From: Candidatus Aminicenantes bacterium
GTDB lineage: Bacteria > Acidobacteriota > Aminicenantia > Aminicenantales > JAFGBC01
Reading direction: 5' to 3'
Length of the DNA: 64,000 nucleotides
Assembly: GCA_963702005.1 (NCBI GenBank)
Contig: OY969696.1
Location: 576,001 to 640,000 of the forward strand
Part shown: positions 1-64,000 of the stretch, one piece after another
Position numbering within the stretch: the stretch's first letter is position 1
Layout: each line of letters starts with the position of its first letter
Position numbers and translations under genes: made by a program
The notes under the pieces: generated by a model
Told to the model about the DNA's origin: nothing
The model's input: only the letters and a program-made list of their open reading frames with translations
Databases searched by the model: none

Positions 1-547
1 TTTTCAGGTTGTAGGCGATGGCCTCGGCCTGACCCCGCTCTTCGGCGCCGATGCCGGGGTCGGCGCCGGGGGTGTCGATCAGGGTGATGACCGGGAAGCC
101 GAACTTCTCGGCCAGCTTCATGATCCGCAGCGACTTTCGGTAGCCCTCGGGATTGGGCTCGCCGAAGTTGCGCTCGATGCGGGTCTTGGTCGTCCGGCCT
201 TTCTGGTGGCCGATGAAGGCCGCCGTCCTCCCCTTATAGAAGCCGAAGCCGGACACGATGGCCGGGTCGTCCTTAAAGCGGCGATCCCCGTGGAGCTCGA
301 TGAAGTCCTGGGACAGGGCTTGGATATAATCCAGCGTGTAGGGCCGCTTGGGATGGCGGGCGATCTGGACGATATGGAGAGGCGTCAGCTGGGAAGCGAT
401 CTTGGACCACTCCAGCTCGATCTCCTGCCGGAGGACCGCGATTTTTTCCTTCTTGCGGGGGTCTTCGCCCGCTTGGAGCTCGTCGATCTGGTCCTTAAGG
501 GCGGTAATCGGCTTCTCCAGCTGATAAAAATCTTCGTGATTGACCAT
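1..547 (-). CDS. accA: Acetyl-CoA carboxylase carboxyltransferase alpha subunit (5' part; runs off the window)
   Basis: Manual minus-strand translation from ATG 547: [14 protein letters not shown]...[57 protein letters not shown]. Confidence 0.93.
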
Positions 548-620
548 GGGTACCCTTTTCAGGTCAGGCTTATTACCCGCTTATTCTAAGGGCTTGAGCG
601 AATCCCTGTCAAGCCGAGTG

Positions 621-707
621 GAATTCTGGGGACACACGACTTAATTCCGGCCGTCTGCCTTTTCTACAGAAACTGCTTGAGAATTAAGTCGTGTGTCCCC
701 AGAATTC
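621..707. repeat. REP-like inverted repeat pair, family A
   Basis: GAATTCTGGGGACACACGACTTAATTC (621-647) and its exact reverse complement (681-707), 33-bp spacer. Confidence 0.9.
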
Positions 708-1378
708 CGGAGAACTCTGAGGCTCTGGGCCGGGATCAGCAAGCTCAGGAGGTTTCCATCGCCGTCGGTTTCGAGCTCGACTCGGACGCCCGCCATGGCT
801 AGCGCTAAACGGCAAGGGCTTCCTTCCACGGGCTCCACGGTCAGGGGGATTTCCATCTGAGGGATGATGTAGGCCGAGCATTCTATTTTTTCGGCGAGGG
901 CGCAGCGGAATTTCTTGGCCAGGACGATATAAGGGGAAAACAAGGGGTTGGGGAGGAGGAATGCGTCGCGGCGGACTTGGGCTTCAACCCGGCTCTCGCG
1001 ACCCGAGACAATCAGGATATTGTCCGCCTTGCCCTCCGACAGGGAGCTGGTGACCTCTTGGCTGAGCCCGCCGATCGTGCCCTTGAAAATGTAAGAATAG
1101 GGAATAAAGCTCCTGTTCAAGTGAAGGGTCAGCCGCTCGACCTCGAGATCCAGGGGCTTGGTCATTCGGCCCGTAACGTCCAGGGAATAGCCGAACTCGT
1201 CTTCCGACCAAGAATAGTCCTCGAAGCCGACCATCTCCTCACGGAAATAAACCGATAATCGGCCTCGTTCGGCGGAGGAGAGGCCCGGCCTTGACTGCGA
1301 ATCCATCCGGGAGGGCACTTTCGGGACGGCCAGGACGGAGAGGAGAACGACGGCGATGGAGCCCCGGATAAGGTTCAT
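641..1378 (-). CDS. Hypothetical exported protein; C-terminus is encoded by repeat A
   Basis: 245-aa ORF, N-terminal hydrophobic signal-like segment, immediately downstream of rlmB. Confidence 0.7.
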   Translation of the reverse strand: MNLIRGSIAVVLLSVLAVPKVPSRMDSQSRPGLSSAERGRLSVYFREEMVGFEDYSWSEDEFGYSLDVTGRMTKPLDLEVERLTLHLNRSFIPYSYIFKGTIGGLSQEVTSSLSEGKADNILIVSGRESRVEAQVRRDAFLLPNPLFSPYIVLAKKFRCALAEKIECSAYIIPQMEIPLTVEPVEGSPCRLALAMAGVRVELETDGDGNLLSLLIPAQSLRVLRNSGDTRLNSQAVSVEKADGRN

Positions 1379-1385
1379 GGTGGCA

Positions 1386-2150
1386 TTATTCCTTCCTGTC
1401 AGCGGGCTTTCTTTCCCTCTCGCCGGCCTTGGCGGCCCGGGACCTCTGGCGGGAGACCTCGAATAGAAAAACGGACGCGGCCGAGGCGACGTTGAGAGAG
1501 CCGAGAGAGCCGGCCAACGGAATGGAAAGGATTTTATCGCACTTCTTCCGGATCAGAGGCCGGAGTCCTTTGCCCTCGGAGCCGAAGACGAGGCCGACGG
1601 GCTCGGTGTAGTCGAATTCATACCAGAGTTCCGGACTTCCGCCTTCGGCCCCGACCAGCCAGATCCCCCTTTCCTTGAGGTCGTCCATGGCGCGGGCTAA
1701 GTTGGGAACCCGGGCGACCCGAATATGTTCGAGCCCTCCGGCCGAAACCGTTTGGACGGTGTCGGTGAGCCCCGCCGAGCGCCGTTCGGGCAGGAGGATT
1801 CCGTCCGCCCCGGCGCCGGCGGCGCTCCGGACCAGGGCGCCCAGGTTCTGGGGGTCCTCGACTTCGTCCAGCAGGACGAGAAAGGGCCGCCGCGAGGAGG
1901 CCAGGATATCCTCAAGGGAGGAAAATTCTTTAGCGCCCAGGAAGGCCGTCACGCCTTGGTGGTCCGGGCTCAGCCTATCCAGGGTGGCCTTGGGCACGAA
2001 CGAATAAGGGATGCGGGCGGCCTTGGCCAGGCGGATAATCTCGCCGATTCCATGGTGTCCGCTCTCTTTTTGGATGAGAAGCTTATGGACCCGGCGCGGC
2101 GCGATGCGGAGCGTCTCGCACAGGGGGTTGACGCGCGAGATTTTGTCCAT
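1386..2150 (-). CDS. rlmB: 23S rRNA (G2251-2'-O)-methyltransferase, TrmH/SpoU family
   Basis: HQGV, LLDEVEDPQNLGALVRSA, VFGSEGKGL, SLNVASAA motifs. Confidence 0.9.
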   Translation of the reverse strand: MDKISRVNPLCETLRIAPRRVHKLLIQKESGHHGIGEIIRLAKAARIPYSFVPKATLDRLSPDHQGVTAFLGAKEFSSLEDILASSRRPFLVLLDEVEDPQNLGALVRSAAGAGADGILLPERRSAGLTDTVQTVSAGGLEHIRVARVPNLARAMDDLKERGIWLVGAEGGSPELWYEFDYTEPVGLVFGSEGKGLRPLIRKKCDKILSIPLAGSLGSLNVASAASVFLFEVSRQRSRAAKAGERERKPADRKE

Positions 2151-2187
2151 GCGATTCCGCCTATCGTCGGCCGGCGCCCGCGGAGCG

Positions 2188-2230
2188 AAAATAAAAGGGG
2201 GAGAGCCTTCGTTCGGGAGGGATCTCCCCT
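2188..2230 (-). terminator. Probable intrinsic terminator after the DUF4412-like gene
   Basis: AGGGGAGA...TCTCCCCT stem followed on the minus strand by TTTTATTTT. Confidence 0.55.
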
Positions 2231-2252
2231 CGGACTTGCGACAGGGCGGCGC

Positions 2253-2984
2253 TCAGCGCTTCTGCATCTGCTGCATCGTGTACCGTTCCATCTTCTTGTA
2301 ACCGGCGGGAACGGCGAAGACCGATGCCGGGGGAGTCTTCTTGCCGATCTCGACGACCTCGGTGGTGGCATGAATCTTGGCCCCCATCATCTCGGCCGAG
2401 GTCTCGCTCGCGATCCAGAATCCCTTGATCTTCATCATTTCCTTGACGGCGGCGTCGTCGAGCTGGAACTGGGCTTTGAGGACGTTGCCGTAGATCTTCT
2501 CCGTGAACTTGGCCAGGTCGAAGGGGACATCGGTCGTAACCCAGACTTGGATCTTCATCGGCATCATCATCATGTTCATGGCGACGTTGTAACCGGTGCA
2601 GGCCCAGGAGCCGACCGTTTTGGTCTGGTTGGTCGGGGTCACGGCCACGGTCATCTTCATCATGGCCTGGGCCATGCCCGCCATTTCGGCCGGCATGATC
2701 TTGGAGAGGTCGAGCGGGAGGGGCGTCTCGATGTAGGTCTTTTCCTTGTGGTTGATCATGACCATGACGTTCTTCTTGAGGTCGATGAGCGAGGTCGTCG
2801 CCTCTGTGACCGTGGCGAACACGTCGTCCCCGATCCACTGCTCGGAAACGGTATCCGTGCCCGGCTGGGATTGGCCCATAAAGCTGACCGGGTCGGTGTG
2901 GATCTTGGACTTGACGTAAATGTCGGCATTGGCCGCGACGGCGATGGCAAGAATACAGATGAGGACGATCGTGAACCTTTTCAT
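2253..2984 (-). CDS. Exported DUF4412-like protein
   Basis: Signal peptide, 'INHKEKTY', 'KTVGSWACTGY', 'FAVPAGYKK' patterns; AGGAGG RBS. Confidence 0.7.
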   Translation of the reverse strand: MKRFTIVLICILAIAVAANADIYVKSKIHTDPVSFMGQSQPGTDTVSEQWIGDDVFATVTEATTSLIDLKKNVMVMINHKEKTYIETPLPLDLSKIMPAEMAGMAQAMMKMTVAVTPTNQTKTVGSWACTGYNVAMNMMMMPMKIQVWVTTDVPFDLAKFTEKIYGNVLKAQFQLDDAAVKEMMKIKGFWIASETSAEMMGAKIHATTEVVEIGKKTPPASVFAVPAGYKKMERYTMQQMQKR

Positions 2985-3083
2985 GAAACCTCCTTGTTTC
3001 CTCTTTTGAGATCCATCTTAACCGTCTATTATACCAGAATTCGGCCGGCGGAAATCCATTTTTCCGTGGCGCCCGGCTTAGGC

Positions 3084-3542
3084 TTAGAGGACGCAATAGA
3101 CCAGGATCTCGGCGATGAGGGCGGGTTTTTTCTCTCCCTCGACCTCGATCGTGTTCTCGATCGCGGCCAGCAGGCGCCGGAAACCCTTTTTTTCGATGCT
3201 CTTGAGGACGGCCCGGTTCCGAACGCGGGCGCCGGCGCGGACGGGCGTGATGAATCGGACGCGGTTGAGGCCGTAGTTGAAAACATACTTGAATTCCAGT
3301 CCGGCGATTTCGCTCTTCATGTTGAAATAGGGCAGCAGGGAGAGAAGAAGGAATCCGTGGGCGACCGTCCCACCCAGGGGGCCTTTCCGGGCCCGCCCCT
3401 CGTCGACGTGGATCCACTGCCGGTCCTCGGTGCACTCGGCAAAGGCGTTGATCCGCTCCTGACCGATCGTCAACCAGTCCGAAAGGACGATCTGACGGCC
3501 GAGGTATTCCTTGATTTTTGCGGCGGGTCCGCGTCCGAACAT
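3084..3542 (-). CDS. MaoC-family dehydratase
   Basis: FAECTEDRQWIHVD, GTVAHGFLLLSL, YGLNRVRFITPV. Confidence 0.88.
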   Translation of the reverse strand: MFGRGPAAKIKEYLGRQIVLSDWLTIGQERINAFAECTEDRQWIHVDEGRARKGPLGGTVAHGFLLLSLLPYFNMKSEIAGLEFKYVFNYGLNRVRFITPVRAGARVRNRAVLKSIEKKGFRRLLAAIENTIEVEGEKKPALIAEILVYCVL

Positions 3543-3636
3543 GGCTTCCTCCCTTGCGCCCCTACATTAGCGCCGTCGTCCAGGAACGTCAAGGAAAAGA
3601 TCGCCGTGGCCGGCGCGCCGCATTTCATCTAAAATA

Positions 3637-5607
3637 GTGGATATGACGGGACGCGAAAAAATAAATCGGCCGGCCGTTATCAGGCTTGCGACGGCGCTCC
3701 TCTTCTTGTCGGCCGCAACCTTGGTTAGGGCCTATCAGGCCCCCCAGGTTGCCCCGGCCGCGGAGCGTTGGTACCTCGTCCGGATCGGGGGCCAAGACGT
3801 GGGCTATGTCCGCGAAACGACGGCCGCCAAGCCCGGCGGTCCCGGCGGCGGAGACATCGTGCTCGTCGGCACGTCGGAGATGACGATCGTCCTCAACCGC
3901 CTCGGGGCCAAGGTCGAGATGGCCGTTCGGTCCGACTTCGAAGAGACTCGCTCCGGCCTGCTGCGGCGGCTCACGTTCGACCTTAAGGCTTCGGTCCTGA
4001 CCATGAGAACGGAGGTTGAGGTCAAGGACGGCCTCCTCGAGGTCAAGAGCGGAGCGGCCGGAAAAGCGTTCGTCCGAACCCTCCCGTTCGCGGGGGAGCT
4101 CCTCGGACCCGAAGGCGTCCGGACCAGAACCCGGGATGGGCTGCGAACTCCGGGCGATACGGTCGAGTACCGAACCTTCGAGCCGTCGCTGGGCAAGATC
4201 GTCGCGGCCGTCCGCGTCCTCATCGGCCGGGAAAACTTGGAGCTCGAAGGCAAGGGCGTCCCCTCGCTCAAGGTCGAGGAGACGAGCGACGCCCAGCCCG
4301 TCAAGCGGACCTTCTGGCTCGGCGAGGACGGCAAGATCCTCAGGGACGAGGAGCCCGGGCCGTTCGGTTTGACCGAGGTCGTCCGCGTCGACCGGGAGAA
4401 GGCTTTAGCCGCTTCGGCGGGCGGCGAGCTCCCGGCCGAGGCCTATGAGCGGACCTTGCTCAAGACCGGCGTCCGCCTGCCGCGGCCGCGCGAGACCGAA
4501 TATCTCAAGATCCGCCTCATCCATCGCCGGCCCGAGCTCGGCTGGCCCGATATCCCGGGCTCGAATCAAAAAGTCGTCGCCAAGACCGAGACGACGCTCG
4601 ACCTCGAAGTCCGCCGATCGGCGCCGCTCCGTTCCAGCCCTCTCCCCCTTCCCGAGACGGCGGAAGGGCGGGCGTTTCTCGAACCGAACGCCTACCTTCA
4701 ATCGGACGACGCGGAGCTCGGCGCCCTGGCCGCCTCCATTGTCGGACCCGAGAAGGACGCCTGGCGGGCCGCGCTGAAGCTGAGGCGTTGGGTGTCCGAT
4801 AACATGACCTTCGACCTCGGGATCGCCTTCGCCCCCTCCGCCGAAATCCTTAAGAACCGGCGCGGGACCTGCGTCGGCTACGCGACGATCCTGGCGACGC
4901 TGGCTCGCGCGGCCGGCATCCCCGCGCGGTTCGTCATGGGCTACGCCTATGCGCTGGGGATGTTCGGCGGCCACGCCTGGACCGAGGTCCTGATCGGCGG
5001 CGACTGGATCGCGCTCGACGCCGCCATACCCAGCGGGGGCGCGGCAGACGCAGCTCGCTTCCAGCTCGTTTCCTCATCGCTGGCCGATGGCGCGGGAGCG
5101 TTGGCCGGCGGCGCCCAGCAGGTCATGGGTTATATCGACGTCCAGGTCCTGGCCTACCGGGTCGAAGGGGGAAAAACAATCCCGGTCCCGGACGGCGCCA
5201 AGCCCTATACGATCAATGGCGATGCCTATATCAATCCCTGGCTGGGGTTGGAAGTCCGCAAGCCCCAAGGCTTCGTATTCGGCCGGCTCGACGAGGTCTG
5301 GCCGTCCACGCTGCTCGTCGAAATGAAGTCCCCGGACGGAAGGCGCGTCGAGCTCCACGAGGTCCCCATCGATCCCTGGGAGAAGCCCGACGAAGCGGCT
5401 TGGAAAGTCATGGGTAAGATGGATATCGAAGGGGCGCGGCGGACGGAGAGGACGGGGGGCCGCGTTGTCTACGAGATCTCCGGCGCGGCGAAAGCCGCTT
5501 ACGCGATCCCCGAGGCGGGCGAGGTCTGGGTTTTTATCGCTGATGGCAGAAACTCTACGGCAGAGCTCGTTAACATCGTCCAAAGCTTTCTCATCAGTCC
5601 GCAATAG
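3637..5607 (+). CDS. Exported transglutaminase-like cysteine protease domain protein
   Basis: Signal peptide; GTCVGYA...ARAAGIPAR...HAWTEV...WIALDA (Cys-His-Asp triad). Confidence 0.85.
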   Translation: MDMTGREKINRPAVIRLATALLFLSAATLVRAYQAPQVAPAAERWYLVRIGGQDVGYVRETTAAKPGGPGGGDIVLVGTSEMTIVLNRLGAKVEMAVRSDFEETRSGLLRRLTFDLKASVLTMRTEVEVKDGLLEVKSGAAGKAFVRTLPFAGELLGPEGVRTRTRDGLRTPGDTVEYRTFEPSLGKIVAAVRVLIGRENLELEGKGVPSLKVEETSDAQPVKRTFWLGEDGKILRDEEPGPFGLTEVVRVDREKALAASAGGELPAEAYERTLLKTGVRLPRPRETEYLKIRLIHRRPELGWPDIPGSNQKVVAKTETTLDLEVRRSAPLRSSPLPLPETAEGRAFLEPNAYLQSDDAELGALAASIVGPEKDAWRAALKLRRWVSDNMTFDLGIAFAPSAEILKNRRGTCVGYATILATLARAAGIPARFVMGYAYALGMFGGHAWTEVLIGGDWIALDAAIPSGGAADAARFQLVSSSLADGAGALAGGAQQVMGYIDVQVLAYRVEGGKTIPVPDGAKPYTINGDAYINPWLGLEVRKPQGFVFGRLDEVWPSTLLVEMKSPDGRRVELHEVPIDPWEKPDEAAWKVMGKMDIEGARRTERTGGRVVYEISGAAKAAYAIPEAGEVWVFIADGRNSTAELVNIVQSFLISPQ

Positions 5608-5665
5608 CCCGTTTCGGCGGGCGGACATCGGCTTGTTGAAGGCGGTTTTGTAAGGAGGTTGGACC

Positions 5666-6037
5666 ATGAATGGACCGCTCTTGTATCTGGGGGCAGGGTT
5701 GACCGCCGTCTGGGGTATCGCCCATCTGTTTCCGACGGCGTGCGTCGTGAAGGGTTTCGGCGATATCAGCCGGGACAACCGGCGCATCATCATGATGGAA
5801 TGGATCGTTGAAAGCGTGTCCTTGATCTTGGTCGGCGCCCTCGTGGCCGCCGCGGCGTCCATCGATCCGGCGCAGGCCGTCTCGCAAGCCGTGTTCCTGA
5901 TTTCCGCGGGCGGCTTGCTGATTCTGGCCCTGGTCTCCCTGTTCACCGGCTTCAAGGTCAGGTTTATTCCCTTCAAGCTTTGCCCGCTGATCTTCACCGT
6001 TTCCGCCGTGCTCATTCTCGTCGGCGGAGTTCTTTGA
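5666..6037 (+). CDS. Small multi-pass membrane protein
   Basis: 123 aa, about 4 hydrophobic segments, AGGAGG RBS, stop overlaps the next ATG. Confidence 0.75.
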   Translation: MNGPLLYLGAGLTAVWGIAHLFPTACVVKGFGDISRDNRRIIMMEWIVESVSLILVGALVAAAASIDPAQAVSQAVFLISAGGLLILALVSLFTGFKVRFIPFKLCPLIFTVSAVLILVGGVL

Positions 6038-6684
6038 TGGACCTCTCTCTTCACCTCCGCAGCCTCGGCCTGCCCAAGAAATATGCCAAAGGAGTCTTCC
6101 TCTTCGGCTCCGGGGAAAAGGCCGAGGGGTTCTATTTCGTCCTGGCCGGCGAGATCAGGGCTTTCAGCATGGACGAGCAGGGCCGCGAGGTCGAGGTCGT
6201 CCGGCTCAAGCCCGGCGATTTCTTAGGAGAGGCGGTTGCGCTAGCGGGAGGGTCTTTTCCCATCTACGCCCAGGCCGTCCGGGATTCCCGGGTCCTCTAT
6301 TTCGACAGGCGGCGGGTTCTGTCCGGCCTGGATAGGGACCCAACGGCGGCCCGGTTCTTCATTGAGCTCCTGGCCGGCAAGTGCCTGATCCTCAACGAGC
6401 GCATCGAGGCGCTCGGGCTGCGCACGGTCCGGCAGAGGCTCGTCCAGTATTTGCTGGGCCGCTGTTCGGGAAAGGGCGCCTGCCTCGTCGAGTTGCCCAT
6501 CAAAAAATCCGAGCTGGCCCGGCTCCTGGGGACCGTTCCCGAGACGCTCTCGCGCAACCTCCGCCAGATGGAGACCGAGGGGCTGATCGAGGTCAAGGGG
6601 CTGCGGATCCGCGTCCTGGACTGCCTTAAATTTAAAGTCGAGCTCGTTAGGACCATTTCGCGTCCTTCGAATCCCATCGGCTGA
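6037..6684 (+). CDS. Crp/Fnr family transcriptional regulator
   Basis: cNMP-binding barrel (PGDFLGE) and HTH 'ELARLLGTVPETLSRNL'; start taken at the TGATG overlap. Confidence 0.9.
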   Translation: MDLSLHLRSLGLPKKYAKGVFLFGSGEKAEGFYFVLAGEIRAFSMDEQGREVEVVRLKPGDFLGEAVALAGGSFPIYAQAVRDSRVLYFDRRRVLSGLDRDPTAARFFIELLAGKCLILNERIEALGLRTVRQRLVQYLLGRCSGKGACLVELPIKKSELARLLGTVPETLSRNLRQMETEGLIEVKGLRIRVLDCLKFKVELVRTISRPSNPIG

Positions 6685-6693
6685 GCCTCCCGG

Positions 6694-6713
6694 TCCTTGA
6701 CCTAAGTCAAGGA
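6694..6713. promoter_or_regulatory. Fnr/Crp-type operator
   Basis: TCCTTGAC-CTAA-GTCAAGGA palindrome (TTGAC-N4-GTCAA) between the regulator and the Fe-S gene. Confidence 0.7.
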
Positions 6714-6774
6714 TTTTTCCAAGCCCTTCGATTATCCTGGCCATGGACCCGAAATGACGACAAGGAGACTCGAC

Positions 6775-7548
6775 ATGGCCAAGAGAAAAATCATCGAAAT
6801 CAACCGGGACCTTTGCGACGGCTGCGGACTGTGCACGACGGCCTGCGCCGAGGGCGCCCTCGAGCTCGATGCGGAGAATAAGGCCGTCCTGGTCAAGGAG
6901 ATCTTCTGCGACGGCCTGGGCGCCTGCCTCGACGTCTGCCCGACCGGAGCCCTCAAGGTCATAGAGCGGGATAGCGCGGATTATGACGCCCAGGCGGCTT
7001 ATAAACACGTCCTTAAAACCCGCGGCAAGGAGGCGGCCGCAGAAGTTCATGGAATCGCCAAGGACCATGGACATCAGCCTAATGCGGCCGCCCCCCTTGC
7101 CTGCGGCTGTCCGGGGAGCCTCGCCCGCGAGATCAAGCCCGCCGGCGCGCGAGCCAAGGACGGGCGGACCGTTTCCGGCGCGTCCGAGCTCAGCCAGTGG
7201 CCCATCCAGCTGCATCTGATCTCGCCGGTCGCCCCCTATTTCAAGGAGAGCGACCTCCTCATCGCGGCCGACTGCACGGCTTTCGCGCTGGGGAGCTTTC
7301 ATCCCGACCTCCTCAAGGGAAAGAAGCTCGTCATCGCCTGCCCCAAGCTCGATGAGACCGGCGGCTATGTCGAGAAGCTGGCCGAGCTCATCCGCCTCAA
7401 CGACCTCAAGTCGCTGACGGTGGCCATCATGTCCGTTCCCTGCTGTTCGGGGCTTTACAGGATGGTTCAGACGGCGGTCGAGGAGTCGGGGGTCGACATC
7501 CCCATCGCCAAGATCGTCGTCGGAATCGACGGCCAGATCGCCGCCTGA
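6775..7548 (+). CDS. 4Fe-4S dicluster ferredoxin-domain protein
   Basis: CDGCGLCTTAC, CDGLGACLDVCP, CGCPGS, ADC, CPKLD, VPCC. Confidence 0.88.
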   Translation: MAKRKIIEINRDLCDGCGLCTTACAEGALELDAENKAVLVKEIFCDGLGACLDVCPTGALKVIERDSADYDAQAAYKHVLKTRGKEAAAEVHGIAKDHGHQPNAAAPLACGCPGSLAREIKPAGARAKDGRTVSGASELSQWPIQLHLISPVAPYFKESDLLIAADCTAFALGSFHPDLLKGKKLVIACPKLDETGGYVEKLAELIRLNDLKSLTVAIMSVPCCSGLYRMVQTAVEESGVDIPIAKIVVGIDGQIAA

Positions 7549-7564
7549 GACGTTGATTCTGCCG

Positions 7565-8200
7565 CTATATCGACATCGCGATTAATATCTGAGCCGCGAA
7601 ATATGTCCCGAGCGTCAGGAGTTGTCCGAACCGGCGTTTTCTCACAAACCTGTTGACGGCGAGCGAGGTGTCCGAGACGAGGAAGAGCGCGGCGCCGGAA
7701 AGAGCCAATAAAGCCCCGCCATCTCTGGCCTGAAAATAGCGGTTTGCGGCGAGCGCGGCCATGGCCGTGATGACGAGAATGTAAACGGCGACCGGGATTT
7801 TCATCTTTCCCAAGTGGGGCGAAAGGACGGCGAAAGCGACGGCGGCGAACGCCAACAGAAATAGAAGCGGCAAGACGGGAGGACGGAGCGCGACGCCGGA
7901 CAGAAACGCTGCCGCGTAGAAAACATGGGCGATCAGGAAACAGACCAGCCCTTCGATAAAGCGTTTTTTCTTGAGCATGAGAAAGATGTCGCCCGCGAGA
8001 GATAAAACAAGCCCGGCCAGGATCAGCCGGCCGTAGAGGGGCCTTTCGAGTATATATCCGATAAACGCGACATCTATGATGGCCGCCATCGTCAGAGGCT
8101 TGAAGACATAAACGAGCCCATAGCGGCCCCGATAATCGGCCAGGATGGTCAAGCCTCCCGATATCGAGGCCGCAATTAGGAGCAAGGGAATGAGCGTCAT
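7565..8200 (-). CDS. YhhN/lysoplasmalogenase family membrane protein
   Basis: FKPL, SLAGDIFL, FLIAHVFY, FLVSD, TYFAAQ. Confidence 0.85.
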   Translation of the reverse strand: MTLIPLLLIAASISGGLTILADYRGRYGLVYVFKPLTMAAIIDVAFIGYILERPLYGRLILAGLVLSLAGDIFLMLKKKRFIEGLVCFLIAHVFYAAAFLSGVALRPPVLPLLFLLAFAAVAFAVLSPHLGKMKIPVAVYILVITAMAALAANRYFQARDGGALLALSGAALFLVSDTSLAVNRFVRKRRFGQLLTLGTYFAAQILIAMSI

Positions 8201-9021
8201 CCGGCCGCCTTTTTTTCCCGTTTGAGCCTTTCCCGCGCCTCGGCGAACATGGGCTCGGCGTAGCTCGAGTGCCAGGTCCGCTCCTCCCAGGATCGTTTCT
8301 CGACCATCTTCAGGAAACCCTCAAATTCGCCGAAATAGGATCCGTAGATATGGAAGCTGTCGACGAGGTCCGCGTAGCGGCCGACCCGGACCGGCCGGCC
8401 GATTCTCTCCGCGATCCGGGCCGCGATCAGGCGTTGAAGGTCGGTCAGCGCGAAGACGTTCATATAGGCGGCCTTATAGGCGTCGCGGGAGCGCCAATGG
8501 CAATTCATGTTGAGGACCGGCTCGCCCTTCTCGTCGGGAAGGATCCTGCACCAGATCCGCTGGAGGCAGGGCGGGTCGTAGGTCGGCGGATCGAGCTTCG
8601 GGTTCCAGGTGATGGCCTGAGCCCGGCGCGTGTGGCCCGTTTGGGCGAGTTTGTCGATGATAGCGTTAATTTGGTTGATGGTCGCGCCCTCGATATCATA
8701 GGCGAACAGCCGTTTGTGGTAGGTATAGGTCCACTTGCCTTCCTCGGGCGCGATCCAGTGGTCGTGGACGCCCTCGACGACTTCCTGTCTGTAAACTTCC
8801 AGGTCTTCAAGGCCTCCGGGGAAAGCGCGGTGGATGCGGGGCTCGGCGAAGGGGTCCTCGGCAACCCAGAGCATCGTGCAATCCCGGCTGGGGGGATCTC
8901 CGGGCTTGTCGTATTCGGTCGGGACCGCGGTGCCTTGGTTCCAGCAGGCGAGGACCGCTTTTTCCCAAGCTTCGGGCAGGGTTTTGCCTTGGACATACAG
9001 GATCGGGATGTTGCCGTTCAT
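8197..9021 (-). CDS. Thymidylate synthase family protein (archaeal-like short type)
   Basis: TRRAQAITW, PPCLQ (catalytic Cys), WRSRD...N, SFHIY. Confidence 0.8.
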   Translation of the reverse strand: MNGNIPILYVQGKTLPEAWEKAVLACWNQGTAVPTEYDKPGDPPSRDCTMLWVAEDPFAEPRIHRAFPGGLEDLEVYRQEVVEGVHDHWIAPEEGKWTYTYHKRLFAYDIEGATINQINAIIDKLAQTGHTRRAQAITWNPKLDPPTYDPPCLQRIWCRILPDEKGEPVLNMNCHWRSRDAYKAAYMNVFALTDLQRLIAARIAERIGRPVRVGRYADLVDSFHIYGSYFGEFEGFLKMVEKRSWEERTWHSSYAEPMFAEARERLKREKKAAG

Positions 9022-9128
9022 GCGCGCCTCGCTTTCATGACGGGGGCCGCTCCTTTCTTATCACATGCCTCCGCCCCGGTCAACGCGAGGCGGGATGGAA
9101 TGAGATGATTTCGGGGATTGACCCAAAA

Positions 9129-9204
9129 TTGCCGACAGAAGTCGGCAAGGAATTCCGGGACATGAACCGAATTTCTTAATTCGGTATCGTGTCCCAGGAA
9201 TTCC
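9129..9204. repeat. Hairpin plus divergent family-A REP-like inverted repeat
   Basis: TTGCCGAC-AGAA-GTCGGCAA, then GGAATTCCGGGACATGAACCGAATT...AATTCGGTATCGTGTCCCAGGAATTCC. Confidence 0.65.
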
Positions 9205-9222
9205 GGATGTCACCCGGCGCGC

Positions 9223-9485
9223 TTATTTGAGATGAAACCTGAAGCTGATGACGAAATTCAACTTAAAATACCCCAACCCATCCGGCTGTCGACCTCGACG
9301 TCGCCTTTTCGGATTGTCGTGACGTTCCTTGAATAAGTGCCTTGAAAGCTGTTGAAGGGCAGGGCTAATCCAACATAGAACGTGCCGCCTTTGCGCACCG
9401 GCTCTTGCGCGAGTGCCGGCGCGGTGGTCAGGATCAGTATGCCGATGACTGAAAGAAGGATTTTCTTGGATGATTGTCTTTTCAA
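9223..9485 (-). pseudogene. Internally deleted outer-membrane barrel-like gene
   Basis: GGAGG RBS and TTG start, signal peptide ending ALAQ, early stop; a barrel-like C-terminal strand (NFVISFRFHLK*) lies in another frame. Confidence 0.5.
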
Positions 9486-9749
9486 CTCGTGACCTCCTTC
9501 GTCCAATATGCCGATGGAAAATATAGCCGACGATACTGGAATATTTATATAAAACGACGTAAGCATCTGTCAAATGATTAAACCAACCTGGTATTGACAG
9601 CTTCGCCTTACTGCGAATATATTATTTTTTAGAAGGGGTTTGAGGTGTTTTTCGGAGCTGCCTTTATTCTTGAATCTTTAAACTACCTTAGTTGAATTTG
9701 GAGGACTGATTATGTGCTTATTTTTACGCTATATAATTTGAGAGCAGAA

Positions 9750-10547
9750 ATGAAAATTCTTTTTTTAGATGATTCTTATAGGGTGGATAAAAATTATTTG
9801 GGCAATGGAGGATTTTGCATTGATGAAGAAGAAATCAGTAAGCTTTGTGAAGATATCCTTAAACTAAAACGAAGATTCCATATACCCAGTAACGTAGAGA
9901 TCAAGTGGTCACCCGATCAAGCTCATTATCTTCGGACCCTTTCTAATGAAGTTAGGAAAAAGTTATATAAAGATCTGTTGGGATTACTAAAAAATTATAA
10001 TGTCGCTGTTATTTGTTCAGTTCATGACCTTAATGAATGTTATGGAGTAAAAAAACATAAATGGAATATGAATAGGAGTCTCCTATGGGCTACAAAAGAG
10101 CAATTTAAGTATATTGCAGAAAGATTCGAAAGGCCTGTTTTAGAATCAAGCGATGATTATGGAATAATTATTGCTGATAAATATTCCGATAACAAAGGAG
10201 AAATAGACCTTCTAAAGGATATGATGGATGCCATTACGTTTGGGACGGACTATAGAAAATTTAAAAGAGTTTGTATGAATCCACTTATAGCAATATCTGA
10301 TTTTTGTCCCCCAATTCAAATATCGGATACCATAATAGGCATAATTGTTGGGGCTCTAGCTCAAAGCGAGTATGCTAAAAGCTATATTACTGATTTAGTC
10401 AGTTTGTTTTTAAAGAATCCCAATTATGGAGCTACAACCTCTTCTCCAATTCTTTCGACTTCGATTTTAGGTTTTGGATTGATCATGTTCCCTTCTGGCT
10501 TCAGAACTAAAGGGATAGATTTATTTAGAAGATTAGATAAGGAATAG
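9750..10547 (+). CDS. DUF3800-like protein (low GC)
   Basis: N-terminal LFLDDS, EIKWS, IIIAD, late IQISD pattern; strongly AT-rich relative to the window. Confidence 0.7.
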   Translation: MKILFLDDSYRVDKNYLGNGGFCIDEEEISKLCEDILKLKRRFHIPSNVEIKWSPDQAHYLRTLSNEVRKKLYKDLLGLLKNYNVAVICSVHDLNECYGVKKHKWNMNRSLLWATKEQFKYIAERFERPVLESSDDYGIIIADKYSDNKGEIDLLKDMMDAITFGTDYRKFKRVCMNPLIAISDFCPPIQISDTIIGIIVGALAQSEYAKSYITDLVSLFLKNPNYGATTSSPILSTSILGFGLIMFPSGFRTKGIDLFRRLDKE

Positions 10548-10742
10548 ATCTTTAGTGAAAAGGGCCTAAGAGAGTTATGAAGAAAATAGATACAATGGAG
10601 AAAGAGATGCTTTTAAAATATGTTTACAAAAAAGATATAAATATTCGACCCTGCCAGGTCTTGATGAAGTCCAAAGTAAATGGCCATTTTTATCTCTTTA
10701 ATGAGGCGTTGGGTAATAAAACTGAGAAGGAGGACAAAGGAA

Positions 10743-11360
10743 ATGCATAAAAGGAATGCAATTTTATTGGCAATAACATTGGGGCTTCTGGCCAGCTGCG
10801 CTTCGACCCACATTACGGCTTTCAAGGATCCCGATTTTGTCGGGAAGTCTTTTCATCGGATACTCGTTATAGCGCCTTTTTCCGACTTGGAATACAGGGA
10901 TACCGCCGAAAAAGCCTTTATCTTTTGGTTTTCCGAGTTTTCTGTAGATGCAATTTCTTCGATAAGAATAATGCCTCCGACCAGAGACTACTCAAATGAG
11001 GAATTTAATAACGTCCTATCTAAGAACAAAATTGAAGCAGTTCTTGTTATCACGCTCACCGATGCTTTCACTTCCGAAGCCTATGTGCCTGGTTCCTCGC
11101 GCACTGACGCTAAAGCTACTTTAATGGGCAATTATATTCAATATTCATCTCAAACTCGCCAATCTCCAGGCTATTTTATCTCGAAGCCTCGAGTTAAATT
11201 TGAGCTGCGGCTTTTTGATGTCGCTTCAGGAAAAACGGCATGGATAGCTTCTTCATTTACAAAAGGGAATGCATTGGCCGGTTTTGGGACTTTAATGAGT
11301 TCTCTGGCAAACAACACAGCATTTCAGCTGAGGTATGACGGGTTGTTACGTAAGAAGTGA
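10743..11360 (+). CDS. Hypothetical lipoprotein (low GC)
   Basis: Lipobox LLASC after MHKRNAILLAITLG; AAGGA RBS. Confidence 0.75.
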   Translation: MHKRNAILLAITLGLLASCASTHITAFKDPDFVGKSFHRILVIAPFSDLEYRDTAEKAFIFWFSEFSVDAISSIRIMPPTRDYSNEEFNNVLSKNKIEAVLVITLTDAFTSEAYVPGSSRTDAKATLMGNYIQYSSQTRQSPGYFISKPRVKFELRLFDVASGKTAWIASSFTKGNALAGFGTLMSSLANNTAFQLRYDGLLRKK

Positions 11361-11422
11361 TCTATAAGCACAGAGATATAACAAGCATTATTCGCAGTCT
11401 CCGAGTTTCCCGCTAATCACGC

Positions 11423-11451
11423 TTGACATTAATCACGCAACGCGATACTAT
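11423..11451 (+). promoter_or_regulatory. Sigma70 promoter of higBA
   Basis: TTGACA-17 bp-TACTAT, 6 nt before the ATG; TAATCACGC occurs twice around the -35 box. Confidence 0.7.
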
Positions 11452-11457
11452 CGGACC

Positions 11458-11736
11458 ATGATTGTGTCGTTCAAATCCGCAGATGCGGAAGCGCTTGCGA
11501 ACGGCCAGAGAGTCAAGCGGTTCGCCAAGATCGAGTCTGTTGCGCGGCGCAAGTTGCGACAGCTGCAGATCGCGGGGCGACTCGAGGACCTCCGTGTGCC
11601 GCCGGGCAATCGCCTCGAGGCGCTTAAAGGTGATCGTGAAGGTCACTTCAGCATCCGCGTGAACGATCGATTTCGAGTCTGCTTCCGCTGGACGGCCGCG
11701 GGCGCCGAAGACGTCGAAATTGTGGACTACCATTAA
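11458..11736 (+). CDS. higB: HigB (RelE/ParE family) toxin
   Basis: DLRVPPGNRLEALKGDREGHFSIRVNDRFRVCF...VEIVDYH. Confidence 0.92.
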   Translation: MIVSFKSADAEALANGQRVKRFAKIESVARRKLRQLQIAGRLEDLRVPPGNRLEALKGDREGHFSIRVNDRFRVCFRWTAAGAEDVEIVDYH

Positions 11737-11748
11737 GGAGATAAGACT

Positions 11749-12066
11749 ATGACGAAGCTCAAGCCCGTAACACCGGGCGAATTGCTGCGCGAGGAGTTCC
11801 TGAAACCGATGGGCATCTCGCAGTATCGCCTCGCCAAGGAGATCGGTGTGCCCGCCCAGCGCATCGGCGAGATCGTTGCCGGTAAACGCGCCGTCACGGC
11901 CGATACCGACCTGCGGCTGTGCCGGTTCTTCGGCCTGTCCAACGGCTACTGGTTGCGGGCTCAGGCGGCTTATGACACGGAAGTGGCGGAGGACGCCCTC
12001 TCGGATAAGTTGAAGAAGATCAAACCGTGGTCGGGGCTCGGATCGCACTTGGGTCGCACGGCATAA
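11749..12066 (+). CDS. higA: HigA antitoxin
   Basis: PGELLREEFLKPMGISQYRLAK...VTADTDLRL...YWLRAQAAYD. Confidence 0.92.
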   Translation: MTKLKPVTPGELLREEFLKPMGISQYRLAKEIGVPAQRIGEIVAGKRAVTADTDLRLCRFFGLSNGYWLRAQAAYDTEVAEDALSDKLKKIKPWSGLGSHLGRTA

Positions 12067-12153
12067 AATGCCCTTAGAAACCCTTTTGCTATTTAGCATC
12101 GAGTCGGGGTATCATGGGGGCGAAAATGAAATCCGCTAAAAACAGGGGTCATC

Positions 12154-12921
12154 ATGGCTGAACAATTCTCGGATGAAAGCCGCAAGAAAATCGCCCTATT
12201 CATCGACGGCGATAACGCCCAACCCTCGCTCCTGGGAAAGATGCTGGCCGAGGTCGCCAAGTACGGCCTGGTCACCATCCGCCGCATCTACGGCGACTGG
12301 ACGACGGCCAACATGGGCGGCTGGAAGATGGCCCTCAACGAGAACGCCATCCAGCCCATCCAGCAGTTCCGCTATACGATCGGCAAGAATGCGACGGACA
12401 GCGCCATGATCATCGACGCCATGGACATCCTCCACGGCCACCTCGTCGACGGGTTCTGCCTCGTCTCGAGCGACAGCGATTACACCCGCCTGGCGACCCG
12501 GATCCGGGAGATGGGCTTCTTCGTCATGGGAATCGGCAAGGAGAAGACGCCCCGGGCCTTCGTCAACGCCTGCAACCTCTTCATTTACACCGAGAACCTG
12601 ATACCCAAGCGTCAAGCCCGCGAGCACGAGCGTCCTTCCCGAAGGACCGAACGGACCGAGCGGACCGAGGGCGAACGGCCCAACCGGCTCGACCCGGCCC
12701 CACTCCTGCGGGGCGCCGTGGACATGGCCGTCCAGGAGGACGGCTGGGCCAACCTGGGCACGATCGGGTTCACGCTCCGCCAGCTCGACCCGGGCTTCGA
12801 CCCCCGGACCTACGGATACAAACAGCTGTCCCAGCTTTTCAAGGCCCACCCCACCCAATTCGAGCTCCGCGTCGAGGACGAGAGCGGCCGGGCCGACATC
12901 TACGTCCGGCTCAAGGAATAG
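12154..12921 (+). CDS. NYN domain protein with C-terminal OST-HTH/LOTUS domain
   Basis: IALFIDGDN, RRIYGDW, GKNATD, SSDSDY, FDPRTYGYKQLSQL. Confidence 0.88.
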   Translation: MAEQFSDESRKKIALFIDGDNAQPSLLGKMLAEVAKYGLVTIRRIYGDWTTANMGGWKMALNENAIQPIQQFRYTIGKNATDSAMIIDAMDILHGHLVDGFCLVSSDSDYTRLATRIREMGFFVMGIGKEKTPRAFVNACNLFIYTENLIPKRQAREHERPSRRTERTERTEGERPNRLDPAPLLRGAVDMAVQEDGWANLGTIGFTLRQLDPGFDPRTYGYKQLSQLFKAHPTQFELRVEDESGRADIYVRLKE

Positions 12922-12935
12922 CGGGGACGTCGGCT

Positions 12936-13433
12936 GTGGGGGCGCGCGCCTCTGTATTTCTCGAATCGCCCATCGGGGTTCTTGAGATCACGGGAACCGA
13001 GCGGGGCGTCGAATCAGTCAATTTTGTCGAGCGGCGTCCTTCCGCCGGACCCGCAGATTCGAACAAGGCCCCGACGCCCCTCCTCGAATGCCGCCGCCAG
13101 CTCGACGACTATTTTCGAGGCCGCCGCACCGAGTTCGATCTTCCGCTCGACCTGGCTGGGACTCCCTTCCAGAAAGAAGTCTGGCGCAGGCTCCGCCTCG
13201 TCCCCTTCGGCGAAACGACGAGCTACGGCGCGATAGCCGCGGCCATGAAGCGGCCCGGAGGCGCTCGCGCCGTGGGCGGCGCCAACCACCGGAATCCCAT
13301 CTCCATAATCGTCCCCTGCCACCGGGTCCTCGGCGGCGGCGGGAGCCTTGTCGGCTACGGCGGAGGGCTGTGGCGAAAGGAATGGCTCTTGTCCCACGAG
13401 CGGAAGATGCGGGCGGGCCGGCCCATTTCATAG
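12936..13433 (+). CDS. ogt: Methylated-DNA-protein-cysteine methyltransferase
   Basis: GTPFQKEVW, ARAVGGA, IVPCHRV, GYGGGLWRKEWLL. Confidence 0.92.
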   Translation: MGARASVFLESPIGVLEITGTERGVESVNFVERRPSAGPADSNKAPTPLLECRRQLDDYFRGRRTEFDLPLDLAGTPFQKEVWRRLRLVPFGETTSYGAIAAAMKRPGGARAVGGANHRNPISIIVPCHRVLGGGGSLVGYGGGLWRKEWLLSHERKMRAGRPIS

Positions 13434-13442
13434 GAGGAGACC

Positions 13443-15221
13443 ATGATCGACACACTCAGCCAAATCTTCATCAACACGATCAAGGAATACCCCAAGGACG
13501 GCCTTCTCCAGTATAAGAAGGAAGGCCGCTACCTTCCGATCTCGACGCGCCTGTTCGGCGAGACCGTCCGCGAGATCGCCCTCGGTCTCAAGGCTCTCGG
13601 CGTCGAGCGGGGGGACAAGCTGGTTATTCTCTCGGAAAACCGCCCCGAATGGGTCATGGTTGATTTCGCCAACCTCTGCCTGGGCGGGGTGACCGTTCCC
13701 ATCTACCCGACCCTGATGCCCGAGCAGGTCAAGTACATCATCGAGGATTCCGAAGCCAAGATCGTCGTCTGCTCATCGGGGGCCCTTTGGGACAAGGTCC
13801 GGGCCGTCCGCAAGGCCCTCGGCCGCGTCAAACACTACATCCTCATGGACGGGCCGGCGCCCGACGGGGTCCTGACCCTCGAGAGCCTCCGGGAGAAAGG
13901 CCGGAGGGCGGCGGCCGAGCGGCCGGGTCTGTTCGAGGAGACGGCCCTGAGCGTCAAGCCCGACGACTTGGCCTCGATCATCTACACCTCGGGGACGACG
14001 GGCGTCCCCAAGGGCGTCTTGCTGACCCACGGGAACTTCGTGAGCAACGTCAAGACCCTGACCGCGATCGTCGCCTTCGACGTCAGGGACACCGTCCTGT
14101 CCTTTCTTCCCCTTTCCCACGTCTTGGAACGGATGACGACCTTCTCCTTTCTCTACAAGGGCTGCTCGATCGCCTACGCCGAGAGCGTCGAAACCGTCGC
14201 CGAAAACCTGCTCGAGGTCCGGCCCCAGATCATGATCAGCGTGCCGCGCCTGTTCGATAAAATCTACGCCAAGGTCATGGACACGATCCTGGCCGGGTCG
14301 TCCCTCAAGAAAAAGATCTTCTTCTGGGCCCTGCGGACCGGGAAGAAGTACAGCGGACGCCGCCTCGAGGGGAAACCCGTGTCCGCCCTCCTCAAAGCCA
14401 AGAACGGGCTGGCCGGCAAGCTCGTCTTCGCCAAGATCCTGGCCAAGACGGGAGGCCGGGTCCGCTTTTTCGTCTCGGGCGGGGCGCCCCTGTCCAAGGA
14501 CATCGCCGAGTTCTTCTTCGCCATCGGTTTGACCATCCTCGAGGGCTACGGCCTGACCGAGACGGCGCCCGTCCTGGCCGTCAACACCTTCGATAAAATC
14601 CGGCTGGGGACGGTCGGGATGCCCATCCCCGGGATCGAGCTTCGGATCGCCGCCGACGGCGAGATCATCGTCCGCGGGCCGAACGTCATGAAGGGCTATT
14701 TCAAGAAGGAGGCCGAGACACGCGAGGTTCTGATCGACGGCTGGCTTTATACCGGCGACATCGGCCACCTCGACCCGGACGGCTTCCTGGTTATAACCGA
14801 CCGCAAGAAGGACCTGATCATCACGGCCGGCGGCAAGAACGTCGCGCCCCAGCCCATCGAAAACCTGCTCAAGACCATCCCGCTAGTCGCCAACGCCGTG
14901 GTCATCGGCGGCAACCGCAAATTCATCGCCGCCCTGATTGTCCCCGACTTCGAGAAACTCGTGGCCTATGCTAAGGAAGCTCGGATTCCCTTCGCGAGCC
15001 GAAGGGAGCTTATCGTGAGGCCCGAGGCCGTGGACTTCATCATGGCCGCCATCGACCGGGCGTCCGCCCACCTCGCGCCTTTCGAGCGGGTCAGGAAAAT
15101 CGCCCTCCTCGACAGGGACTTCGAGATCGAGGCCGGCGAGATGACGCCCACCCTCAAGGTCCGGCGGACGATCGTCGAGGCCAAGTACAAGGACGACATC
15201 GACGCCCTCTACCGGGATTAA
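13443..15221 (+). CDS. fadD: Long-chain fatty acid-CoA ligase
   Basis: YTSGTTGVPKG, EGYGLTET, TGDIG, ITDRKKDLIITAGGKNVAP, TPTLK. Confidence 0.88.
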   Translation: MIDTLSQIFINTIKEYPKDGLLQYKKEGRYLPISTRLFGETVREIALGLKALGVERGDKLVILSENRPEWVMVDFANLCLGGVTVPIYPTLMPEQVKYIIEDSEAKIVVCSSGALWDKVRAVRKALGRVKHYILMDGPAPDGVLTLESLREKGRRAAAERPGLFEETALSVKPDDLASIIYTSGTTGVPKGVLLTHGNFVSNVKTLTAIVAFDVRDTVLSFLPLSHVLERMTTFSFLYKGCSIAYAESVETVAENLLEVRPQIMISVPRLFDKIYAKVMDTILAGSSLKKKIFFWALRTGKKYSGRRLEGKPVSALLKAKNGLAGKLVFAKILAKTGGRVRFFVSGGAPLSKDIAEFFFAIGLTILEGYGLTETAPVLAVNTFDKIRLGTVGMPIPGIELRIAADGEIIVRGPNVMKGYFKKEAETREVLIDGWLYTGDIGHLDPDGFLVITDRKKDLIITAGGKNVAPQPIENLLKTIPLVANAVVIGGNRKFIAALIVPDFEKLVAYAKEARIPFASRRELIVRPEAVDFIMAAIDRASAHLAPFERVRKIALLDRDFEIEAGEMTPTLKVRRTIVEAKYKDDIDALYRD

Positions 15222-15245
15222 TTCCGGGGACACACGACTTAATTC
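15219..15245. repeat. Single arm of family-A REP-like repeat overlapping the fadD stop codon
   Basis: TAATTCCGGGGACACACGACTTAATTC. Confidence 0.85.
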
Positions 15246-15280
15246 TTGCGAAAAAAGCGCTTCCGGCCGCGTCTTTTCTT

Positions 15281-16093
15281 ATGACCATGACAGAATCCCA
15301 ATTTCCCGCCCCCGCCCCGCGGCCCGGAAACGGCGGAGCCCGTCCGTCCGGCCATCGTCGCCGCCTCCGCGAGAGGTTCTTAAAGCACGGGCTGGGCGGG
15401 TTTCTGGACTATGAGGTCATCGAGCTTCTCCTGACCCTGGGGACACCGCGCCGGGACTGTAAGGAGCCCGCCAAGGCCGCCCTCCGCGAGTTCAGGTCCC
15501 TGCGGGGCGTCCTCGAATCCTCGGCCGGGGATCTCAGGCGAGTCCGGGGGATCGGTCCCCGCAACGCGTTCGGGATCAAGCTCATCCACGAGGTCTCGCG
15601 GCGCTTCCTCAAGGACAAGATGATGAGCCAGCCCGTCTGCCGTTCCTCCCGGGAGGTGTTCGATTTCCTTTACCACGCCCTCCGGGACCAGAAAAAGGAG
15701 CAGTTCAAGGTCCTGTTCCTGGACGTCAAGAACCAGATTCTCGAGGAGAAAACCCTGTTCGAGGGAACGGTCGACGGAAGCGCCGTCTATCCGCGAGAGA
15801 TCGTCAAGGACGCGCTGCGCACGAACGCCTCCGCCCTCATCTTCGTCCACAACCATCCCTCCGGGGACCCGGAGCCCTCCCTGTGCGACCGGGAGATCAC
15901 CCGGGACCTCGTCTTCGCCGCCGGCGTCATGCAGATCAAGGTCCTCGACCATATCATCATCGGGAACAACTCCTACTACAGCTTCGCCGACCGGGGGCTC
16001 GTCGAGGAGTACGAGAGCTGCTTCCGGGAATGGAACCGAGGGCCGGTCCGGGAGGCACCAAGGAGCCGAGTTTACAGCCCGCGCGGGTTGTGA
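15281..16093 (+). CDS. radC: RadC/JAB-domain protein
   Basis: GHRRRLRERF, YPREIVK, HNHPSGDPEPS..D, LDHIIIG. Confidence 0.92.
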   Translation: MTMTESQFPAPAPRPGNGGARPSGHRRRLRERFLKHGLGGFLDYEVIELLLTLGTPRRDCKEPAKAALREFRSLRGVLESSAGDLRRVRGIGPRNAFGIKLIHEVSRRFLKDKMMSQPVCRSSREVFDFLYHALRDQKKEQFKVLFLDVKNQILEEKTLFEGTVDGSAVYPREIVKDALRTNASALIFVHNHPSGDPEPSLCDREITRDLVFAAGVMQIKVLDHIIIGNNSYYSFADRGLVEEYESCFREWNRGPVREAPRSRVYSPRGL

Positions 16094-16177
16094 TAAAAAG
16101 AAAGGTGATCCCGCGGCCGACTCTCCCCGGGAGGGGGTCCGGGCCGGGGGACGCCCCGCGATCAAACGAGGTGCACG

Positions 16178-17293
16178 ATGAAAGACGAAGATAAAGACCC
16201 CAAGGATTCTTCCCGCCTGAAGGCCATGGAGGCCGCCGTCTCCCAGATCGAGAAGCAGTTCGGGAAGGGGGCCGTTATGAAGCTCGGCCAGAAGGACGCT
16301 GCCGTCAAGGTCCCGGCTATTCCGACCGGCTCGATCGCCTTCGACCTGAGCCTGGGAATCGGCGGGTTCCCGCGCGGCCGGGTTGTCGAGATCTTCGGGC
16401 CCGAGGCGACCGGGAAGACGACCCTGGCCCTCCACGTCATCGCCGAAGCCCAGCGGCGGGGCGGACAGGCGGCCTTCATCGACGCCGAGCACGCCCTCGA
16501 CCCGACCTATGCGGGCAAGATCGGCGTCGATATCGACAACCTCCTCATCTCCCAGCCCGATTACGGCGAGCAGGGACTGGAGATCGCCGAGGTCCTGGTC
16601 CGGAGCGGCGCCGTCGATGTCATCGTCGTCGATTCGGTCGCGGCCCTCGTCCCCAAGGCCGAGCTCGAGGGCGAGATGGGGGATTCCCACATGGGCCTCC
16701 AGGCGCGCCTGATGTCCCAGGCCCTCAGGAAGCTCACGGCCATCGTCGCCCGCTCCAAGACCTGCTTCATCTTCGTCAACCAGCTCCGGGAGAAGATCGG
16801 GATCTTCATCGGAAATCCGGAGACGACCACGGGCGGCCGGGCGCTTAAGTTCTACTCCTCGGTCCGGATCGATATCCGGAGGATCGCCAGCATCAAGGAA
16901 GGCGAGGAGATAGTTGGCAACCGGGTCAAGGTCAAGATCGCCAAGAACAAGATGGCCCCGCCCTTCCGCGAAGCCCAGTTCGACATCATCTTCGGCGAGG
17001 GGATCTCCCGGGAGGGAGACCTCGTCGACTGCGGGCTGGACTTCGGCCTGATCGAGAGGAGCGGAACCTGGTACTCCTACAAGGGCGAGCGGCTCGGCCA
17101 GGGCCGGGACAACGTCAAAAAGCTATTAAAGGAGAACGCGGAGCTGGCCAACCAGCTCGAACTCGAGCTGCGCAGGAAGGTCGGCCTGGCCGGCGAGTCG
17201 GCCGAGGAGAAGCCCGACGCGAAATCCGGGGTAAAACCCGAGCCGAAACCCGAAGCTAAGCCCGAACCGAAGTCCGCTGCCAAGGGGAAATAG
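16178..17293 (+). CDS. recA: Recombinase A
   Basis: [51 protein letters not shown]. Confidence 0.98.
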
Positions 17294-17334
17294 GCGGGGG
17301 GCGACGGCGACGGCGGCGCCGTTCAGGCTGGGGG

Positions 17335-17410
17335 TTGACCCGTTCGCCGAGGCTCAGGGTCACCCCCGAACAGGCCCCCGCCTCGAGGCCGGGGTGTCGA
17401 GGGGTTGACA
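17335..17410. mobile_element. Family-B palindromic MITE-like element (minimal copy)
   Basis: TTGAC|CCGTTCGCCGAGGCTCAGGGT...GTCGAGGGGTTGAC|A; related copies at 20436, 23305, 39053, 39118 and 50579. Confidence 0.75.
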
Positions 17411-17453
17411 AATCCTATATTTTTGATAGATTTTAGCTGTGAGGGAGGCCGTT

Positions 17454-18164
17454 ATGCTCAATCGTCGCGACTTTTTGGCTTTGACGGGCGCGGGTGGGGC
17501 GGCGGTATTGGCCGCGGGCGCGCTCCAGGCCCTGGGGCGGGGACGGCTTCCGGACAAGGAGGAAACGATCATGGCTTACACGGCGAAGGATTATTCCAAA
17601 CTCATCGGGACGGCGGGCTTCAGCGAGACCCTTCTCAAGAACCATTTCACCCTTTACCAGGGCTATGTCACGAACACGAACAAGGTCCTCGACATCCTGG
17701 CCCAGATGCTCAAGGACGGGAAGACCGCGACGCCCGAGTACGCGGAGCTCAAGCGCCGCTTCGGCTGGGAGTTCGACGGGATGCGGCTCCACGAGCTCTA
17801 TTTCGAGAACCTGGGCGGCAAGGCCGGCCTCGACGCCAACGGCGGGTTGGCCAAGGCGCTCGCCGGGGAGTTCGGCTCGCTCGAGCTCTGGGAAAAGGAT
17901 TTCCGGGCGACCGGGGCGATGCGGGGGATCGGCTGGGTCGTCCTCTACCGGGACGCGGCCGCGGGACGGCTATTCAACGCCTGGATCAACGAGCACGACG
18001 TCTCGCATCCGGCCGGCTGCCAGCCGCTCCTGGTCATGGACGTCTTTGAGCATGCCTACATGCTCGACTACGGCATTAAGCGGGCCGACTACATCGAGGC
18101 GTTCTTCAAGGCCGTCGACTGGACCGCGGTCCAAGCCCGGCTTACTAAGCCGGGCGAAATATAG
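17454..18164 (+). CDS. Fe/Mn superoxide dismutase with Tat signal peptide
   Basis: NRRDFL Tat motif; NHFTLYQGYV, LHELYFENL, DVFEHAY metal-ligand motifs. Confidence 0.9.
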   Translation: MLNRRDFLALTGAGGAAVLAAGALQALGRGRLPDKEETIMAYTAKDYSKLIGTAGFSETLLKNHFTLYQGYVTNTNKVLDILAQMLKDGKTATPEYAELKRRFGWEFDGMRLHELYFENLGGKAGLDANGGLAKALAGEFGSLELWEKDFRATGAMRGIGWVVLYRDAAAGRLFNAWINEHDVSHPAGCQPLLVMDVFEHAYMLDYGIKRADYIEAFFKAVDWTAVQARLTKPGEI

Positions 18165-18409
18165 TTGACTCCATATTTCCTTATCGCCCGGCTAGTACTC
18201 GGGGAGCAGCAAGGACTATGCAATGCCTATTCTGCTCCCCGTAGTAAGTGATCCGGCCCTAGCGACGGGTCGCTCCGCGAATTCCACACAAGGGTTCAGC
18301 CGGGCTCCGCCGCAAATTTGACGCCGACGCCTATGCCCGCCGATGGACCGAGGCGGCCGGGGCGTGATAGAATGATCCCGATTCCGAACGGCAGGAGGAG
18401 ACGCGCGGC

Positions 18410-19474
18410 ATGCCCCCATCCGTGACAAAAAGATCGAAGAAGGCGGGCCTTCCGCCGGGGACGCTCGTCCACGTCGGCGAGCGGAAGATGGAACGCGTCA
18501 AGATCACGGTTATCGACTACGATGAGAAGCACTTCGAGGAGCGCGAGGCCCGGACGGTCGAGGAGTGCTTTCCGTTCAAGGACAAGCCGACCGTAACCTG
18601 GATCAACGTCGACGGCATCCACGACACGCCCGTCATCGAGAAGCTCGGGACGTATTTCGGGATCCATTCCCTCATCCTCGAGGACATCCTCAACACCAAC
18701 CAGCGCCCCAAAATAGAGGATATGGGCGACTACATCTATATCGTCCTCAAGACGCTCGAGGGAGGACCCGGCTCCAGCTCCGAGCTCATAGAGCAGAACA
18801 GCTTCGTCGTCGGCCCCAACTTCGTCCTGTCCTTTCAGGAGAAGGAGGGGGACGCCTTCGGCCCGGTCCGGGACCGGATCCGCAAGGGCGGGAACCGGAT
18901 TCGCAAGCTCGGCCCCGATTACCTCGTCTACGCCCTGATCGACGCCGTCGTCGACAGCTACTTCGCCGTCCTGGAGCGGGTCGGAGAGCGGATCGAGGAC
19001 CTCGAGGAGGAGCTCATCGCCGACCCCTCGCCCAAGACCCTCAACGGAATTCACGTCCTCAAGAACGAAATGCTTTTCCTCCGCAAAGCGGTCTGGCCCC
19101 TGCGCGAGGTCATCAACTCGATCGAGCGGACCGAATCGGCCCTGGTCAAGAAGGGGACCGACATCTTCTTCCGCGATATCTACGACCACATCATCCAGGT
19201 CATCGACACGGTCGAGACCTACCGGGACATGCTGGGGGGCATGTTCGACACCTACCTGTCCAGCCTCTCGAACCGGATGAACGAGGTCATGAAGGTCCTG
19301 ACCATCATCGCCACCATCTTCATTCCCCTGACCTTCCTGGCCGGGATCTACGGGATGAACTTCAAGTTCATGCCCGAGCTCGGGTGGCGTTGGGGTTACG
19401 CGGGCGTCTGGGTCATCATCGTCGCCGTCGCGCTGACCATGATCCTCTTTTTCAAGAAAAAGAAATGGCTGTAA
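18410..19474 (+). CDS. corA: Magnesium/cobalt transporter
   Basis: QRPKIED, MNEVMKVLT, GIYGMNF, MPEL. Confidence 0.95.
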   Translation: MPPSVTKRSKKAGLPPGTLVHVGERKMERVKITVIDYDEKHFEEREARTVEECFPFKDKPTVTWINVDGIHDTPVIEKLGTYFGIHSLILEDILNTNQRPKIEDMGDYIYIVLKTLEGGPGSSSELIEQNSFVVGPNFVLSFQEKEGDAFGPVRDRIRKGGNRIRKLGPDYLVYALIDAVVDSYFAVLERVGERIEDLEEELIADPSPKTLNGIHVLKNEMLFLRKAVWPLREVINSIERTESALVKKGTDIFFRDIYDHIIQVIDTVETYRDMLGGMFDTYLSSLSNRMNEVMKVLTIIATIFIPLTFLAGIYGMNFKFMPELGWRWGYAGVWVIIVAVALTMILFFKKKKWL

Positions 19475-19499
19475 CCCATCGGGGGAAGGAGGCGAATCC

Positions 19500-19700
19500 G
19501 TGAAAACGAAGCTCGTCCTGGCCCTGGTCATCCTGGCCCTGCTGGTTATTCTTCTCATCCAGAACACACAAATCGTCACCTACCGGCTCTATTTCTGGAG
19601 CGTATCCCTCTCCCAGATCATCCTCCTGCCGCTGGCCGTCCTGGCCGGCTTTTTGATCGGCTTTCTCACGGCCAAGATGTCCGGCCGGGGCAAGAAATAA
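19500..19700 (+). CDS. LapA/DUF1049-like small membrane protein
   Basis: Two hydrophobic segments flanking QNTQIV; AGGAGG RBS and GTG start. Confidence 0.7.
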   Translation: MKTKLVLALVILALLVILLIQNTQIVTYRLYFWSVSLSQIILLPLAVLAGFLIGFLTAKMSGRGKK

Positions 19701-19704
19701 CGGT

Positions 19705-20328
19705 GTGCCGGCCAAAGCGAGGGCGCACATGAAGTCCGTTTTTTCGCACATCCGGACCAACGTCGTGCGCGGGCTGCTCGCCCTCGTCCCCCTCGTCCTT
19801 TGTTATTTTGTCATCCGGCTCCTCTACCTCCAGGTCGACGAGCGGGTTGCGCCCTGGATCGAGCGCATCTTCGGCGTGCGGATCCCCGGCCTGGGTCTCC
19901 TCCTCGTCCTGATTCTTCTTTATCTGGCCGGGCTCGCGGTCAGCCACTGGTGGGGCCGGAAGGCGTTTCAGGTCGTCGAATTCCTGACGACCCGGATCCC
20001 CCTGATCAAGACCGTTTACCATGTCGGCAAGCAGCTCACCGACGCCATCTCCCTGCCCGACAAAAAAGGCTTCCATCGGGTCGTGCTCGTCCAGCAGTTT
20101 CGGTCCGGCGTCTGGTCGATCGGTTTCGTTACCGGGACCCTCTCCGAACGGGGGAAGAAAAAGGCGCCGAAAGTCCTCAAGGTGTTCATCCCGACCGCTC
20201 CCAACCCGACAACCGGCTTCATGGTCTTGGTCAAGGAATCAGACGTTCGGGAGATGAACTGGAGCGTCAAGGACGCCATGAACGCCGTCATCTCAGGCGG
20301 CCTGATCAGCCCGCCGGACCTGCCCTGA
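19705..20328 (+). CDS. DUF502 family membrane protein
   Basis: RIPLIKTVY, IGFVT, VFIPTAPNPTTGF, VISGG. Confidence 0.88.
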   Translation: MPAKARAHMKSVFSHIRTNVVRGLLALVPLVLCYFVIRLLYLQVDERVAPWIERIFGVRIPGLGLLLVLILLYLAGLAVSHWWGRKAFQVVEFLTTRIPLIKTVYHVGKQLTDAISLPDKKGFHRVVLVQQFRSGVWSIGFVTGTLSERGKKKAPKVLKVFIPTAPNPTTGFMVLVKESDVREMNWSVKDAMNAVISGGLISPPDLP

Positions 20329-20330
20329 AC

Positions 20331-20580
20331 GGGGTCAATCCCCTCCGCTAGAAATCCTAGGCGCATCGTCGTGGAGTGGATGCGAGGAACCCGCTCCGGG
20401 GACCGGCGAGGAGCTTCGGACCTACACTTTGTCACCCGTTCGCCGACGCGACCCCGCCCTAAAAGGCGGGGCTTAAAATCGGAGCCCTGCCTTTCAAGGC
20501 GGAGATGAGAAGCGAGGCTCAGGGTTAACCCTGACCAAGCCCCGGCCTTCAGGCCGGGGAGTCGAGGGTTTGACTTTTTC
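20331..20580. mobile_element. Nested repeat cluster (family E host carrying D-like and B insertions)
   Basis: GGGGTCA[ATCCCC...GGAGCTTCG]GACCTACACTTTGTCAC[CCGTTCG...GGGTTTGAC]TTTTTC; uninterrupted host sequence at 23184-23213. Confidence 0.75.
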
Positions 20581-20665
20581 CAAAAAAACCTATGCTATCG
20601 TCGACGAAAAAAGGGGGGCGCTCCCAATGTCTTGAAGGGCCGGCGCGTCCCGGCTTTCTCTTGGA

Positions 20666-21907
20666 CTATTTCTTCTCGATAAGGTCCGGGAAGGCCGCCT
20701 TGAGCGATTCGAGAACCCAGCCCGCTTGCTCCTCCTGAAAGGCGGCGACATCCTTCGCGGGCGGCCGGAGCGTTTCCCAGTCGCGAAGCTTCCGCTCTGT
20801 CCTGTCCAGGACGGTATCTTCGATACGGAGGAGCTTGGGCAGGACTCCCTCACCGCAGTAGGTCCTGAGCCGGGTCAGGTTCAGGTACTGAGGCATGTGG
20901 CCGCGGACATCCGGGTAGAGATAGGCGACCAGGGCTCGCGAGAAGTCGTTGAGCGGCGCCGTCGCGGGCCCGGCGCAGGCGGCAGGAACGGCTTCCGCGT
21001 CCGGCCAAAGGGGAACGGCGACCGCCGTCACGGCCTGGCCGAGGGCGGCCCACATCGTGGCCAAGTAGGACTTGTCCCGCGAGGGCGCGCCCTGGAAGAC
21101 GGCGACGGCGACCGAGGAGTTGCGGTTGATCGTATCGTTGGTATGGATGTAGAGGGGGGCGGCCGGGTCGGCGGGAAGGGCGACGGACATCGGGAAGGAA
21201 TAGAGCTTCTCGTTGACGAGGTCGCGGGCCGCTTCTTGGAGGATGAACTTCACGGTCAGGCGGTTCTCGGCGCGGGCCGTCTCGAAAAGATGCGAGGCGC
21301 GCTCGAAGCGGATGAAGCCGCCGCCCGCGAGAAGGTCGGGCGAGGTGAAAGCGTAATTAGTGCGGACGATGGTGCCGAAGGGCGCGACGCGCGGGTCGGC
21401 CGCGTCGAACTTCTGGTAGGAGGCGCTGGCCGTTTCGAAGAAGCAGGCCCCGCCCTGGGCGTCGATGACCCCGAAGTTGGCGGACAGGTCGTAGCGGCCG
21501 CGGCTGGCGTTGAGGAGCTCCTCGAAATCTGCGACCGTGGCGCAGAGGCCCAGGGCCGTTTTCATGAATCGGCCGTTGTCGGCGCCGTCCTTCCCGGGGG
21601 AAGCCAGGTCGTCGGACTGGGAGTTCATCAGGGCCAGGCCGGCCGAGTTGAGGCCGGCCCAAATCTCCTTGCCCTCGGGGTCGGCCGCGTCGATGAGGGC
21701 GATGCATTTGAATTTTTCGCCCGTGAAGGCGAACATCTTGTTCTTGAAAGCCGTCGTGTCCCTGTTCTTCCAGAGCAGGGGACGCCCGTCCGGGGTCGCT
21801 TTGCCCGAAACGACGGCCAGCGTGCAGGGCCGCAGCAAAGACGTCCCGATGAAAAAGAGGGCCGAGGCTAAAATGAGATTCCGGGCCGGACAATGGGCTC
21901 GAGCCAT
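20666..21907 (-). CDS. Exported Ntn-hydrolase (C45/choloylglycine hydrolase-like)
   Basis: Signal peptide then CTLAVVSGKATPDGRPLLWKNRD (N-terminal nucleophile Cys), RTNY; AGGAGA RBS before ATG 21907. Confidence 0.8.
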   Translation of the reverse strand: MARAHCPARNLILASALFFIGTSLLRPCTLAVVSGKATPDGRPLLWKNRDTTAFKNKMFAFTGEKFKCIALIDAADPEGKEIWAGLNSAGLALMNSQSDDLASPGKDGADNGRFMKTALGLCATVADFEELLNASRGRYDLSANFGVIDAQGGACFFETASASYQKFDAADPRVAPFGTIVRTNYAFTSPDLLAGGGFIRFERASHLFETARAENRLTVKFILQEAARDLVNEKLYSFPMSVALPADPAAPLYIHTNDTINRNSSVAVAVFQGAPSRDKSYLATMWAALGQAVTAVAVPLWPDAEAVPAACAGPATAPLNDFSRALVAYLYPDVRGHMPQYLNLTRLRTYCGEGVLPKLLRIEDTVLDRTERKLRDWETLRPPAKDVAAFQEEQAGWVLESLKAAFPDLIEKK

Positions 21908-22065
21908 GGCGAGGTCTCCTTTCGCGTATTTACAGATGACCGTTGAGACTCTTAGGGTATCAAAATTGAACGGCGGGCTCAACGGACCCTGAGGGACGGA
22001 CTCGGCGGCGTTTGATCGCCGGATTGAGTCTGTGTTATAAGTAATCCGGCCGGGAGAGGGACGCC

Positions 22066-23181
22066 ATGCTCAGAAAATCCGCGCGGGCTCCGATCTTTTT
22101 CTGCCTCTTGGCTTGCGCCATCTTGAGCGGGAGGGGATTGGTTCGAGCGGAGGATAAGCCTGCCGAACCGGGGCAGGCCAGGACGGGGCGGTGGCTTCTG
22201 CTTCCCGTTCTCGGTTATTCGCCGGAGACGCGGATCATCCTGGGGCTGGGCGGCGTCTATTATTTCCGGCCCGCCGGCAGCCGTCCCGAGGCTCGTCCCT
22301 CCCAGGTTTGGATCGCCGCGATCGGCACCCAAAACAAACAATTCATGCTGTGGCTGCTGCCAGAACTGTACCTCCGGAATGAAACGCTCAGGATCGTCGG
22401 CAGCCTCAAGCTGGAAAATTATCCGCAGAAATTCTACGGGGTCGGAAACGATACGGCCGACGAAATCGAGGAAGACTACAGCTACCGTCGGGCCTATCTG
22501 GAACTGACCGCGCTGCGCAAGATCCGGTCCCGGTTCTTCGGCGGCCTTTACTATGAATTCGAAACCGGCCGAATCGTCAAGCCCAAGCCGGGCGGCCTGC
22601 TCGACCGCGGCGAGATCCCCGGGACCGGGACGACGACCGTCTCGGGCGCGGGCCTGGCCGCGGCCTGGGACAGCCGGGACAGCATCTTTTTTCCGCGCCG
22701 CGGATCTTATCATCAAGCCTGGCTGTCGGGCTATAGCGGCATTCTGGGAAGCGAGTACGACTTCATTCGGCTCAAGTTCGACCTGCGCCACTACATCCCC
22801 GTTTTCTCAAGCCACGTCCTCGCCCTTCAGGCCATGGTCCGGCTGATCTCGGGGCAACCGCCTTTCCAGTTCATGGGGACGATCGGCGGAGACACGCTCA
22901 TGCGCGGATACTACCTGGGAAGGTACCGGGACAAGAACCTGGTCATCCTGCAGGCCGAGTACCGGATGCCGGTCTGGTGGCGGTTCGGCTTGGCCGGGTT
23001 CGCGGGCGTGGGCGACGTGGCCGCGAAACCGGGAAAATTCAGGTTGGGAAGCTTTAAATACACGGCCGGGTTCGGGCTCCGCTTTCTGTTCGACGCCAAG
23101 GAGAAGACCTACATCAGGGTCGATTTCGGCTTCGGCAAGAACACCTCCGGCATGTACATCATGGTCGGCGAAGCCTTCTAG
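22066..23181 (+). CDS. BamA/TamA (Omp85) family outer-membrane barrel
   Basis: LPVLGYSPET, DSRD, MRGY...GRYRD, AEYR, C-terminal GEAF. Confidence 0.85.
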   Translation: MLRKSARAPIFFCLLACAILSGRGLVRAEDKPAEPGQARTGRWLLLPVLGYSPETRIILGLGGVYYFRPAGSRPEARPSQVWIAAIGTQNKQFMLWLLPELYLRNETLRIVGSLKLENYPQKFYGVGNDTADEIEEDYSYRRAYLELTALRKIRSRFFGGLYYEFETGRIVKPKPGGLLDRGEIPGTGTTTVSGAGLAAAWDSRDSIFFPRRGSYHQAWLSGYSGILGSEYDFIRLKFDLRHYIPVFSSHVLALQAMVRLISGQPPFQFMGTIGGDTLMRGYYLGRYRDKNLVILQAEYRMPVWWRFGLAGFAGVGDVAAKPGKFRLGSFKYTAGFGLRFLFDAKEKTYIRVDFGFGKNTSGMYIMVGEAF

Positions 23182-23183
23182 TC

Positions 23184-23258
23184 GGGGTCAAACCTACACT
23201 TTGTCACTTTTTCAATCCCCTCGCGGGATTCCAGGGACGTAAGTCCGTGGAGCTTCAG
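23184..23258. repeat. Family E repeat followed by a family D element
   Basis: GGGGTCAAACCTACACTTTGTCACTTTTTCA then ATCCCCTCGCGGGATTCCAGGGACGTAAGTCCGTGGAGCTTCAG (near-identical to 45793-45843). Confidence 0.75.
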
Positions 23259-23299
23259 AAAAACACTTAAAAAAATGCGAGTTAGCCGCGTTAAACCAC

Positions 23300-23485
23300 T
23301 TGACCCGTTCGCCCATGCTACCCCGCCCTGAAGGGCGGGGCTAAAATCGGAGCCCCGCCTTTCAAGGCGGGGACGAGAAGCGACACTTTTGTACTCAGCC
23401 CTTTTAGAAGGAATGGGGCTGAGTAGCCTCAGGGTTAACCCCGAGCAAGCCCCGGTATTCATGGCGGGGAGTTGAGGGGTTGACA
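23300..23485. mobile_element. Family-B element with two nested hairpin inserts
   Basis: TTGAC|CCGTTCGCC...ACCCCGCCCTGAAGGGCGGGGCT...TACTCAGCCC..GGGCTGAGTA...CTCAGGGTTAACCCCGAGC...GAGGGGTTGAC|A. Confidence 0.75.
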
Positions 23486-23516
23486 ATTTCTTAATCTGTA
23501 TTATATTATTAATACA
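23480..23516 (+). promoter_or_regulatory. Sigma70 promoter with YtrA-type operator
   Basis: TTGACA-16 bp-TATATT; TGTATTA-N6-TAATACA inverted repeat at 23497-23516. Confidence 0.7.
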
Positions 23517-23534
23517 CTAATACGGAGGCCGAAG

Positions 23535-23936
23535 GTGATCAAGATCGACCCGACAAGCTTCATCCCCCTTTATGAACAGGTCAAGGCCGGCCTCAGACGC
23601 GAAATCGCCCTGGGGGCGCTCAAGCCCCTTCAGCCCCTCCCCTCGATCCGGGAGCTGGCCGCGAACCTCCTGATCAACCCCAACACCGTGGCCCGGGCTT
23701 ACGGCGAGCTCGAGCGGGACCGGCTGATCACGACAAGGAAGGGTAAAGGCTGCTTCGTGTCCGAGGATTCCCGGGCCGCCGTCGAGAAGGAAAAGGTCAA
23801 GCGTCTCGACGCGGTGTTCGAGGAGGCGATCGAGGACGCCCGGAAGACGGGGGCCGGGCTGTCCGAGATCAGGAAAGCGTTCGAAGACAGGCTCCGGGCC
23901 GCTTTCGAAGGACCCTCGAAAAGGAGGACGTCATGA
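23535..23936 (+). CDS. GntR family regulator, YtrA subfamily
   Basis: PLYEQV, LPSIRELA..L.INPNTVARAY..LE, KGKGCFV. Confidence 0.92.
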   Translation: MIKIDPTSFIPLYEQVKAGLRREIALGALKPLQPLPSIRELAANLLINPNTVARAYGELERDRLITTRKGKGCFVSEDSRAAVEKEKVKRLDAVFEEAIEDARKTGAGLSEIRKAFEDRLRAAFEGPSKRRTS

Positions 23937-24838
23937 ACGAGCTGCTGAAAGTCTGCGGGCTGAACAAGAGGTTCGGGAAGAAACGCGTCCTCGACGACCT
24001 CGCCTTCGCGGTCGAGCCGGGTCGCGTTTACGGCCTCCTGGGCCGGAACGGCGAAGGGAAGACGACTCTGGCCAGGATCCTGATGGGCGTCATCCCCGCC
24101 GACCGGGGCGAGGTCGTGTTCAAGGGTCAGGCGATCCGTTTTGGCGCCGCGGCCTACAAACGCGAGATCGGTTATATTCCCGAGGATCCTTTCTATTACG
24201 GCTGGATGAAGGTGAGGGAGCTTCTCAGCCTTAATGCCTCCTTTTACCCCAAGTGGGATGCGGACCGCGTCCGGGACCTGACCGGGAATCTCGGCCTGGA
24301 CCCGGGCGCCCGCATCAGAACCTTGTCCCGAGGCCAAAAGCTCAAGCTCGGCTTGGTCGTCGCGGTCGGGGCCGTCCCGGACCTTCTCCTCCTCGATGAC
24401 CCGACCTCGGGGCTCGACGTCCCGACCCGGCACGATTTCCTGCGCGGCGTCATCCACGACCTGGCCGAGCGGGGAACGGCCGTTTTGTTCGCGACCCATA
24501 TGGTCCATGAGCTGGAACGGATCGCGGATCATCTCCTTGTCCTCCACGGCGGCCGGGTTATTCTCGACCGGCGTTTCGAGGACGTCAAGGCCTTGACCCG
24601 GCGCGTCCGGCTTTCCTTCGACGGCGAACCGCCGGCCTGGCCCGCGATCGAAGGCACGCTTTCCGTCGAGCGAGAGGCGGGGCGGGTCGAGGCCTTCGTC
24701 TATCCCTGGAACGGCGCGGCCGAGGAAGGGATCAGGAGCCTCGCTCCGGTCAAGATGGAAATCGAGCCCCTCTCGCTCGAGGAGATTTTCGTCGCATTCG
24801 TCAGCGTCGATCCGGCCCGGCCGGTTGCGAGATCATAA
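23933..24838 (+). CDS. ABC transporter ATP-binding protein (YtrB-like)
   Basis: GRNGEGKTT, LSRGQ, LLLLDDPT, SLEEIF. Confidence 0.92.
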   Translation: MNELLKVCGLNKRFGKKRVLDDLAFAVEPGRVYGLLGRNGEGKTTLARILMGVIPADRGEVVFKGQAIRFGAAAYKREIGYIPEDPFYYGWMKVRELLSLNASFYPKWDADRVRDLTGNLGLDPGARIRTLSRGQKLKLGLVVAVGAVPDLLLLDDPTSGLDVPTRHDFLRGVIHDLAERGTAVLFATHMVHELERIADHLLVLHGGRVILDRRFEDVKALTRRVRLSFDGEPPAWPAIEGTLSVEREAGRVEAFVYPWNGAAEEGIRSLAPVKMEIEPLSLEEIFVAFVSVDPARPVARS

Positions 24839-24847
24839 GGAGACGCC

Positions 24848-26788
24848 ATGAACGGACACCTCATTCTCAGGGAATGGAAGGAAAAATTCGAAATCCCCTT
24901 GCTCTCTCTGGTGCTGCTCATCATGCTTATCGGCCTGATTTCGGTTTTCCCTCAACGGGGGGATGTTCTTGTTCTCCTCACCGGCTCCATCGTGCTTGTC
25001 TTTCTCCCCTTCTTGGGAATGTTGATCGGCGCCAACGCCTTCAACACCGAGATCAAGGACGGAGCTTGGGCTTTCCTTTTTTCGAGGCCGGTTAAGAAGT
25101 CAACGGTTTGGATCTCGAAGTTCATCGCTCTCGTCGGCTATCTGGCGGCGACTCTTCTCGTTTACTATGTCGTTCTATCCATGTTTCCAAGCATCAAGGA
25201 CCGGCTGAACGAATTCGGGTTTAAGATGGAGCCGCTGGGCACGATTTCCCCCTGGGCGCTGTGTTTGATCATGTCCTTCAGCCTTTTCATCATCGCCTTC
25301 TCGCTGTCGTTCCTGACCGACAATCAATTCCATGTCATTTTCTTTTCCCTGTTCGTATTCGCGGGATTGGCGATCCTCTTGTTCATGATTCTTTTTACGA
25401 TCGCCCGCATCAAGCCTCGCTTCGTCTTTTTAGTGCCTATTGCTTGGGGGCTGGCCTTCGCGGGCGTCGCGGGGGCGTCCCTGGCCGCCTTCTGCCGCAG
25501 CGACTTTTCCCAGCCTCCCCGGAAGGTCCTCGGGTTCCTGAAATGGAGCGCGCTGCTTTTAATCCCCGCAATCATCTGCATTCTAGCCGCGGCCTGGATC
25601 GGGGAATGGCTGAGTCCGCTTGAATACATGGACGTGATGCCCGAAGGCCGCTTCGCTTTCATCCAAACAAATAGGGGGGATTACCGTTACGACGCGGACA
25701 GGGACGAGCTCAAGCGGCTGGGCAGAGCCTCGTGGGATTGGGGCTTTTCGGCCGGGGGGGGGAAAATCGTTGTGCTCAAGAACTTCCCCAAGGGAACAGG
25801 GCATGAGCCGGGGCCATGGATTATGGATGAGGACGGCAGCAATCAAAAGCCTCTCATCTCGGCCCAGGATCGGAACGGTTCTCTTTTTAAGGGGCAATAC
25901 GTCTATGGCTGCAGCTTGTCTCGGGACGGAACCCGTGTCGTGTTTATAACCCGCCCGATAAAATCCGGGACTCAATCGCGCCTGTGGAGCGTCAACTCCG
26001 ACGGAACGGGGTTGAGGGATTATCATGTCGATGTTCCCAACGCATATTTCTGGTCCTTACACGGTTTGACCGGTGATAATCGCCATGTCCTGCTGACTTT
26101 TCGCGATATCATTCCGAAGGAAACGACAAAAGCCCCAACGTGGTGGCTTATCAAGCTTTCGCTCGAGACCGGCGCGTGGCAGACGTTCGCCGAGAACGCC
26201 ATGATGACCCATGCCCTTGGTCTGTCCCCGGCAGGCGACAAGCTGGGGGTGACTTTCCGCTCCCCCCAGCCTGCGCTCCCGGTCCCCTCGAAACCGCACG
26301 CCTACGTTTATACACCTCCCGATACGCTGGCCGTTTTCGACCTCGAAACTCTGACCAGGACGGATATATTGAAAGGTCGGCCATTCAACAATGCCCGCTG
26401 GGACGCGACCGGAGCCAGGATCGCTTTTTTGACCGAGGCGGGGAGACGCCTGGGCGTCTATTCCCTCGCCGAAAACAAGGTCGTTGCCGAGAGAGAAATC
26501 GGGGCCGAGTTCAAGGATTCGAACATGGATTTGCTCATCCGGTTCATGGACTGGGTAGATGGGGGCCGAAAGATCGCGATTATCGGACGAGTGGACAAAC
26601 ACTATGTGCTTAGGATATTCGATGACAAGCTAGCCGGGGAAAAAATCTACAGTATTCCCCGATCTGAGACGTTCACGTTCATCCCCGAAGCCCATGGCTT
26701 CGGTGCAAAAGTGCTCGTCCAGGATTATCAGTCATTAAGGCTTCTGGCCTTCGACCTGGCCACCGAAAAATGGCGTAAGCTCTTTTAA
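24848..26788 (+). CDS. ABC-2 type permease with C-terminal beta-propeller-like domain
   Basis: EIKDGAWAFLFSRPVKK..W.SK, about 8 hydrophobic segments, then SRDG/SPAG/WDATG repeats. Confidence 0.75.
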   Translation: MNGHLILREWKEKFEIPLLSLVLLIMLIGLISVFPQRGDVLVLLTGSIVLVFLPFLGMLIGANAFNTEIKDGAWAFLFSRPVKKSTVWISKFIALVGYLAATLLVYYVVLSMFPSIKDRLNEFGFKMEPLGTISPWALCLIMSFSLFIIAFSLSFLTDNQFHVIFFSLFVFAGLAILLFMILFTIARIKPRFVFLVPIAWGLAFAGVAGASLAAFCRSDFSQPPRKVLGFLKWSALLLIPAIICILAAAWIGEWLSPLEYMDVMPEGRFAFIQTNRGDYRYDADRDELKRLGRASWDWGFSAGGGKIVVLKNFPKGTGHEPGPWIMDEDGSNQKPLISAQDRNGSLFKGQYVYGCSLSRDGTRVVFITRPIKSGTQSRLWSVNSDGTGLRDYHVDVPNAYFWSLHGLTGDNRHVLLTFRDIIPKETTKAPTWWLIKLSLETGAWQTFAENAMMTHALGLSPAGDKLGVTFRSPQPALPVPSKPHAYVYTPPDTLAVFDLETLTRTDILKGRPFNNARWDATGARIAFLTEAGRRLGVYSLAENKVVAEREIGAEFKDSNMDLLIRFMDWVDGGRKIAIIGRVDKHYVLRIFDDKLAGEKIYSIPRSETFTFIPEAHGFGAKVLVQDYQSLRLLAFDLATEKWRKLF

Positions 26789-27411
26789 TTTCTGCCGTCT
26801 CGCGCTTTAAGAAGAAGAACGGTAGCGGCGTCCCCGTCGGATTTGGCTTCGACGGCCCGGCGAAAAGCCTCCATCTCGCAGCGTCGTAAGGTCAGGGAGC
26901 GGTCCGTGTCGCGGGGATAGGTCAGGAGGAGGGTCGGGTCGGGCTGCCAGTCGGGATGGCGCCGGGCCAGGAATATCTGGAACTTTTCCTCGAGGATGAT
27001 CTCGGCCAGTTCAGCCGGAGAAAACGCTTTTTCCGGGCTTGCGCCCCCCGCCTTCCCCGCCAAACAGGTCGCGACCCAGGTTTCGCCGATCCGGACCCTT
27101 TCGTTGTTATCGACGCCGCCGTACTTCCCATCAAAAACGCGGACGCGGTCCGCTCCGTCAAGCGGCCGGAAGCCCGGTGGCGGCTGAGGGTGATCGAACA
27201 GGTAGGTCTTGGATCCGTCGAAGACCGCGGCCGGGACGGCGTCGGGCTCGAATCCCGGCCAGAGAGATGCCGACTCGATCCGGTCCAGTTCCGTCATGAA
27301 GCTCAGGACCGTGAAAATAATTGCGCCGGCCGCGACCCCGGCCCAGGCGAGGAGGCAGCCCAGGACGGCGAGAATGATCCGGCGATGCCCGCGGTCCCAA
27401 CGGCGCCTCAT
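26785..27411 (-). pseudogene. Probably truncated exported protein
   Basis: Signal-like N-terminus; ends abruptly against the convergent permease stop. Confidence 0.45.
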
Positions 27412-27566
27412 GAAGCGATCTTTCTTCTATATTTCCCGGCTCTCTATCAATAAATACGCGTGAGAAGGCCGTTTTGTTTCGGAAGAACCGACCTTATCCA
27501 AATCATTGGATTCATAGTTCGGCCCGTCTCCGGAGCGGAAAGAGCCTCATCGGCCGCTATCGATGT

Positions 27567-28649
27567 TTATCCGCAGACCGCGCTGAAGACGCGGAGGACG
27601 TTCGACCAACAAATATTCATGAGACGCTCTTCGCTGAGCCCGCGCTCGGCCAGGGCGTCCCGGACGAGGGCGAGGCCCGAACAGTCCTCGACGCCGTTGG
27701 GCAGCGAGGGAACTCCGTCGAAATCGGTTCCGAATGCGACGGCTTGATTTCCCGCCAGCCGTTCGATATAGAGGATGTGATCCAGGTAGCGGTCGAGCGG
27801 GAGCTTCTCGTCGGCCATCGTCCGGCCGAGGCGCGTCACGAAACGGGAGAAGGCCTCAGCCAACCCGATCGGATTATTTCCCGACTGCTCCTCTTCCCGG
27901 TCCAAGGCTTTGAATAAATCCCCCGCCCGTTGTTCCGTGGTCTCCCTGTAATCTGGGTCAAGGAAATAAGGGTAGAGGTTGATACCGACCAGGCCGCCGG
28001 ATTCCGCGATGCCGCGGATGAGGTCGTCCCTAAGATTTCTCGGGACGGGATTAAGAGCATGGACGCAGGAGTGGGAAGCGACGACCGGCGCGCGGCTCAA
28101 GGCCAGGACTCGTTCGACGGCCCGGTCATGGGCGTGGGAAACGTCGACGATCATGCCCAGATCGTTCATGGCCGCGACGACGTCCCTCCCCAGCTCGGAG
28201 AGGCCGTTGAAACGGGGCGAGGGGTCGTTCGATGAAACGATCCAGTCGTTGCTCCGGGAGTGGACGAGGGTCATGAGGCGGACGCCGCGCTCCTTGAGAC
28301 GCTCGAGCTTGCCGAGGTCGTTCTCGATGGCGCTCCCGTTCTCGACGGCCAGGACGACCGCGGTTTTTCCGGCGCGTCGGGCCGATTCGATATCGGACGA
28401 TCGGGCGCAGACCGCGAGTTCGCCCCCGTGCTTCTCGACGGTCTCCTCGACGATGTCGAGCATTCGCAGGGCCAGCGGAAACGCCTCGCCGGAGGGAATC
28501 GCCGTGGGGATGTAGCAGGCGAAGACCTGGAGGCCGATTCCGCCGCGTCTCAGGGCGGGCAGGTTGACGTGGAGCGAAGCGTCGTCGAGGCTGCGTCCCG
28601 CGAGCAGAGACATGGCCGTGTCGCAGTGGAGGTCGGCGATGGGAATCAT
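27567..28649 (-). CDS. Membrane dipeptidase (M19)
   Basis: DLHCDT, AVENG, VDVSH, ASHS, FGTDFDG. Confidence 0.92.
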   Translation of the reverse strand: MIPIADLHCDTAMSLLAGRSLDDASLHVNLPALRRGGIGLQVFACYIPTAIPSGEAFPLALRMLDIVEETVEKHGGELAVCARSSDIESARRAGKTAVVLAVENGSAIENDLGKLERLKERGVRLMTLVHSRSNDWIVSSNDPSPRFNGLSELGRDVVAAMNDLGMIVDVSHAHDRAVERVLALSRAPVVASHSCVHALNPVPRNLRDDLIRGIAESGGLVGINLYPYFLDPDYRETTEQRAGDLFKALDREEEQSGNNPIGLAEAFSRFVTRLGRTMADEKLPLDRYLDHILYIERLAGNQAVAFGTDFDGVPSLPNGVEDCSGLALVRDALAERGLSEERLMNICWSNVLRVFSAVCG

Positions 28650-28771
28650 GGGCCCATTATCTCAAATTCGGTTGCCGCGGCAAACTCTCCGCCGCGCTTT
28701 GAGCCGCACCCCGGTTTGTCTTATACTGCTCTGGACGGCCCGGCGCCGCAGCCTATCGAGGGAGAAACGAG

Positions 28772-29236
28772 ATGCCCCAACCGAATCCGACCGCGATCTC
28801 CCAAAAAAAGAGGATCGCCCTCATCGCCCACGACAACAAGAAAAAAGACCTTCTCGAATGGGCTCGCTTCAACAAGGAGCTTCTGGCCGGCCGCGCGCTG
28901 ATCGCGACCGGGACCACCGGGACGCTCCTTCACAACGAGCTCGGTTTCGACGTCGAGAGGCTCCAGAGCGGCCCCCTGGGCGGCGATCAGCAGATCGGCG
29001 CCAAGATCGCCCAGGGAGAGATCGACCTGCTCATTTTTTTCTGGGATCCGCTCGAGCCGCAGCCCCACGACACGGACGTCAAGGCTCTGCTCCGGATCGC
29101 GGTCGTCTGGAATATTCCGGTCGCCTGCAACCGGGCCACCGCCGACTTCCTGATATCCTCGCCCCTGATGGACGAGCCGTACGAACGCCGGGTCCCCGAT
29201 TACGAGGCCTATAAAAAGCGGCTCGACGGCGACTGA
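28772..29236 (+). CDS. mgsA: Methylglyoxal synthase
   Basis: [39 protein letters not shown]. Confidence 0.97.
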
Positions 29237-29248
29237 AGCCGCCGTCCT

Positions 29249-31984
29249 TCAGCTCGTCCCGAGCGCGGTCTTGAGATAGCGGCCGGTGATCGAACGGGCC
29301 GACCTGGCGACCTCCTCCGGCGTCCCCTCGGCGACGACGCGTCCTCCCTTCTCCCCGCCCTCCGGGCCGAGGTCGATGACGCGGTCGGCGCATTTAACGA
29401 CGTCCAGGTTGTGCTCGATGACGGCGACCGAGTGGCCTTGCTCGACGAGTCTGTCGAAACAGGCGACCAGGACCGAGATGTCGTCGAGATGGAGGCCGAT
29501 CGTCGGCTCGTCGAAAAGGTAGAGAATGCGCTTGTCGCGCTCGTGGACGAGATGATAGGCGAGCTTGATCCGCTGCAGCTCGCCCCCCGACAGGGTCGTC
29601 GTCGGCTGGCCGAGCTTGAGGTAGCCGAGGCCGACCTCGGCCAGAGGCCGGAGCCTCTTGGTCACATCGGGGGTTTCGCCGAAAAAGACGCAGGCGTCCT
29701 CGACGGTCATGGCGAGGACCTCGTCGATATTCTTTCCCTTGTAGCGGATATCCAGGATGTCGCTCTTGAAGCGCTTGCCTTTGCAAGCGTCGCAGGTCAG
29801 GGTGATGTCCGACAGGAACTGCATCTCGACGATTTGGGATCCGGCCCCCTTGCATTCCTCGCACCGTCCGCCGGCCGTGTTGAAGGAGAAGGCGCCCGGC
29901 TTATAGCCCAGGGCTCGGGCCTCCCGGGTTTCGCTGAAGAGGTCGCGGATTCCGTCCATGGCTTTTGTGTAGGTGGCGGGGATGGAGCGGGGCGAGGTGC
30001 TCAGGGGCGCCTGGTCGACCATGATGATTTTGTCGATCCGCTCGGCCCCGCGAATGGCCCCGAATCCCGCCGTCTCCTCGCCGCTCCAGCCGCGGTAGAG
30101 GACGTCGTGGACGAGCGTGCTCTTGCCCGATCCCGAGACGCCGGTGATCGCCGTTAAGACGCCGAGGGGAAGCTTGACGTTGATGTTCTTGAGGTTGTGG
30201 AGACGGGCGTCCCGGATTTCGAGGAATCCCCGAGGCGTTCGGCGCCGGGGCGGGATGGGAATGGATTTTTCTCCCCTCAAGTAGCGGGCCGTCAGGGACT
30301 TCTTTGATTTCAGGAAAGCGTCTTTGGACCCCGCGAACAGAATGCGGCCGCCCTGCTCGCCCGCCCGCGGGCCGAGGTCGATCATGAACTCGGCGGCCCG
30401 GATGATTTCGGGGTCGTGCTCGACGATCAGGACGGTGTTCCCGATCTCCTTGAGGGCGCGCAGGATCTCGACCAGGCGGCCGTTGTCGCGGGGATGGAGC
30501 CCGATCGAAGGCTCATCCAAGACGAAAAGGGTTCCGACCAGCGACGACCCGAGGGCCGCGGCCAGGTTGATCCGCTGGGCTTCCCCGCCGCTCAACGTGA
30601 AGGTCATCCGGTCGAGCGTGATGTAGTCGAGCCCGACCTCGAGCAGGTAGCGGAGCCGGCCTTCGATCTCGGCGACCAGCTTCTCGGCGACCTGCCGCTC
30701 GAATTCGGAGAGGGTCAGGCCCTTGATGAAAGCCTGGGCGTCGGTGACGGTCATCCGGGCGACGTCCCCGATCGTCCGTCCCGCCACCCGGACGTTCCGG
30801 GCCTGGGGGTTGAGCCGGGTTTGGCCGCAGGCCGGGCAGGGAACGAATTTCCGGTAGCGGCTGAGGAGGACTCGGACCTGGACCTTGTACTTTTTGGTCT
30901 GGAGCCAGTCGAAGAAGCCCTTGACGCCGTAGAAGCCGCTCCCGCCTTTGAGGACGAAATCCTTCCACTCGGGTTTGAGGTCCTTGAAGGGGACCGTGGT
31001 CGGGATCCCCTTGCGTTTTGCCTTGGCCAGCATCTCCCGCATCATGCCCCGGGCGAGCGGCGTCGTCCAGGGCGCGACGGCGCCCTCCTCCAGGGATTTC
31101 GCCGGATCGGGGACGACCTTGTCCTCATCCATGACCGCCAAATCGCCGAAGCCGTGGCACTCGGGGCAGGCTCCTTGCGGGCTGTTGAAAGAGAAGAGGT
31201 TGGGGAAGGGATCCTCGTAAACGATTCCGCAGGGCTTGCATTCGAGCCGCTCCGAGAACAGGAACTCCCGCCCGTCGCCGGTCAAGACCCGGGCCCGACC
31301 CTCGCCCTTCTTGAAGGCCATTTCGAGCGAATCGGCCAGCCGCTCCCGCTCGTCCTTGTCGAGGGCGAGCCGGTCGACCAGGACGTCGACCGCGCCGGAC
31401 TTGGCGTGCCGGCCTTCGTCGATAGGAACGACCTCGCCGTCCCGCAGGATACGGGTGAAGCCGTCCTTCTTGAGGACGGCCAGGCCGCGGGCCATCGGCC
31501 AGGCAAAGCTGATGGAAAGCCGAGTCCCGGTCGGGAGAGCGAGGAGGGCATCGACGGCGCCGTCGATCGTGTCCCGCCGGACCGGCCGGCCGCACTTGAG
31601 GCAGTGGACGATCCCGATCCGGGCGAACAGGACTCTCAGGAAGTCGTAGATCTCGGTGACGGTGGCCACGGTCGAGCGCGGATTTTTGGTGGCCGCCTTC
31701 TGCTGGATGGCGATCGCGGGAGGGATCCCCTCGATGAGGTCCGCCTCGGGCTTGTCCATCCGCTCCAGGAACTGGCGGGCGTAGGACGACAGGGACTCGA
31801 TGTAGCGGCGCTGGCCCTCGGCATAGAGCGTGTCGAAAGCCAATGAGGATTTTCCCGAGCCGCTGACCCCGCTGACGACGATGAGCTTGTGGACGGGGAC
31901 GTCGAGGTCGATCGCCTTGAGGTTGTGGACGCGGACGCCGCGGAGCTTGATGACGTCCTGGGCGGCGCGGGCGTTGGGTTTCAT
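29249..31984 (-). CDS. uvrA: Excinuclease ABC subunit A
   Basis: VHNLK, GVSGSGKSSLAFDT..AEGQRRY, two LSGGE signatures, zinc fingers; start taken at ATG 31984. Confidence 0.95.
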   Translation of the reverse strand: MKPNARAAQDVIKLRGVRVHNLKAIDLDVPVHKLIVVSGVSGSGKSSLAFDTLYAEGQRRYIESLSSYARQFLERMDKPEADLIEGIPPAIAIQQKAATKNPRSTVATVTEIYDFLRVLFARIGIVHCLKCGRPVRRDTIDGAVDALLALPTGTRLSISFAWPMARGLAVLKKDGFTRILRDGEVVPIDEGRHAKSGAVDVLVDRLALDKDERERLADSLEMAFKKGEGRARVLTGDGREFLFSERLECKPCGIVYEDPFPNLFSFNSPQGACPECHGFGDLAVMDEDKVVPDPAKSLEEGAVAPWTTPLARGMMREMLAKAKRKGIPTTVPFKDLKPEWKDFVLKGGSGFYGVKGFFDWLQTKKYKVQVRVLLSRYRKFVPCPACGQTRLNPQARNVRVAGRTIGDVARMTVTDAQAFIKGLTLSEFERQVAEKLVAEIEGRLRYLLEVGLDYITLDRMTFTLSGGEAQRINLAAALGSSLVGTLFVLDEPSIGLHPRDNGRLVEILRALKEIGNTVLIVEHDPEIIRAAEFMIDLGPRAGEQGGRILFAGSKDAFLKSKKSLTARYLRGEKSIPIPPRRRTPRGFLEIRDARLHNLKNINVKLPLGVLTAITGVSGSGKSTLVHDVLYRGWSGEETAGFGAIRGAERIDKIIMVDQAPLSTSPRSIPATYTKAMDGIRDLFSETREARALGYKPGAFSFNTAGGRCEECKGAGSQIVEMQFLSDITLTCDACKGKRFKSDILDIRYKGKNIDEVLAMTVEDACVFFGETPDVTKRLRPLAEVGLGYLKLGQPTTTLSGGELQRIKLAYHLVHERDKRILYLFDEPTIGLHLDDISVLVACFDRLVEQGHSVAVIEHNLDVVKCADRVIDLGPEGGEKGGRVVAEGTPEEVARSARSITGRYLKTALGTS

Positions 31985-32027
31985 GTCCTTTACTTCGAGA
32001 CGGAGTTCATTATTATATAGGATAACT

Positions 32028-32249
32028 ATGAAAAAAGGCACGAAATACGCCCTGATTCTCGGCGCCATCCCCTTCCTGACGCTCGTCCTGGCCCTCCCGT
32101 TCGTGAACCGGGAACGGCCGGTCATCCTGGGCTTGCCATTCCTCTTATTCTGGATCCTGGCCTGGGTCGTTCTGACGCCCGTTTTTCTCTACGCAGCCTA
32201 CCGACTGGAAAAGAAGCATAACCCGCCAGACGAAGGGGGCGAGCCGTGA
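32028..32249 (+). CDS. DUF3311-like small membrane partner of the symporter
   Basis: LPFVNRERPVILGLPFLLFW; overlaps the symporter start. Confidence 0.8.
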   Translation: MKKGTKYALILGAIPFLTLVLALPFVNRERPVILGLPFLLFWILAWVVLTPVFLYAAYRLEKKHNPPDEGGEP

Positions 32250-33673
32250 ACGCGGCGCTGGCCATCATCGCCGCCGTAGTCCTCGGCTCTGCCGCGCTCG
32301 GGATCATGGCCGGCCGCCGCGTCCGGATGAACCTCGAGAACTGGACCGTGGGCGGCCGCCGCTTCGGCGTCGTCATCATGTGGCTCCTGATGGCCGGCGA
32401 GATCTATACGACCTTCACCTTTCTGGGCGCGAGCGGCTGGGCCTACTCGAAGGGCGCTCCGGCCTTCTATGTCATAATCTACGGGACGCTCGCCTATACG
32501 CTGTCCTTCTTCATCCTGCCCGCCGTTTGGAAAGTCGGCAAGCGCTACGGCCTCCACACCCAGCCCGATTTCTTCATCAAGCGCTACGGAAGCCGGGCCC
32601 TTGGCGTCCTCGTCGCCTTGATCGGGGTGGTGTCGATCGTGCCCTACCTCCAGCTCCAGCTGACCGGGCTCGGCTTCATCGTCGAGATCGCCAGCGGCCG
32701 GGCCGTAAGTTCCGCCGCGGCCATGGTCATCGCCTTCGTTCTGACCTGCCTGTTTGTGTTCACCAGCGGCATCCGCGGCGCGGCCTGGGTCTCGATCGTC
32801 AAGGACGTCTTGATGATCGCGGCCGTCGCCGTGGTCGGGATCGGCCTCCCCGTCGTCTACTTCGGGAGCATCGGGAACATGTTCAAGGCGCTCATGGAAA
32901 GGATGCCCGGATTCCTGGCCTTCCCGGGCGGAACCGCGACTTTGGACGTTCCCTGGGTCATGTCGACCTGCCTCCTGACCGGGCTCGGCTTTTACATGTG
33001 GCCCCACGTCTTCGGCTCGGCCTTTTCGGCCCGCAGCGCGGAGACGATCAAGCGGAACGCCGTCATCATGCCCTTCTACCAAATTCCGATTCTCCTCGTC
33101 TTTTTTGTCGGGTTCACGGCCCTCCTCGTCCTCCCCGGGCTCAAGAACGGCGACACGGCCTTCCTGTCCCTCGTCCAGAAAGCCTACCCGCCCTGGTTCA
33201 TGGGGTTCGTGGGCGCGGCCGGCGCCTTGACGGCCATGGTCCCGGCCTCGGTCCTGGTGCTATTCGCCTCGACCCTGATCTCGAAGAACATCTATCAGGC
33301 CGCGTTCGCGCCCGGCGCGGGAGAGGCGAGGGTTATCCGCTTGTCCCGGATCATGGTCTTCGTCATCATGATTTTCGCCCTGGCCTCGACCTTCCTCTTC
33401 CGCAAGGAACTCGTCTACCTCCTGATCTTCGGCTATGACGGAGTCAGCCAATTCTTCCCCGGCGTCGTCCTGGGACTGTTCTGGCCGCGGGCGACCAAGC
33501 AGGGCGTCGCGGCCGGGCTCCTGACCGGGGTCGGGATCGTCGTCGGCCTGATCGTGGCCGGCCGGGATCCGTTCCTGGGCGTCAACGCCGGGTTCGTCGG
33601 ACTCTTAGCCAATGCCGTCGTGACCGTGCTCGTCAGCCTGTCGGCCAAATCCGCATCCGGAGGATGGAAATGA
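32246..33673 (+). CDS. Sodium:solute symporter family protein
   Basis: WTVGGR, GEIYTTFTFLGASG, PYLQLQ, many hydrophobic segments. Confidence 0.9.
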   Translation: MNAALAIIAAVVLGSAALGIMAGRRVRMNLENWTVGGRRFGVVIMWLLMAGEIYTTFTFLGASGWAYSKGAPAFYVIIYGTLAYTLSFFILPAVWKVGKRYGLHTQPDFFIKRYGSRALGVLVALIGVVSIVPYLQLQLTGLGFIVEIASGRAVSSAAAMVIAFVLTCLFVFTSGIRGAAWVSIVKDVLMIAAVAVVGIGLPVVYFGSIGNMFKALMERMPGFLAFPGGTATLDVPWVMSTCLLTGLGFYMWPHVFGSAFSARSAETIKRNAVIMPFYQIPILLVFFVGFTALLVLPGLKNGDTAFLSLVQKAYPPWFMGFVGAAGALTAMVPASVLVLFASTLISKNIYQAAFAPGAGEARVIRLSRIMVFVIMIFALASTFLFRKELVYLLIFGYDGVSQFFPGVVLGLFWPRATKQGVAAGLLTGVGIVVGLIVAGRDPFLGVNAGFVGLLANAVVTVLVSLSAKSASGGWK

Positions 33674-34845
33674 GAGACGACCTGAAAATGGAAATCGAAG
33701 CCCTGACCGGCGAGATCGTCGGCTGGAGGCGCGAGTTCCACCGCCATCCCGAAATCGCCTTTAAGGAAGAATGGACGTCAGCCGCCGTCCGGGGCATCCT
33801 CGAAAGCTTGAAATTGCCGGTGGCCGCCTGCGCCAAGACCGGCTTGCGGGCGGTTCTCGATGGAGCGCCGGGCGGGCCGACCGTCGCGCTCCGAGCCGAC
33901 ATGGACGCGCTTCCGATCCTGGAGGAAGGAGACAAGCCGTATATCTCGCTGAACCCGGGAGCCGCCCACGCCTGCGCCCATGACGGCCACATGGCCATCC
34001 TGCTCGCGGTCGCCAAGGTCCTGTCGGCGCGCAAAGACCGGATCAAGGGCAGGGTCGTCTTTCTCTTTCAGCCTTCCGAGGAGAGGAACCCGGGCGGCGC
34101 CAAGCCCATGATCGAGGAGGGCGCGCTCGAAGGCGTCGACGCCGTTTTCGGCCTTCACCTCTGGCAGCAGCTCCCGACCGGGACGCTGGGTATCGTCAAG
34201 GGGCCGATGATGGCCCAGCCCGACGACTTCACCATCATCGTCAAAGGCAAGGGCGGCCACGGGTCCATGCCCCAGCTGACGGTGGACCCCATTCTGGTCG
34301 CGGCCCAGGTCGTCGTCGGCCTCCAGAGCGTCGTGAGCCGGAACGTGGACCCCTTGAAGCCGGCCGTCCTTTCGTTCGGATCCGTGAGCGGGGGCACCAT
34401 CTACAACGTCATCCCGGGCGAAGTGACAATGACGGGGACGGTCCGCACCTTCGACCCCTCGCTCCAGCGGATGATCGAAGGCCGGATGAGGACGTTCATC
34501 GAAGAGACCTGCCGGGCGTTCGGCGCTTCGGCCGAGTTCCGCTACCAGCAGGGCTATCCGGCCCTCGTCAACGATGAGCGGATGGCGGAGTTCGTCCTGG
34601 AGACGGCCCGCAAGACTCTGGGGGAGGAGCGGATCAAGGCCATCGATCCGGTCATGGGCGGGGAAGATTTCGCTTATTTTCTACAAAAGGTCCCCGGGGC
34701 GTTTTGGTTCTTCGGCATGGGCGATGGCCGTCCCCACCCGCACCACCATCCGGGCTTCGATATCGACGAGAAGGCGCTGCCCTTGGCGGTCTTCCACATG
34801 GCTTCCCTCGTCCTCGACTATTTCGAGCGCGGCGGAAAGGTCTGA
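33664..34845 (+). CDS. M20D amidohydrolase
   Basis: HRHPE, LRADMDALP, HACAHDGH, FQPSEE, GEDF, HHP.FD.DE. Confidence 0.92.
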   Translation: MEMRDDLKMEIEALTGEIVGWRREFHRHPEIAFKEEWTSAAVRGILESLKLPVAACAKTGLRAVLDGAPGGPTVALRADMDALPILEEGDKPYISLNPGAAHACAHDGHMAILLAVAKVLSARKDRIKGRVVFLFQPSEERNPGGAKPMIEEGALEGVDAVFGLHLWQQLPTGTLGIVKGPMMAQPDDFTIIVKGKGGHGSMPQLTVDPILVAAQVVVGLQSVVSRNVDPLKPAVLSFGSVSGGTIYNVIPGEVTMTGTVRTFDPSLQRMIEGRMRTFIEETCRAFGASAEFRYQQGYPALVNDERMAEFVLETARKTLGEERIKAIDPVMGGEDFAYFLQKVPGAFWFFGMGDGRPHPHHHPGFDIDEKALPLAVFHMASLVLDYFERGGKV

Positions 34846-34849
34846 GGGA

Positions 34850-35413
34850 GTGAGCTTCCCGGTCGTCCTGGGCGTTGCCCTCGGCCTGGCCATGGACGCT
34901 TTCGCCGTGACGCTCGGCCTGGGCTGTTCGCTGCGCGGATTGACCCGGGGGCAATCGTTCCGGCTGGCCTTCCATTTCGGCCTGTTCCAGTTTTTCATGC
35001 CCATCCTCGGCTGGGCGGCCGGGACGAGAATCGAAGCCCACATCCGGGCCTTCGATCATTGGATCGCCTTCGGCCTCCTCGCCTTTGTCGGGGGAAAGAT
35101 GATCGTGGAATCGTTCCGGTCCGCGTCCGAGGACGGCCGCCGGGGCGGCGATCCCACCCGGGGCCACCGGCTTTTCCTCCTGTCGGTGGCGACGAGCATC
35201 GACGCCCTGGCCGTGGGGCTGAGCTTGGCCGTCCTCGAAGTCAAAATCCTCTATCCGGCGGCCGTCATCGGGGCCGTCGCCTTCGGCATGACCATCCTGG
35301 GCTCCAGGCTCGGGCCGGTCCTGGGCAAGGTCGTGGGACGGCGCGCCGAGCTCCTTGGCGGAATCGTCCTGATCCTAATCGGGATCAAGATCCTCGCCGA
35401 CCACCTAGCATAA
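34850..35413 (+). CDS. mntP: Manganese efflux pump
   Basis: ALGLAMDAFAV, FGLFQ..MP..GW, ATSIDALAVG; GTG start at 34850. Confidence 0.9.
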   Translation: MSFPVVLGVALGLAMDAFAVTLGLGCSLRGLTRGQSFRLAFHFGLFQFFMPILGWAAGTRIEAHIRAFDHWIAFGLLAFVGGKMIVESFRSASEDGRRGGDPTRGHRLFLLSVATSIDALAVGLSLAVLEVKILYPAAVIGAVAFGMTILGSRLGPVLGKVVGRRAELLGGIVLILIGIKILADHLA

Positions 35414-35468
35414 TTCTGGGGACACACGACTTAATTCTACGGAATTAAGTCGTGTGTCCCCAGAATTA
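35411..35468. repeat. Family-A perfect 27-bp inverted repeat with TACG loop
   Basis: TAATTCTGGGGACACACGACTTAATTC-TACG-GAATTAAGTCGTGTGTCCCCAGAATTA, beginning at the mntP stop codon. Confidence 0.92.
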
Positions 35469-35510
35469 TTATGGTAAAATAAGTAACCTTTGGAGGACGG
35501 CGGGCGACTC

Positions 35511-37289
35511 ATGAAGATCAAGTATCTCAGCGGCAACCGGCTCTACTACGCCTTCCTGGCCGGCGGCCACGCCGTCATCCGCGACCAGGCCTATCTGAAC
35601 AAGATCAACGTCTTCCCCGTCCCGGACGCCGACACGGGCACCAACCTGGCTTCGACGATGCGTTTCATCGCCGCCCGGGCTAAGGCGTTCCATTCCCCCA
35701 AATCGACCCTGGACTCGATCGCCGACGCGGCCATTTCCGGCGCTCGGGGCAACTCGGGGCTCATCTTTGCCCAGTTCCTGTACGGGCTCGCCCAGGAGAT
35801 CAGGAACGACCTCCGCATCTCGACCAAGGCCTTCGGCGAATCCGTCCGGCGCTCCGTCACGTACGCCCGGACGGCCGTCGTCCACCCGGTTGAAGGGACC
35901 ATGATCACCCTCATCCACGACTGGGCCGAAGCCGTCTACCGCGAACGGCAGAAGATGAGCGACTTCTCCGAGCTCCTCTCCCATTCCCTCCATATCGCCC
36001 AGGCGTCCTTGAAGGAGACGCCCAAGAAGCTGGCCGTGCTCCGCAGGGCCGGAGTCGTGGACGCCGGGGCCAAGGGATTCGTCGATTTTCTGGAGGGGGT
36101 CGTCCATTTCATCAAGCGCGGGAACATCAAGCGCCTTCTGACGGAACGCGCCGCGACGGCCGAGACGCCGCCCGTCGTCCACGCCCACAGGAGCGACATC
36201 CGCCGACGCTACTGCTCCGAGGCCTTGATGACTGGGACACATCTTGACGTCGAAGGGATCCGGAAGGTCGTAGCCTCCTTCGGCGAATCCGCGATCGTGG
36301 CCGGCTCGGAGGAGAAGGCCCGGATCCATGTCCACACCGACGCTCCGGCCGACCTTTTCTACCGGCTCAAGGACTTCGGCGCGATCGCCGAGATCAAGGC
36401 CGACGACATGATCCGCCAGTACGAGGCCAGCCACCGTCCCAAGTCGAAAATCGCCCTCGTCGTCGACTCCGCCTGCGACCTGCCCCCGGCTTTCTTCGAC
36501 GAGCACCAGATCCACATCATCCCCTTCCAGCTGACCTTCGGCGACAGCCTTTTCCTCGACAAGGTCACCATCACGCCCGATCAATTCTACACGCTCCTCC
36601 AGACGTCGCCCCACCATCCCCAAAGCTCCCAGCCGTCCCCGGCCAGCGTCCAGAGCCTGTTCGCCTTTCTGGCCAGCCACTATGAGTCCGTCATCGCCGT
36701 GACGATTTCGAGCGGCCTCACCGGCATGTACGGCCTCTGCCTCAAGGCGGCCGAATCCCTGCCCGGTACCAAGATCAGCGTCATCGACTCCAAGCACCTG
36801 TCCGTCACCCATGGGCTCATCATGGAGCGTGTCGTCGAATCGCTCCGCAAGGGGATGAGCCACGACGAGATCGAGCGCTCCGCTCAGGGCTGGATCGCCA
36901 AGACGAAGCTCCTCGTCGACATCGCGACCCTCAAGTACCTGGTCCGGGGCGGCCGGGTTAGCCCTCTCAAAGGCCTGGTCGCCGGGCTCCTTAACCTGAA
37001 GCCCATCATCTCCCTGGATGCGGAAGGGAAGGCCGTGGCCGAGGGGAAGTCCTTCAGCCGCCGAAACAATATGAAGAAGATTCTGGGCATGGTCAGGGAA
37101 TTCGTGGCCGCGGGCAAGGTCCACAGCTTTGCGATCGTCCACGCCCTGAACCCGGAGCGGGCGGCCCGCTACGCCGAGGCGATGGCCGGAATCATCGGCA
37201 AGGGGCCCGATTTCGTCATGGACGTTTCTCCCGCCATCGGCGTCCATAACGGGATCGGGGTCGTCGGCATCGCCCTTATGCACGAATAA
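35511..37289 (+). CDS. DAK2-DegV fusion (fatty acid kinase FakA-FakB-like)
   Basis: INVFPVPDADTGTN, GARGNSG, VEGTM, VVDAG, IHVH; then DSACD, SSQPS, ISSGLTG, GGRV, IGVH.G. Confidence 0.9.
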   Translation: MKIKYLSGNRLYYAFLAGGHAVIRDQAYLNKINVFPVPDADTGTNLASTMRFIAARAKAFHSPKSTLDSIADAAISGARGNSGLIFAQFLYGLAQEIRNDLRISTKAFGESVRRSVTYARTAVVHPVEGTMITLIHDWAEAVYRERQKMSDFSELLSHSLHIAQASLKETPKKLAVLRRAGVVDAGAKGFVDFLEGVVHFIKRGNIKRLLTERAATAETPPVVHAHRSDIRRRYCSEALMTGTHLDVEGIRKVVASFGESAIVAGSEEKARIHVHTDAPADLFYRLKDFGAIAEIKADDMIRQYEASHRPKSKIALVVDSACDLPPAFFDEHQIHIIPFQLTFGDSLFLDKVTITPDQFYTLLQTSPHHPQSSQPSPASVQSLFAFLASHYESVIAVTISSGLTGMYGLCLKAAESLPGTKISVIDSKHLSVTHGLIMERVVESLRKGMSHDEIERSAQGWIAKTKLLVDIATLKYLVRGGRVSPLKGLVAGLLNLKPIISLDAEGKAVAEGKSFSRRNNMKKILGMVREFVAAGKVHSFAIVHALNPERAARYAEAMAGIIGKGPDFVMDVSPAIGVHNGIGVVGIALMHE

Positions 37290-37304
37290 TTTTTAGGGGA
37301 GCCC

Positions 37305-38075
37305 ATGGGAGCGGACCTGACCGTCGCCGCGTCGGCCGTTCTAGCCTATATGGCGGTCCTCTTCGTCGTCGCTCTGTTCAAGAAGGACAACTCCATCGTC
37401 GACATCGGATGGGGACCCGGCTTCATCCTGGTCGCCGCCCTGACGTTTTTCTTCTGGCCGGGGATGACGGCCCGCCAGCTCCTGGCCGACGGCCTCGTTT
37501 GCGCCTGGGGGCTCCGGCTGGCCTTCTACGTCGCCGCTCGGAACCGGGGACGCGGCGAGGATTTCCGATACGCTCAGTGGCGGCGGAGCTGGGGGCGCTG
37601 GTTCGTCCTCAGGAGTTTCCTGCAGATTTTCATGCTCCAGGGGGTTCTCCTTCTCATTATCGCCATCCCTATCATCCTTATCAATCGTCCCGGGGAGGGG
37701 CATTTGCGGGCGCTCGATTTCGTCGGGGCGGCCGTCTGGGCGGTCGGATTCCTATTCGAGACGGCGGGCGATTTCCAGATGAGGAAATTCAAGGCCGACC
37801 CGGCCGCTAAGGGCCGGATCATGGACCGCGGGCTGTGGCGCTACAGCCGCCACCCCAACTACTTCGGCGAGGCCGTCATGTGGTGGGGGATATTTCTCAT
37901 CGCCCTGTCCGCGCCCGGGGGATGGGCGGCGATCGTGAGCCCGCTCGTCATCACGGGACTTCTCTTGCGCGTCTCGGGCGTCACCCTGCTCGAGAAGAAG
38001 TACGCGGGGAATCCGGCCTATGCCGATTATATCCGGCGGACGAGCGCTTTCGTTCCCTGGTTTCCAAAAAAGTAG
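37305..38075 (+). CDS. DUF1295 / steroid 5-alpha-reductase-like membrane protein
   Basis: DNSIVDIGWG, GEDFRY, GLWRYSRHPNYFGE, RTSAFVPW. Confidence 0.9.
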   Translation: MGADLTVAASAVLAYMAVLFVVALFKKDNSIVDIGWGPGFILVAALTFFFWPGMTARQLLADGLVCAWGLRLAFYVAARNRGRGEDFRYAQWRRSWGRWFVLRSFLQIFMLQGVLLLIIAIPIILINRPGEGHLRALDFVGAAVWAVGFLFETAGDFQMRKFKADPAAKGRIMDRGLWRYSRHPNYFGEAVMWWGIFLIALSAPGGWAAIVSPLVITGLLLRVSGVTLLEKKYAGNPAYADYIRRTSAFVPWFPKK

Positions 38076-38139
38076 CCGACCGGGAGCGCGCTTACGTCCG
38101 GGGAAGGGATCGATCTTCACCCGCTCCTCCCGCGTCCCC

Positions 38140-38847
38140 TCACTTGCCGAACGCGTAAGTAAAGCCGAGGCTGATGTGGAAGTAGCATCCCTCTTCTTCG
38201 GGGTCAAAAAGAATCCCGACCTCGGGCCGAACGGCCCAGCGGCGGAGATCTTGACCAATGCCTAATCCAATATTAATGGCGTAAAGCGTATTTTGTTCCT
38301 TGCGGAACGGGATAAGAACCTTGGCGGAGCCGTTGATTTCAAAGGCGTTGCTGACGGGAAAGGTGACCAGCGCGGTCGGATGAAACTCCCAGGTCTCCGC
38401 GACCTCAATGTCTTCTCCGAACGCGAATCCGACGGGAAGGAACAAGGCCAAACGGTTTTTAACCAAGCTGAACTTAGGGCCAAAACCGAGAACGTGGCCG
38501 GAAAAACTGCTGTCATACCTGCCTCCCGAATCCGGATGATAGAGGTATTCATACCGCAATCGGAGATCCATGAAGTTCGTTATCCCGAGCGCCGCCTGAA
38601 CGCCGAGATTGTCCTGGACATGATTGGTTTCCCCTTCTTGCGAGGACAGGATCAAAGAGCCGTGGGGCGTCAGTTCAACCCGCCCTTGGCCCGCCATCTT
38701 CGCGCTCTGCAGTTCAGAGAAGGGGGGAACCAGGCAGGCTGCGGCAGCGAAGGTGATCCCCAGAATCAGGATCGCCAGCCTCGTTTCGTGCCGTTTTCCC
38801 ATTTTCTTCATTTTCGCCTCCTTGCCGGATGGTTCTTGGGCGTCCAT
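38140..38847 (-). CDS. Outer-membrane beta-barrel-like hypothetical (lipo)protein
   Basis: Signal ending AAAC, alternating strand pattern, C-terminal SLGFTYAF. Confidence 0.65.
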   Translation of the reverse strand: MDAQEPSGKEAKMKKMGKRHETRLAILILGITFAAAACLVPPFSELQSAKMAGQGRVELTPHGSLILSSQEGETNHVQDNLGVQAALGITNFMDLRLRYEYLYHPDSGGRYDSSFSGHVLGFGPKFSLVKNRLALFLPVGFAFGEDIEVAETWEFHPTALVTFPVSNAFEINGSAKVLIPFRKEQNTLYAINIGLGIGQDLRRWAVRPEVGILFDPEEEGCYFHISLGFTYAFGK

Positions 38848-39047
38848 CCGGATTCAATATATGTTGGGGAGGTCGGGGAGTTGTCAGAGGATTGTCAAGA
38901 GGATGCCAAGAATTCGTTAAATATGGATGACCCAAGCCGCGCGGGGGAGTCCGAAATTCGAACTTCACCCGCACCTCCGTTTTCTAGTGACCAAGGGCGG
39001 AGCGTCTATCCTTCTAAGAGCCTGATTTCCGCTCTCTCCGGCCGGCC

Positions 39048-39283
39048 TTGACCCGTTCGCCGACGCTAGGCCCAGCCTTGCAGTGCTCATGGCTTTCATG
39101 AGTGTCGAGGGGTTGACCCGTTCGCCGAGGCTCAGGGTTAACCCCTATACAAGCCCCGGCGCTTCGCCTGTACTCATGAAGGCGCGCTAGCGGCCCATGA
39201 GTGCCGCCTGATGTCCGGGGTGCAGCCTTGCAGCACTCATACTAAGCCGAAAACGGCTTAGTATGGGTGTTGAGGGGTTGACA
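39048..39283. mobile_element. Two tandem family-B elements with nested hairpins
   Basis: TTGAC at 39048, 39113 and 39278 delimiting two CCGTTCGCCGA...GAGGGGTTGAC units. Confidence 0.75.
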
Positions 39284-39347
39284 GCCTCTGAGCATCGGCT
39301 TATTTTCAATAGGGAGCTAATCAATTAAAAGCCGGGAGGTAACAACA

Positions 39348-40073
39348 ATGAGAAGGAAGGTTTTGACCCTTGTCCTCCTGCTCGTATTCCCTCTGATCCT
39401 GTCATCGCAGGAGCGGCCGACGATCCCGACGGATGGGGCCGGCGCGCTCAGCTATGTGCCCGCGCTGGCGGTCCAGATGGTCGCGAGCGATGACACAGCC
39501 AGGAATACGGGAGTCATGGTTCTCGGCCTTTACCCCGCCCCCGGCGGATGGCCGTGGTCTTCGCAGCGGGGGATCGATCTTATCGCCCACTACGATATTA
39601 CCGTGGCCTTGAACGGAGTGCCCATCAGCACGGATTTGGTTGTGTTGGCCGTTTTAAAAAAAGATGAGGCACAACCGGTCAAAAAGAGCTTTCCCACAGA
39701 GAATTTGAAAACGACCCTCAAGGATGTCTCCGACAAATTCATCTGCATGGTTAGATGGTCGACATTGCCCGGGATTGGCGTCATGGACGTGTACTACATC
39801 GGTGAGCGCAAGAGAGAGTGGGTTGACGACTACCTCCTCGCCTTCTCTGCCGCCACAAAAGTCGGCGATAAATACGTGTGGGGCAGCAATACCCAAAAAC
39901 TCTGCGTCCTGGGCTGGTCCATGGGCACAAAAAACCTGTCGCTCAAATTGCCCGCCGGAGACCTTCTTTATACCTGGGAAGATCCCCTCGGGCCGTTCAA
40001 GAGTTCCGTCGAAGCGGTGCTGTGGCAAAGATTTTACCTGGGCTTGAAGATCCCTAATGCTTTCTTTCAATAG
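39348..40073 (+). CDS. Hypothetical exported protein
   Basis: GGAGG RBS, signal peptide, upstream TTGACA-17 bp-TATTTT; no family recognised. Confidence 0.7.
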   Translation: MRRKVLTLVLLLVFPLILSSQERPTIPTDGAGALSYVPALAVQMVASDDTARNTGVMVLGLYPAPGGWPWSSQRGIDLIAHYDITVALNGVPISTDLVVLAVLKKDEAQPVKKSFPTENLKTTLKDVSDKFICMVRWSTLPGIGVMDVYYIGERKREWVDDYLLAFSAATKVGDKYVWGSNTQKLCVLGWSMGTKNLSLKLPAGDLLYTWEDPLGPFKSSVEAVLWQRFYLGLKIPNAFFQ

Positions 40074-40110
40074 GGGCCGGGACGCGATCGAGGGCGGCCG
40101 CGTCGCCCGG

Positions 40111-41133
40111 TCAGAACAAGAAGGCCAATCCGATTCTCGCCTGGAGGCCTGAAAAGTTCAGGCCGAACTTCCGGACGCGGGACGCCGCGGAGCCTTCCGG
40201 CCAATAGTTGGTGGGGAATTCCGTTTCCAAATTCCCCCAGGGCGCGCTGATCGTTTCCTTCTTGAAGGCCCAGGCTCCCTCCCATCCGGTCTCCGCCTCT
40301 CCACGGACCTCCCGGCCCTTTCCTTTGATCGTCTTGACCGCCTGGGCGGTATAAGCGCCCTCCAAGAAAACCGCGAGCTTTTTTCCGACCGGGCACTGGA
40401 CCCGGGCGCCCAAGTCGGCGGCGAACCCCGTCCCTCGTCCCTTCTCCTCCAGGAGGCCCGTCAGGTGGCTGACGTCCCAGTCCATGCCATTCCCGCTCTT
40501 GTGCCAGGTGTATTCCCAGGAGGACGTATAATCGCAGTCGGCGAAGACGGGGCCAGCCGCCAGGAACGCTTCCAGAGTCAATCTCCGATAGACCGGCTTG
40601 GCGAAATGAACGCCGGCCAGAACGACCAGGGACTTGGACGACAGCAGGTAAGGACTATAAGCGACGGTCTCCCGGTCCTTGTATCCATCGGAATAGTCTC
40701 TTGTATAGACATATGTATAATCCGATTCCCGGCGGGCGTAGGACAATCGGACGCCGAGAGAGACCGCGAGCGGCTCGGAGAGCTTCAGGCGGACCCTCAG
40801 ACCCAGCGGGAAGGAGAGTCCGATCGTCCCGCGCGCCCCGGTCAGGCTCTTATCCCATCCGGCGATCAGCCCCGTCCGTCGTTGATAATCGAACAGGCGG
40901 TCGTAAAAGAATTCCTGTATGCCATTGTCGTAACCGGCCAGGCTGTTGAGGTCGGAAAGCCCGGCCTGGCCCAGTCCGCCGTAGAGCTCCAGCTGAAAGC
41001 GGGGCGACCGTCCGGCCTGTTGGCCGTCCGGTCGTCCGGTCGAGAACGCAGGCAGGACCGCCCCGAAGCCGAAGACAAGAAGACAAAGCGTCCGGACTCC
41101 CCAGTGCGCCGCCGATTTGCCGATTCCGCGCAT
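40111..41133 (-). CDS. Outer-membrane beta-barrel hypothetical protein
   Basis: Signal peptide, amphipathic strands, C-terminal ARIGLAFLF. Confidence 0.7.
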   Translation of the reverse strand: MRGIGKSAAHWGVRTLCLLVFGFGAVLPAFSTGRPDGQQAGRSPRFQLELYGGLGQAGLSDLNSLAGYDNGIQEFFYDRLFDYQRRTGLIAGWDKSLTGARGTIGLSFPLGLRVRLKLSEPLAVSLGVRLSYARRESDYTYVYTRDYSDGYKDRETVAYSPYLLSSKSLVVLAGVHFAKPVYRRLTLEAFLAAGPVFADCDYTSSWEYTWHKSGNGMDWDVSHLTGLLEEKGRGTGFAADLGARVQCPVGKKLAVFLEGAYTAQAVKTIKGKGREVRGEAETGWEGAWAFKKETISAPWGNLETEFPTNYWPEGSAASRVRKFGLNFSGLQARIGLAFLF

Positions 41134-41152
41134 CGCGCTTCTCCTTTGCTGT

Positions 41153-42871
41153 TCAGTCGACGACGAAGCCCATCTGCTTCAGCCAGGCGGCGACGTCCTG
41201 GAAGAACTCCACCGGCTGGGTCAGGGACACGGCGTGACAGCTCTTGTTGTAATAGGGAAAGCGGATGGTGCGCGTCCCGACGGCGGAGAGGCCGGGGAAG
41301 GCGTCCGGCCGATAGGACAATATGATTCGGCCCGGCCGGCTTTCTCCGTTTGCCGCGTCTTGGCTGACGAGCGCCGAGCTGAGGATGTCCGTGTACAGGG
41401 CCAGGCTGGGGGCGAAGGCCTTGGCGTAGACGACAAGATCGTAGGCGGCGTCGGTGACGAGCGTCTCAACGTGGACGATGTTTTTGAGAAACATCCGGCC
41501 GTAGCGAAGGTCGCTGGGATGCGCCTCGAAGCCCCGCGTCATGGCCACGTTGAAGACGTGAAAGGCCCAGTTCGCGTTGCCGTTGCTGCCGACGAAATAG
41601 CGGTCCCAGGGCCGGAGAGTTCCGAAGATCGCCGTCATGTCGCCGGGCTCCGCAAGCGTCCGCCGGGCTTCCCGGACGGCCGGGTCGATGAACAGGGCCC
41701 GGACCGACGCCGGGACGACGACATTCAGGCCTGTTTGATTCGTGTTCATATTGCTGTCGGCGACGCGGTAGGCCTGGGCCCGGGCAGACGCGTAGAATTG
41801 CGAAATCGCCGGAATATCGGCCCCGGTGACATGGACGAGGGTCGCAACCGTTCGGAGCAGGCGCCCGCCGTTGTTGAAAAAGCCGTCCAGCCAGCCTTCG
41901 GGCTTCACGTAGATGTAAGGGTCGCGGCCGACGGCCTGGAGGAAGGCGTAGCGGTCGGCATAGACGTCGGGGTTGTAAGGAATCCCCGTCTCTTGTCCGA
42001 TCAGGTACAGCTCCGAGCCGGGCCGGCGCAGCATCTCCTCGGTCACGCGCTCGCGATAGCCCCAGGGCACGGAGGGCTGGATGAGGATTTCGTGACCGAA
42101 CTGCCGGGCGATGATCTCGGGCGGAACGGTCCGGCCCCGGTAATCGGGGAAGACGGCCTCGAAATGGTCCTGGATCTCGGCCGCCAAGGCGGGATCCTGA
42201 AGCATTTCCCGGCCGTTGCCGTAGTCGGCGTAGTTCAGGAGGAGGTGAAAAAGGCAGGCCGCCCGGTCCCCGCCGTAGCTTTCGCCGACGATGACCACGC
42301 GGTTGGCGCGGAGGTCCGGATGCCGGGCCAGGAAGCGGAGGATGACGCGGATAAAATCGGCGGCGTCGAAGATGGGGTTGAAGTTCTGGGCGTTGAACTC
42401 CTGCCAGCGGGCCAGCTCATCGTCGACCCGCGACATGATGTTGTAGGAAAAGCCCGCCTCCCGGGCGTCGATATAGAGCAGGTTGCCGAGGCGCGTCCAG
42501 GGGACGGGGTTGGCGATGTAAACGTCCCCGCCGCCGCTTTCGACCCGGTTGTCGATCGTGAAGCGCCCGGTGTACATGCTCATCAAGCCGTAGCTCGTGG
42601 CGCTGCCGGGTCCGCCGTTGAAGAAGACGAACAGGGGTTTGTGCTCGGCATCCCGATCGGCGGCCTGGAAGCCGTAAAAAATCCGGGCCTCGGAGGAGCG
42701 CAGATCCAGCCTATTGAAATAGCTGCCGTAATGGAAGTAGAAGGAGATGGGCTCGACGGTCATGAAGCCCGCCTCGTTTCGGACATCGGCTCCGGATAGA
42801 AGCGGACCGCCGGCCGTTGCCGCAACGAGCAGGGTTAGGACGCCGATCCATCGCTTGACGGGATGTTCCAT
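41153..42871 (-). CDS. Exported serine carboxypeptidase S10-like protein
   Basis: KPLFVFFNGGPGS, LLYIDA..AGFSY, VGESYGG, late CHAV. Confidence 0.8.
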   Translation of the reverse strand: MEHPVKRWIGVLTLLVAATAGGPLLSGADVRNEAGFMTVEPISFYFHYGSYFNRLDLRSSEARIFYGFQAADRDAEHKPLFVFFNGGPGSATSYGLMSMYTGRFTIDNRVESGGGDVYIANPVPWTRLGNLLYIDAREAGFSYNIMSRVDDELARWQEFNAQNFNPIFDAADFIRVILRFLARHPDLRANRVVIVGESYGGDRAACLFHLLLNYADYGNGREMLQDPALAAEIQDHFEAVFPDYRGRTVPPEIIARQFGHEILIQPSVPWGYRERVTEEMLRRPGSELYLIGQETGIPYNPDVYADRYAFLQAVGRDPYIYVKPEGWLDGFFNNGGRLLRTVATLVHVTGADIPAISQFYASARAQAYRVADSNMNTNQTGLNVVVPASVRALFIDPAVREARRTLAEPGDMTAIFGTLRPWDRYFVGSNGNANWAFHVFNVAMTRGFEAHPSDLRYGRMFLKNIVHVETLVTDAAYDLVVYAKAFAPSLALYTDILSSALVSQDAANGESRPGRIILSYRPDAFPGLSAVGTRTIRFPYYNKSCHAVSLTQPVEFFQDVAAWLKQMGFVVD

Positions 42872-42912
42872 TTGCCCTCCTAAAAAGATGAATCCGGTTC
42901 TTTTCTTTCAGC

Positions 42913-42928
42913 AGCAAGACGCATGCCA
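42913..42928 (-). promoter_or_regulatory. Sigma54 (-24/-12) promoter
   Basis: Minus strand TGGCAT-GCGTC-TTGCT, about 40 nt upstream of the ATG. Confidence 0.6.
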
Positions 42929-43071
42929 GGCGCGATCACAGCCCCCCCCCGTCCCCAGGGGAGTGCTCCCCTCCGCAGGAATGCCGCGGCTGGGACAAGC
43001 GCCGGAAATGTAAATATTCTTTCACGCCTGCGGCGCCCGCCGATTTATAATAATAATCCAGGAGGACGGGA

Positions 43072-43842
43072 ATGAGCTCATTAAAAGATAAGGTCGTCTT
43101 CATCACGGGCGCCAGCTCGGGAATCGGGCGGTCGTGCGCCCGGGCCTTCGCCGCCGCCAAAGCGAGGATCCTGGTCTGTGCCCGGCGGTCCGAGCGTCTG
43201 GACAAGCTGGCCGCCGAACTCGAGAAGGAATTCGGCGTACCCGTCAATCATTTTCCTCTGGATGTCCGGAGCCGGCCGGCCGTCGAGAAGGCCGTCGCCG
43301 CGCTTCCGGCGGAGTGGCAAAGAATCGAGGTCCTCGTCAACAATGCCGGCCTCAGCCGCGGCTTGGACAAACTCGATCAGGGCCTCCCGTCCGATTGGGA
43401 AGAGATGATCGATACCAACGTCAAGGGGCTCCTCTACGTCAGCCGGGCCGTCGTTCCCGGGATGGTCGAGCGAGGGCGCGGCCACGTCATCAACATTGGC
43501 TCGGTCGCGGGCTATGACGTCTATCCCGGCGGCAACGTCTACTGCGCGACCAAGTTCGCGGTCCGGGCGCTCAGCAGGGGACTCCGCCTGGACCTGAACG
43601 GCACGCCGATCCGGGTCAGCGAGGTCGCGCCGGGCATGGTCGAGACCGAGTTCAGCCTCGTCCGCTTTCACGGCGACGGGGAACGCGCGGACAAGGTCTA
43701 CCAGGGTCTGGAACCGCTGACGCCCGACGACGTCGCCGAGGCCGTCGTCTGGTGCGCGACGCGCCCGGCCCGCGTCAACGTCAGCGAGCTCATCATTATG
43801 CCGACGGCCCAGGCCTCGGCGACGCTCGTTCACCGGAAATAA
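43072..43842 (+). CDS. SDR oxidoreductase (YdfG-like)
   Basis: TGASSGIG, NNAG, YCATK, PGMVETEFS. Confidence 0.92.
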   Translation: MSSLKDKVVFITGASSGIGRSCARAFAAAKARILVCARRSERLDKLAAELEKEFGVPVNHFPLDVRSRPAVEKAVAALPAEWQRIEVLVNNAGLSRGLDKLDQGLPSDWEEMIDTNVKGLLYVSRAVVPGMVERGRGHVINIGSVAGYDVYPGGNVYCATKFAVRALSRGLRLDLNGTPIRVSEVAPGMVETEFSLVRFHGDGERADKVYQGLEPLTPDDVAEAVVWCATRPARVNVSELIIMPTAQASATLVHRK

Positions 43843-43857
43843 GGGCGGAATATCGAA

Positions 43858-44586
43858 TTAGTGATTTTTAGCGGCATTCTTATGCGGGGGTGCGTCGAGG
43901 CGGCCACGTAGTTTGAGGTCATCGAAACATCCCGTGTCGTCGAACGATCCGACGCCGACCAGGCCGTGGCCAAGCGTTCGGTCGCGCGCGGTGAGGATCG
44001 GCGTCGCCATATCGTCCAGATAGGCGCGGATCTCCCCCGAGCGAGCGTCGCAGACGACCTTGAACTCGTGCCAAGCCGCGTCGGTCAGACGGAACGCGGA
44101 CAGCCCGGCGGGCTCGGCGTTGATCTTGATCCGGTCCGCGCCGTTGACGAGTCCGATGATGTTGTGGACGTCGTCGCTCGTCCCGGCGAAATGGACATAA
44201 CAAAAATGGGTTGGGTCCTGGAAGTGGAAGAAGATGCACATGTCCCGATATTTGTTGGCCGGGTCTGTGTAACAGCGCAGCCGCCCGCCGAATTCGAAAA
44301 ACGCTACATCGTGGCCGGACCACAGCGACCAGGACGTCGGGGCGCGAATCTTCCCCTGCTCACCGGGCGCGGTCAACTCATAAGCCGAATTTCCGCCCTT
44401 TTCGACGACGCGCCAGTGGGATGGGTCGCTCGGACGCCATTCCGCGGCCGTCCCGTTCTCGAAGTCGCAAGCCGAAAGGAGAGGAAGATCCGAGGCCTTT
44501 TGTTGGCGGGCGAAAATTCCCAAGACTGTTCCCAATAAACACGCCAGCCCGATAATAAGGAGGGCGCTTTTCTTTCCTATTTTCAT
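43858..44586 (-). CDS. Exported concanavalin-A/lectin-like domain protein
   Basis: N-terminal hydrophobic segment, DFENG, WHEFKV, G.VGVGSFDD...FDD. Confidence 0.6.
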   Translation of the reverse strand: MKIGKKSALLIIGLACLLGTVLGIFARQQKASDLPLLSACDFENGTAAEWRPSDPSHWRVVEKGGNSAYELTAPGEQGKIRAPTSWSLWSGHDVAFFEFGGRLRCYTDPANKYRDMCIFFHFQDPTHFCYVHFAGTSDDVHNIIGLVNGADRIKINAEPAGLSAFRLTDAAWHEFKVVCDARSGEIRAYLDDMATPILTARDRTLGHGLVGVGSFDDTGCFDDLKLRGRLDAPPHKNAAKNH

Positions 44587-44650
44587 GGAATCCCCTTCCC
44601 GGCGCCTCGCGACCTTCGCCGCTGGGAGGGTGGCGCGCCTTTGCCGCCTC

Positions 44651-45643
44651 TCAACAGATTTCTCCGTCGCGATAGTCCGGACGCATCCAGGGCAGATGGC
44701 TCCCGGCGAAAACAGGCTCGAGCTTGACAGCGAGCTTCTTCATGTCCTCGGGAGCGAGCGGCCGGAAATTCCTGAGAAGCGCGGCATTTTTGCGGACGAC
44801 CTCGACGCTGTCCGTCCCGACGACGGCGGAATGGACGCGGGGAAGACTGAGGGCGTAGCGCAATAAGTCCTCGGCGGCGATGTCCTTCACGGTCTCGCGC
44901 GGCCGGATGGACTTGATGATCATGACCCCCATGGCGCGGTCCGCGGCCGCGGGGATGGCGCCTCCCTCGAAGTCGCCCTTGCGCTCCTGGTAATGGTTGA
45001 GGGCGATCAGCATCGTGTCGAGGTCGAAGCGGCGGGCGGCCTCGGCCATCGCCGCGGCATCGAGGTGGCCGCTGAAGCCTATGAACTTCGCGACTTTTTG
45101 CTCTCGGATCTTTCGCAGGGCTTCGAGGGCGCCGCCCGGCGCGCCGATCGTATCCAGATCCTTGAGGGATTCGATGGCATGGATCTGGTAAATATCAAGA
45201 TGATCGGTTTGCAGCCGCTTCAGGCTTTCCTCGAGCTGCCGCATGACCCCGTCGTAGGTCCGTTCCTCGAACTTCGTCGCCAGGAAAACTTCTTGGCGGC
45301 GGTCTTTCAGCACCATCCCCAGCCGCTCCTCGCTGACGATGTCCTTGTTGCGGTAATTGTTGGCCGTGTCCCAGTAATAGAATCCGTTGTCGAGCGCGGC
45401 GTGGAGGATTTCGAGGGCCCGGTCAAGGTTCTCGACGGCGCAGAAGCGGCTTCCCAATCCGATACCGATCCGGGGAACCACGGCGCCGGTCTTTCCCAGG
45501 ACCGCGGTCGGGAGACCCTTAGCGTCGTATCCCTGTTTCGGTCCGCTCCCGACAAGGTCTCCGGCGGAAACGGACTTCACGGCCGCAGCGGTCGCGGCGA
45601 TCGTTTTGAGAAAAGTGCGGCGCGGCATACGCGGACGGTTCAT
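44651..45643 (-). CDS. Tat-exported aldo/keto reductase
   Basis: PRRTFLK; LGKTG, WDTANNY, FLATK, SLKRLQTDHLD...H, IGFSGH. Confidence 0.9.
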   Translation of the reverse strand: MNRPRMPRRTFLKTIAATAAAVKSVSAGDLVGSGPKQGYDAKGLPTAVLGKTGAVVPRIGIGLGSRFCAVENLDRALEILHAALDNGFYYWDTANNYRNKDIVSEERLGMVLKDRRQEVFLATKFEERTYDGVMRQLEESLKRLQTDHLDIYQIHAIESLKDLDTIGAPGGALEALRKIREQKVAKFIGFSGHLDAAAMAEAARRFDLDTMLIALNHYQERKGDFEGGAIPAAADRAMGVMIIKSIRPRETVKDIAAEDLLRYALSLPRVHSAVVGTDSVEVVRKNAALLRNFRPLAPEDMKKLAVKLEPVFAGSHLPWMRPDYRDGEIC

Positions 45644-45748
45644 GGCTCTTCCCTCCTTGAATTCATGGACGCAGCAGGTTACAGATAAATCGATTTTAAA
45701 GTGAAACTGCTATGAAATCAATGTTTAGTCGCACCCTGTCGGCTCGAA

Positions 45749-45777
45749 TTGACATCCATCGCTTCCCGATCTATCAT
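45749..45777 (+). promoter_or_regulatory. Sigma70 promoter
   Basis: TTGACA-17 bp-TATCAT. Confidence 0.6.
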
Positions 45778-45792
45778 CCATGCAGACCTTCA

Positions 45793-45843
45793 TTTTCAAT
45801 CCCCTTCGCGGGATCCCACGGACGTAAGTCCGTGGAGCTTCAG
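45793..45843. repeat. Family D element in the 5' leader of the beta-helix gene
   Basis: Near-identical to 23209-23258; hairpin CCACGGAC-GTAA-GTCCGTGG. Confidence 0.8.
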
Positions 45844-45863
45844 TAAATGAACGGAGGAAAAGG

Positions 45864-47729
45864 ATGAGAGGGTCAATTTATTCCAACAGGGCTTTGTTCG
45901 GCTTCATCGCCGTTTTGGGCCTTGGCCAGTTGCTCGCGGCCGCGCCTTCGAAGATCACCGAGGTCAAAACCTACGGCAACTTCGAGACGGCGGGAATCAT
46001 CATCAAAGTCGTGGGAATGGACTTCGACGAGTCGGCCAAGATCGAGTACAGGAAGTCGGGAGAGACGACCTACCGGGGGGGGCACGACTTTGTCCGGTAC
46101 GACGGGAATCACATGGCGACGAGCCTATTCGGACTCGACTTGGCAAGCACTTATGAGCTCAAGGTAACCCTCGTCGATCCGGACGGCACGTCGGGCGCTA
46201 ATCCCGTGGTTTCGTCGGTCAAGACCAAGAAGGAATACGCCCTGCCGAAGCCTCTCAGGGTCGTTAAAGTGTCGAATCAAACTCAACTCGATGCCGCGCT
46301 CAACAAGGCGAAACCGGGCGATGAAATCAGGCTCGCCGCCGGCACCTACGCCAAGGGCATGCACATTTACGGCGCTAAGTCCGGGACGGCGGCGAACCCC
46401 ATCACGGTCACATCACAGGGCACCTCCAAGCCCCTGATCAAGGGAACAAACGACGGAGGGATCGAGCTCGAGGGCGTAAGCTACTACATTTTCAATAATC
46501 TGGAGGTCCACAACGAAGCGGGAAATGGAATCGGCATGAGAGGCTGCCATGACATGGTCGTGCGGAAATGCTACGTGCACGACAGCCAGCCCGGAGACTA
46601 TACATGCAACATCTTCATCCAGCACGGCGAGGAGGCGTCGCCCGCCTACGCCGGGAATTATCTGATCATCGACAACAAGATCGGGGATGACAAACACGAC
46701 ACGGTGGACGAGAACCAGGGGCCGGGGCCGAGCAACGTCAATGTCCCGGGCCAGTCCTATTTCGGGATTTGCGTGGCCTACCAGCCGGGAGCCTTCCTCA
46801 CGATTCGAGGGAACACGATTTACGGGACCGTGGATGGGATCCACTGCTGCGGGGATGAAGGGGGATCTCCCGTTCTGGGACCCGACGATGACAACTTGCT
46901 CGACACCTGGCGGGATCAGAACTTGGATCTCTACGACAACGTCATCTACGACTGCAAGGACGACGCGATCGAATGCGACGGGCACATGGTCAACGGCCGG
47001 ATCTTCCGGAACCGGCTCGGCAAGTGCGAGAACGCCTTCAGTACGGCGCCCTTCTATCCGGGCCCGCTCTTCGTGCTCAGGAATTTCGCCCACGGATTCC
47101 ATCAGGGCTGCTTCAAGCAGAACACGGGCGTCGAAGGCATCACCCGAAACGTCCTTATCTACCACAACACGTTCATGGAGAAAACGAGGGGCGCCACGGC
47201 GCATTGCGGCGACGAGTATTGCCTGTACCGGGGTGAGCCGGCGCTTCAGCAGAATTTCGTCTACAAGAACAATATTTTCTATGCCCGCGGCCGGGTCTAC
47301 AACGGGGACATGTATACGGAAGACAATTACCATAAGAACGATGCTTTCGACTACAACCTGATGTACAGCACGCGTCAAACGGATAAGACGGTAGCTTACA
47401 AGTGGGTTTGCTCCTATGGCGATCCGCTCAACAACACCCGATATAATAACTTGTCGGCCTTCCGAGCGGCCGTCAAGCAGGAGAAGAACGGAAAATGGGG
47501 CGATCCGAAGCTCCTCACCAGCCTGCTTAAGGGATATCCCAAGAATTCCAAGCTCCTGGATCTCAGGCTCCAGTCGGGCTCGCCCGCGATCGATTCGGGG
47601 GTCCCGATACCCGGGATTAACGACGATTACGCGGGAAAGGCGCCCGACATCGGCGCCTGGGAATGGGGGACGTCCGGGGCCAAGCGAGGCGCCGATCCGG
47701 GCCGGCGAGCCCGCCCCCAGAGGGATTGA
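45864..47729 (+). CDS. Secreted right-handed beta-helix (pectin lyase-like) protein
   Basis: Signal peptide, PGDEIRLAAGTY, SGTAANPITV, N.I/N..Y repeats, SPAIDSG..IPGIND...APDIGAWE tail. Confidence 0.8.
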   Translation: MRGSIYSNRALFGFIAVLGLGQLLAAAPSKITEVKTYGNFETAGIIIKVVGMDFDESAKIEYRKSGETTYRGGHDFVRYDGNHMATSLFGLDLASTYELKVTLVDPDGTSGANPVVSSVKTKKEYALPKPLRVVKVSNQTQLDAALNKAKPGDEIRLAAGTYAKGMHIYGAKSGTAANPITVTSQGTSKPLIKGTNDGGIELEGVSYYIFNNLEVHNEAGNGIGMRGCHDMVVRKCYVHDSQPGDYTCNIFIQHGEEASPAYAGNYLIIDNKIGDDKHDTVDENQGPGPSNVNVPGQSYFGICVAYQPGAFLTIRGNTIYGTVDGIHCCGDEGGSPVLGPDDDNLLDTWRDQNLDLYDNVIYDCKDDAIECDGHMVNGRIFRNRLGKCENAFSTAPFYPGPLFVLRNFAHGFHQGCFKQNTGVEGITRNVLIYHNTFMEKTRGATAHCGDEYCLYRGEPALQQNFVYKNNIFYARGRVYNGDMYTEDNYHKNDAFDYNLMYSTRQTDKTVAYKWVCSYGDPLNNTRYNNLSAFRAAVKQEKNGKWGDPKLLTSLLKGYPKNSKLLDLRLQSGSPAIDSGVPIPGINDDYAGKAPDIGAWEWGTSGAKRGADPGRRARPQRD

Positions 47730-47784
47730 GGCCTAGTTCGGCCCCGGTCATCATCCAGGGCGGAAATATCGTCAAGGGAAAAAT

Positions 47785-49008
47785 CTAACGGCGGCCGGAA
47801 GCGAGGCGGGCGGCCTCGGGGAGGCGGCGGAGGCGGGCCATGGCCCAGACGCCGACGGCCGGCCCGAGCGCCAGAAACGCGAAAGCATATCGCCAACCGA
47901 TACGATTAACGAGCGCGGGGATCAGCCTAATCGTGACCATCGTCAGAAGGAATCCGAGGCTTGTCTGAATCGCCAGAGCCGTCCCCGTGTACTCGGGGCG
48001 GCAGAGCTCGCTAAGCCCCGCGGAAAACTGGGCTGAGTCGGCGACCACGGCGAAGCCCCAAACGAGACAAACGGCCGTCAGTACGGCCGGGCTTGCGCCG
48101 AATAGAAACCCGACCGCGATCGAGCAGGCGCCGCTCGTGATCAATGCCGCGATCGTCACGGCCGGGCGTCCGATCCTGTCGGCGAGTTTGCCCGCGATGA
48201 TGCTGCCCAAACCTCCGGCTGCGATTACTGCAAACGCGGCGATGGCTGCGGCTTTGGCACCGACACCCGCCGCGGCGTAGCTTGCCGCGAGAAACGCGGG
48301 AACCCAGGTCCACATGGCGTAAAGCTCCCACATATGGCCGAGGTAGCCGAGGTTGACAAGGGCGGTGGCCCTCTCGCGCCAGATCCGTCCGGCGTATCTC
48401 CAGTTCAGGCGCGGAGACGGGCTTTTATAAGGACCCTCTTTGATCAGAAATTCCGCGATCAAGCTCGAGACGGCCGCCAGGCCGGCAGAAACCAAGAGAA
48501 CGAGCCTCCAGTCCGAAGCGGAACCAAAGACGCGTATGAGATGAGGCGAGGCCGAGCCGATCGTCAGCGCGCCCACTAAGAGGCCGATTCCAAATCCGCG
48601 GTCATCCTTCGTCCAGGTCGCCATGATCTTCATGCCGACCGGATAGACTCCTGCCATGAAGACGCCGGTCAGGAACCTGAGAACCAGGGCGGGTGCAAGT
48701 CCCTCGACAAAGGCCGGCAGGGCGGCCGTGGCCAGCGCCCCCATCAGGGCCGAGACCGCGAACAAGCTGTGGGCCGGCATTCTATCGGGCAAGTTCAGGA
48801 TGGAAGCGGCCAGGGTTCCGGCCACGAACCCGAGTTGGACGGACATGGTCAGCCAGGCACGTCCCGCTTCCGATAAACCCCAGGCGGCCGACAAGCTTGA
48901 GACGACCGCCGACGCTGAAAACCAGACCGCCATGGCCAGGAGCTCGGCCAGACAGAGCATGAATATCATGCGCGTTTTTCGTGCGCCGGCATCCCCGAAC
49001 CGCGGCAT
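47785..49008 (-). CDS. MFS transporter (start uncertain: 49008 or 48969)
   Basis: About 12 hydrophobic segments, LRFLTG, GKLADRIGR, HMWELYAMW. Confidence 0.88.
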   Translation of the reverse strand: MPRFGDAGARKTRMIFMLCLAELLAMAVWFSASAVVSSLSAAWGLSEAGRAWLTMSVQLGFVAGTLAASILNLPDRMPAHSLFAVSALMGALATAALPAFVEGLAPALVLRFLTGVFMAGVYPVGMKIMATWTKDDRGFGIGLLVGALTIGSASPHLIRVFGSASDWRLVLLVSAGLAAVSSLIAEFLIKEGPYKSPSPRLNWRYAGRIWRERATALVNLGYLGHMWELYAMWTWVPAFLAASYAAAGVGAKAAAIAAFAVIAAGGLGSIIAGKLADRIGRPAVTIAALITSGACSIAVGFLFGASPAVLTAVCLVWGFAVVADSAQFSAGLSELCRPEYTGTALAIQTSLGFLLTMVTIRLIPALVNRIGWRYAFAFLALGPAVGVWAMARLRRLPEAARLASGRR

Positions 49009-49041
49009 TATTTGATAATCTTAACACGGATCTGGATCATT

Positions 49042-49167
49042 TTCCCGGTCGTCCCGCGCGGGGCACCGCGGATCCGGGCCCAGATCAGCGGCGTCCACAC
49101 GACCGGGCCGATCGAGTTCGCCCTGGACAAGTTCAAAAAGGTCGGGCGGAAGCTGGGCGCAATCTGA
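49042..49167 (+). pseudogene. 3' remnant of a Kbl/BioF-type aminotransferase gene
   Basis: FPVVPRGAPRIRAQISGVHTTGPIEFALDKFKKVGRKLGAI* aligns by eye with the C-terminus of 59609..60856. Confidence 0.7.
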
Positions 49168-49188
49168 TACAATGAGCCCAAGACATCC

Positions 49189-50556
49189 ATGGGCCAGCCG
49201 CGAACCGGGTTTTTCAAGAAATTCCTGACCTTTGTCCTCAACATCGGCGCCGACCCGTGGGACTCCGAGTATACGCGCCTCATCAAGCGGATCTGGTATG
49301 CGGCCTCGGCCGTGTCCCTGCCCGTGAGCCTCTTCTTCGCCGTCACCGACTTTGGGGCGGGGCGTGCGCTCGGAGGCGCCGGGTTCCTCTTTTCCTTTAT
49401 TCTCTTCCTCGCGGTCCTCGTCGACGGCGCGAGATTCCCGGCCCATTTCGAGCGCAACGCCTTCTTCATCCTCGTCTATTTCGTCATCAGTCCGGCCGTC
49501 CTGACGGTCGTTTACGGCGGGGTCTGGCGCTCCCAGGGGGCCATCATGATCGGGCTTCTGGGCCCGCTCTTCGCCCTGATGTTCCCCAACCGGCGCCGGG
49601 CCCTCTTCCTCTTCGCGCTCTACGCCGCGCTGGTCATGGCTCTCGGGGCTTTCTTGATTTTCCCGGGAGACCGCGGGCTCAAACTGTTCGGGGTCGACCC
49701 CTTCGAGTTCTGGTTCGGATTCCTGATTCTGGTCGCCTTCGTCTTCGGGGCGATTTACTTCTTCGTCGTCCAGCGCGAAAGGGCTCACGTCCTGCTCGGG
49801 AAGGAGAAGGAGAAATCGGAGCGGCTCCTCCGAAGGATCGAGAGCGACCTGGCCCAGGCGGCCGAGATCCAGAAACGCCTACTTCCCTCCGACAATCCGC
49901 GCTTCGAGGGATATGAGGTCGCCGGGGCGAACGTCTCCTGCTACGAGGTGGGGGGCGATTATTACGATTTCGTTCCCATCGACGGCGAGCGGCTGGGTGT
50001 CGTCATCGCCGATGTCTCGGGGAAGGGAATCAGCGCCGCGCTCCTGATGGCCTCTCTCCGGGCGGCCCTCCTGGCCGAGGTGCAGCCGGGATTTGACATC
50101 GCGGCGATGGCCGGCCGGCTCAACGCGTTCGTCCATCGAAGCACGGACTCCAGGAGCTTCATCACCTTCTTCTTCGGCGAGCTCGACCGCCGGACGGGCG
50201 ACCTGCGCTATATCAACGCCGGCCACAACCCTCCCTTCGTCGTCCGGACGTCCGGCGAAACGGCAACGCTGGGCGCGTCCGGATTTGCGCTGGGGATGTT
50301 TCCCGCCGCGAGCTACGTTCCGGGCTCGGTCCGGCTGGGCGCGGGCGACGTCGCCGTCCTGTTCACGGACGGCATCCCGGAGGCGCGGAACGCGGAGGGG
50401 CTCGAATACACGGACGAGAGGTTTCGGAGCCTAGTCGCCGGCCGGCGGGACCTCGCGGCCGCCGACCTGTGCCGGGTCGTCCTCGATGACGTCCGCGCCT
50501 TCGCCGCGTCCGGCCAGCCCTGCGACGATATGACCCTCGTCGTCGTCAAGAAGTAG
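49189..50556 (+). CDS. Membrane-bound PP2C/SpoIIE (RsbU-like) phosphatase
   Basis: N-terminal hydrophobic segments; VGGDYYD, ADVSGKG, NAGH, FTDG, DDMT. Confidence 0.92.
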   Translation: MGQPRTGFFKKFLTFVLNIGADPWDSEYTRLIKRIWYAASAVSLPVSLFFAVTDFGAGRALGGAGFLFSFILFLAVLVDGARFPAHFERNAFFILVYFVISPAVLTVVYGGVWRSQGAIMIGLLGPLFALMFPNRRRALFLFALYAALVMALGAFLIFPGDRGLKLFGVDPFEFWFGFLILVAFVFGAIYFFVVQRERAHVLLGKEKEKSERLLRRIESDLAQAAEIQKRLLPSDNPRFEGYEVAGANVSCYEVGGDYYDFVPIDGERLGVVIADVSGKGISAALLMASLRAALLAEVQPGFDIAAMAGRLNAFVHRSTDSRSFITFFFGELDRRTGDLRYINAGHNPPFVVRTSGETATLGASGFALGMFPAASYVPGSVRLGAGDVAVLFTDGIPEARNAEGLEYTDERFRSLVAGRRDLAAADLCRVVLDDVRAFAASGQPCDDMTLVVVKK

Positions 50557-50578
50557 AAGGCATTATTTCCGACTCGTA

Positions 50579-50618
50579 CAAGCCCAGGCATTCATGCCGG
50601 GGAGTCGGGGGATTGACA
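50579..50618. mobile_element. Partial family-B element (right end only)
   Basis: CAAGCCCAGGCATTCATGCCGGGGAGTCGGGGGATTGAC|A. Confidence 0.6.
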
Positions 50619-50640
50619 ATATTATCAGAATTCTGATAAT
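50613..50640 (+). promoter_or_regulatory. Toxin-antitoxin promoter with operator
   Basis: TTGACA followed by the perfect 20-bp palindrome ATTATCAGAATTCTGATAAT (50621-50640). Confidence 0.75.
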
Positions 50641-50655
50641 CTGAAATTAGAAATC

Positions 50656-50962
50656 ATGACAGAAGATAAGAAACCGAAAGAACTCAAGCCCTATCAAGCC
50701 GAGATCCGCCCGCGCGGTCAGCTCACGATCCCCAAGCAGGTTCGCGAAAAGGGAGCCCTTGACGCGGGCGATTCCGTGTCCATCCTGCCGGTCGGCGACT
50801 CGATTCTGGTCACTCCGCGGCGTCTGGAGCTGGAGGAGGCGCGCCGGGAGATCCGCAAGATCATGAAATCCTCGGGCGCGAGCCTTCGAGAAGCTGCTCG
50901 ACGGGCTTGCTGTGGAACGAGAGGCGCTGGCCAGGGAAACCTATGGATCCAAAAAGACATAG
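50656..50962 (+). CDS. AbrB/MazE-type antitoxin with apparent +1 frameshift near 50885
   Basis: RGQLTIPKQVR motif; the +1 frame continues EKLLDGLAVEREALARETYGSKKT* and overlaps the toxin start. Confidence 0.75.
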
Positions 50963-51410
50963 GGTTTTCCTCGATTCGAACGTCATCCTGTCCGGCCTGT
51001 TTTTAGCGGTGGGGGCGCCCCGTCTGATTCTCGACCTATTGAGCCTGGACCTGCCCGTCCTGGCCGGACTGACGGGCCGCTTCAACCTGGTCGAAATCGA
51101 ACGGAATATTCGGAAAAAAATGCCAAGCGCGCTTCCGGCCTACCGCCGGGTCCTGCCCAAGCTCAAACTCGAGATCGTTCCCCTGCCATCCCCGGCGGAC
51201 CTTCGGCCTCTTTCCGGCGCCACCGATGACAAGGACCTCCCCGTCCTGGCCTCGGTTATTAACGGGAAGGCGAACCACTTCGTGACCGGCGATAAAAAGC
51301 TCGCTGCTTTGATCGGACGGAAAGGCGGATTTTCGTTTAAGACCTCCGGGCCGGCCGAATTCCTGGATAAGGTAATGCCCGAAATCCTGGGCGGAAAGCG
51401 GCGCGGATAG
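50943..51410 (+). CDS. PIN domain (VapC-like) toxin
   Basis: VFLDSNVILS, E..RN, DDKD.PVLA, FVTGDK. Confidence 0.88.
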   Translation: MDPKRHRVFLDSNVILSGLFLAVGAPRLILDLLSLDLPVLAGLTGRFNLVEIERNIRKKMPSALPAYRRVLPKLKLEIVPLPSPADLRPLSGATDDKDLPVLASVINGKANHFVTGDKKLAALIGRKGGFSFKTSGPAEFLDKVMPEILGGKRRG

Positions 51411-51452
51411 GAGTTCAGTTTTCGGCCTTCCGGTTTGATTTTTTATCTCATT

Positions 51453-51687
51453 AGCTCCTCACCAGCCTGCTCAAAGGCTATCCCAAGAATTCCAAGCTCC
51501 TGGACCTCAGGCTCCAATCGGGTTCGCCCGCGATCGATTCGGGCGTCCCGATACCCGGGATTAACGACTCCTACTCCGGCAAGGCCCCCGACATAGGCGC
51601 TTATGAATGGAGCTCGGCCGGAGCCCGCCGACACTGATCGATCGGGGCGTCGATCCTGGTCAGCAACGCCGCACCCGGCATGATTGA
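51453..51687 (+). pseudogene. 3' remnant of a paralog of the beta-helix gene
   Basis: Matches 47509-47729 with mostly third-position differences. Confidence 0.8.
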
Positions 51688-51715
51688 GACCGAGCTCAGG
51701 GTCCGATTTTAACGC

Positions 51716-52846
51716 TTATTCTAGAACGAAGATGTTGTGCTTGGCGGAGATCTCCTTGAGCTCCTTGGGCCAGACAGAAACGGTCACCTCACCCAAATGG
51801 GCTGTGCGCAGCAGGTACATGAAGGTCCGAGACTGCCCTATCCCGCCGCCGATGCTCAGGGGAATCTTGTCGTTCATGATCGCTTGGTGATAGGGAAGCT
51901 TGAGGTTTTCCATCAGATTCGACATCTTCAGCTGCTTCACCAGCGTCTCCTTGGTCACTCGAATTCCCATGGACGTCAGCTCGTGCCGCCGGCGGGTGAC
52001 CGGGTTCCAAACCAGGATGTCACCGTTGAGCCCGTGCGTTGGCTTTCCGCTCATGCTCGACGTATCGGTGATCCAGTCGTCGTAGTCGGCGGCTCTCATC
52101 TCGTGCGGGTAGCCGTCCTCGAGCGGCATGCCGACTCCGATGATGAAGATGGCAGGATATTTCTGGACGACCAGAGTCTCGCGCTGTTTACGCGGCAAAT
52201 CTGGATACATGCTCAGAATATCCTCCGCGTGCAGGAAGGTCAGTTCTTCAGGAAAGTCAGGATATTTCTTCGTTTTGAGCTTCGGGTGGAGTTCCTGAAC
52301 GTACTTCCCGGCGCCCAGGATGACTTTCCAGATCTTATTGACGACGTCCTTGAGGAAATCCAGGTTACGCTCCTCCATGGTCATCACCCGCTCCCAGTCC
52401 CACTGGTCCACATAGGCGCTGTGATCGTGGTCGAGAAAGTAGTCCTTGCGCACTGCCCGCATATCCGTGCAGATGCCCTCGCCCGCCTTGCAGCCAAACT
52501 GGGCCAGGGCTGGCCTTTTCCATTTCGTCGCCGCCTGCACGATCTGGGCGTTAAGCCGTTTTTTAAGCCCGAGCCCGCAGGGAAATTCGATCGGCGTCCG
52601 CGAGCCGTCCCGGTCCAGCATGTCATTGATCCCGCTCTCTCGCTCGACGATCAGAGGGACTTGAACCATTGTCAGGTTCAGCTCCTTGCACAGGCTCTTT
52701 TCGATGTATTCTTTGACCGAAAAAAGGGCTTCCATGCGCTCGAGCGGCGGAAGAACCGCTTGATAGTCGTTGGGCAGGATTTTATCCACTTCCGGGTAGG
52801 TGCTGATCCCCGGGCCTGCCAAGTCTGCTTTCTTGTCTCCGGGCAT
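51716..52846 (-). CDS. asnA: Aspartate-ammonia ligase
   Basis: HSAYVDQWDWE, RAADYDDW, GLNGDILVW, ELTSMGIRV, SIGGGIGQSR. Confidence 0.93.
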   Translation of the reverse strand: MPGDKKADLAGPGISTYPEVDKILPNDYQAVLPPLERMEALFSVKEYIEKSLCKELNLTMVQVPLIVERESGINDMLDRDGSRTPIEFPCGLGLKKRLNAQIVQAATKWKRPALAQFGCKAGEGICTDMRAVRKDYFLDHDHSAYVDQWDWERVMTMEERNLDFLKDVVNKIWKVILGAGKYVQELHPKLKTKKYPDFPEELTFLHAEDILSMYPDLPRKQRETLVVQKYPAIFIIGVGMPLEDGYPHEMRAADYDDWITDTSSMSGKPTHGLNGDILVWNPVTRRRHELTSMGIRVTKETLVKQLKMSNLMENLKLPYHQAIMNDKIPLSIGGGIGQSRTFMYLLRTAHLGEVTVSVWPKELKEISAKHNIFVLE

Positions 52847-52936
52847 TCTTTTACTCCTTATTCAAAAATTTATAATCCTAAGACTATTTTAAAAACTCGA
52901 AAAATGATCGCTATTATAAAAAACTTAAGCTTGGTC

Positions 52937-54295
52937 TGTCAACCTGCCGCATTGAATCACGTAAAATGTTACCGAAGGAAAGCCCGTTGAATCATATAAA
53001 ATGTTACCCAAATCTCCTAAAGGATAGGGTGACATGGATAGGATGGACATGCGATCACGAGAACAGTATCTGAAAGCTCTCTTGGGACGGTATCTCAGGG
53101 CCCGAAAAAGGGGGAAGAGCGCGCTTTTAGACGAATACTGCCGCAATACGGGCCTGGCGCGCAAGTCTGTTCTGCGGAAGATGGCCAGCCTCCTTAAGGG
53201 GGACTCGCGGCCCCGGAAGGCGAGACGGCGGGTGTACGGAAGGCCTGTGCGGGTGGCCCTAGAGACGCTCTGGGAGATCTTCGATCGGCCTTGCGGCCAG
53301 AGGCTGAAGCCCTTGGTCGAGGAGGAGTTGGGTAGGCTTCGCGCTTTGGGTGAGCTTGAGGTCGATGAGAAGACCGCCCGGCAACTTCGGCGGGTCTCGC
53401 CGGCCACGATCGACCGCCTCCTGAAGTCGAGGAAGACCGAATGGATCGCCCAACGGCGCTACGGGCGGGTCGGGGGGAATCTCATCGCCAAGAAGATCCC
53501 GCTGAAAATGACCGATTGGGACCTCCACCAAGTCGGGTTCCTGGAGATGGACTTGGTTCTCCACTGCGGGGCTTCGACGGCCGGCGAGTATGCCCACAGC
53601 CTCTCCGCCCTGGAGATCGGCTCGACCTGGTGGGAGGGCGAGGCGGTAATGGGCCGCGCCCAGGGCCGGATTTTCGATGCTATCAAGAAGATCCGGGCCA
53701 GGACCCCCTTCACCTGGCGGGGGATCGACTCGGACAACGACAACGCCTTCATCAACGATCAGCTCTACCGGTACACCCAGGAGGAGGGACTGGCCTTCAC
53801 CCGGTCCCGGCCCTATCGCAAGAACGACAACGCCTATATCGAACAGAAGAACTTCACCCATGTCCGCCGGCCGCTGGGCTACCTGCGCTATGACACCCCC
53901 GAAGAGCTGAACCTGATAAACGATCTATACAGAAACGAGCTGCGGCTCTTCAAGAACTTCTTCCAGCCGGTAATGAGACTCGAGCGCAAGGAACGGGTCG
54001 ATGGGAAGACCCGCAGGCGCTATGCGAAGCCCCAGACGCCCTATCGGATCCTCCGGGAGTTGGGGCAACTCCCCCCGGAGGCCCTCAAAACCCTGGACGA
54101 CCTCTATCGCAGTCTCAATCCCGCCGACTTGAAGCGTCGGATCGACCAGAAGCTGAAGAGACTTTTTACCCTGTATGAGAAGAAACGCAAGGGGCTTGTC
54201 CAGGTCGATCCTTACAAAAAACTCGATCCTTCTTCGGTATCATTTTCGGTGATGCAATGACTACCGTTTCGGTAACATGGTTATATGAGTTGACA
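52937..54295 (+). mobile_element. Insertion sequence (ISNCY/ISLbi1-like DDE type), ends approximate
   Basis: TGTCAAC...GTTGACA termini; two TCA-N4-AAATGTTACC-like sites at each end in inverted orientation. Confidence 0.75.
53034..54260 (+). CDS. DDE-type integrase/transposase
   Basis: SPATIDR, EMDLVLHCG, IDSDN, FTRSRPYRKNDNAYIEQKN. Confidence 0.9.
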   Translation: MDRMDMRSREQYLKALLGRYLRARKRGKSALLDEYCRNTGLARKSVLRKMASLLKGDSRPRKARRRVYGRPVRVALETLWEIFDRPCGQRLKPLVEEELGRLRALGELEVDEKTARQLRRVSPATIDRLLKSRKTEWIAQRRYGRVGGNLIAKKIPLKMTDWDLHQVGFLEMDLVLHCGASTAGEYAHSLSALEIGSTWWEGEAVMGRAQGRIFDAIKKIRARTPFTWRGIDSDNDNAFINDQLYRYTQEEGLAFTRSRPYRKNDNAYIEQKNFTHVRRPLGYLRYDTPEELNLINDLYRNELRLFKNFFQPVMRLERKERVDGKTRRRYAKPQTPYRILRELGQLPPEALKTLDDLYRSLNPADLKRRIDQKLKRLFTLYEKKRKGLVQVDPYKKLDPSSVSFSVMQ

Positions 54296-54352
54296 CGCCT
54301 GCGGGTGGCAACTACAGCTTGGAGCTCCATTTTGACATCTTAATTAATTTAT

Positions 54353-54433
54353 TTATTGTAATTTATCTCGACCGGCGGCGCCAGTGGCGATCGTCTTCAA
54401 GAAATCCCGGCGCGGCATATTCGTTCGGCTCAT
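54353..54433 (-). pseudogene. 5' remnant (Tat leader) resembling the start of the aldo/keto reductase gene
   Basis: MSRTNMPRRDFLKTIATGAAG then stop, versus MNRPRMPRRTFLKTIAATAA at 45643; GGAGG RBS retained. Confidence 0.6.
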
Positions 54434-54532
54434 GGCTTGTTCCTCCCGGAATTAACTCCCTCCGCGGGATTCCACTCCTTCTTCTCCGTTGCTCCCCGGG
54501 GCGGAATCTGCTAAAAGGTGCCTAAGACGTCA

Positions 54533-54655
54533 ATGGGCCAGCCGAGATCCGGGCTTTCCCGGAGACTCCTGAACTCCGTCCTCAACATCGGCGCCGACCC
54601 GCAAGACTCCGAATACACCCGCCTCATCAAGCGGACCGAGGCGGCATCAACTTAG
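54533..54655 (+). pseudogene. 5' remnant of a paralog of the PP2C gene
   Basis: MGQPRSGLSRRLLNSVLNIGADPQDSEYTRLIKR versus MGQPRTGFFKKFLTFVLNIGADPWDSEYTRLIKR at 49189. Confidence 0.8.
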
Positions 54656-54707
54656 GATGAAACTATCAGCTGCCGGAAGGCGGTAATCTGCTGAGAAGCC
54701 GGATTCT

Positions 54708-56966
54708 TCAGAGCTCAAAATGCTCCCACTCGTACTTCACACGCTCCATGAGCTTCTTGAAGCGCGCCTCGCCGCGGATGTTGGCCAGGAAGGGGTCCTT
54801 TTCGGCGAGCAGGGGGTAATTGGACATACCGAGGTTCACATCCTGCTCCAGCCAGTCGATCGCCCGCTCCTTTTCGTCGATCAGGGCAAGACACTCGGTC
54901 TTCCAATAGGCGCTCTGAAAATCCCACGGTTTCCGGAGGCTGGGATTCGAGTCCAGCATGGCCAACGTCTCGGACCTTTTTCCTTCTAAGGCAAATTTAA
55001 AAGCCATGCCCAGGCTTGCGAAGAGGGTCCCCGGCTGTTCTCGAGCGACTTGTTCGAAGATCAAGCCGGCTTCCTCCTTCTTGTCCAGATAAGCAAGGCT
55101 CAGGCCATAGCTCCATTTCGTCAGCACATCTTCGGGGAACGAACGATGGAGCCGGCCCAGGACCTCAAGGGCCAAGGCGTACTCTCCTTCCCAGAGCCTG
55201 TTGAATCCGGAGTGAAAATGGGCCGCGGCATTGAGAGGATCGATCTTGATGGTCCTTTCCTCGAGCGGCATGACGTCGCGCTTTCGGCCCAGCGTTCCGA
55301 GGAGACAGCTGAAAAAGAACAGAGCATCGAAATCGTTGGGGGCCTTATCCAGGACGCGCTTGAAGCATCGGATCCCCTCTTTCGGCTGATGCCAGGCGAT
55401 GAGCACGGCCCGGACAAAGCTGGCATTTGGGCAGTCCGGATCCAGGGCAAAGGCCTTTTGGACATACTCCTCGGCCTGCTTCCGGCAGGATTCCTCCTCC
55501 CTGATGCCGAGGTTGAAATATTGGAAATGGACATAGGCCATGCCCGCATAGAGAAGCGCGTTCTCCCCGACGATTTCGAGGCCGTTCCGGAGGTATCTCA
55601 GCGCGTTTTCCAGCCCCGCCTCCGTCCACTTGAGTATTTCCTGCCTGGCTTTGAGATAGAATTCGTAGGCCAGGGGGCTCGGGATCGGCCGCTCGATGAG
55701 GCGCTCGGCTTCTTCCGGCGTCAGCTTGAGTTTCAGGGCATCGACGATGGAGCGCGACACCTTCTCCTGGATATCGAACACGTCGTCCAGTGTGCCAGTG
55801 TATTTGTCTGCCCAAAGATGGGCGTCGTTGGCGGCATCGATGAGCTGGGCGGTGATGCGCAGGCTGTTGCCGGCTTTTCGGACGCTTCCCTCCAGAACGT
55901 ATCGGACATGAACCTCCCGGGCTATGGCCGGGATATCCTTTTTCGTTCCCTTGAACATCATGGACGAGGTCCGGGAGATCACTCGAAGGGAATGGATCTT
56001 GGACAGGTCCGAGATGAGCTCCTCGGTCATGCCGTCGCAGAAGTAATCCTGCTCCGGGTCCGGGCTGATATTCCCGAACGGCAGGACGATGATCGATATC
56101 TCCGGCTGGGGAACGCTCCTGCCCGAAGTCCGGGCGGCCTTGAGGTCGGCGAGGATCTTGGCCATGTTCTGGTAGCGGAGGGATTTGTCCTTCTCGAGAG
56201 CCTTTTGCACGATCCGCTCGAGCAGAACGGGGATGTCCGGGCGGAGACGGGTCAAAGGCTCGGGCGCCTCGTGCAATATGGAATAAATCAGAGCCTGGTC
56301 GCTTCTCCTGCCGAACGGCATCCGGCCGGACAGCATCTCGTAGAGCGTCGCCCCGAACGACCAGATGTCCGTGCGCTGGTCTACCGCCTCGGCTCTGGCC
56401 TGCTCCGGAGACATGTAGGCGACCGTTCCCATGACCGCCATGCTTCTGGTGATGTCGGCGGCGCCCGTGAGCTTGGCCAGTCCGAAGTCCATGATCTTCG
56501 CCTGGCCCTTGTCCGTCAGCATGATGTTCGCCGGCTTGATGTCCCGGTGAATGATGCCTCGCTCGTGAGCTTCCTTGAGCCCCTCGGCAACCTGGCCTGC
56601 GATCTCCAGAGCTTCCTCTATGGCCAAAGGCTCGGCCGCGATCCTGTCCTTGAGGCTGCGGCCCCTGATGTAAGGCATGGCGATATACGTCTTGCCTTCG
56701 GCCTCGCCGATTTCGAAGACGGGACAGATATTCGGGTGATCCAGGGCCGCGGCAGCCTGGGCTTCCTGGATAAAACGAGTCTTGGCTTGGACGTCTTTGG
56801 TCAGTTCGGGCGGCAGGAACTTGAGGGCGACGGTCCGCTTGAGCTTGGTATCCTCGGCCTCGTAGACGACGCCCATGCCGCCCTCCCCGAGTTTGCCGAG
56901 AATCCGGTAATGAGAAATCGTGGCAATCATAGCCTTGGGAGCTTTCCTCCCGTCGGCGGCATTCAT
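54708..56966 (-). CDS. Hanks-type Ser/Thr kinase with TolB-N-like and TPR regions
   Basis: LGEGGMGVVY, VALK, HRDIKPAN, DFG, YMSPEQ; IIVLPF.N...QDYFCDGMTEELI; helical repeats. Confidence 0.93.
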   Translation of the reverse strand: MNAADGRKAPKAMIATISHYRILGKLGEGGMGVVYEAEDTKLKRTVALKFLPPELTKDVQAKTRFIQEAQAAAALDHPNICPVFEIGEAEGKTYIAMPYIRGRSLKDRIAAEPLAIEEALEIAGQVAEGLKEAHERGIIHRDIKPANIMLTDKGQAKIMDFGLAKLTGAADITRSMAVMGTVAYMSPEQARAEAVDQRTDIWSFGATLYEMLSGRMPFGRRSDQALIYSILHEAPEPLTRLRPDIPVLLERIVQKALEKDKSLRYQNMAKILADLKAARTSGRSVPQPEISIIVLPFGNISPDPEQDYFCDGMTEELISDLSKIHSLRVISRTSSMMFKGTKKDIPAIAREVHVRYVLEGSVRKAGNSLRITAQLIDAANDAHLWADKYTGTLDDVFDIQEKVSRSIVDALKLKLTPEEAERLIERPIPSPLAYEFYLKARQEILKWTEAGLENALRYLRNGLEIVGENALLYAGMAYVHFQYFNLGIREEESCRKQAEEYVQKAFALDPDCPNASFVRAVLIAWHQPKEGIRCFKRVLDKAPNDFDALFFFSCLLGTLGRKRDVMPLEERTIKIDPLNAAAHFHSGFNRLWEGEYALALEVLGRLHRSFPEDVLTKWSYGLSLAYLDKKEEAGLIFEQVAREQPGTLFASLGMAFKFALEGKRSETLAMLDSNPSLRKPWDFQSAYWKTECLALIDEKERAIDWLEQDVNLGMSNYPLLAEKDPFLANIRGEARFKKLMERVKYEWEHFEL

Positions 56967-57087
56967 GGTTTCCCCTGCTTGGAAATTTGGCTTACTCGGG
57001 CCTAGGGTAACAACATTAGGGCGTCTCCGTCAATGGGGCGTTAGGAAGAAACCTCCCAATCTCCCTCGCCTCCCGGCAGCCCGGTCT

Positions 57088-57169
57088 TTGACATTTCGCG
57101 GCGCTTATTTATAATAAAGGTCCTAAGTCGGACCCTAATTTAATTTTTATTAAGCGTCCGACTTAGGAC
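57088..57169 (+). promoter_or_regulatory. Consensus sigma70 promoter followed by a 14-bp inverted repeat
   Basis: TTGACA-16 bp-TATAAT (57088-57115); GTCCTAAGTCGGAC (57120-57133) and GTCCGACTTAGGAC (57156-57169). Confidence 0.75.
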
Positions 57170-57186
57170 GAAAGGCATGTAAGTCG

Positions 57187-57594
57187 TTGATCTTCGGGAT
57201 GGGTACGGACATCATCGAGGTCCAGCGGGTGGAGGAGAAGCTGGCCCGCACCCGGGGCCTCCGCGAGAAGGTTTTCAGCCCGCGCGAGATCGAATACTGC
57301 GAGTCCAAGCACCGGCCCGGCCTCCACTTCGCGGCCCGCTTCGCGGCCAAGGAGGCGTTCCTGAAGGCCATGGGCACGGGATGGAGCGGAGGGCACGCCT
57401 TCACCGAGATCGAGATCGTCGACAACGCCCTGGGCAAGCCGGAGCTGTTCGTCTACGGCAAGGTCAAGGACTTCTGCGAGGCTAACGGGATCGCCGGGAT
57501 GGAGGTCTCGCTGTCCCATATCAAGGACCTGGCCCAGGCCGTCGTCGTCCTGGAACGGGGCCCGGCTCCTGAGCCGGACTCTTTTCAAAGGTAG
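57187..57594 (+). CDS. acpS: Holo-ACP synthase (phosphopantetheinyl transferase)
   Basis: GMGTDIIE, FAARFAAKEAFLKAMGTG, GKP, VSLSH. Confidence 0.95.
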   Translation: MIFGMGTDIIEVQRVEEKLARTRGLREKVFSPREIEYCESKHRPGLHFAARFAAKEAFLKAMGTGWSGGHAFTEIEIVDNALGKPELFVYGKVKDFCEANGIAGMEVSLSHIKDLAQAVVVLERGPAPEPDSFQR

Positions 57595-57617
57595 AAATTC
57601 CGTCGAAAGAGGCTTTC

Positions 57618-59321
57618 ATGTCGCACATCGGCTCCTATGACGATCGCCTGAAGAACTTCTCCTGGGACATCTCCGAGAAGGAGCTCGGCTACAAGCCGGG
57701 CGACGTCATCAACATCGCCTGGTACTGCACCGACCGCATCTGCCGGATGGGGAAAGGCAACAAGCTGGCCCTGATCTGGGAGGGGAGCACCGGGACGGAA
57801 AAGCGCTACACCTACAACGACATCCGCCTGGCCTCGAACACGATCGGGACGTACCTCCGCGGGCTCGGCCTCAAGCCGGGCGATCGGGTCTGCTTATTCA
57901 TGGACAAGATCCCCGAGCTCTACCTGGGCTTCCTGGGCATCCTCAAGATGGGCGCGATCGCCCAGCCCCTCTTCTCGGCCTTCGGCGACGAGTCCCTGTT
58001 CGTCCGCCTCTCGAACGCCGAGACCTCGGCCGTCATCACCCAGAAGAAACACGCCCCCAAGGTCCGCAAGATCCTGGACAAGCTTCCCTACCTCAAGCAC
58101 ATCATCATCGTCGATCACGACGGCGCCGCCCCCCTTAAAGAACGCGAGGCCGTTTTTAGCCTCGAGAAGGCTAAGCCGGTCGACGTCTTCGAGATCCATC
58201 CGACCAAGGCCGAGTCGCCCTCCGTCCTCCACTACACGTCGGGCACGACCGGAATGCCCAAGGGCGTCCAGCATGTCCACTACTCGCTCATCGCCCAGTA
58301 CCTGACCGGGAAGTGGGCCCTTGACCTCCGGGACGACGACATCTACTGGTGCACGGCCGACCCGGGCTGGGTGACCGGAACCTCCTACGGGATCATCGCG
58401 CCCTTCAGCCTGGGCGTCACCCAGTGCGTCCTCGACGCCGGGTTCCAAGCCGAGAGCTGGTACAAGTTCATCGAGAAGCGGCGGGTGTCGATGTGGTACT
58501 CGGCCCCGACCGCCATCCGCTCGCTCATGAAAGCGGGCGACGAAATCGTCAAGAAGCACGACCTGTCCTCCCTCCGCCACCTGGCCAGTGTCGGCGAGCC
58601 CCTCAACTCCGAGGCCGTCGTCTGGTCCCAGAAGGTCTTCGGCAAGCCCTTCTACGACACCTACTGGCAGACTGAAACGGGCTGCATCGTCATCAGCAAT
58701 TACCCGGGCATGGAGGTCCGGCCCGGCTCGATGGGCAAGCCCTTCCCGGGGATCACAGGCGTCGTCCTCGACCCGGTCAAGAACGAGCCCTACCCGGCGC
58801 CGGGCAAGATCGGGCTGGTCGCCCTCAAGTTCGACTGGCCCTCCCGGATGCGGACCTACTGGAATAACGAGGAAGCCTTCCGCAAGAAATTCAGGGGCGG
58901 CTGGTACATCACCGGCGACCGGTCGCGCCTCGACAACGACGGCTACTTCTGGTTCGCGGGCCGGGACGACGACATCATCAACACGGCCGGACACCTGGTC
59001 AGCCCATTCGAGGTTGAGTCGGCCCTGCTCGAGCATCCGGCCGTGGCCGAGTCGGCCGTCGTCAGCAAGCCCGACCCGATCAACCTCGAGGTCGTCAAGG
59101 CCTTCGTCACCCTCAAGCCCGGCTTCGCGGCCAGCAAGGACCTCGACCTCGAGATCATGAACTTCATCCGCAAGAAGCTCTCGCCGCTGGCCATGCCCCA
59201 GGAGATCGAGTTCGTGGAGGGCCTGCCCAAGACGCGGAGCGGTAAAATCATGCGCCGGATCCTCCACGCCAAGGAGTGGGGCGAGGAAATCGGCGACACC
59301 TCGACCCTCGAGAACGACTGA
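57618..59321 (+). CDS. AcsA-like short-chain acyl adenylating enzyme (acetate-CoA ligase family)
   Basis: YTSGTTGMPKG, WCTADPGWVTG, SVGEPLN, DTYWQTETG, PKTRSGKIMRR, GDTSTL. Confidence 0.9.
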   Translation: MSHIGSYDDRLKNFSWDISEKELGYKPGDVINIAWYCTDRICRMGKGNKLALIWEGSTGTEKRYTYNDIRLASNTIGTYLRGLGLKPGDRVCLFMDKIPELYLGFLGILKMGAIAQPLFSAFGDESLFVRLSNAETSAVITQKKHAPKVRKILDKLPYLKHIIIVDHDGAAPLKEREAVFSLEKAKPVDVFEIHPTKAESPSVLHYTSGTTGMPKGVQHVHYSLIAQYLTGKWALDLRDDDIYWCTADPGWVTGTSYGIIAPFSLGVTQCVLDAGFQAESWYKFIEKRRVSMWYSAPTAIRSLMKAGDEIVKKHDLSSLRHLASVGEPLNSEAVVWSQKVFGKPFYDTYWQTETGCIVISNYPGMEVRPGSMGKPFPGITGVVLDPVKNEPYPAPGKIGLVALKFDWPSRMRTYWNNEEAFRKKFRGGWYITGDRSRLDNDGYFWFAGRDDDIINTAGHLVSPFEVESALLEHPAVAESAVVSKPDPINLEVVKAFVTLKPGFAASKDLDLEIMNFIRKKLSPLAMPQEIEFVEGLPKTRSGKIMRRILHAKEWGEEIGDTSTLEND

Positions 59322-59351
59322 AATATTAATTCGCCGATAAGGAGCTTTGCC

Positions 59352-59606
59352 ATGGCCGATGCACTCAAGGACATCATTCTCGCCTACGTGACCAAGGAAT
59401 ACCTCGAGGACGACAGCGAGCCCCTCAACTACGAGACGCCCCTCATCTCGGGCGGGATCGTGGACTCGTTCTCGATGGTCTCCCTGAAGCGGTTCCTGGA
59501 GAACAAGTACAACATTTCGATCCCCGACGACAAGGCGACCCCGGAGGCCTTCGACTCGGTCGACAAGATCGCCGTCCTCGTCCGGGAATTCGTCAAGGAG
59601 TCTTAA
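59352..59606 (+). CDS. Stand-alone acyl/aminoacyl carrier protein
   Basis: 84 aa, acidic, GIVDSFSMV phosphopantetheine-site motif. Confidence 0.9.
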   Translation: MADALKDIILAYVTKEYLEDDSEPLNYETPLISGGIVDSFSMVSLKRFLENKYNISIPDDKATPEAFDSVDKIAVLVREFVKES

Positions 59607-59608
59607 GG

Positions 59609-60856
59609 ATGGCATTCAGCGCTAAAATTCGCGAGAACTACCAGGCCCAGATCAAGGGCATCCGGGACGCCGGGATCTTCAAGCAGGAGCGGTTCATCCA
59701 TTCCCCCCAGGCGGCCGACATCGAGGTCGAGTTTCCGGCCGGCGCGCCCCTCAAGAAGGTCATCAACATGTGCGCCAACAACTACCTCGGGCTGTCCAGC
59801 CACCCCGAGGTCCTCAAGGCCGCCCATGAGGGGCTGGACACGCGCGGCTACGGCATGTCCTCGGTCCGCTTTATCTGCGGGACCCAGGACATCCACCGCG
59901 AGCTCGAGAAGCGCCTGACCGAGTTCCTGGGGACCGAGGACACCCTCCTCTTCCCCTCCTGCATGGACGCCAACGCCGGCGTCTTCGAGGCGATCCTGAC
60001 CAAGGACGACGTCATCATCTCGGACCGGCTCGTCCACGCCTCGCTCATCGACGGCATCCGGCTGTGCAGCGCGATGCAGGACTCGATCAAGCACTCCGAC
60101 ATGGCCCACCTCGAGGAGAAGCTCCAGCTCCACAAGGACAAGCGCTTCAAGCTCGTCGTCAGCGACGGCGTCTTCTCGATGGACGGCGACACGGCCAAGC
60201 TCGACGAGATGGTCGCCCTCTGCGAAAAATACGACGCCATGCTCCTCGTCGACGACTCGCACTCCTCGGGCTTCATCGGAAAAACGGGCCGCGGGACGCA
60301 CGAGAAATGCGGCGTCGTGGGCAAGATCGACGTCATCACCACGACCTTCGGCAAGGCGCTCGGGGGCGCTTCGGGCGGCTGCGTCAGCGGGCGCCGCGAG
60401 CTCGTCGAGATGTGCCGTCAGCGGGCTCGGCCGTACCTCTTCTCGAACACGATCGCCCCGGTCGTCGTCGCCGGCGTCCTCAAGGTCATGGACATCATCT
60501 CCCGGTCGACCGAGCGGCGCGACAAGCTCGAGCGGAACGCGGCCTACTGGCGCAAGGGCCTGACCGAGGCCGGCTTCGTCCTCAAAGAAGGCGACACGCC
60601 GATCGTCCCGGTCATGCTCTTCAACGCCAAGCTGGCCCAGGACGTCTCGCGGGCGCTCTACGAGGAAGGGATCTACGCCATCGGGTTCTTCTTCCCGGTC
60701 GTGCCCCAGAGCCAGGCCCGGATCCGGACCCAGATCTCGGCCGGCCACGAAATCCACCATCTCGACAAGGCCCTGGACGCTTTCCGCAAGGTCGGAAAAA
60801 ACTTCGACATCCTGGGCAAGACCAAGCAAGAGATCATCGCCAAGTACGGTATGTAA
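59609..60856 (+). CDS. kbl: Glycine C-acetyltransferase-like PLP 2-oxoamine synthase
   Basis: CANNYLGL, SSVRFICGTQ, HASLIDG, DGVFSMDG, DDSH, TFGKALGG, RPYLFSN. Confidence 0.9.
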   Translation: MAFSAKIRENYQAQIKGIRDAGIFKQERFIHSPQAADIEVEFPAGAPLKKVINMCANNYLGLSSHPEVLKAAHEGLDTRGYGMSSVRFICGTQDIHRELEKRLTEFLGTEDTLLFPSCMDANAGVFEAILTKDDVIISDRLVHASLIDGIRLCSAMQDSIKHSDMAHLEEKLQLHKDKRFKLVVSDGVFSMDGDTAKLDEMVALCEKYDAMLLVDDSHSSGFIGKTGRGTHEKCGVVGKIDVITTTFGKALGGASGGCVSGRRELVEMCRQRARPYLFSNTIAPVVVAGVLKVMDIISRSTERRDKLERNAAYWRKGLTEAGFVLKEGDTPIVPVMLFNAKLAQDVSRALYEEGIYAIGFFFPVVPQSQARIRTQISAGHEIHHLDKALDAFRKVGKNFDILGKTKQEIIAKYGM

Positions 60857-60892
60857 GGAATAAGGCTAAGGTCTTTCGAGGATAGATCCAAG

Positions 60893-62824
60893 GTGTCCGA
60901 GTACGATTTCGTCTACAAATCCTTCGAGGTCATGGCCCCTGAGGACTACGCCCGGGTCGGGTTCAAATCTGGCCTGGAGATCCACCAGCAGCTCCTGACC
61001 GCCAAGAAGCTTTTCTGCCGCTGCCCGGCCGGACGCTACTCCTCCAAATACGACGCCGAGATCCTCCGCCACATGAGGCCGACCCTGTCCGAATTGGGGG
61101 AGTACGACGGCACCGCCCTGATGGAGTTCAAGACCAAGAAGGAGATCATCTACCGGATCAACCGGGAAACGGTCTGCACCTACGAAATGGACGACACGCC
61201 GCCCTTCATGATCGATGAGGATGCCCTCGACATCGCGCTGGGGATCGGCCTCCTCTACAACTGCGTCATGGTCGATGAGCTCCACATCGCCCGCAAACAG
61301 TACCTGGACGGGTCGATCCCGACCGGCTTCCAGCGGACAACCATCGTCGGCGTCGACGGACATATCCCCTACGAAGGCCGCCAAATCCGGATCATCCAGC
61401 TCGGCCTCGAGGAGGACGCCTGCCGCGAGGTCAGTGACGTCGGCCACCGCCGGACCTACCTGACCGACCGGCTGGGAATGCCGCTGATCGAAACGGTGAC
61501 CGCCCCCGACATGAAAACGCCCCACGAGGTGGCCGAGGTCGGGCAAATCCTGCGCCGGATCGTCCGGAGCACGGGCCGGGTCAGGACCGGGATGGGGGCC
61601 GCCCGCGAGGACGTCAATGTCAGCGTCACGGGAGGCACACGGGTCGAGATCAAGGGCGTCCCGCGCCTCCCCCGCATTCCTCTCCTGACTTACAACGAGG
61701 GCATGAGGCAATGGAACCTCCTCCGCCTTCGCGAGGAGCTCGGCCGGCGCGGCATCACGACCGAGAGCTTCGGGTCCGAGTACCAGGAGATCACCAGGGT
61801 TCTGCGCCGGACGGCCTATCTTCCGATCCGGTCCGCCCTCGACTCCGGACTCAGCGTTTACGGGGTGCGTCTGCGCGGATTCCGGGGGATTCTCCTCTGG
61901 CAAACCCAGACCAACACGGTCTTTTCCCAGGAGATCTCGGACCGCGTCCGGGTCATCGCCTGCCTGACGACCCTCCCCAACATCATCCATTCCGACAGCC
62001 CGGGCGAGACGCTGGCGAGCTCCGAGTGGCTGAGCGTCAAGAAAGCCCTCAACGCCCGCGACGAAGATACGCTCGTCCTGGTCTGGGGCCCGGCCGAGGA
62101 CGCGCTGACCGGGGCCAAGGAGATCGTCATCCGGGCCAAGGAGGCGACGATCGGGATTCCATCCGAGACGCGCCAGGCCCTGGCCGACGGGACGAACGGG
62201 TTCGAGCGGATTCTGCCCGGACCGAACCGGATGTATCCGGACACGGACCTTCCGCCCAAGCCGGTGCCCGCCGAGCGGCTGGAGCGGATCCGGGCGGGGC
62301 TCCCGCCCCGAATCGTGGATCGGGAAATCCGCTATAAAGAGATTGGAGTCCCGGCCGACCTGCGCTCCGCGCTGGCCGTGTCGCCGTGGGCGGAGCTTTT
62401 CGAAAAGCTCATCGGCGAAAATAAGCTGCCGGCTTCGCTCGCGGCCGTCGTCCTCGTCCAGTATCCGAAGAGACTCAGGACGAAAGGGCTTCCGGCGGAG
62501 GGGCTGAGCGGGGACATGTTCCAATCCGCCTTCGCGGCGTTCAAGGACAGCCGCGTTTCCCGGGATGGCATTCTCGCGCTTCTGGAGGGCGCCCTCAGCG
62601 ACGGAAAGAATATCGGCGAGCTCGTTCCTCCGCCTTTCGACAAAGCCGACTTCGAAAAACGTCTGGCCGGGATCCCCGGCGACGTCAAAGGACGCTGTTT
62701 CGCCGATGCCGAGAGCCGTTGGCGCTATGTCATGGGGCTGGTCATGAAGGACTGGCGCGGACGGCTCGAGGGACGGACGGCGGCCGAGGAAGTCCGGCGG
62801 CGCTTGGAGAGGGTCAAGGCATGA
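60893..62824 (+). CDS. gatE: Glu-tRNA(Gln) amidotransferase subunit E
   Basis: GLEIHQQL..KKLFC.CP, RPTLSELGE.D, DGSIPTGFQRT, LEEDA, DRLG.PLIE, RVEIKGV, long central insertion, ETR.A..DG, RMYP.TD, MGLVMK..RG tail. Confidence 0.92.
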   Translation: MSEYDFVYKSFEVMAPEDYARVGFKSGLEIHQQLLTAKKLFCRCPAGRYSSKYDAEILRHMRPTLSELGEYDGTALMEFKTKKEIIYRINRETVCTYEMDDTPPFMIDEDALDIALGIGLLYNCVMVDELHIARKQYLDGSIPTGFQRTTIVGVDGHIPYEGRQIRIIQLGLEEDACREVSDVGHRRTYLTDRLGMPLIETVTAPDMKTPHEVAEVGQILRRIVRSTGRVRTGMGAAREDVNVSVTGGTRVEIKGVPRLPRIPLLTYNEGMRQWNLLRLREELGRRGITTESFGSEYQEITRVLRRTAYLPIRSALDSGLSVYGVRLRGFRGILLWQTQTNTVFSQEISDRVRVIACLTTLPNIIHSDSPGETLASSEWLSVKKALNARDEDTLVLVWGPAEDALTGAKEIVIRAKEATIGIPSETRQALADGTNGFERILPGPNRMYPDTDLPPKPVPAERLERIRAGLPPRIVDREIRYKEIGVPADLRSALAVSPWAELFEKLIGENKLPASLAAVVLVQYPKRLRTKGLPAEGLSGDMFQSAFAAFKDSRVSRDGILALLEGALSDGKNIGELVPPPFDKADFEKRLAGIPGDVKGRCFADAESRWRYVMGLVMKDWRGRLEGRTAAEEVRRRLERVKA

Positions 62825-64000
62825 ACGACGCCAACCTCTATAAAGGATACAAGGGCCGGGCCCTGGAGGTCCTCCAGAGCTTCCAGGCCCAGGTCTGGAG
62901 CGACGTCGTGATCAAGACCGATCGGGGCGAATACGTCGGCATCGTCCTGCCGCGCTCCGAGACGGCCGACCCCTTGCACGTCGTGCTCAAGCTCCGTTCG
63001 GGCTACAACATCGGAATCCTGGCCGAGAGCGTCCGCGAGGTCGAGATCCGGGGCCGCAAGGAAGCCCACTATAAGATCCCCGAGAAGGAATTTCCCTACG
63101 ACCCGGCCAAGCCGAGGGTGAAGCTTCTGGGAACGGGCGGCACGATCGCCAGCCGGCTCGACTACCGGACGGGCGCCGTCATCCCGGCCTTCTCGCCGGG
63201 CGAGCTCTACGGCTCGGTCCCCGAGCTGGCCGACATCTGCAACCTCGAAACCGAGAAACTCTTCGGCGTCTTCAGCGAGAACATGGGACCCGAACAGTAC
63301 ATCGGGACGGCCGAGGCCATCGGCCGCGAGATCAAGAAGGGGGTCGACGGGATCGTCATCGGCCACGGCACCGACACCATGCACCACACCGTCGGCCATC
63401 CTGTCCTTCATGGTTCAGAATTCGCCGGTGCCGATCGTCATGGTCGGCTCCCAGCGTTCGAGCGACCGGCCTTCATCGGACGCCGCCCTCAACCTCATGC
63501 ACAGCGTCAAGACGGCGGCCGAGAGCAACATCGCCGAGGTCATGGTCTGCATGTTCGGGCCGACCTCGGCCATCTACGGCCTCCTCCACCGCGGGACGCG
63601 CGTCCGCAAGATGCACTCGAGCTACCGCTCGACCTTCCGGACGATCGGGGATATTCCGCTGGCCATGGTCAGCCGGGAGAAGATCACGCCGCTGCGCCGC
63701 GACTACAAGCGTCGCCGGAACGACAAGAACGTCGTCATCAACACGGCCTTCGAGGAGAAGGTCGCCATCGTCTACTATTACCCCAACATGAAGCCGGACA
63801 TCATCGACTCCCTGATCGACAACGGCTACCTGGGGATCATCATCGCCGGGACGGGGCTGGGGCATGTCAACAAGCCGCTCTACCCGTCGCTCAAGCGGGC
63901 CCAGGACAAGAAGATCGCGGTGTACATGACCGTCCAGACGCTTTGGGGCTACGTCCAGATGTACGTCTACGACACGGGGCGGGACATGATGGAGCTGGGC
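62821..64000 (+). CDS. gatD: Glu-tRNA(Gln) amidotransferase subunit D, +1 frameshift near 63390, runs off the window
   Basis: Manual translation: LKLRSGYNIG (GatD N-domain), TGGTIASRLDYRTG, HGTDTM; after the shift VGSQRSSDRPSSDA, RVRKMHS, GTGLGH. Confidence 0.9.
   Translation, partial: MNDANLYKGYKGRALEVLQSFQAQVWSDVVIKTDRGEYVGIVLPRSETADPLHVVLKLRSGYNIGILAESVREVEIRGRKEAHYKIPEKEFPYDPAKPRVKLLGTGGTIASRLDYRTGAVIPAFSPGELYGSVPELADICNLETEKLFGVFSENMGPEQYIGTAEAIGREIKKGVDGIVIGHGTDTMHHTVGHPVLHGSEFAGADRHGRLPAFERPAFIGRRPQPHAQRQDGGREQHRRGHGLHVRADLGHLRPPPPRDARPQDALELPLDLPDDRGYSAGHGQPGEDHAAAPRLQASPERQERRHQHGLRGEGRHRLLLPQHEAGHHRLPDRQRLPGDHHRRDGAGACQQAALPVAQAGPGQEDRGVHDRPDALGLRPDVRLRHGAGHDGAG

Follow-up and report, generated by a model that had tools for sequence, protein, structure and literature searches.

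A gatE-gatD operon of the bacterial GatDE clade in an Aminicenantes genome that also encodes GlnRS

GatDE is a two-subunit amidotransferase that has been termed "an archaeal signature protein" (PMC2330236), and the abstract of PMC2811023 states that it "occurs exclusively in archaea". This archaea-only view underlies arguments on LUCA and on archaea never having acquired GlnRS. The archaeal enzyme is reported to require A1-U72 as tRNA-Gln's first base pair (PMC2330236; PMC9499178), and a complex between archaeal GatDE and non-discriminating GluRS has been reported as well (PMC9499178). A gatE-gatD pair near the end of a 64,000-nucleotide stretch of Candidatus Aminicenantes DNA, which is the whole stretch analysed here and is called the window below, raises the question whether the pair is what it seems to be, whether it belongs to this bacterial genome and what such an enzyme may do there. 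In a first-pass annotation, the pair was read as the product of an old transfer that required adaptation of either the tRNA or the enzyme, and both glnS and gatCAB were expected to be absent. A literature search, conducted mostly at the level of titles and abstract openings, found no paper describing bacterial GatDE. In this report, we analyse the operon (Table 1) and add a cross-tabulation of GlnRS, GluRS and tRNA features for bacterial GatDE over two phyla.

Table 1 Coordinates of the gatE-gatD features in the window
Feature	Position	Strand	Description	Basis
gatE	60893..62824	+	643 aa, GTG start; kinase/transamidase subunit of GatDE	ORF, NF003107, TIGR00134, structure alignment
ATGA overlap of gatE stop codon and gatD start codon	62821..62824	+	translational coupling	sequence and ORF ends
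gatD, N-terminal part	62821..63390	+	190 aa; GatD_N and the leading half of a glutaminase domain of asparaginase type, with TGGT and HGTDT	
Frameshift site, one extra C	63389..63392	+		alignment to same-genus genomes, public-run contigs and related loci
gatD, C-terminal part	63392..64000, on to G000:C1:640210	+	272 aa in all; different frame; ends 210 bases past the window	

The gatE product scored above the cut-offs of two NCBIfam equivalog models for GatE (NF003107, 511.2 bits with a cut-off of 456; TIGR00134, 441 bits with a cut-off of 319.55) and below that of the top GatB model (127.4 bits, cut-off 338), which confirms the initial description as a GatE-type protein and decides the proposed comparison of GatE and GatB profiles in favour of GatE. 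Two solved GatE chains could be aligned to the window protein, 1zq1_C with 341.5 bits (residues 18-641 on 9-630) and 2d6f_C with 310.2 bits from end to end, and these alignments cover the RPTLSELGE motif as well as the central insertion. The PFAM domain GatB_N extends over residues 26-460 for just 271 model positions, which indicates an insertion; the match to GatB_Yqey (24 bits) is under its cut-off of 27. The identity shared with archaeal representatives is approximately 32-39%. Downstream of gatE, a GatD_N domain (51.1 bits) and the N and C domains of asparaginase were detected. TGGT, HGTDT and SQRSSDRPSSDA line up with solved GatD, and an SQRSSD motif is likewise present. On the GatD model TIGR02153 (cut-off 324), the N-terminal part of gatD scored 160.7 bits over model positions 2-155 and the C-terminal part 320.3 bits over positions 156-403, the two pieces jointly spanning positions 2-403 of 405. 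Against the GatD chains of 1ZQ1 and 2D6F, the N-terminal part reached 120 and 155.4 bits and the C-terminal part 205.1 and 175.4 bits; the former matches residues 2-183 of 2d6f_A, the latter starts at residue 184 and is aligned to residues 186-386 of 1zq1_A. The GatD with its specific N-domain and asparaginase motifs had thus been recognized correctly, though it is split over two frames here, and the pair does not consist of GatB and a plain asparaginase.

The window pair shares its two-subunit composition and domain order with the archaeal GatDE of Pyrococcus abyssi (1ZQ1) and Methanothermobacter thermautotrophicus (2D6F, in complex with tRNA-Gln): GatE is composed of a cradle, an AspRS-like insertion, a helical domain and a YqeY-like tail, and GatD of GatD_N and an asparaginase-type amidase. 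The reaction predicted for the window GatDE is of the same class as that of bacterial GatCAB, and GatE is a paralogue of GatB, but the ammonia donor subunit of GatCAB is amidase-like, whereas the window GatD is asparaginase-like. In 90 of 92 related loci gatD adjoins gatE, and from this adjacency and the ATGA overlap the two genes are predicted by homology to encode one heterodimeric enzyme.

The dN/dS values of gatE (0.17-0.26 against four relatives) and gatD (0.07-0.19 overall), with GluRS (0.195) and GlnRS (0.083) as controls, indicate that the operon is under purifying selection. The gatD frame is intact in relatives: a gatD match was obtained at 90 related loci, and gatD is a single open frame in every one of the 81 in which the two parts are well covered; coverage is incomplete in the remaining nine. 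The two genomes of the same genus, G001 and G002, read CACCACACGTCGG or CACCACACGGCGG at the site that is CACCACAC[C]GTCGG in the window. The exact stretch was not found in public runs (best share 0.18), and the run contigs that were compared at this site represent related strains; in all four runs (X1, X2, X3 and X6) the contigs skip one base at 63391/63392, the depth without the extra C being 7/7 in X1, 16 + 27.9 of 43.9 in X2, 40.4/53.3 in X3 and 44.2/57.3 in X6, and one run contig of 148 bases with two mismatches differs from the window by precisely this gap. For an ORF-split test of the present assembly (G000) against G001, performed on a reduced database, the reciprocal control gave as many apparent splits in the reverse comparison (12 versus 8 query ORFs); since shadow frames stay open in this GC-rich DNA, such counts cannot tell which of the two assemblies is faulty, and at approximately 85% nucleotide identity between the two genomes indel counts are uninformative. 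The one case followed by PFAM evidence is a gene for a Na:alanine symporter, likewise frame-split in G000 relative to G001, the G001 copy scoring 492 bits on PF01235; a second candidate (L122) had no PFAM match. A programmed frameshift in gatD was rejected, as there is no slippery site and the extra base is missing from relatives.

A genuine loss of gatD function in this strain, with GatDE made dispensable by GlnRS and its loss from the lineage just begun, is rather improbable. The frame is split in the sole assembly of the strain, the site is a CC dinucleotide and no long homopolymer, and loss does occur, three genomes of the order possessing GlnRS and neither GatDE nor GatCAB. This view is opposed by the presence of a single lesion only, by a dN/dS of 0.067-0.087 downstream of the extra C, by the lack of this base in G001, G002 and the contigs of all four runs, by at least one further frame-split conserved gene in the same single-contig assembly (the symporter), and by the splitting of aaRS or amidotransferase genes in further relatives assembled as single or long contigs (GlnRS in G023 and G071, GatB in G043). 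Most likely, the extra C is an error of the assembly consensus or, failing that, a very young mutation.

The gatE-gatD operon is resident in the genome and represents neither contamination nor a recent import. One contig of 4.31 Mb makes up the genome, bacterial genes flank the pair on both sides, and the window contains uvrA and recA (549 bits), the latter having been named among the neighbours from the outset. The host-like, GC-rich composition noted at first sight was likewise recovered, with a GC content of 0.636-0.648 at gatE-gatD compared to 0.59-0.66 in most 2-kb segments of the window and lower values in a few. Of the 41 genomes of the same order, 23 contain GatE above its cut-off, and all 80 best related loci listed carry bacterial record titles. 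The idea of an artefact, an archaeal fragment placed in a bacterial assembly by mis-binning or mis-joining, has the archaeal reputation of the family as its sole point and is given next to no credence in view of the single contig, the matching GC content, the flanking genes and the recurrence of the pair, and the concern that the contig might be chimeric is thereby removed.

Bacterial GatE sequences from Aminicenantes, Ignavibacteriota, Coatesbacteria-like and other lineages form a clade with a support of 100 in all three trees calculated, its sister being the representative P0039, with supports of 98, 99 and 96 (FastTree and quick SH-aLRT values). The cluster behind P0039 contains a member with a Heimdallarchaeota name; the "archaeal side" of the tree is defined by three organism names, by named neighbours and by the known distribution of the family, as among 30 GatE clusters looked up seven had any name and three an organism name. 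With its depth and diversity, and branching as it does among Asgard-labelled GatE, the bacterial clade supports the proposed old transfer. The assumption of rarity was mistaken: the window operon is an ordinary member of a large bacterial GatDE clade and one among very many bacterial copies. Conserved neighbours were not found, as among 93 loci only gatE (93) and gatD (89-91) recur.

The set of host components differs from that of archaea with GatDE, which have a non-discriminating GluRS, no GlnRS and A1-U72 in tRNA-Gln (PMC2330236). Contrary to expectation, glnS is present, its product scoring 722.8 bits and retaining the Gln-binding residues Arg30, Tyr211, Ser227, Cys229 and Gln255. A route to Gln-tRNA(Gln) other than GatDE is consequently encoded here, and the implied replacement of GlnRS by GatDE has to be abandoned. 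GatCAB, on the other hand, is missing from the genome as anticipated, judged on the GatA and GatB models: the only GatB match in a profile search was gatE itself (91.2 bits, cut-off 314.8), and the best GatA match reached 224.7 bits (cut-off 481.1). A single GluRS of 432 aa is encoded, with Arg at the position of Thermus thermophilus Arg358. According to a passage of PMC2978374, the exchange of Arg358 for Gln suffices to turn the discriminating enzyme into a non-discriminating one. The same Arg was found in 9/9 readable relatives possessing GatDE and GlnRS (ten were fetched, one ORF being truncated), and in relatives possessing only GatCAB the equivalent position is occupied by T, N or G in an additional, second GluRS. 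U1-A72 and G73 are present in both tRNA-Gln genes (anticodons UUG and CUG), so that the A1-U72 pair of the archaeal system is found in neither of them; the 1-72 pairs were read by hand from the aragorn output and Infernal boundaries, as a scripted reading cannot be relied on where an additional base is put in by aragorn. The canonical setting of a non-discriminating GluRS without GlnRS is thus lacking in this genome, and the combination of GlnRS, a discriminating-type Arg in the sole GluRS and U1-A72 in tRNA-Gln leaves no predicted source of the canonical substrate of GatDE. The idea that GlnRS is a disguised, tRNA-Gln-specific GluRS feeding GatDE was rejected, since 5/5 residues of the Gln pocket are kept.

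GatDE and GlnRS occur together in 22 of 23 GatE-containing genomes of the order, the remaining one being 83% complete. The same holds for 29 of 32 GatE-containing genomes of the Ignavibacteria/Bacteroidota type, and 18 of these 32 encode GatB in addition. These figures contradict a mutual exclusion of GatDE and GlnRS and lead to a testable question, namely what role a Glu-tRNA(Gln) amidotransferase has in a cell whose sole GluRS looks discriminating.

Any adaptation would have to be sought on the enzyme side, as U1-A72 and G73 are retained in the two genes for tRNA-Gln; the tRNA part of the adaptation proposed at first can therefore be dismissed, and its enzyme part is suggested by the tail of GatE. 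A passage of PMC2811023 links the GXXAXGX tail motif and a loop near the first tRNA base pair to tRNA discrimination. Archaeal GatE has this tail motif, whereas the window GatE, with A-E-S-R-W-R-Y in the corresponding columns, does not. Motif position 1 is G in 0/22 bacterial-clade rows versus 17/27 archaeal-side rows, and position 4 is A in 5/22 versus 22/27, the archaeal-side rows being mostly representatives without an organism name. The loss of the motif in the bacterial clade may represent an adaptation. The loop beside the first base pair is changed from GTIRQD to GAARED or GAARQD in the bacterial clade. In the window GatE it has the length typical of GatE and not that of the longer 3-10 turn of GatB, whose two additional residues (NMEE in the GatB of relatives) are missing. 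PMC2811023, in a passage on GatB, ties these two residues to the reading of U1-A72, the pair read by GatCAB and also present in the presumed tRNA substrate here.

We consider it somewhat probable that the operon encodes a resident, selected GatDE of the bacterial clade, with the extra C likely being an assembly error, and that the enzyme acts as an amidotransferase on tRNA-Gln with U1-A72 beside GlnRS, as a second, back-up or repair route. GatD, as an asparaginase-type amidase, would free ammonia from Gln or Asn, and GatE would use ATP to phosphorylate the side-chain carboxyl group of Glu on Glu-tRNA(Gln) and would then amidate the activated Glu, giving Gln-tRNA(Gln). For this, GatDE would have to recognize the bacterial tRNA-Gln instead of the archaeal form with A1-U72. 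Our best guess is that it acts alongside direct charging by GlnRS and not in place of it, either as a second or back-up route or in the clearing of Glu-tRNA(Gln).

Several observations run counter to this account. With the discriminating-type Arg in its sole GluRS, the genome has no predicted source of the canonical substrate; GatDE seems redundant or dispensable, with GlnRS kept and both amidotransferases lacking in three GlnRS-containing genomes of the order; the one assembly of the strain has an interrupted gatD frame; and GatE differs from the characterized enzymes, both in the lost tail motif and with respect to the A1-U72 pair that the archaeal enzyme reportedly needs (PMC2330236).

A new function of the bacterial clade, kept for something other than the supply of Gln-tRNA(Gln) to translation, would explain the company of GlnRS and a discriminating-type GluRS and is regarded as possible but doubtful. 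Its task might be the amidation of a different acyl- or aminoacyl-tRNA, it might be active under particular conditions only, or it might serve as a tRNA-binding partner. The frequent presence of GlnRS in both groups of genomes and of GatB in the 18 mentioned above, the Arg in the sole GluRS and the strong purifying selection on gatDE agree with this alternative, as do the lost tail and the changed GTIRQD loop, both of which a passage of PMC2811023 connects with tRNA discrimination. It is countered by the equivalog models, whose cut-offs are exceeded by each protein either directly or in the sum of its pieces, and by the retained catalytic motifs, and neither an alternative substrate nor a conserved gatE-gatD neighbour points elsewhere. 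Furthermore, the Arg358 rule comes from a single enzyme and need not be absolute, and genome G042, with GatE, two GluRS-like genes and no GlnRS, fits the canonical role, though it contains GatB too. For the clade as a whole, the nearly constant association of GatDE with GlnRS and a discriminating-type GluRS leads us to propose, only tentatively, a distinct and widespread bacterial enzyme that is no stand-in for GlnRS, has its nearest archaeal kin in Asgard lineages and either acts on another substrate or offers, under certain conditions, a second way to Gln-tRNA(Gln) not yet considered in the field.

The amidotransferase of Deinococcus, Thermus and Bdellovibrio is GatCAB, which makes asparagine in conjunction with a second, non-discriminating AspRS. 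In the window genome, a second AspRS was not detected; the single AspRS is bacterial in type, and LysRS accounts for the third match among class IIb enzymes. A seemingly redundant amidotransferase beside direct charging, as observed here, is nevertheless known from these bacteria, which contain GatCAB together with GlnRS and AsnRS (abstract of PMC4206432). An analogous service of the window GatDE to asparagine, as an Asp-tRNA(Asn) amidotransferase, would agree with the lack of GatCAB and with the fact that a tRNA-Asn gene was not found in the assembly, but it is very improbable, as the genome encodes AsnRS (457.7 bits) and two asparagine synthetases above cut-off (502.3 and 475 bits), and 40 of the order's 41 genomes contain AsnRS, regardless of the amidotransferase they have.

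The GatDE-type identity of the operon at the end of the window is secure, with very little room for doubt. The genome of the bacterium (G000) is a single 4.31-Mb contig (C1, OY969696.1), of which the window covers positions 576001-640000. The gatE product scores 511.2 bits with the NCBIfam model NF003107 (cut-off 456) and 441 bits with TIGR00134 (cut-off 319.55), whereas GatB models reach at best 127.4 bits (cut-off 338), in agreement with the first-pass annotation, which had read the protein as GatE rather than GatB. It aligns over its whole length to the solved archaeal GatE proteins 1zq1_C (341.5 bits) and 2d6f_C (310.2 bits), and the RPTLSELGE motif and the insertion domain lie inside this alignment. 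The gatD gene encodes the GatD-specific N domain and both asparaginase domains, as had been recognized; a frame break within it had been overlooked. The host-like composition noted at first reading was borne out, as the GC content of gatE-gatD (0.636-0.648) is similar to that of most of the window, and profile matches to recA, uvrA, acpS, and glycine C-acetyltransferase confirm a bacterial setting; contamination is extremely improbable.

Features of the window and of the remaining G000 contig (C1: contig coordinates, outside the window unless stated)
Feature	Position	Strand	Remarks
Kinase-domain protein	54708-56966	-	752 aa
acpS	within 57187-60856	+	
AMP-forming ligase	within 57187-60856	+	acetate-CoA-ligase type; 751.5 vs 729 bits
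Carrier protein	within 57187-60856	+	84 aa; weak likeness to ornithine-lipid ACP
Glycine C-acetyltransferase/alpha-oxoamine synthase	within 57187-60856	+	569 bits
gatE	60893-62824	+	643-aa ORF; NCBIfam GatE models
gatD	62821 to C1:640210 (past window end)		ATGA overlap with gatE stop
tRNA-Glu(CUC)	C1:1789899-1792093		with second copy
gltX-glnS	C1:2363331-2366295		gltX directly upstream of glnS
Na:alanine symporter gene	C1:2794143-2795634		two frames, split at about 2794566

The first frame of gatD (...GHGTDTMHHT) ends at 63390, and the sequence continues from 63392 in a different frame as SAILSFMVQNSPVPIVMVGSQRSSD... The two parts end and start at residues 183 and 184, respectively, of the solved GatD 2d6f_A; the break consists of exactly one surplus base (C), and no residue is lost. 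In the alignment of same-genus genomes, the site reads CACCACACGTCGG in G001 and CACCACACGGCGG in G002 vs CACCACACCGTCGG in G000. Crossing contigs of related strains from four public sequencing runs (three studies) also have one base less, the depth without the extra base being 7/7 in X1, 16 + 27.9 of 43.9 in X2, 40.4 of 53.3 in X3, and 44.2 of 57.3 plus 3.53 of 122.3 in X6. A gatD match occurs in 90 related loci; nine are incompletely covered, and in each of the 81 with good coverage of both parts the gene forms a single uninterrupted frame. The dN/dS 3' of the frameshift is 0.067-0.087 against four relatives. The Na:alanine symporter gene of G000 is likewise split and is continuous in G001 (506-aa open frame, PF01235 492 bits). 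Because of these relatives, run contigs, low dN/dS, and second split gene, the extra C is probably an assembly error or else a very recent lesion; its origin remains inferred, since the exact stretch was found in no public run searched. A real pseudogenisation of gatD in this strain, which would bear on the G000 assembly alone, is unlikely.

The GatDE of the window belongs, as an unexceptional member, to a bacterial clade that has been little described. GatE exceeds the cut-off in 23/41 genomes of the order; in species-representative genomes, 583 of the at least 600 matched stretches listed encode a relative, and the best 80 of these at least 583 relatives all carry bacterial titles, comprising Candidatus Aminicenantes at 59-82% identity and MAGs labelled Ignavibacteria, Bacteroidota, Kapabacteria, and Chlorobi at 59-68%. 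A search of 1.84 billion cluster representatives gives 674 matching proteins at E <= 1e-30; candidate division CSSED10-310 and Candidatus Coatesbacteria are among the names carried by members of deeper branches. Three GatB-rooted trees, with FastTree or quick IQ-TREE support values, unite all bacterially labelled rows with a support of 100 and place the cluster representative P0039 as their sister (FastTree, 132 rows, 98; IQ-TREE LG+G4, 54 rows, 99; IQ-TREE LG+C20 PMSF, 43 rows, 96). Most tree representatives lack name labels; the P0039 cluster includes a protein named Candidatus Heimdallarchaeota, adjoining branches carry Thorarchaeota labels, and a second representative, P0051, adds further neighbours through its named relatives, namely Njord-, Odin-, Baldr-, Hod-, and Promethearchaeota as well as Bathyarchaeota and Thermoprotei. 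Within the crown group, where resolution is weak, copies from Aminicenantes and Ignavibacteria are intermingled, which suggests later exchange between bacterial phyla. Across 93 loci, only gatE (93) and gatD (89-91) recur and no conserved neighbour was found; the two genes behave like a self-contained cassette.

The expected absence of gatCAB held in G000, in which the sole GatB-model match is gatE itself (91.2 vs 314.8 bits) and the top GatA match reaches 224.7 vs 481.1 bits, but glnS, also presumed absent, is present. Its GlnRS (722.8 bits) retains all of the E. coli residues Arg30, Tyr211, Ser227, Cys229, and Gln255. GlnRS occurs in 22/23 GatE-positive genomes of the order, the exception being 83% complete, and is missing from 8 of the 12 GatB-positive ones; all three proteins coexist in 2/41 genomes, and GlnRS stands without either amidotransferase in 3/41. 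GatE-positive genomes labelled Ignavibacteria, Bacteroidota, or Chlorobi (n = 32) have GlnRS over cut-off in 29 and GatB in 18 cases. In G007, another genome of the order (92% complete), GatE, GatB, and GlnRS are all below cut-off and two GluRS-like genes are present, reflecting either an overlooked piece or an unexplained route to Gln-tRNA(Gln).

The sole GluRS of G000 (432 aa) has Arg at the position of Arg358 of Thermus thermophilus GluRS, the exchange of which to Gln is described as turning that discriminating enzyme non-discriminating (PMC2978374). This Arg is shared by 9/9 readable relatives with GatDE and GlnRS (10 fetched) and by 3/3 GlnRS-only genomes; three GatCAB-only genomes have two GluRS each, one with Arg and the other with T, N, or G. 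The short GluRS lacks about 40-50 residues of a catalytic-domain insertion found in most solved bacterial GluRS, and only 8jpv_A (448 aa) among the solved enzymes aligns end to end. Because the same short GluRS adjoining glnS recurs in GlnRS-bearing relatives and two longer ones (485-511 aa) occur in GatCAB-only relatives, the sequences suggest that gltX-glnS was gained as one unit.

Inspection of pair 1-72, as proposed at first reading, showed U1-A72, the bacterial pair, together with G73 in both tRNA-Gln genes; A1-U72 is reported as the pair recognized by archaeal GatDE (PMC2330236; PMC9499178). Since GlnRS is present, the sole GluRS has the discriminating-type Arg, and tRNA-Gln has U1-A72, G000 would by the usual rules charge Gln-tRNA(Gln) directly, and no substrate supply for GatDE is predicted. 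gatE (dN/dS 0.17-0.26) and gatD (0.07-0.19) are nevertheless constrained to the same degree as GluRS (0.195) and GlnRS (0.083). In GatE, a short loop with positive charge is described as lying beside the first tRNA base pair, a place taken in bacterial GatB by a longer 3-10 turn (PMC2811023). The loop has GatE length in 49/49 GatE rows of our alignment (GatB rows, +2 residues) and reads GAARED/GAARQD in crown bacterial vs GTIRQD in archaeal-side rows. Bacterial-clade GatE proteins have lost the GXXAXGX tail motif (G at motif position 1 in 0/22 vs 17/27 archaeal-side rows; A at position 4 in 5/22 vs 22/27). These changes are consistent with a re-tuned tRNA recognition, target unspecified. We consider it most likely, at somewhat better than even chances, that GatDE would act by its canonical mechanism on bacterial-type tRNA-Gln, giving the cell a second or a corrective route alongside GlnRS. 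The main rival, a changed role or substrate, with which a re-tuned recognition could also be reconciled, is possible though clearly less probable.

That GatDE serves asparagine is very unlikely: G000 encodes AsnRS (457.7 bits; AsnRS is present in 40/41 genomes of the order), a single AspRS (bacterial type), LysRS, and a pair of asparagine synthetases. Despite the presence of AsnRS, a search of the assembly for a tRNA-Asn gene found none: a default aragorn run gave 52 tRNAs and none for Asn, the 45 Infernal RF00005 matches all lie at places in the aragorn list, and a pattern of the Asn anticodon arm and T-loop had no match. An assembly gap or error may account for this (completeness 94%).

Passages in reviews and papers describe GatDE as restricted to archaea (PMC2330236; PMC9499178; PMC2811023). 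A survey published in 2014 on GluRS, GlnRS, and gatCAB in bacteria, in the text of which "gatE" does not occur, guessed that the lone GlnRS of Ignavibacterium album "may not be functional" (PMC3927822). Our literature search, judged mostly from titles and abstract openings, found no publication on bacterial GatDE; public databases already name these bacterial proteins GatE. New here, in addition to the private gatD frameshift, is a cross-tabulation of tRNA features with GlnRS and GluRS.

The tRNA-Glu(CUC) gene has a 5'-truncated second copy about 2 kb downstream, which could be an integration-site footprint. Immediately 5' of gatE, four same-strand genes separated by 3-37 bases look like a putative aminolipid or sphingolipid-type starter module, the conservation of which beside gatE-gatD was not seen in other loci. 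In the kinase-domain protein encoded on the opposite strand (54708-56966), the Ser/Thr kinase domain is N-terminal, and the long C-terminal region appears TPR-like by eye.
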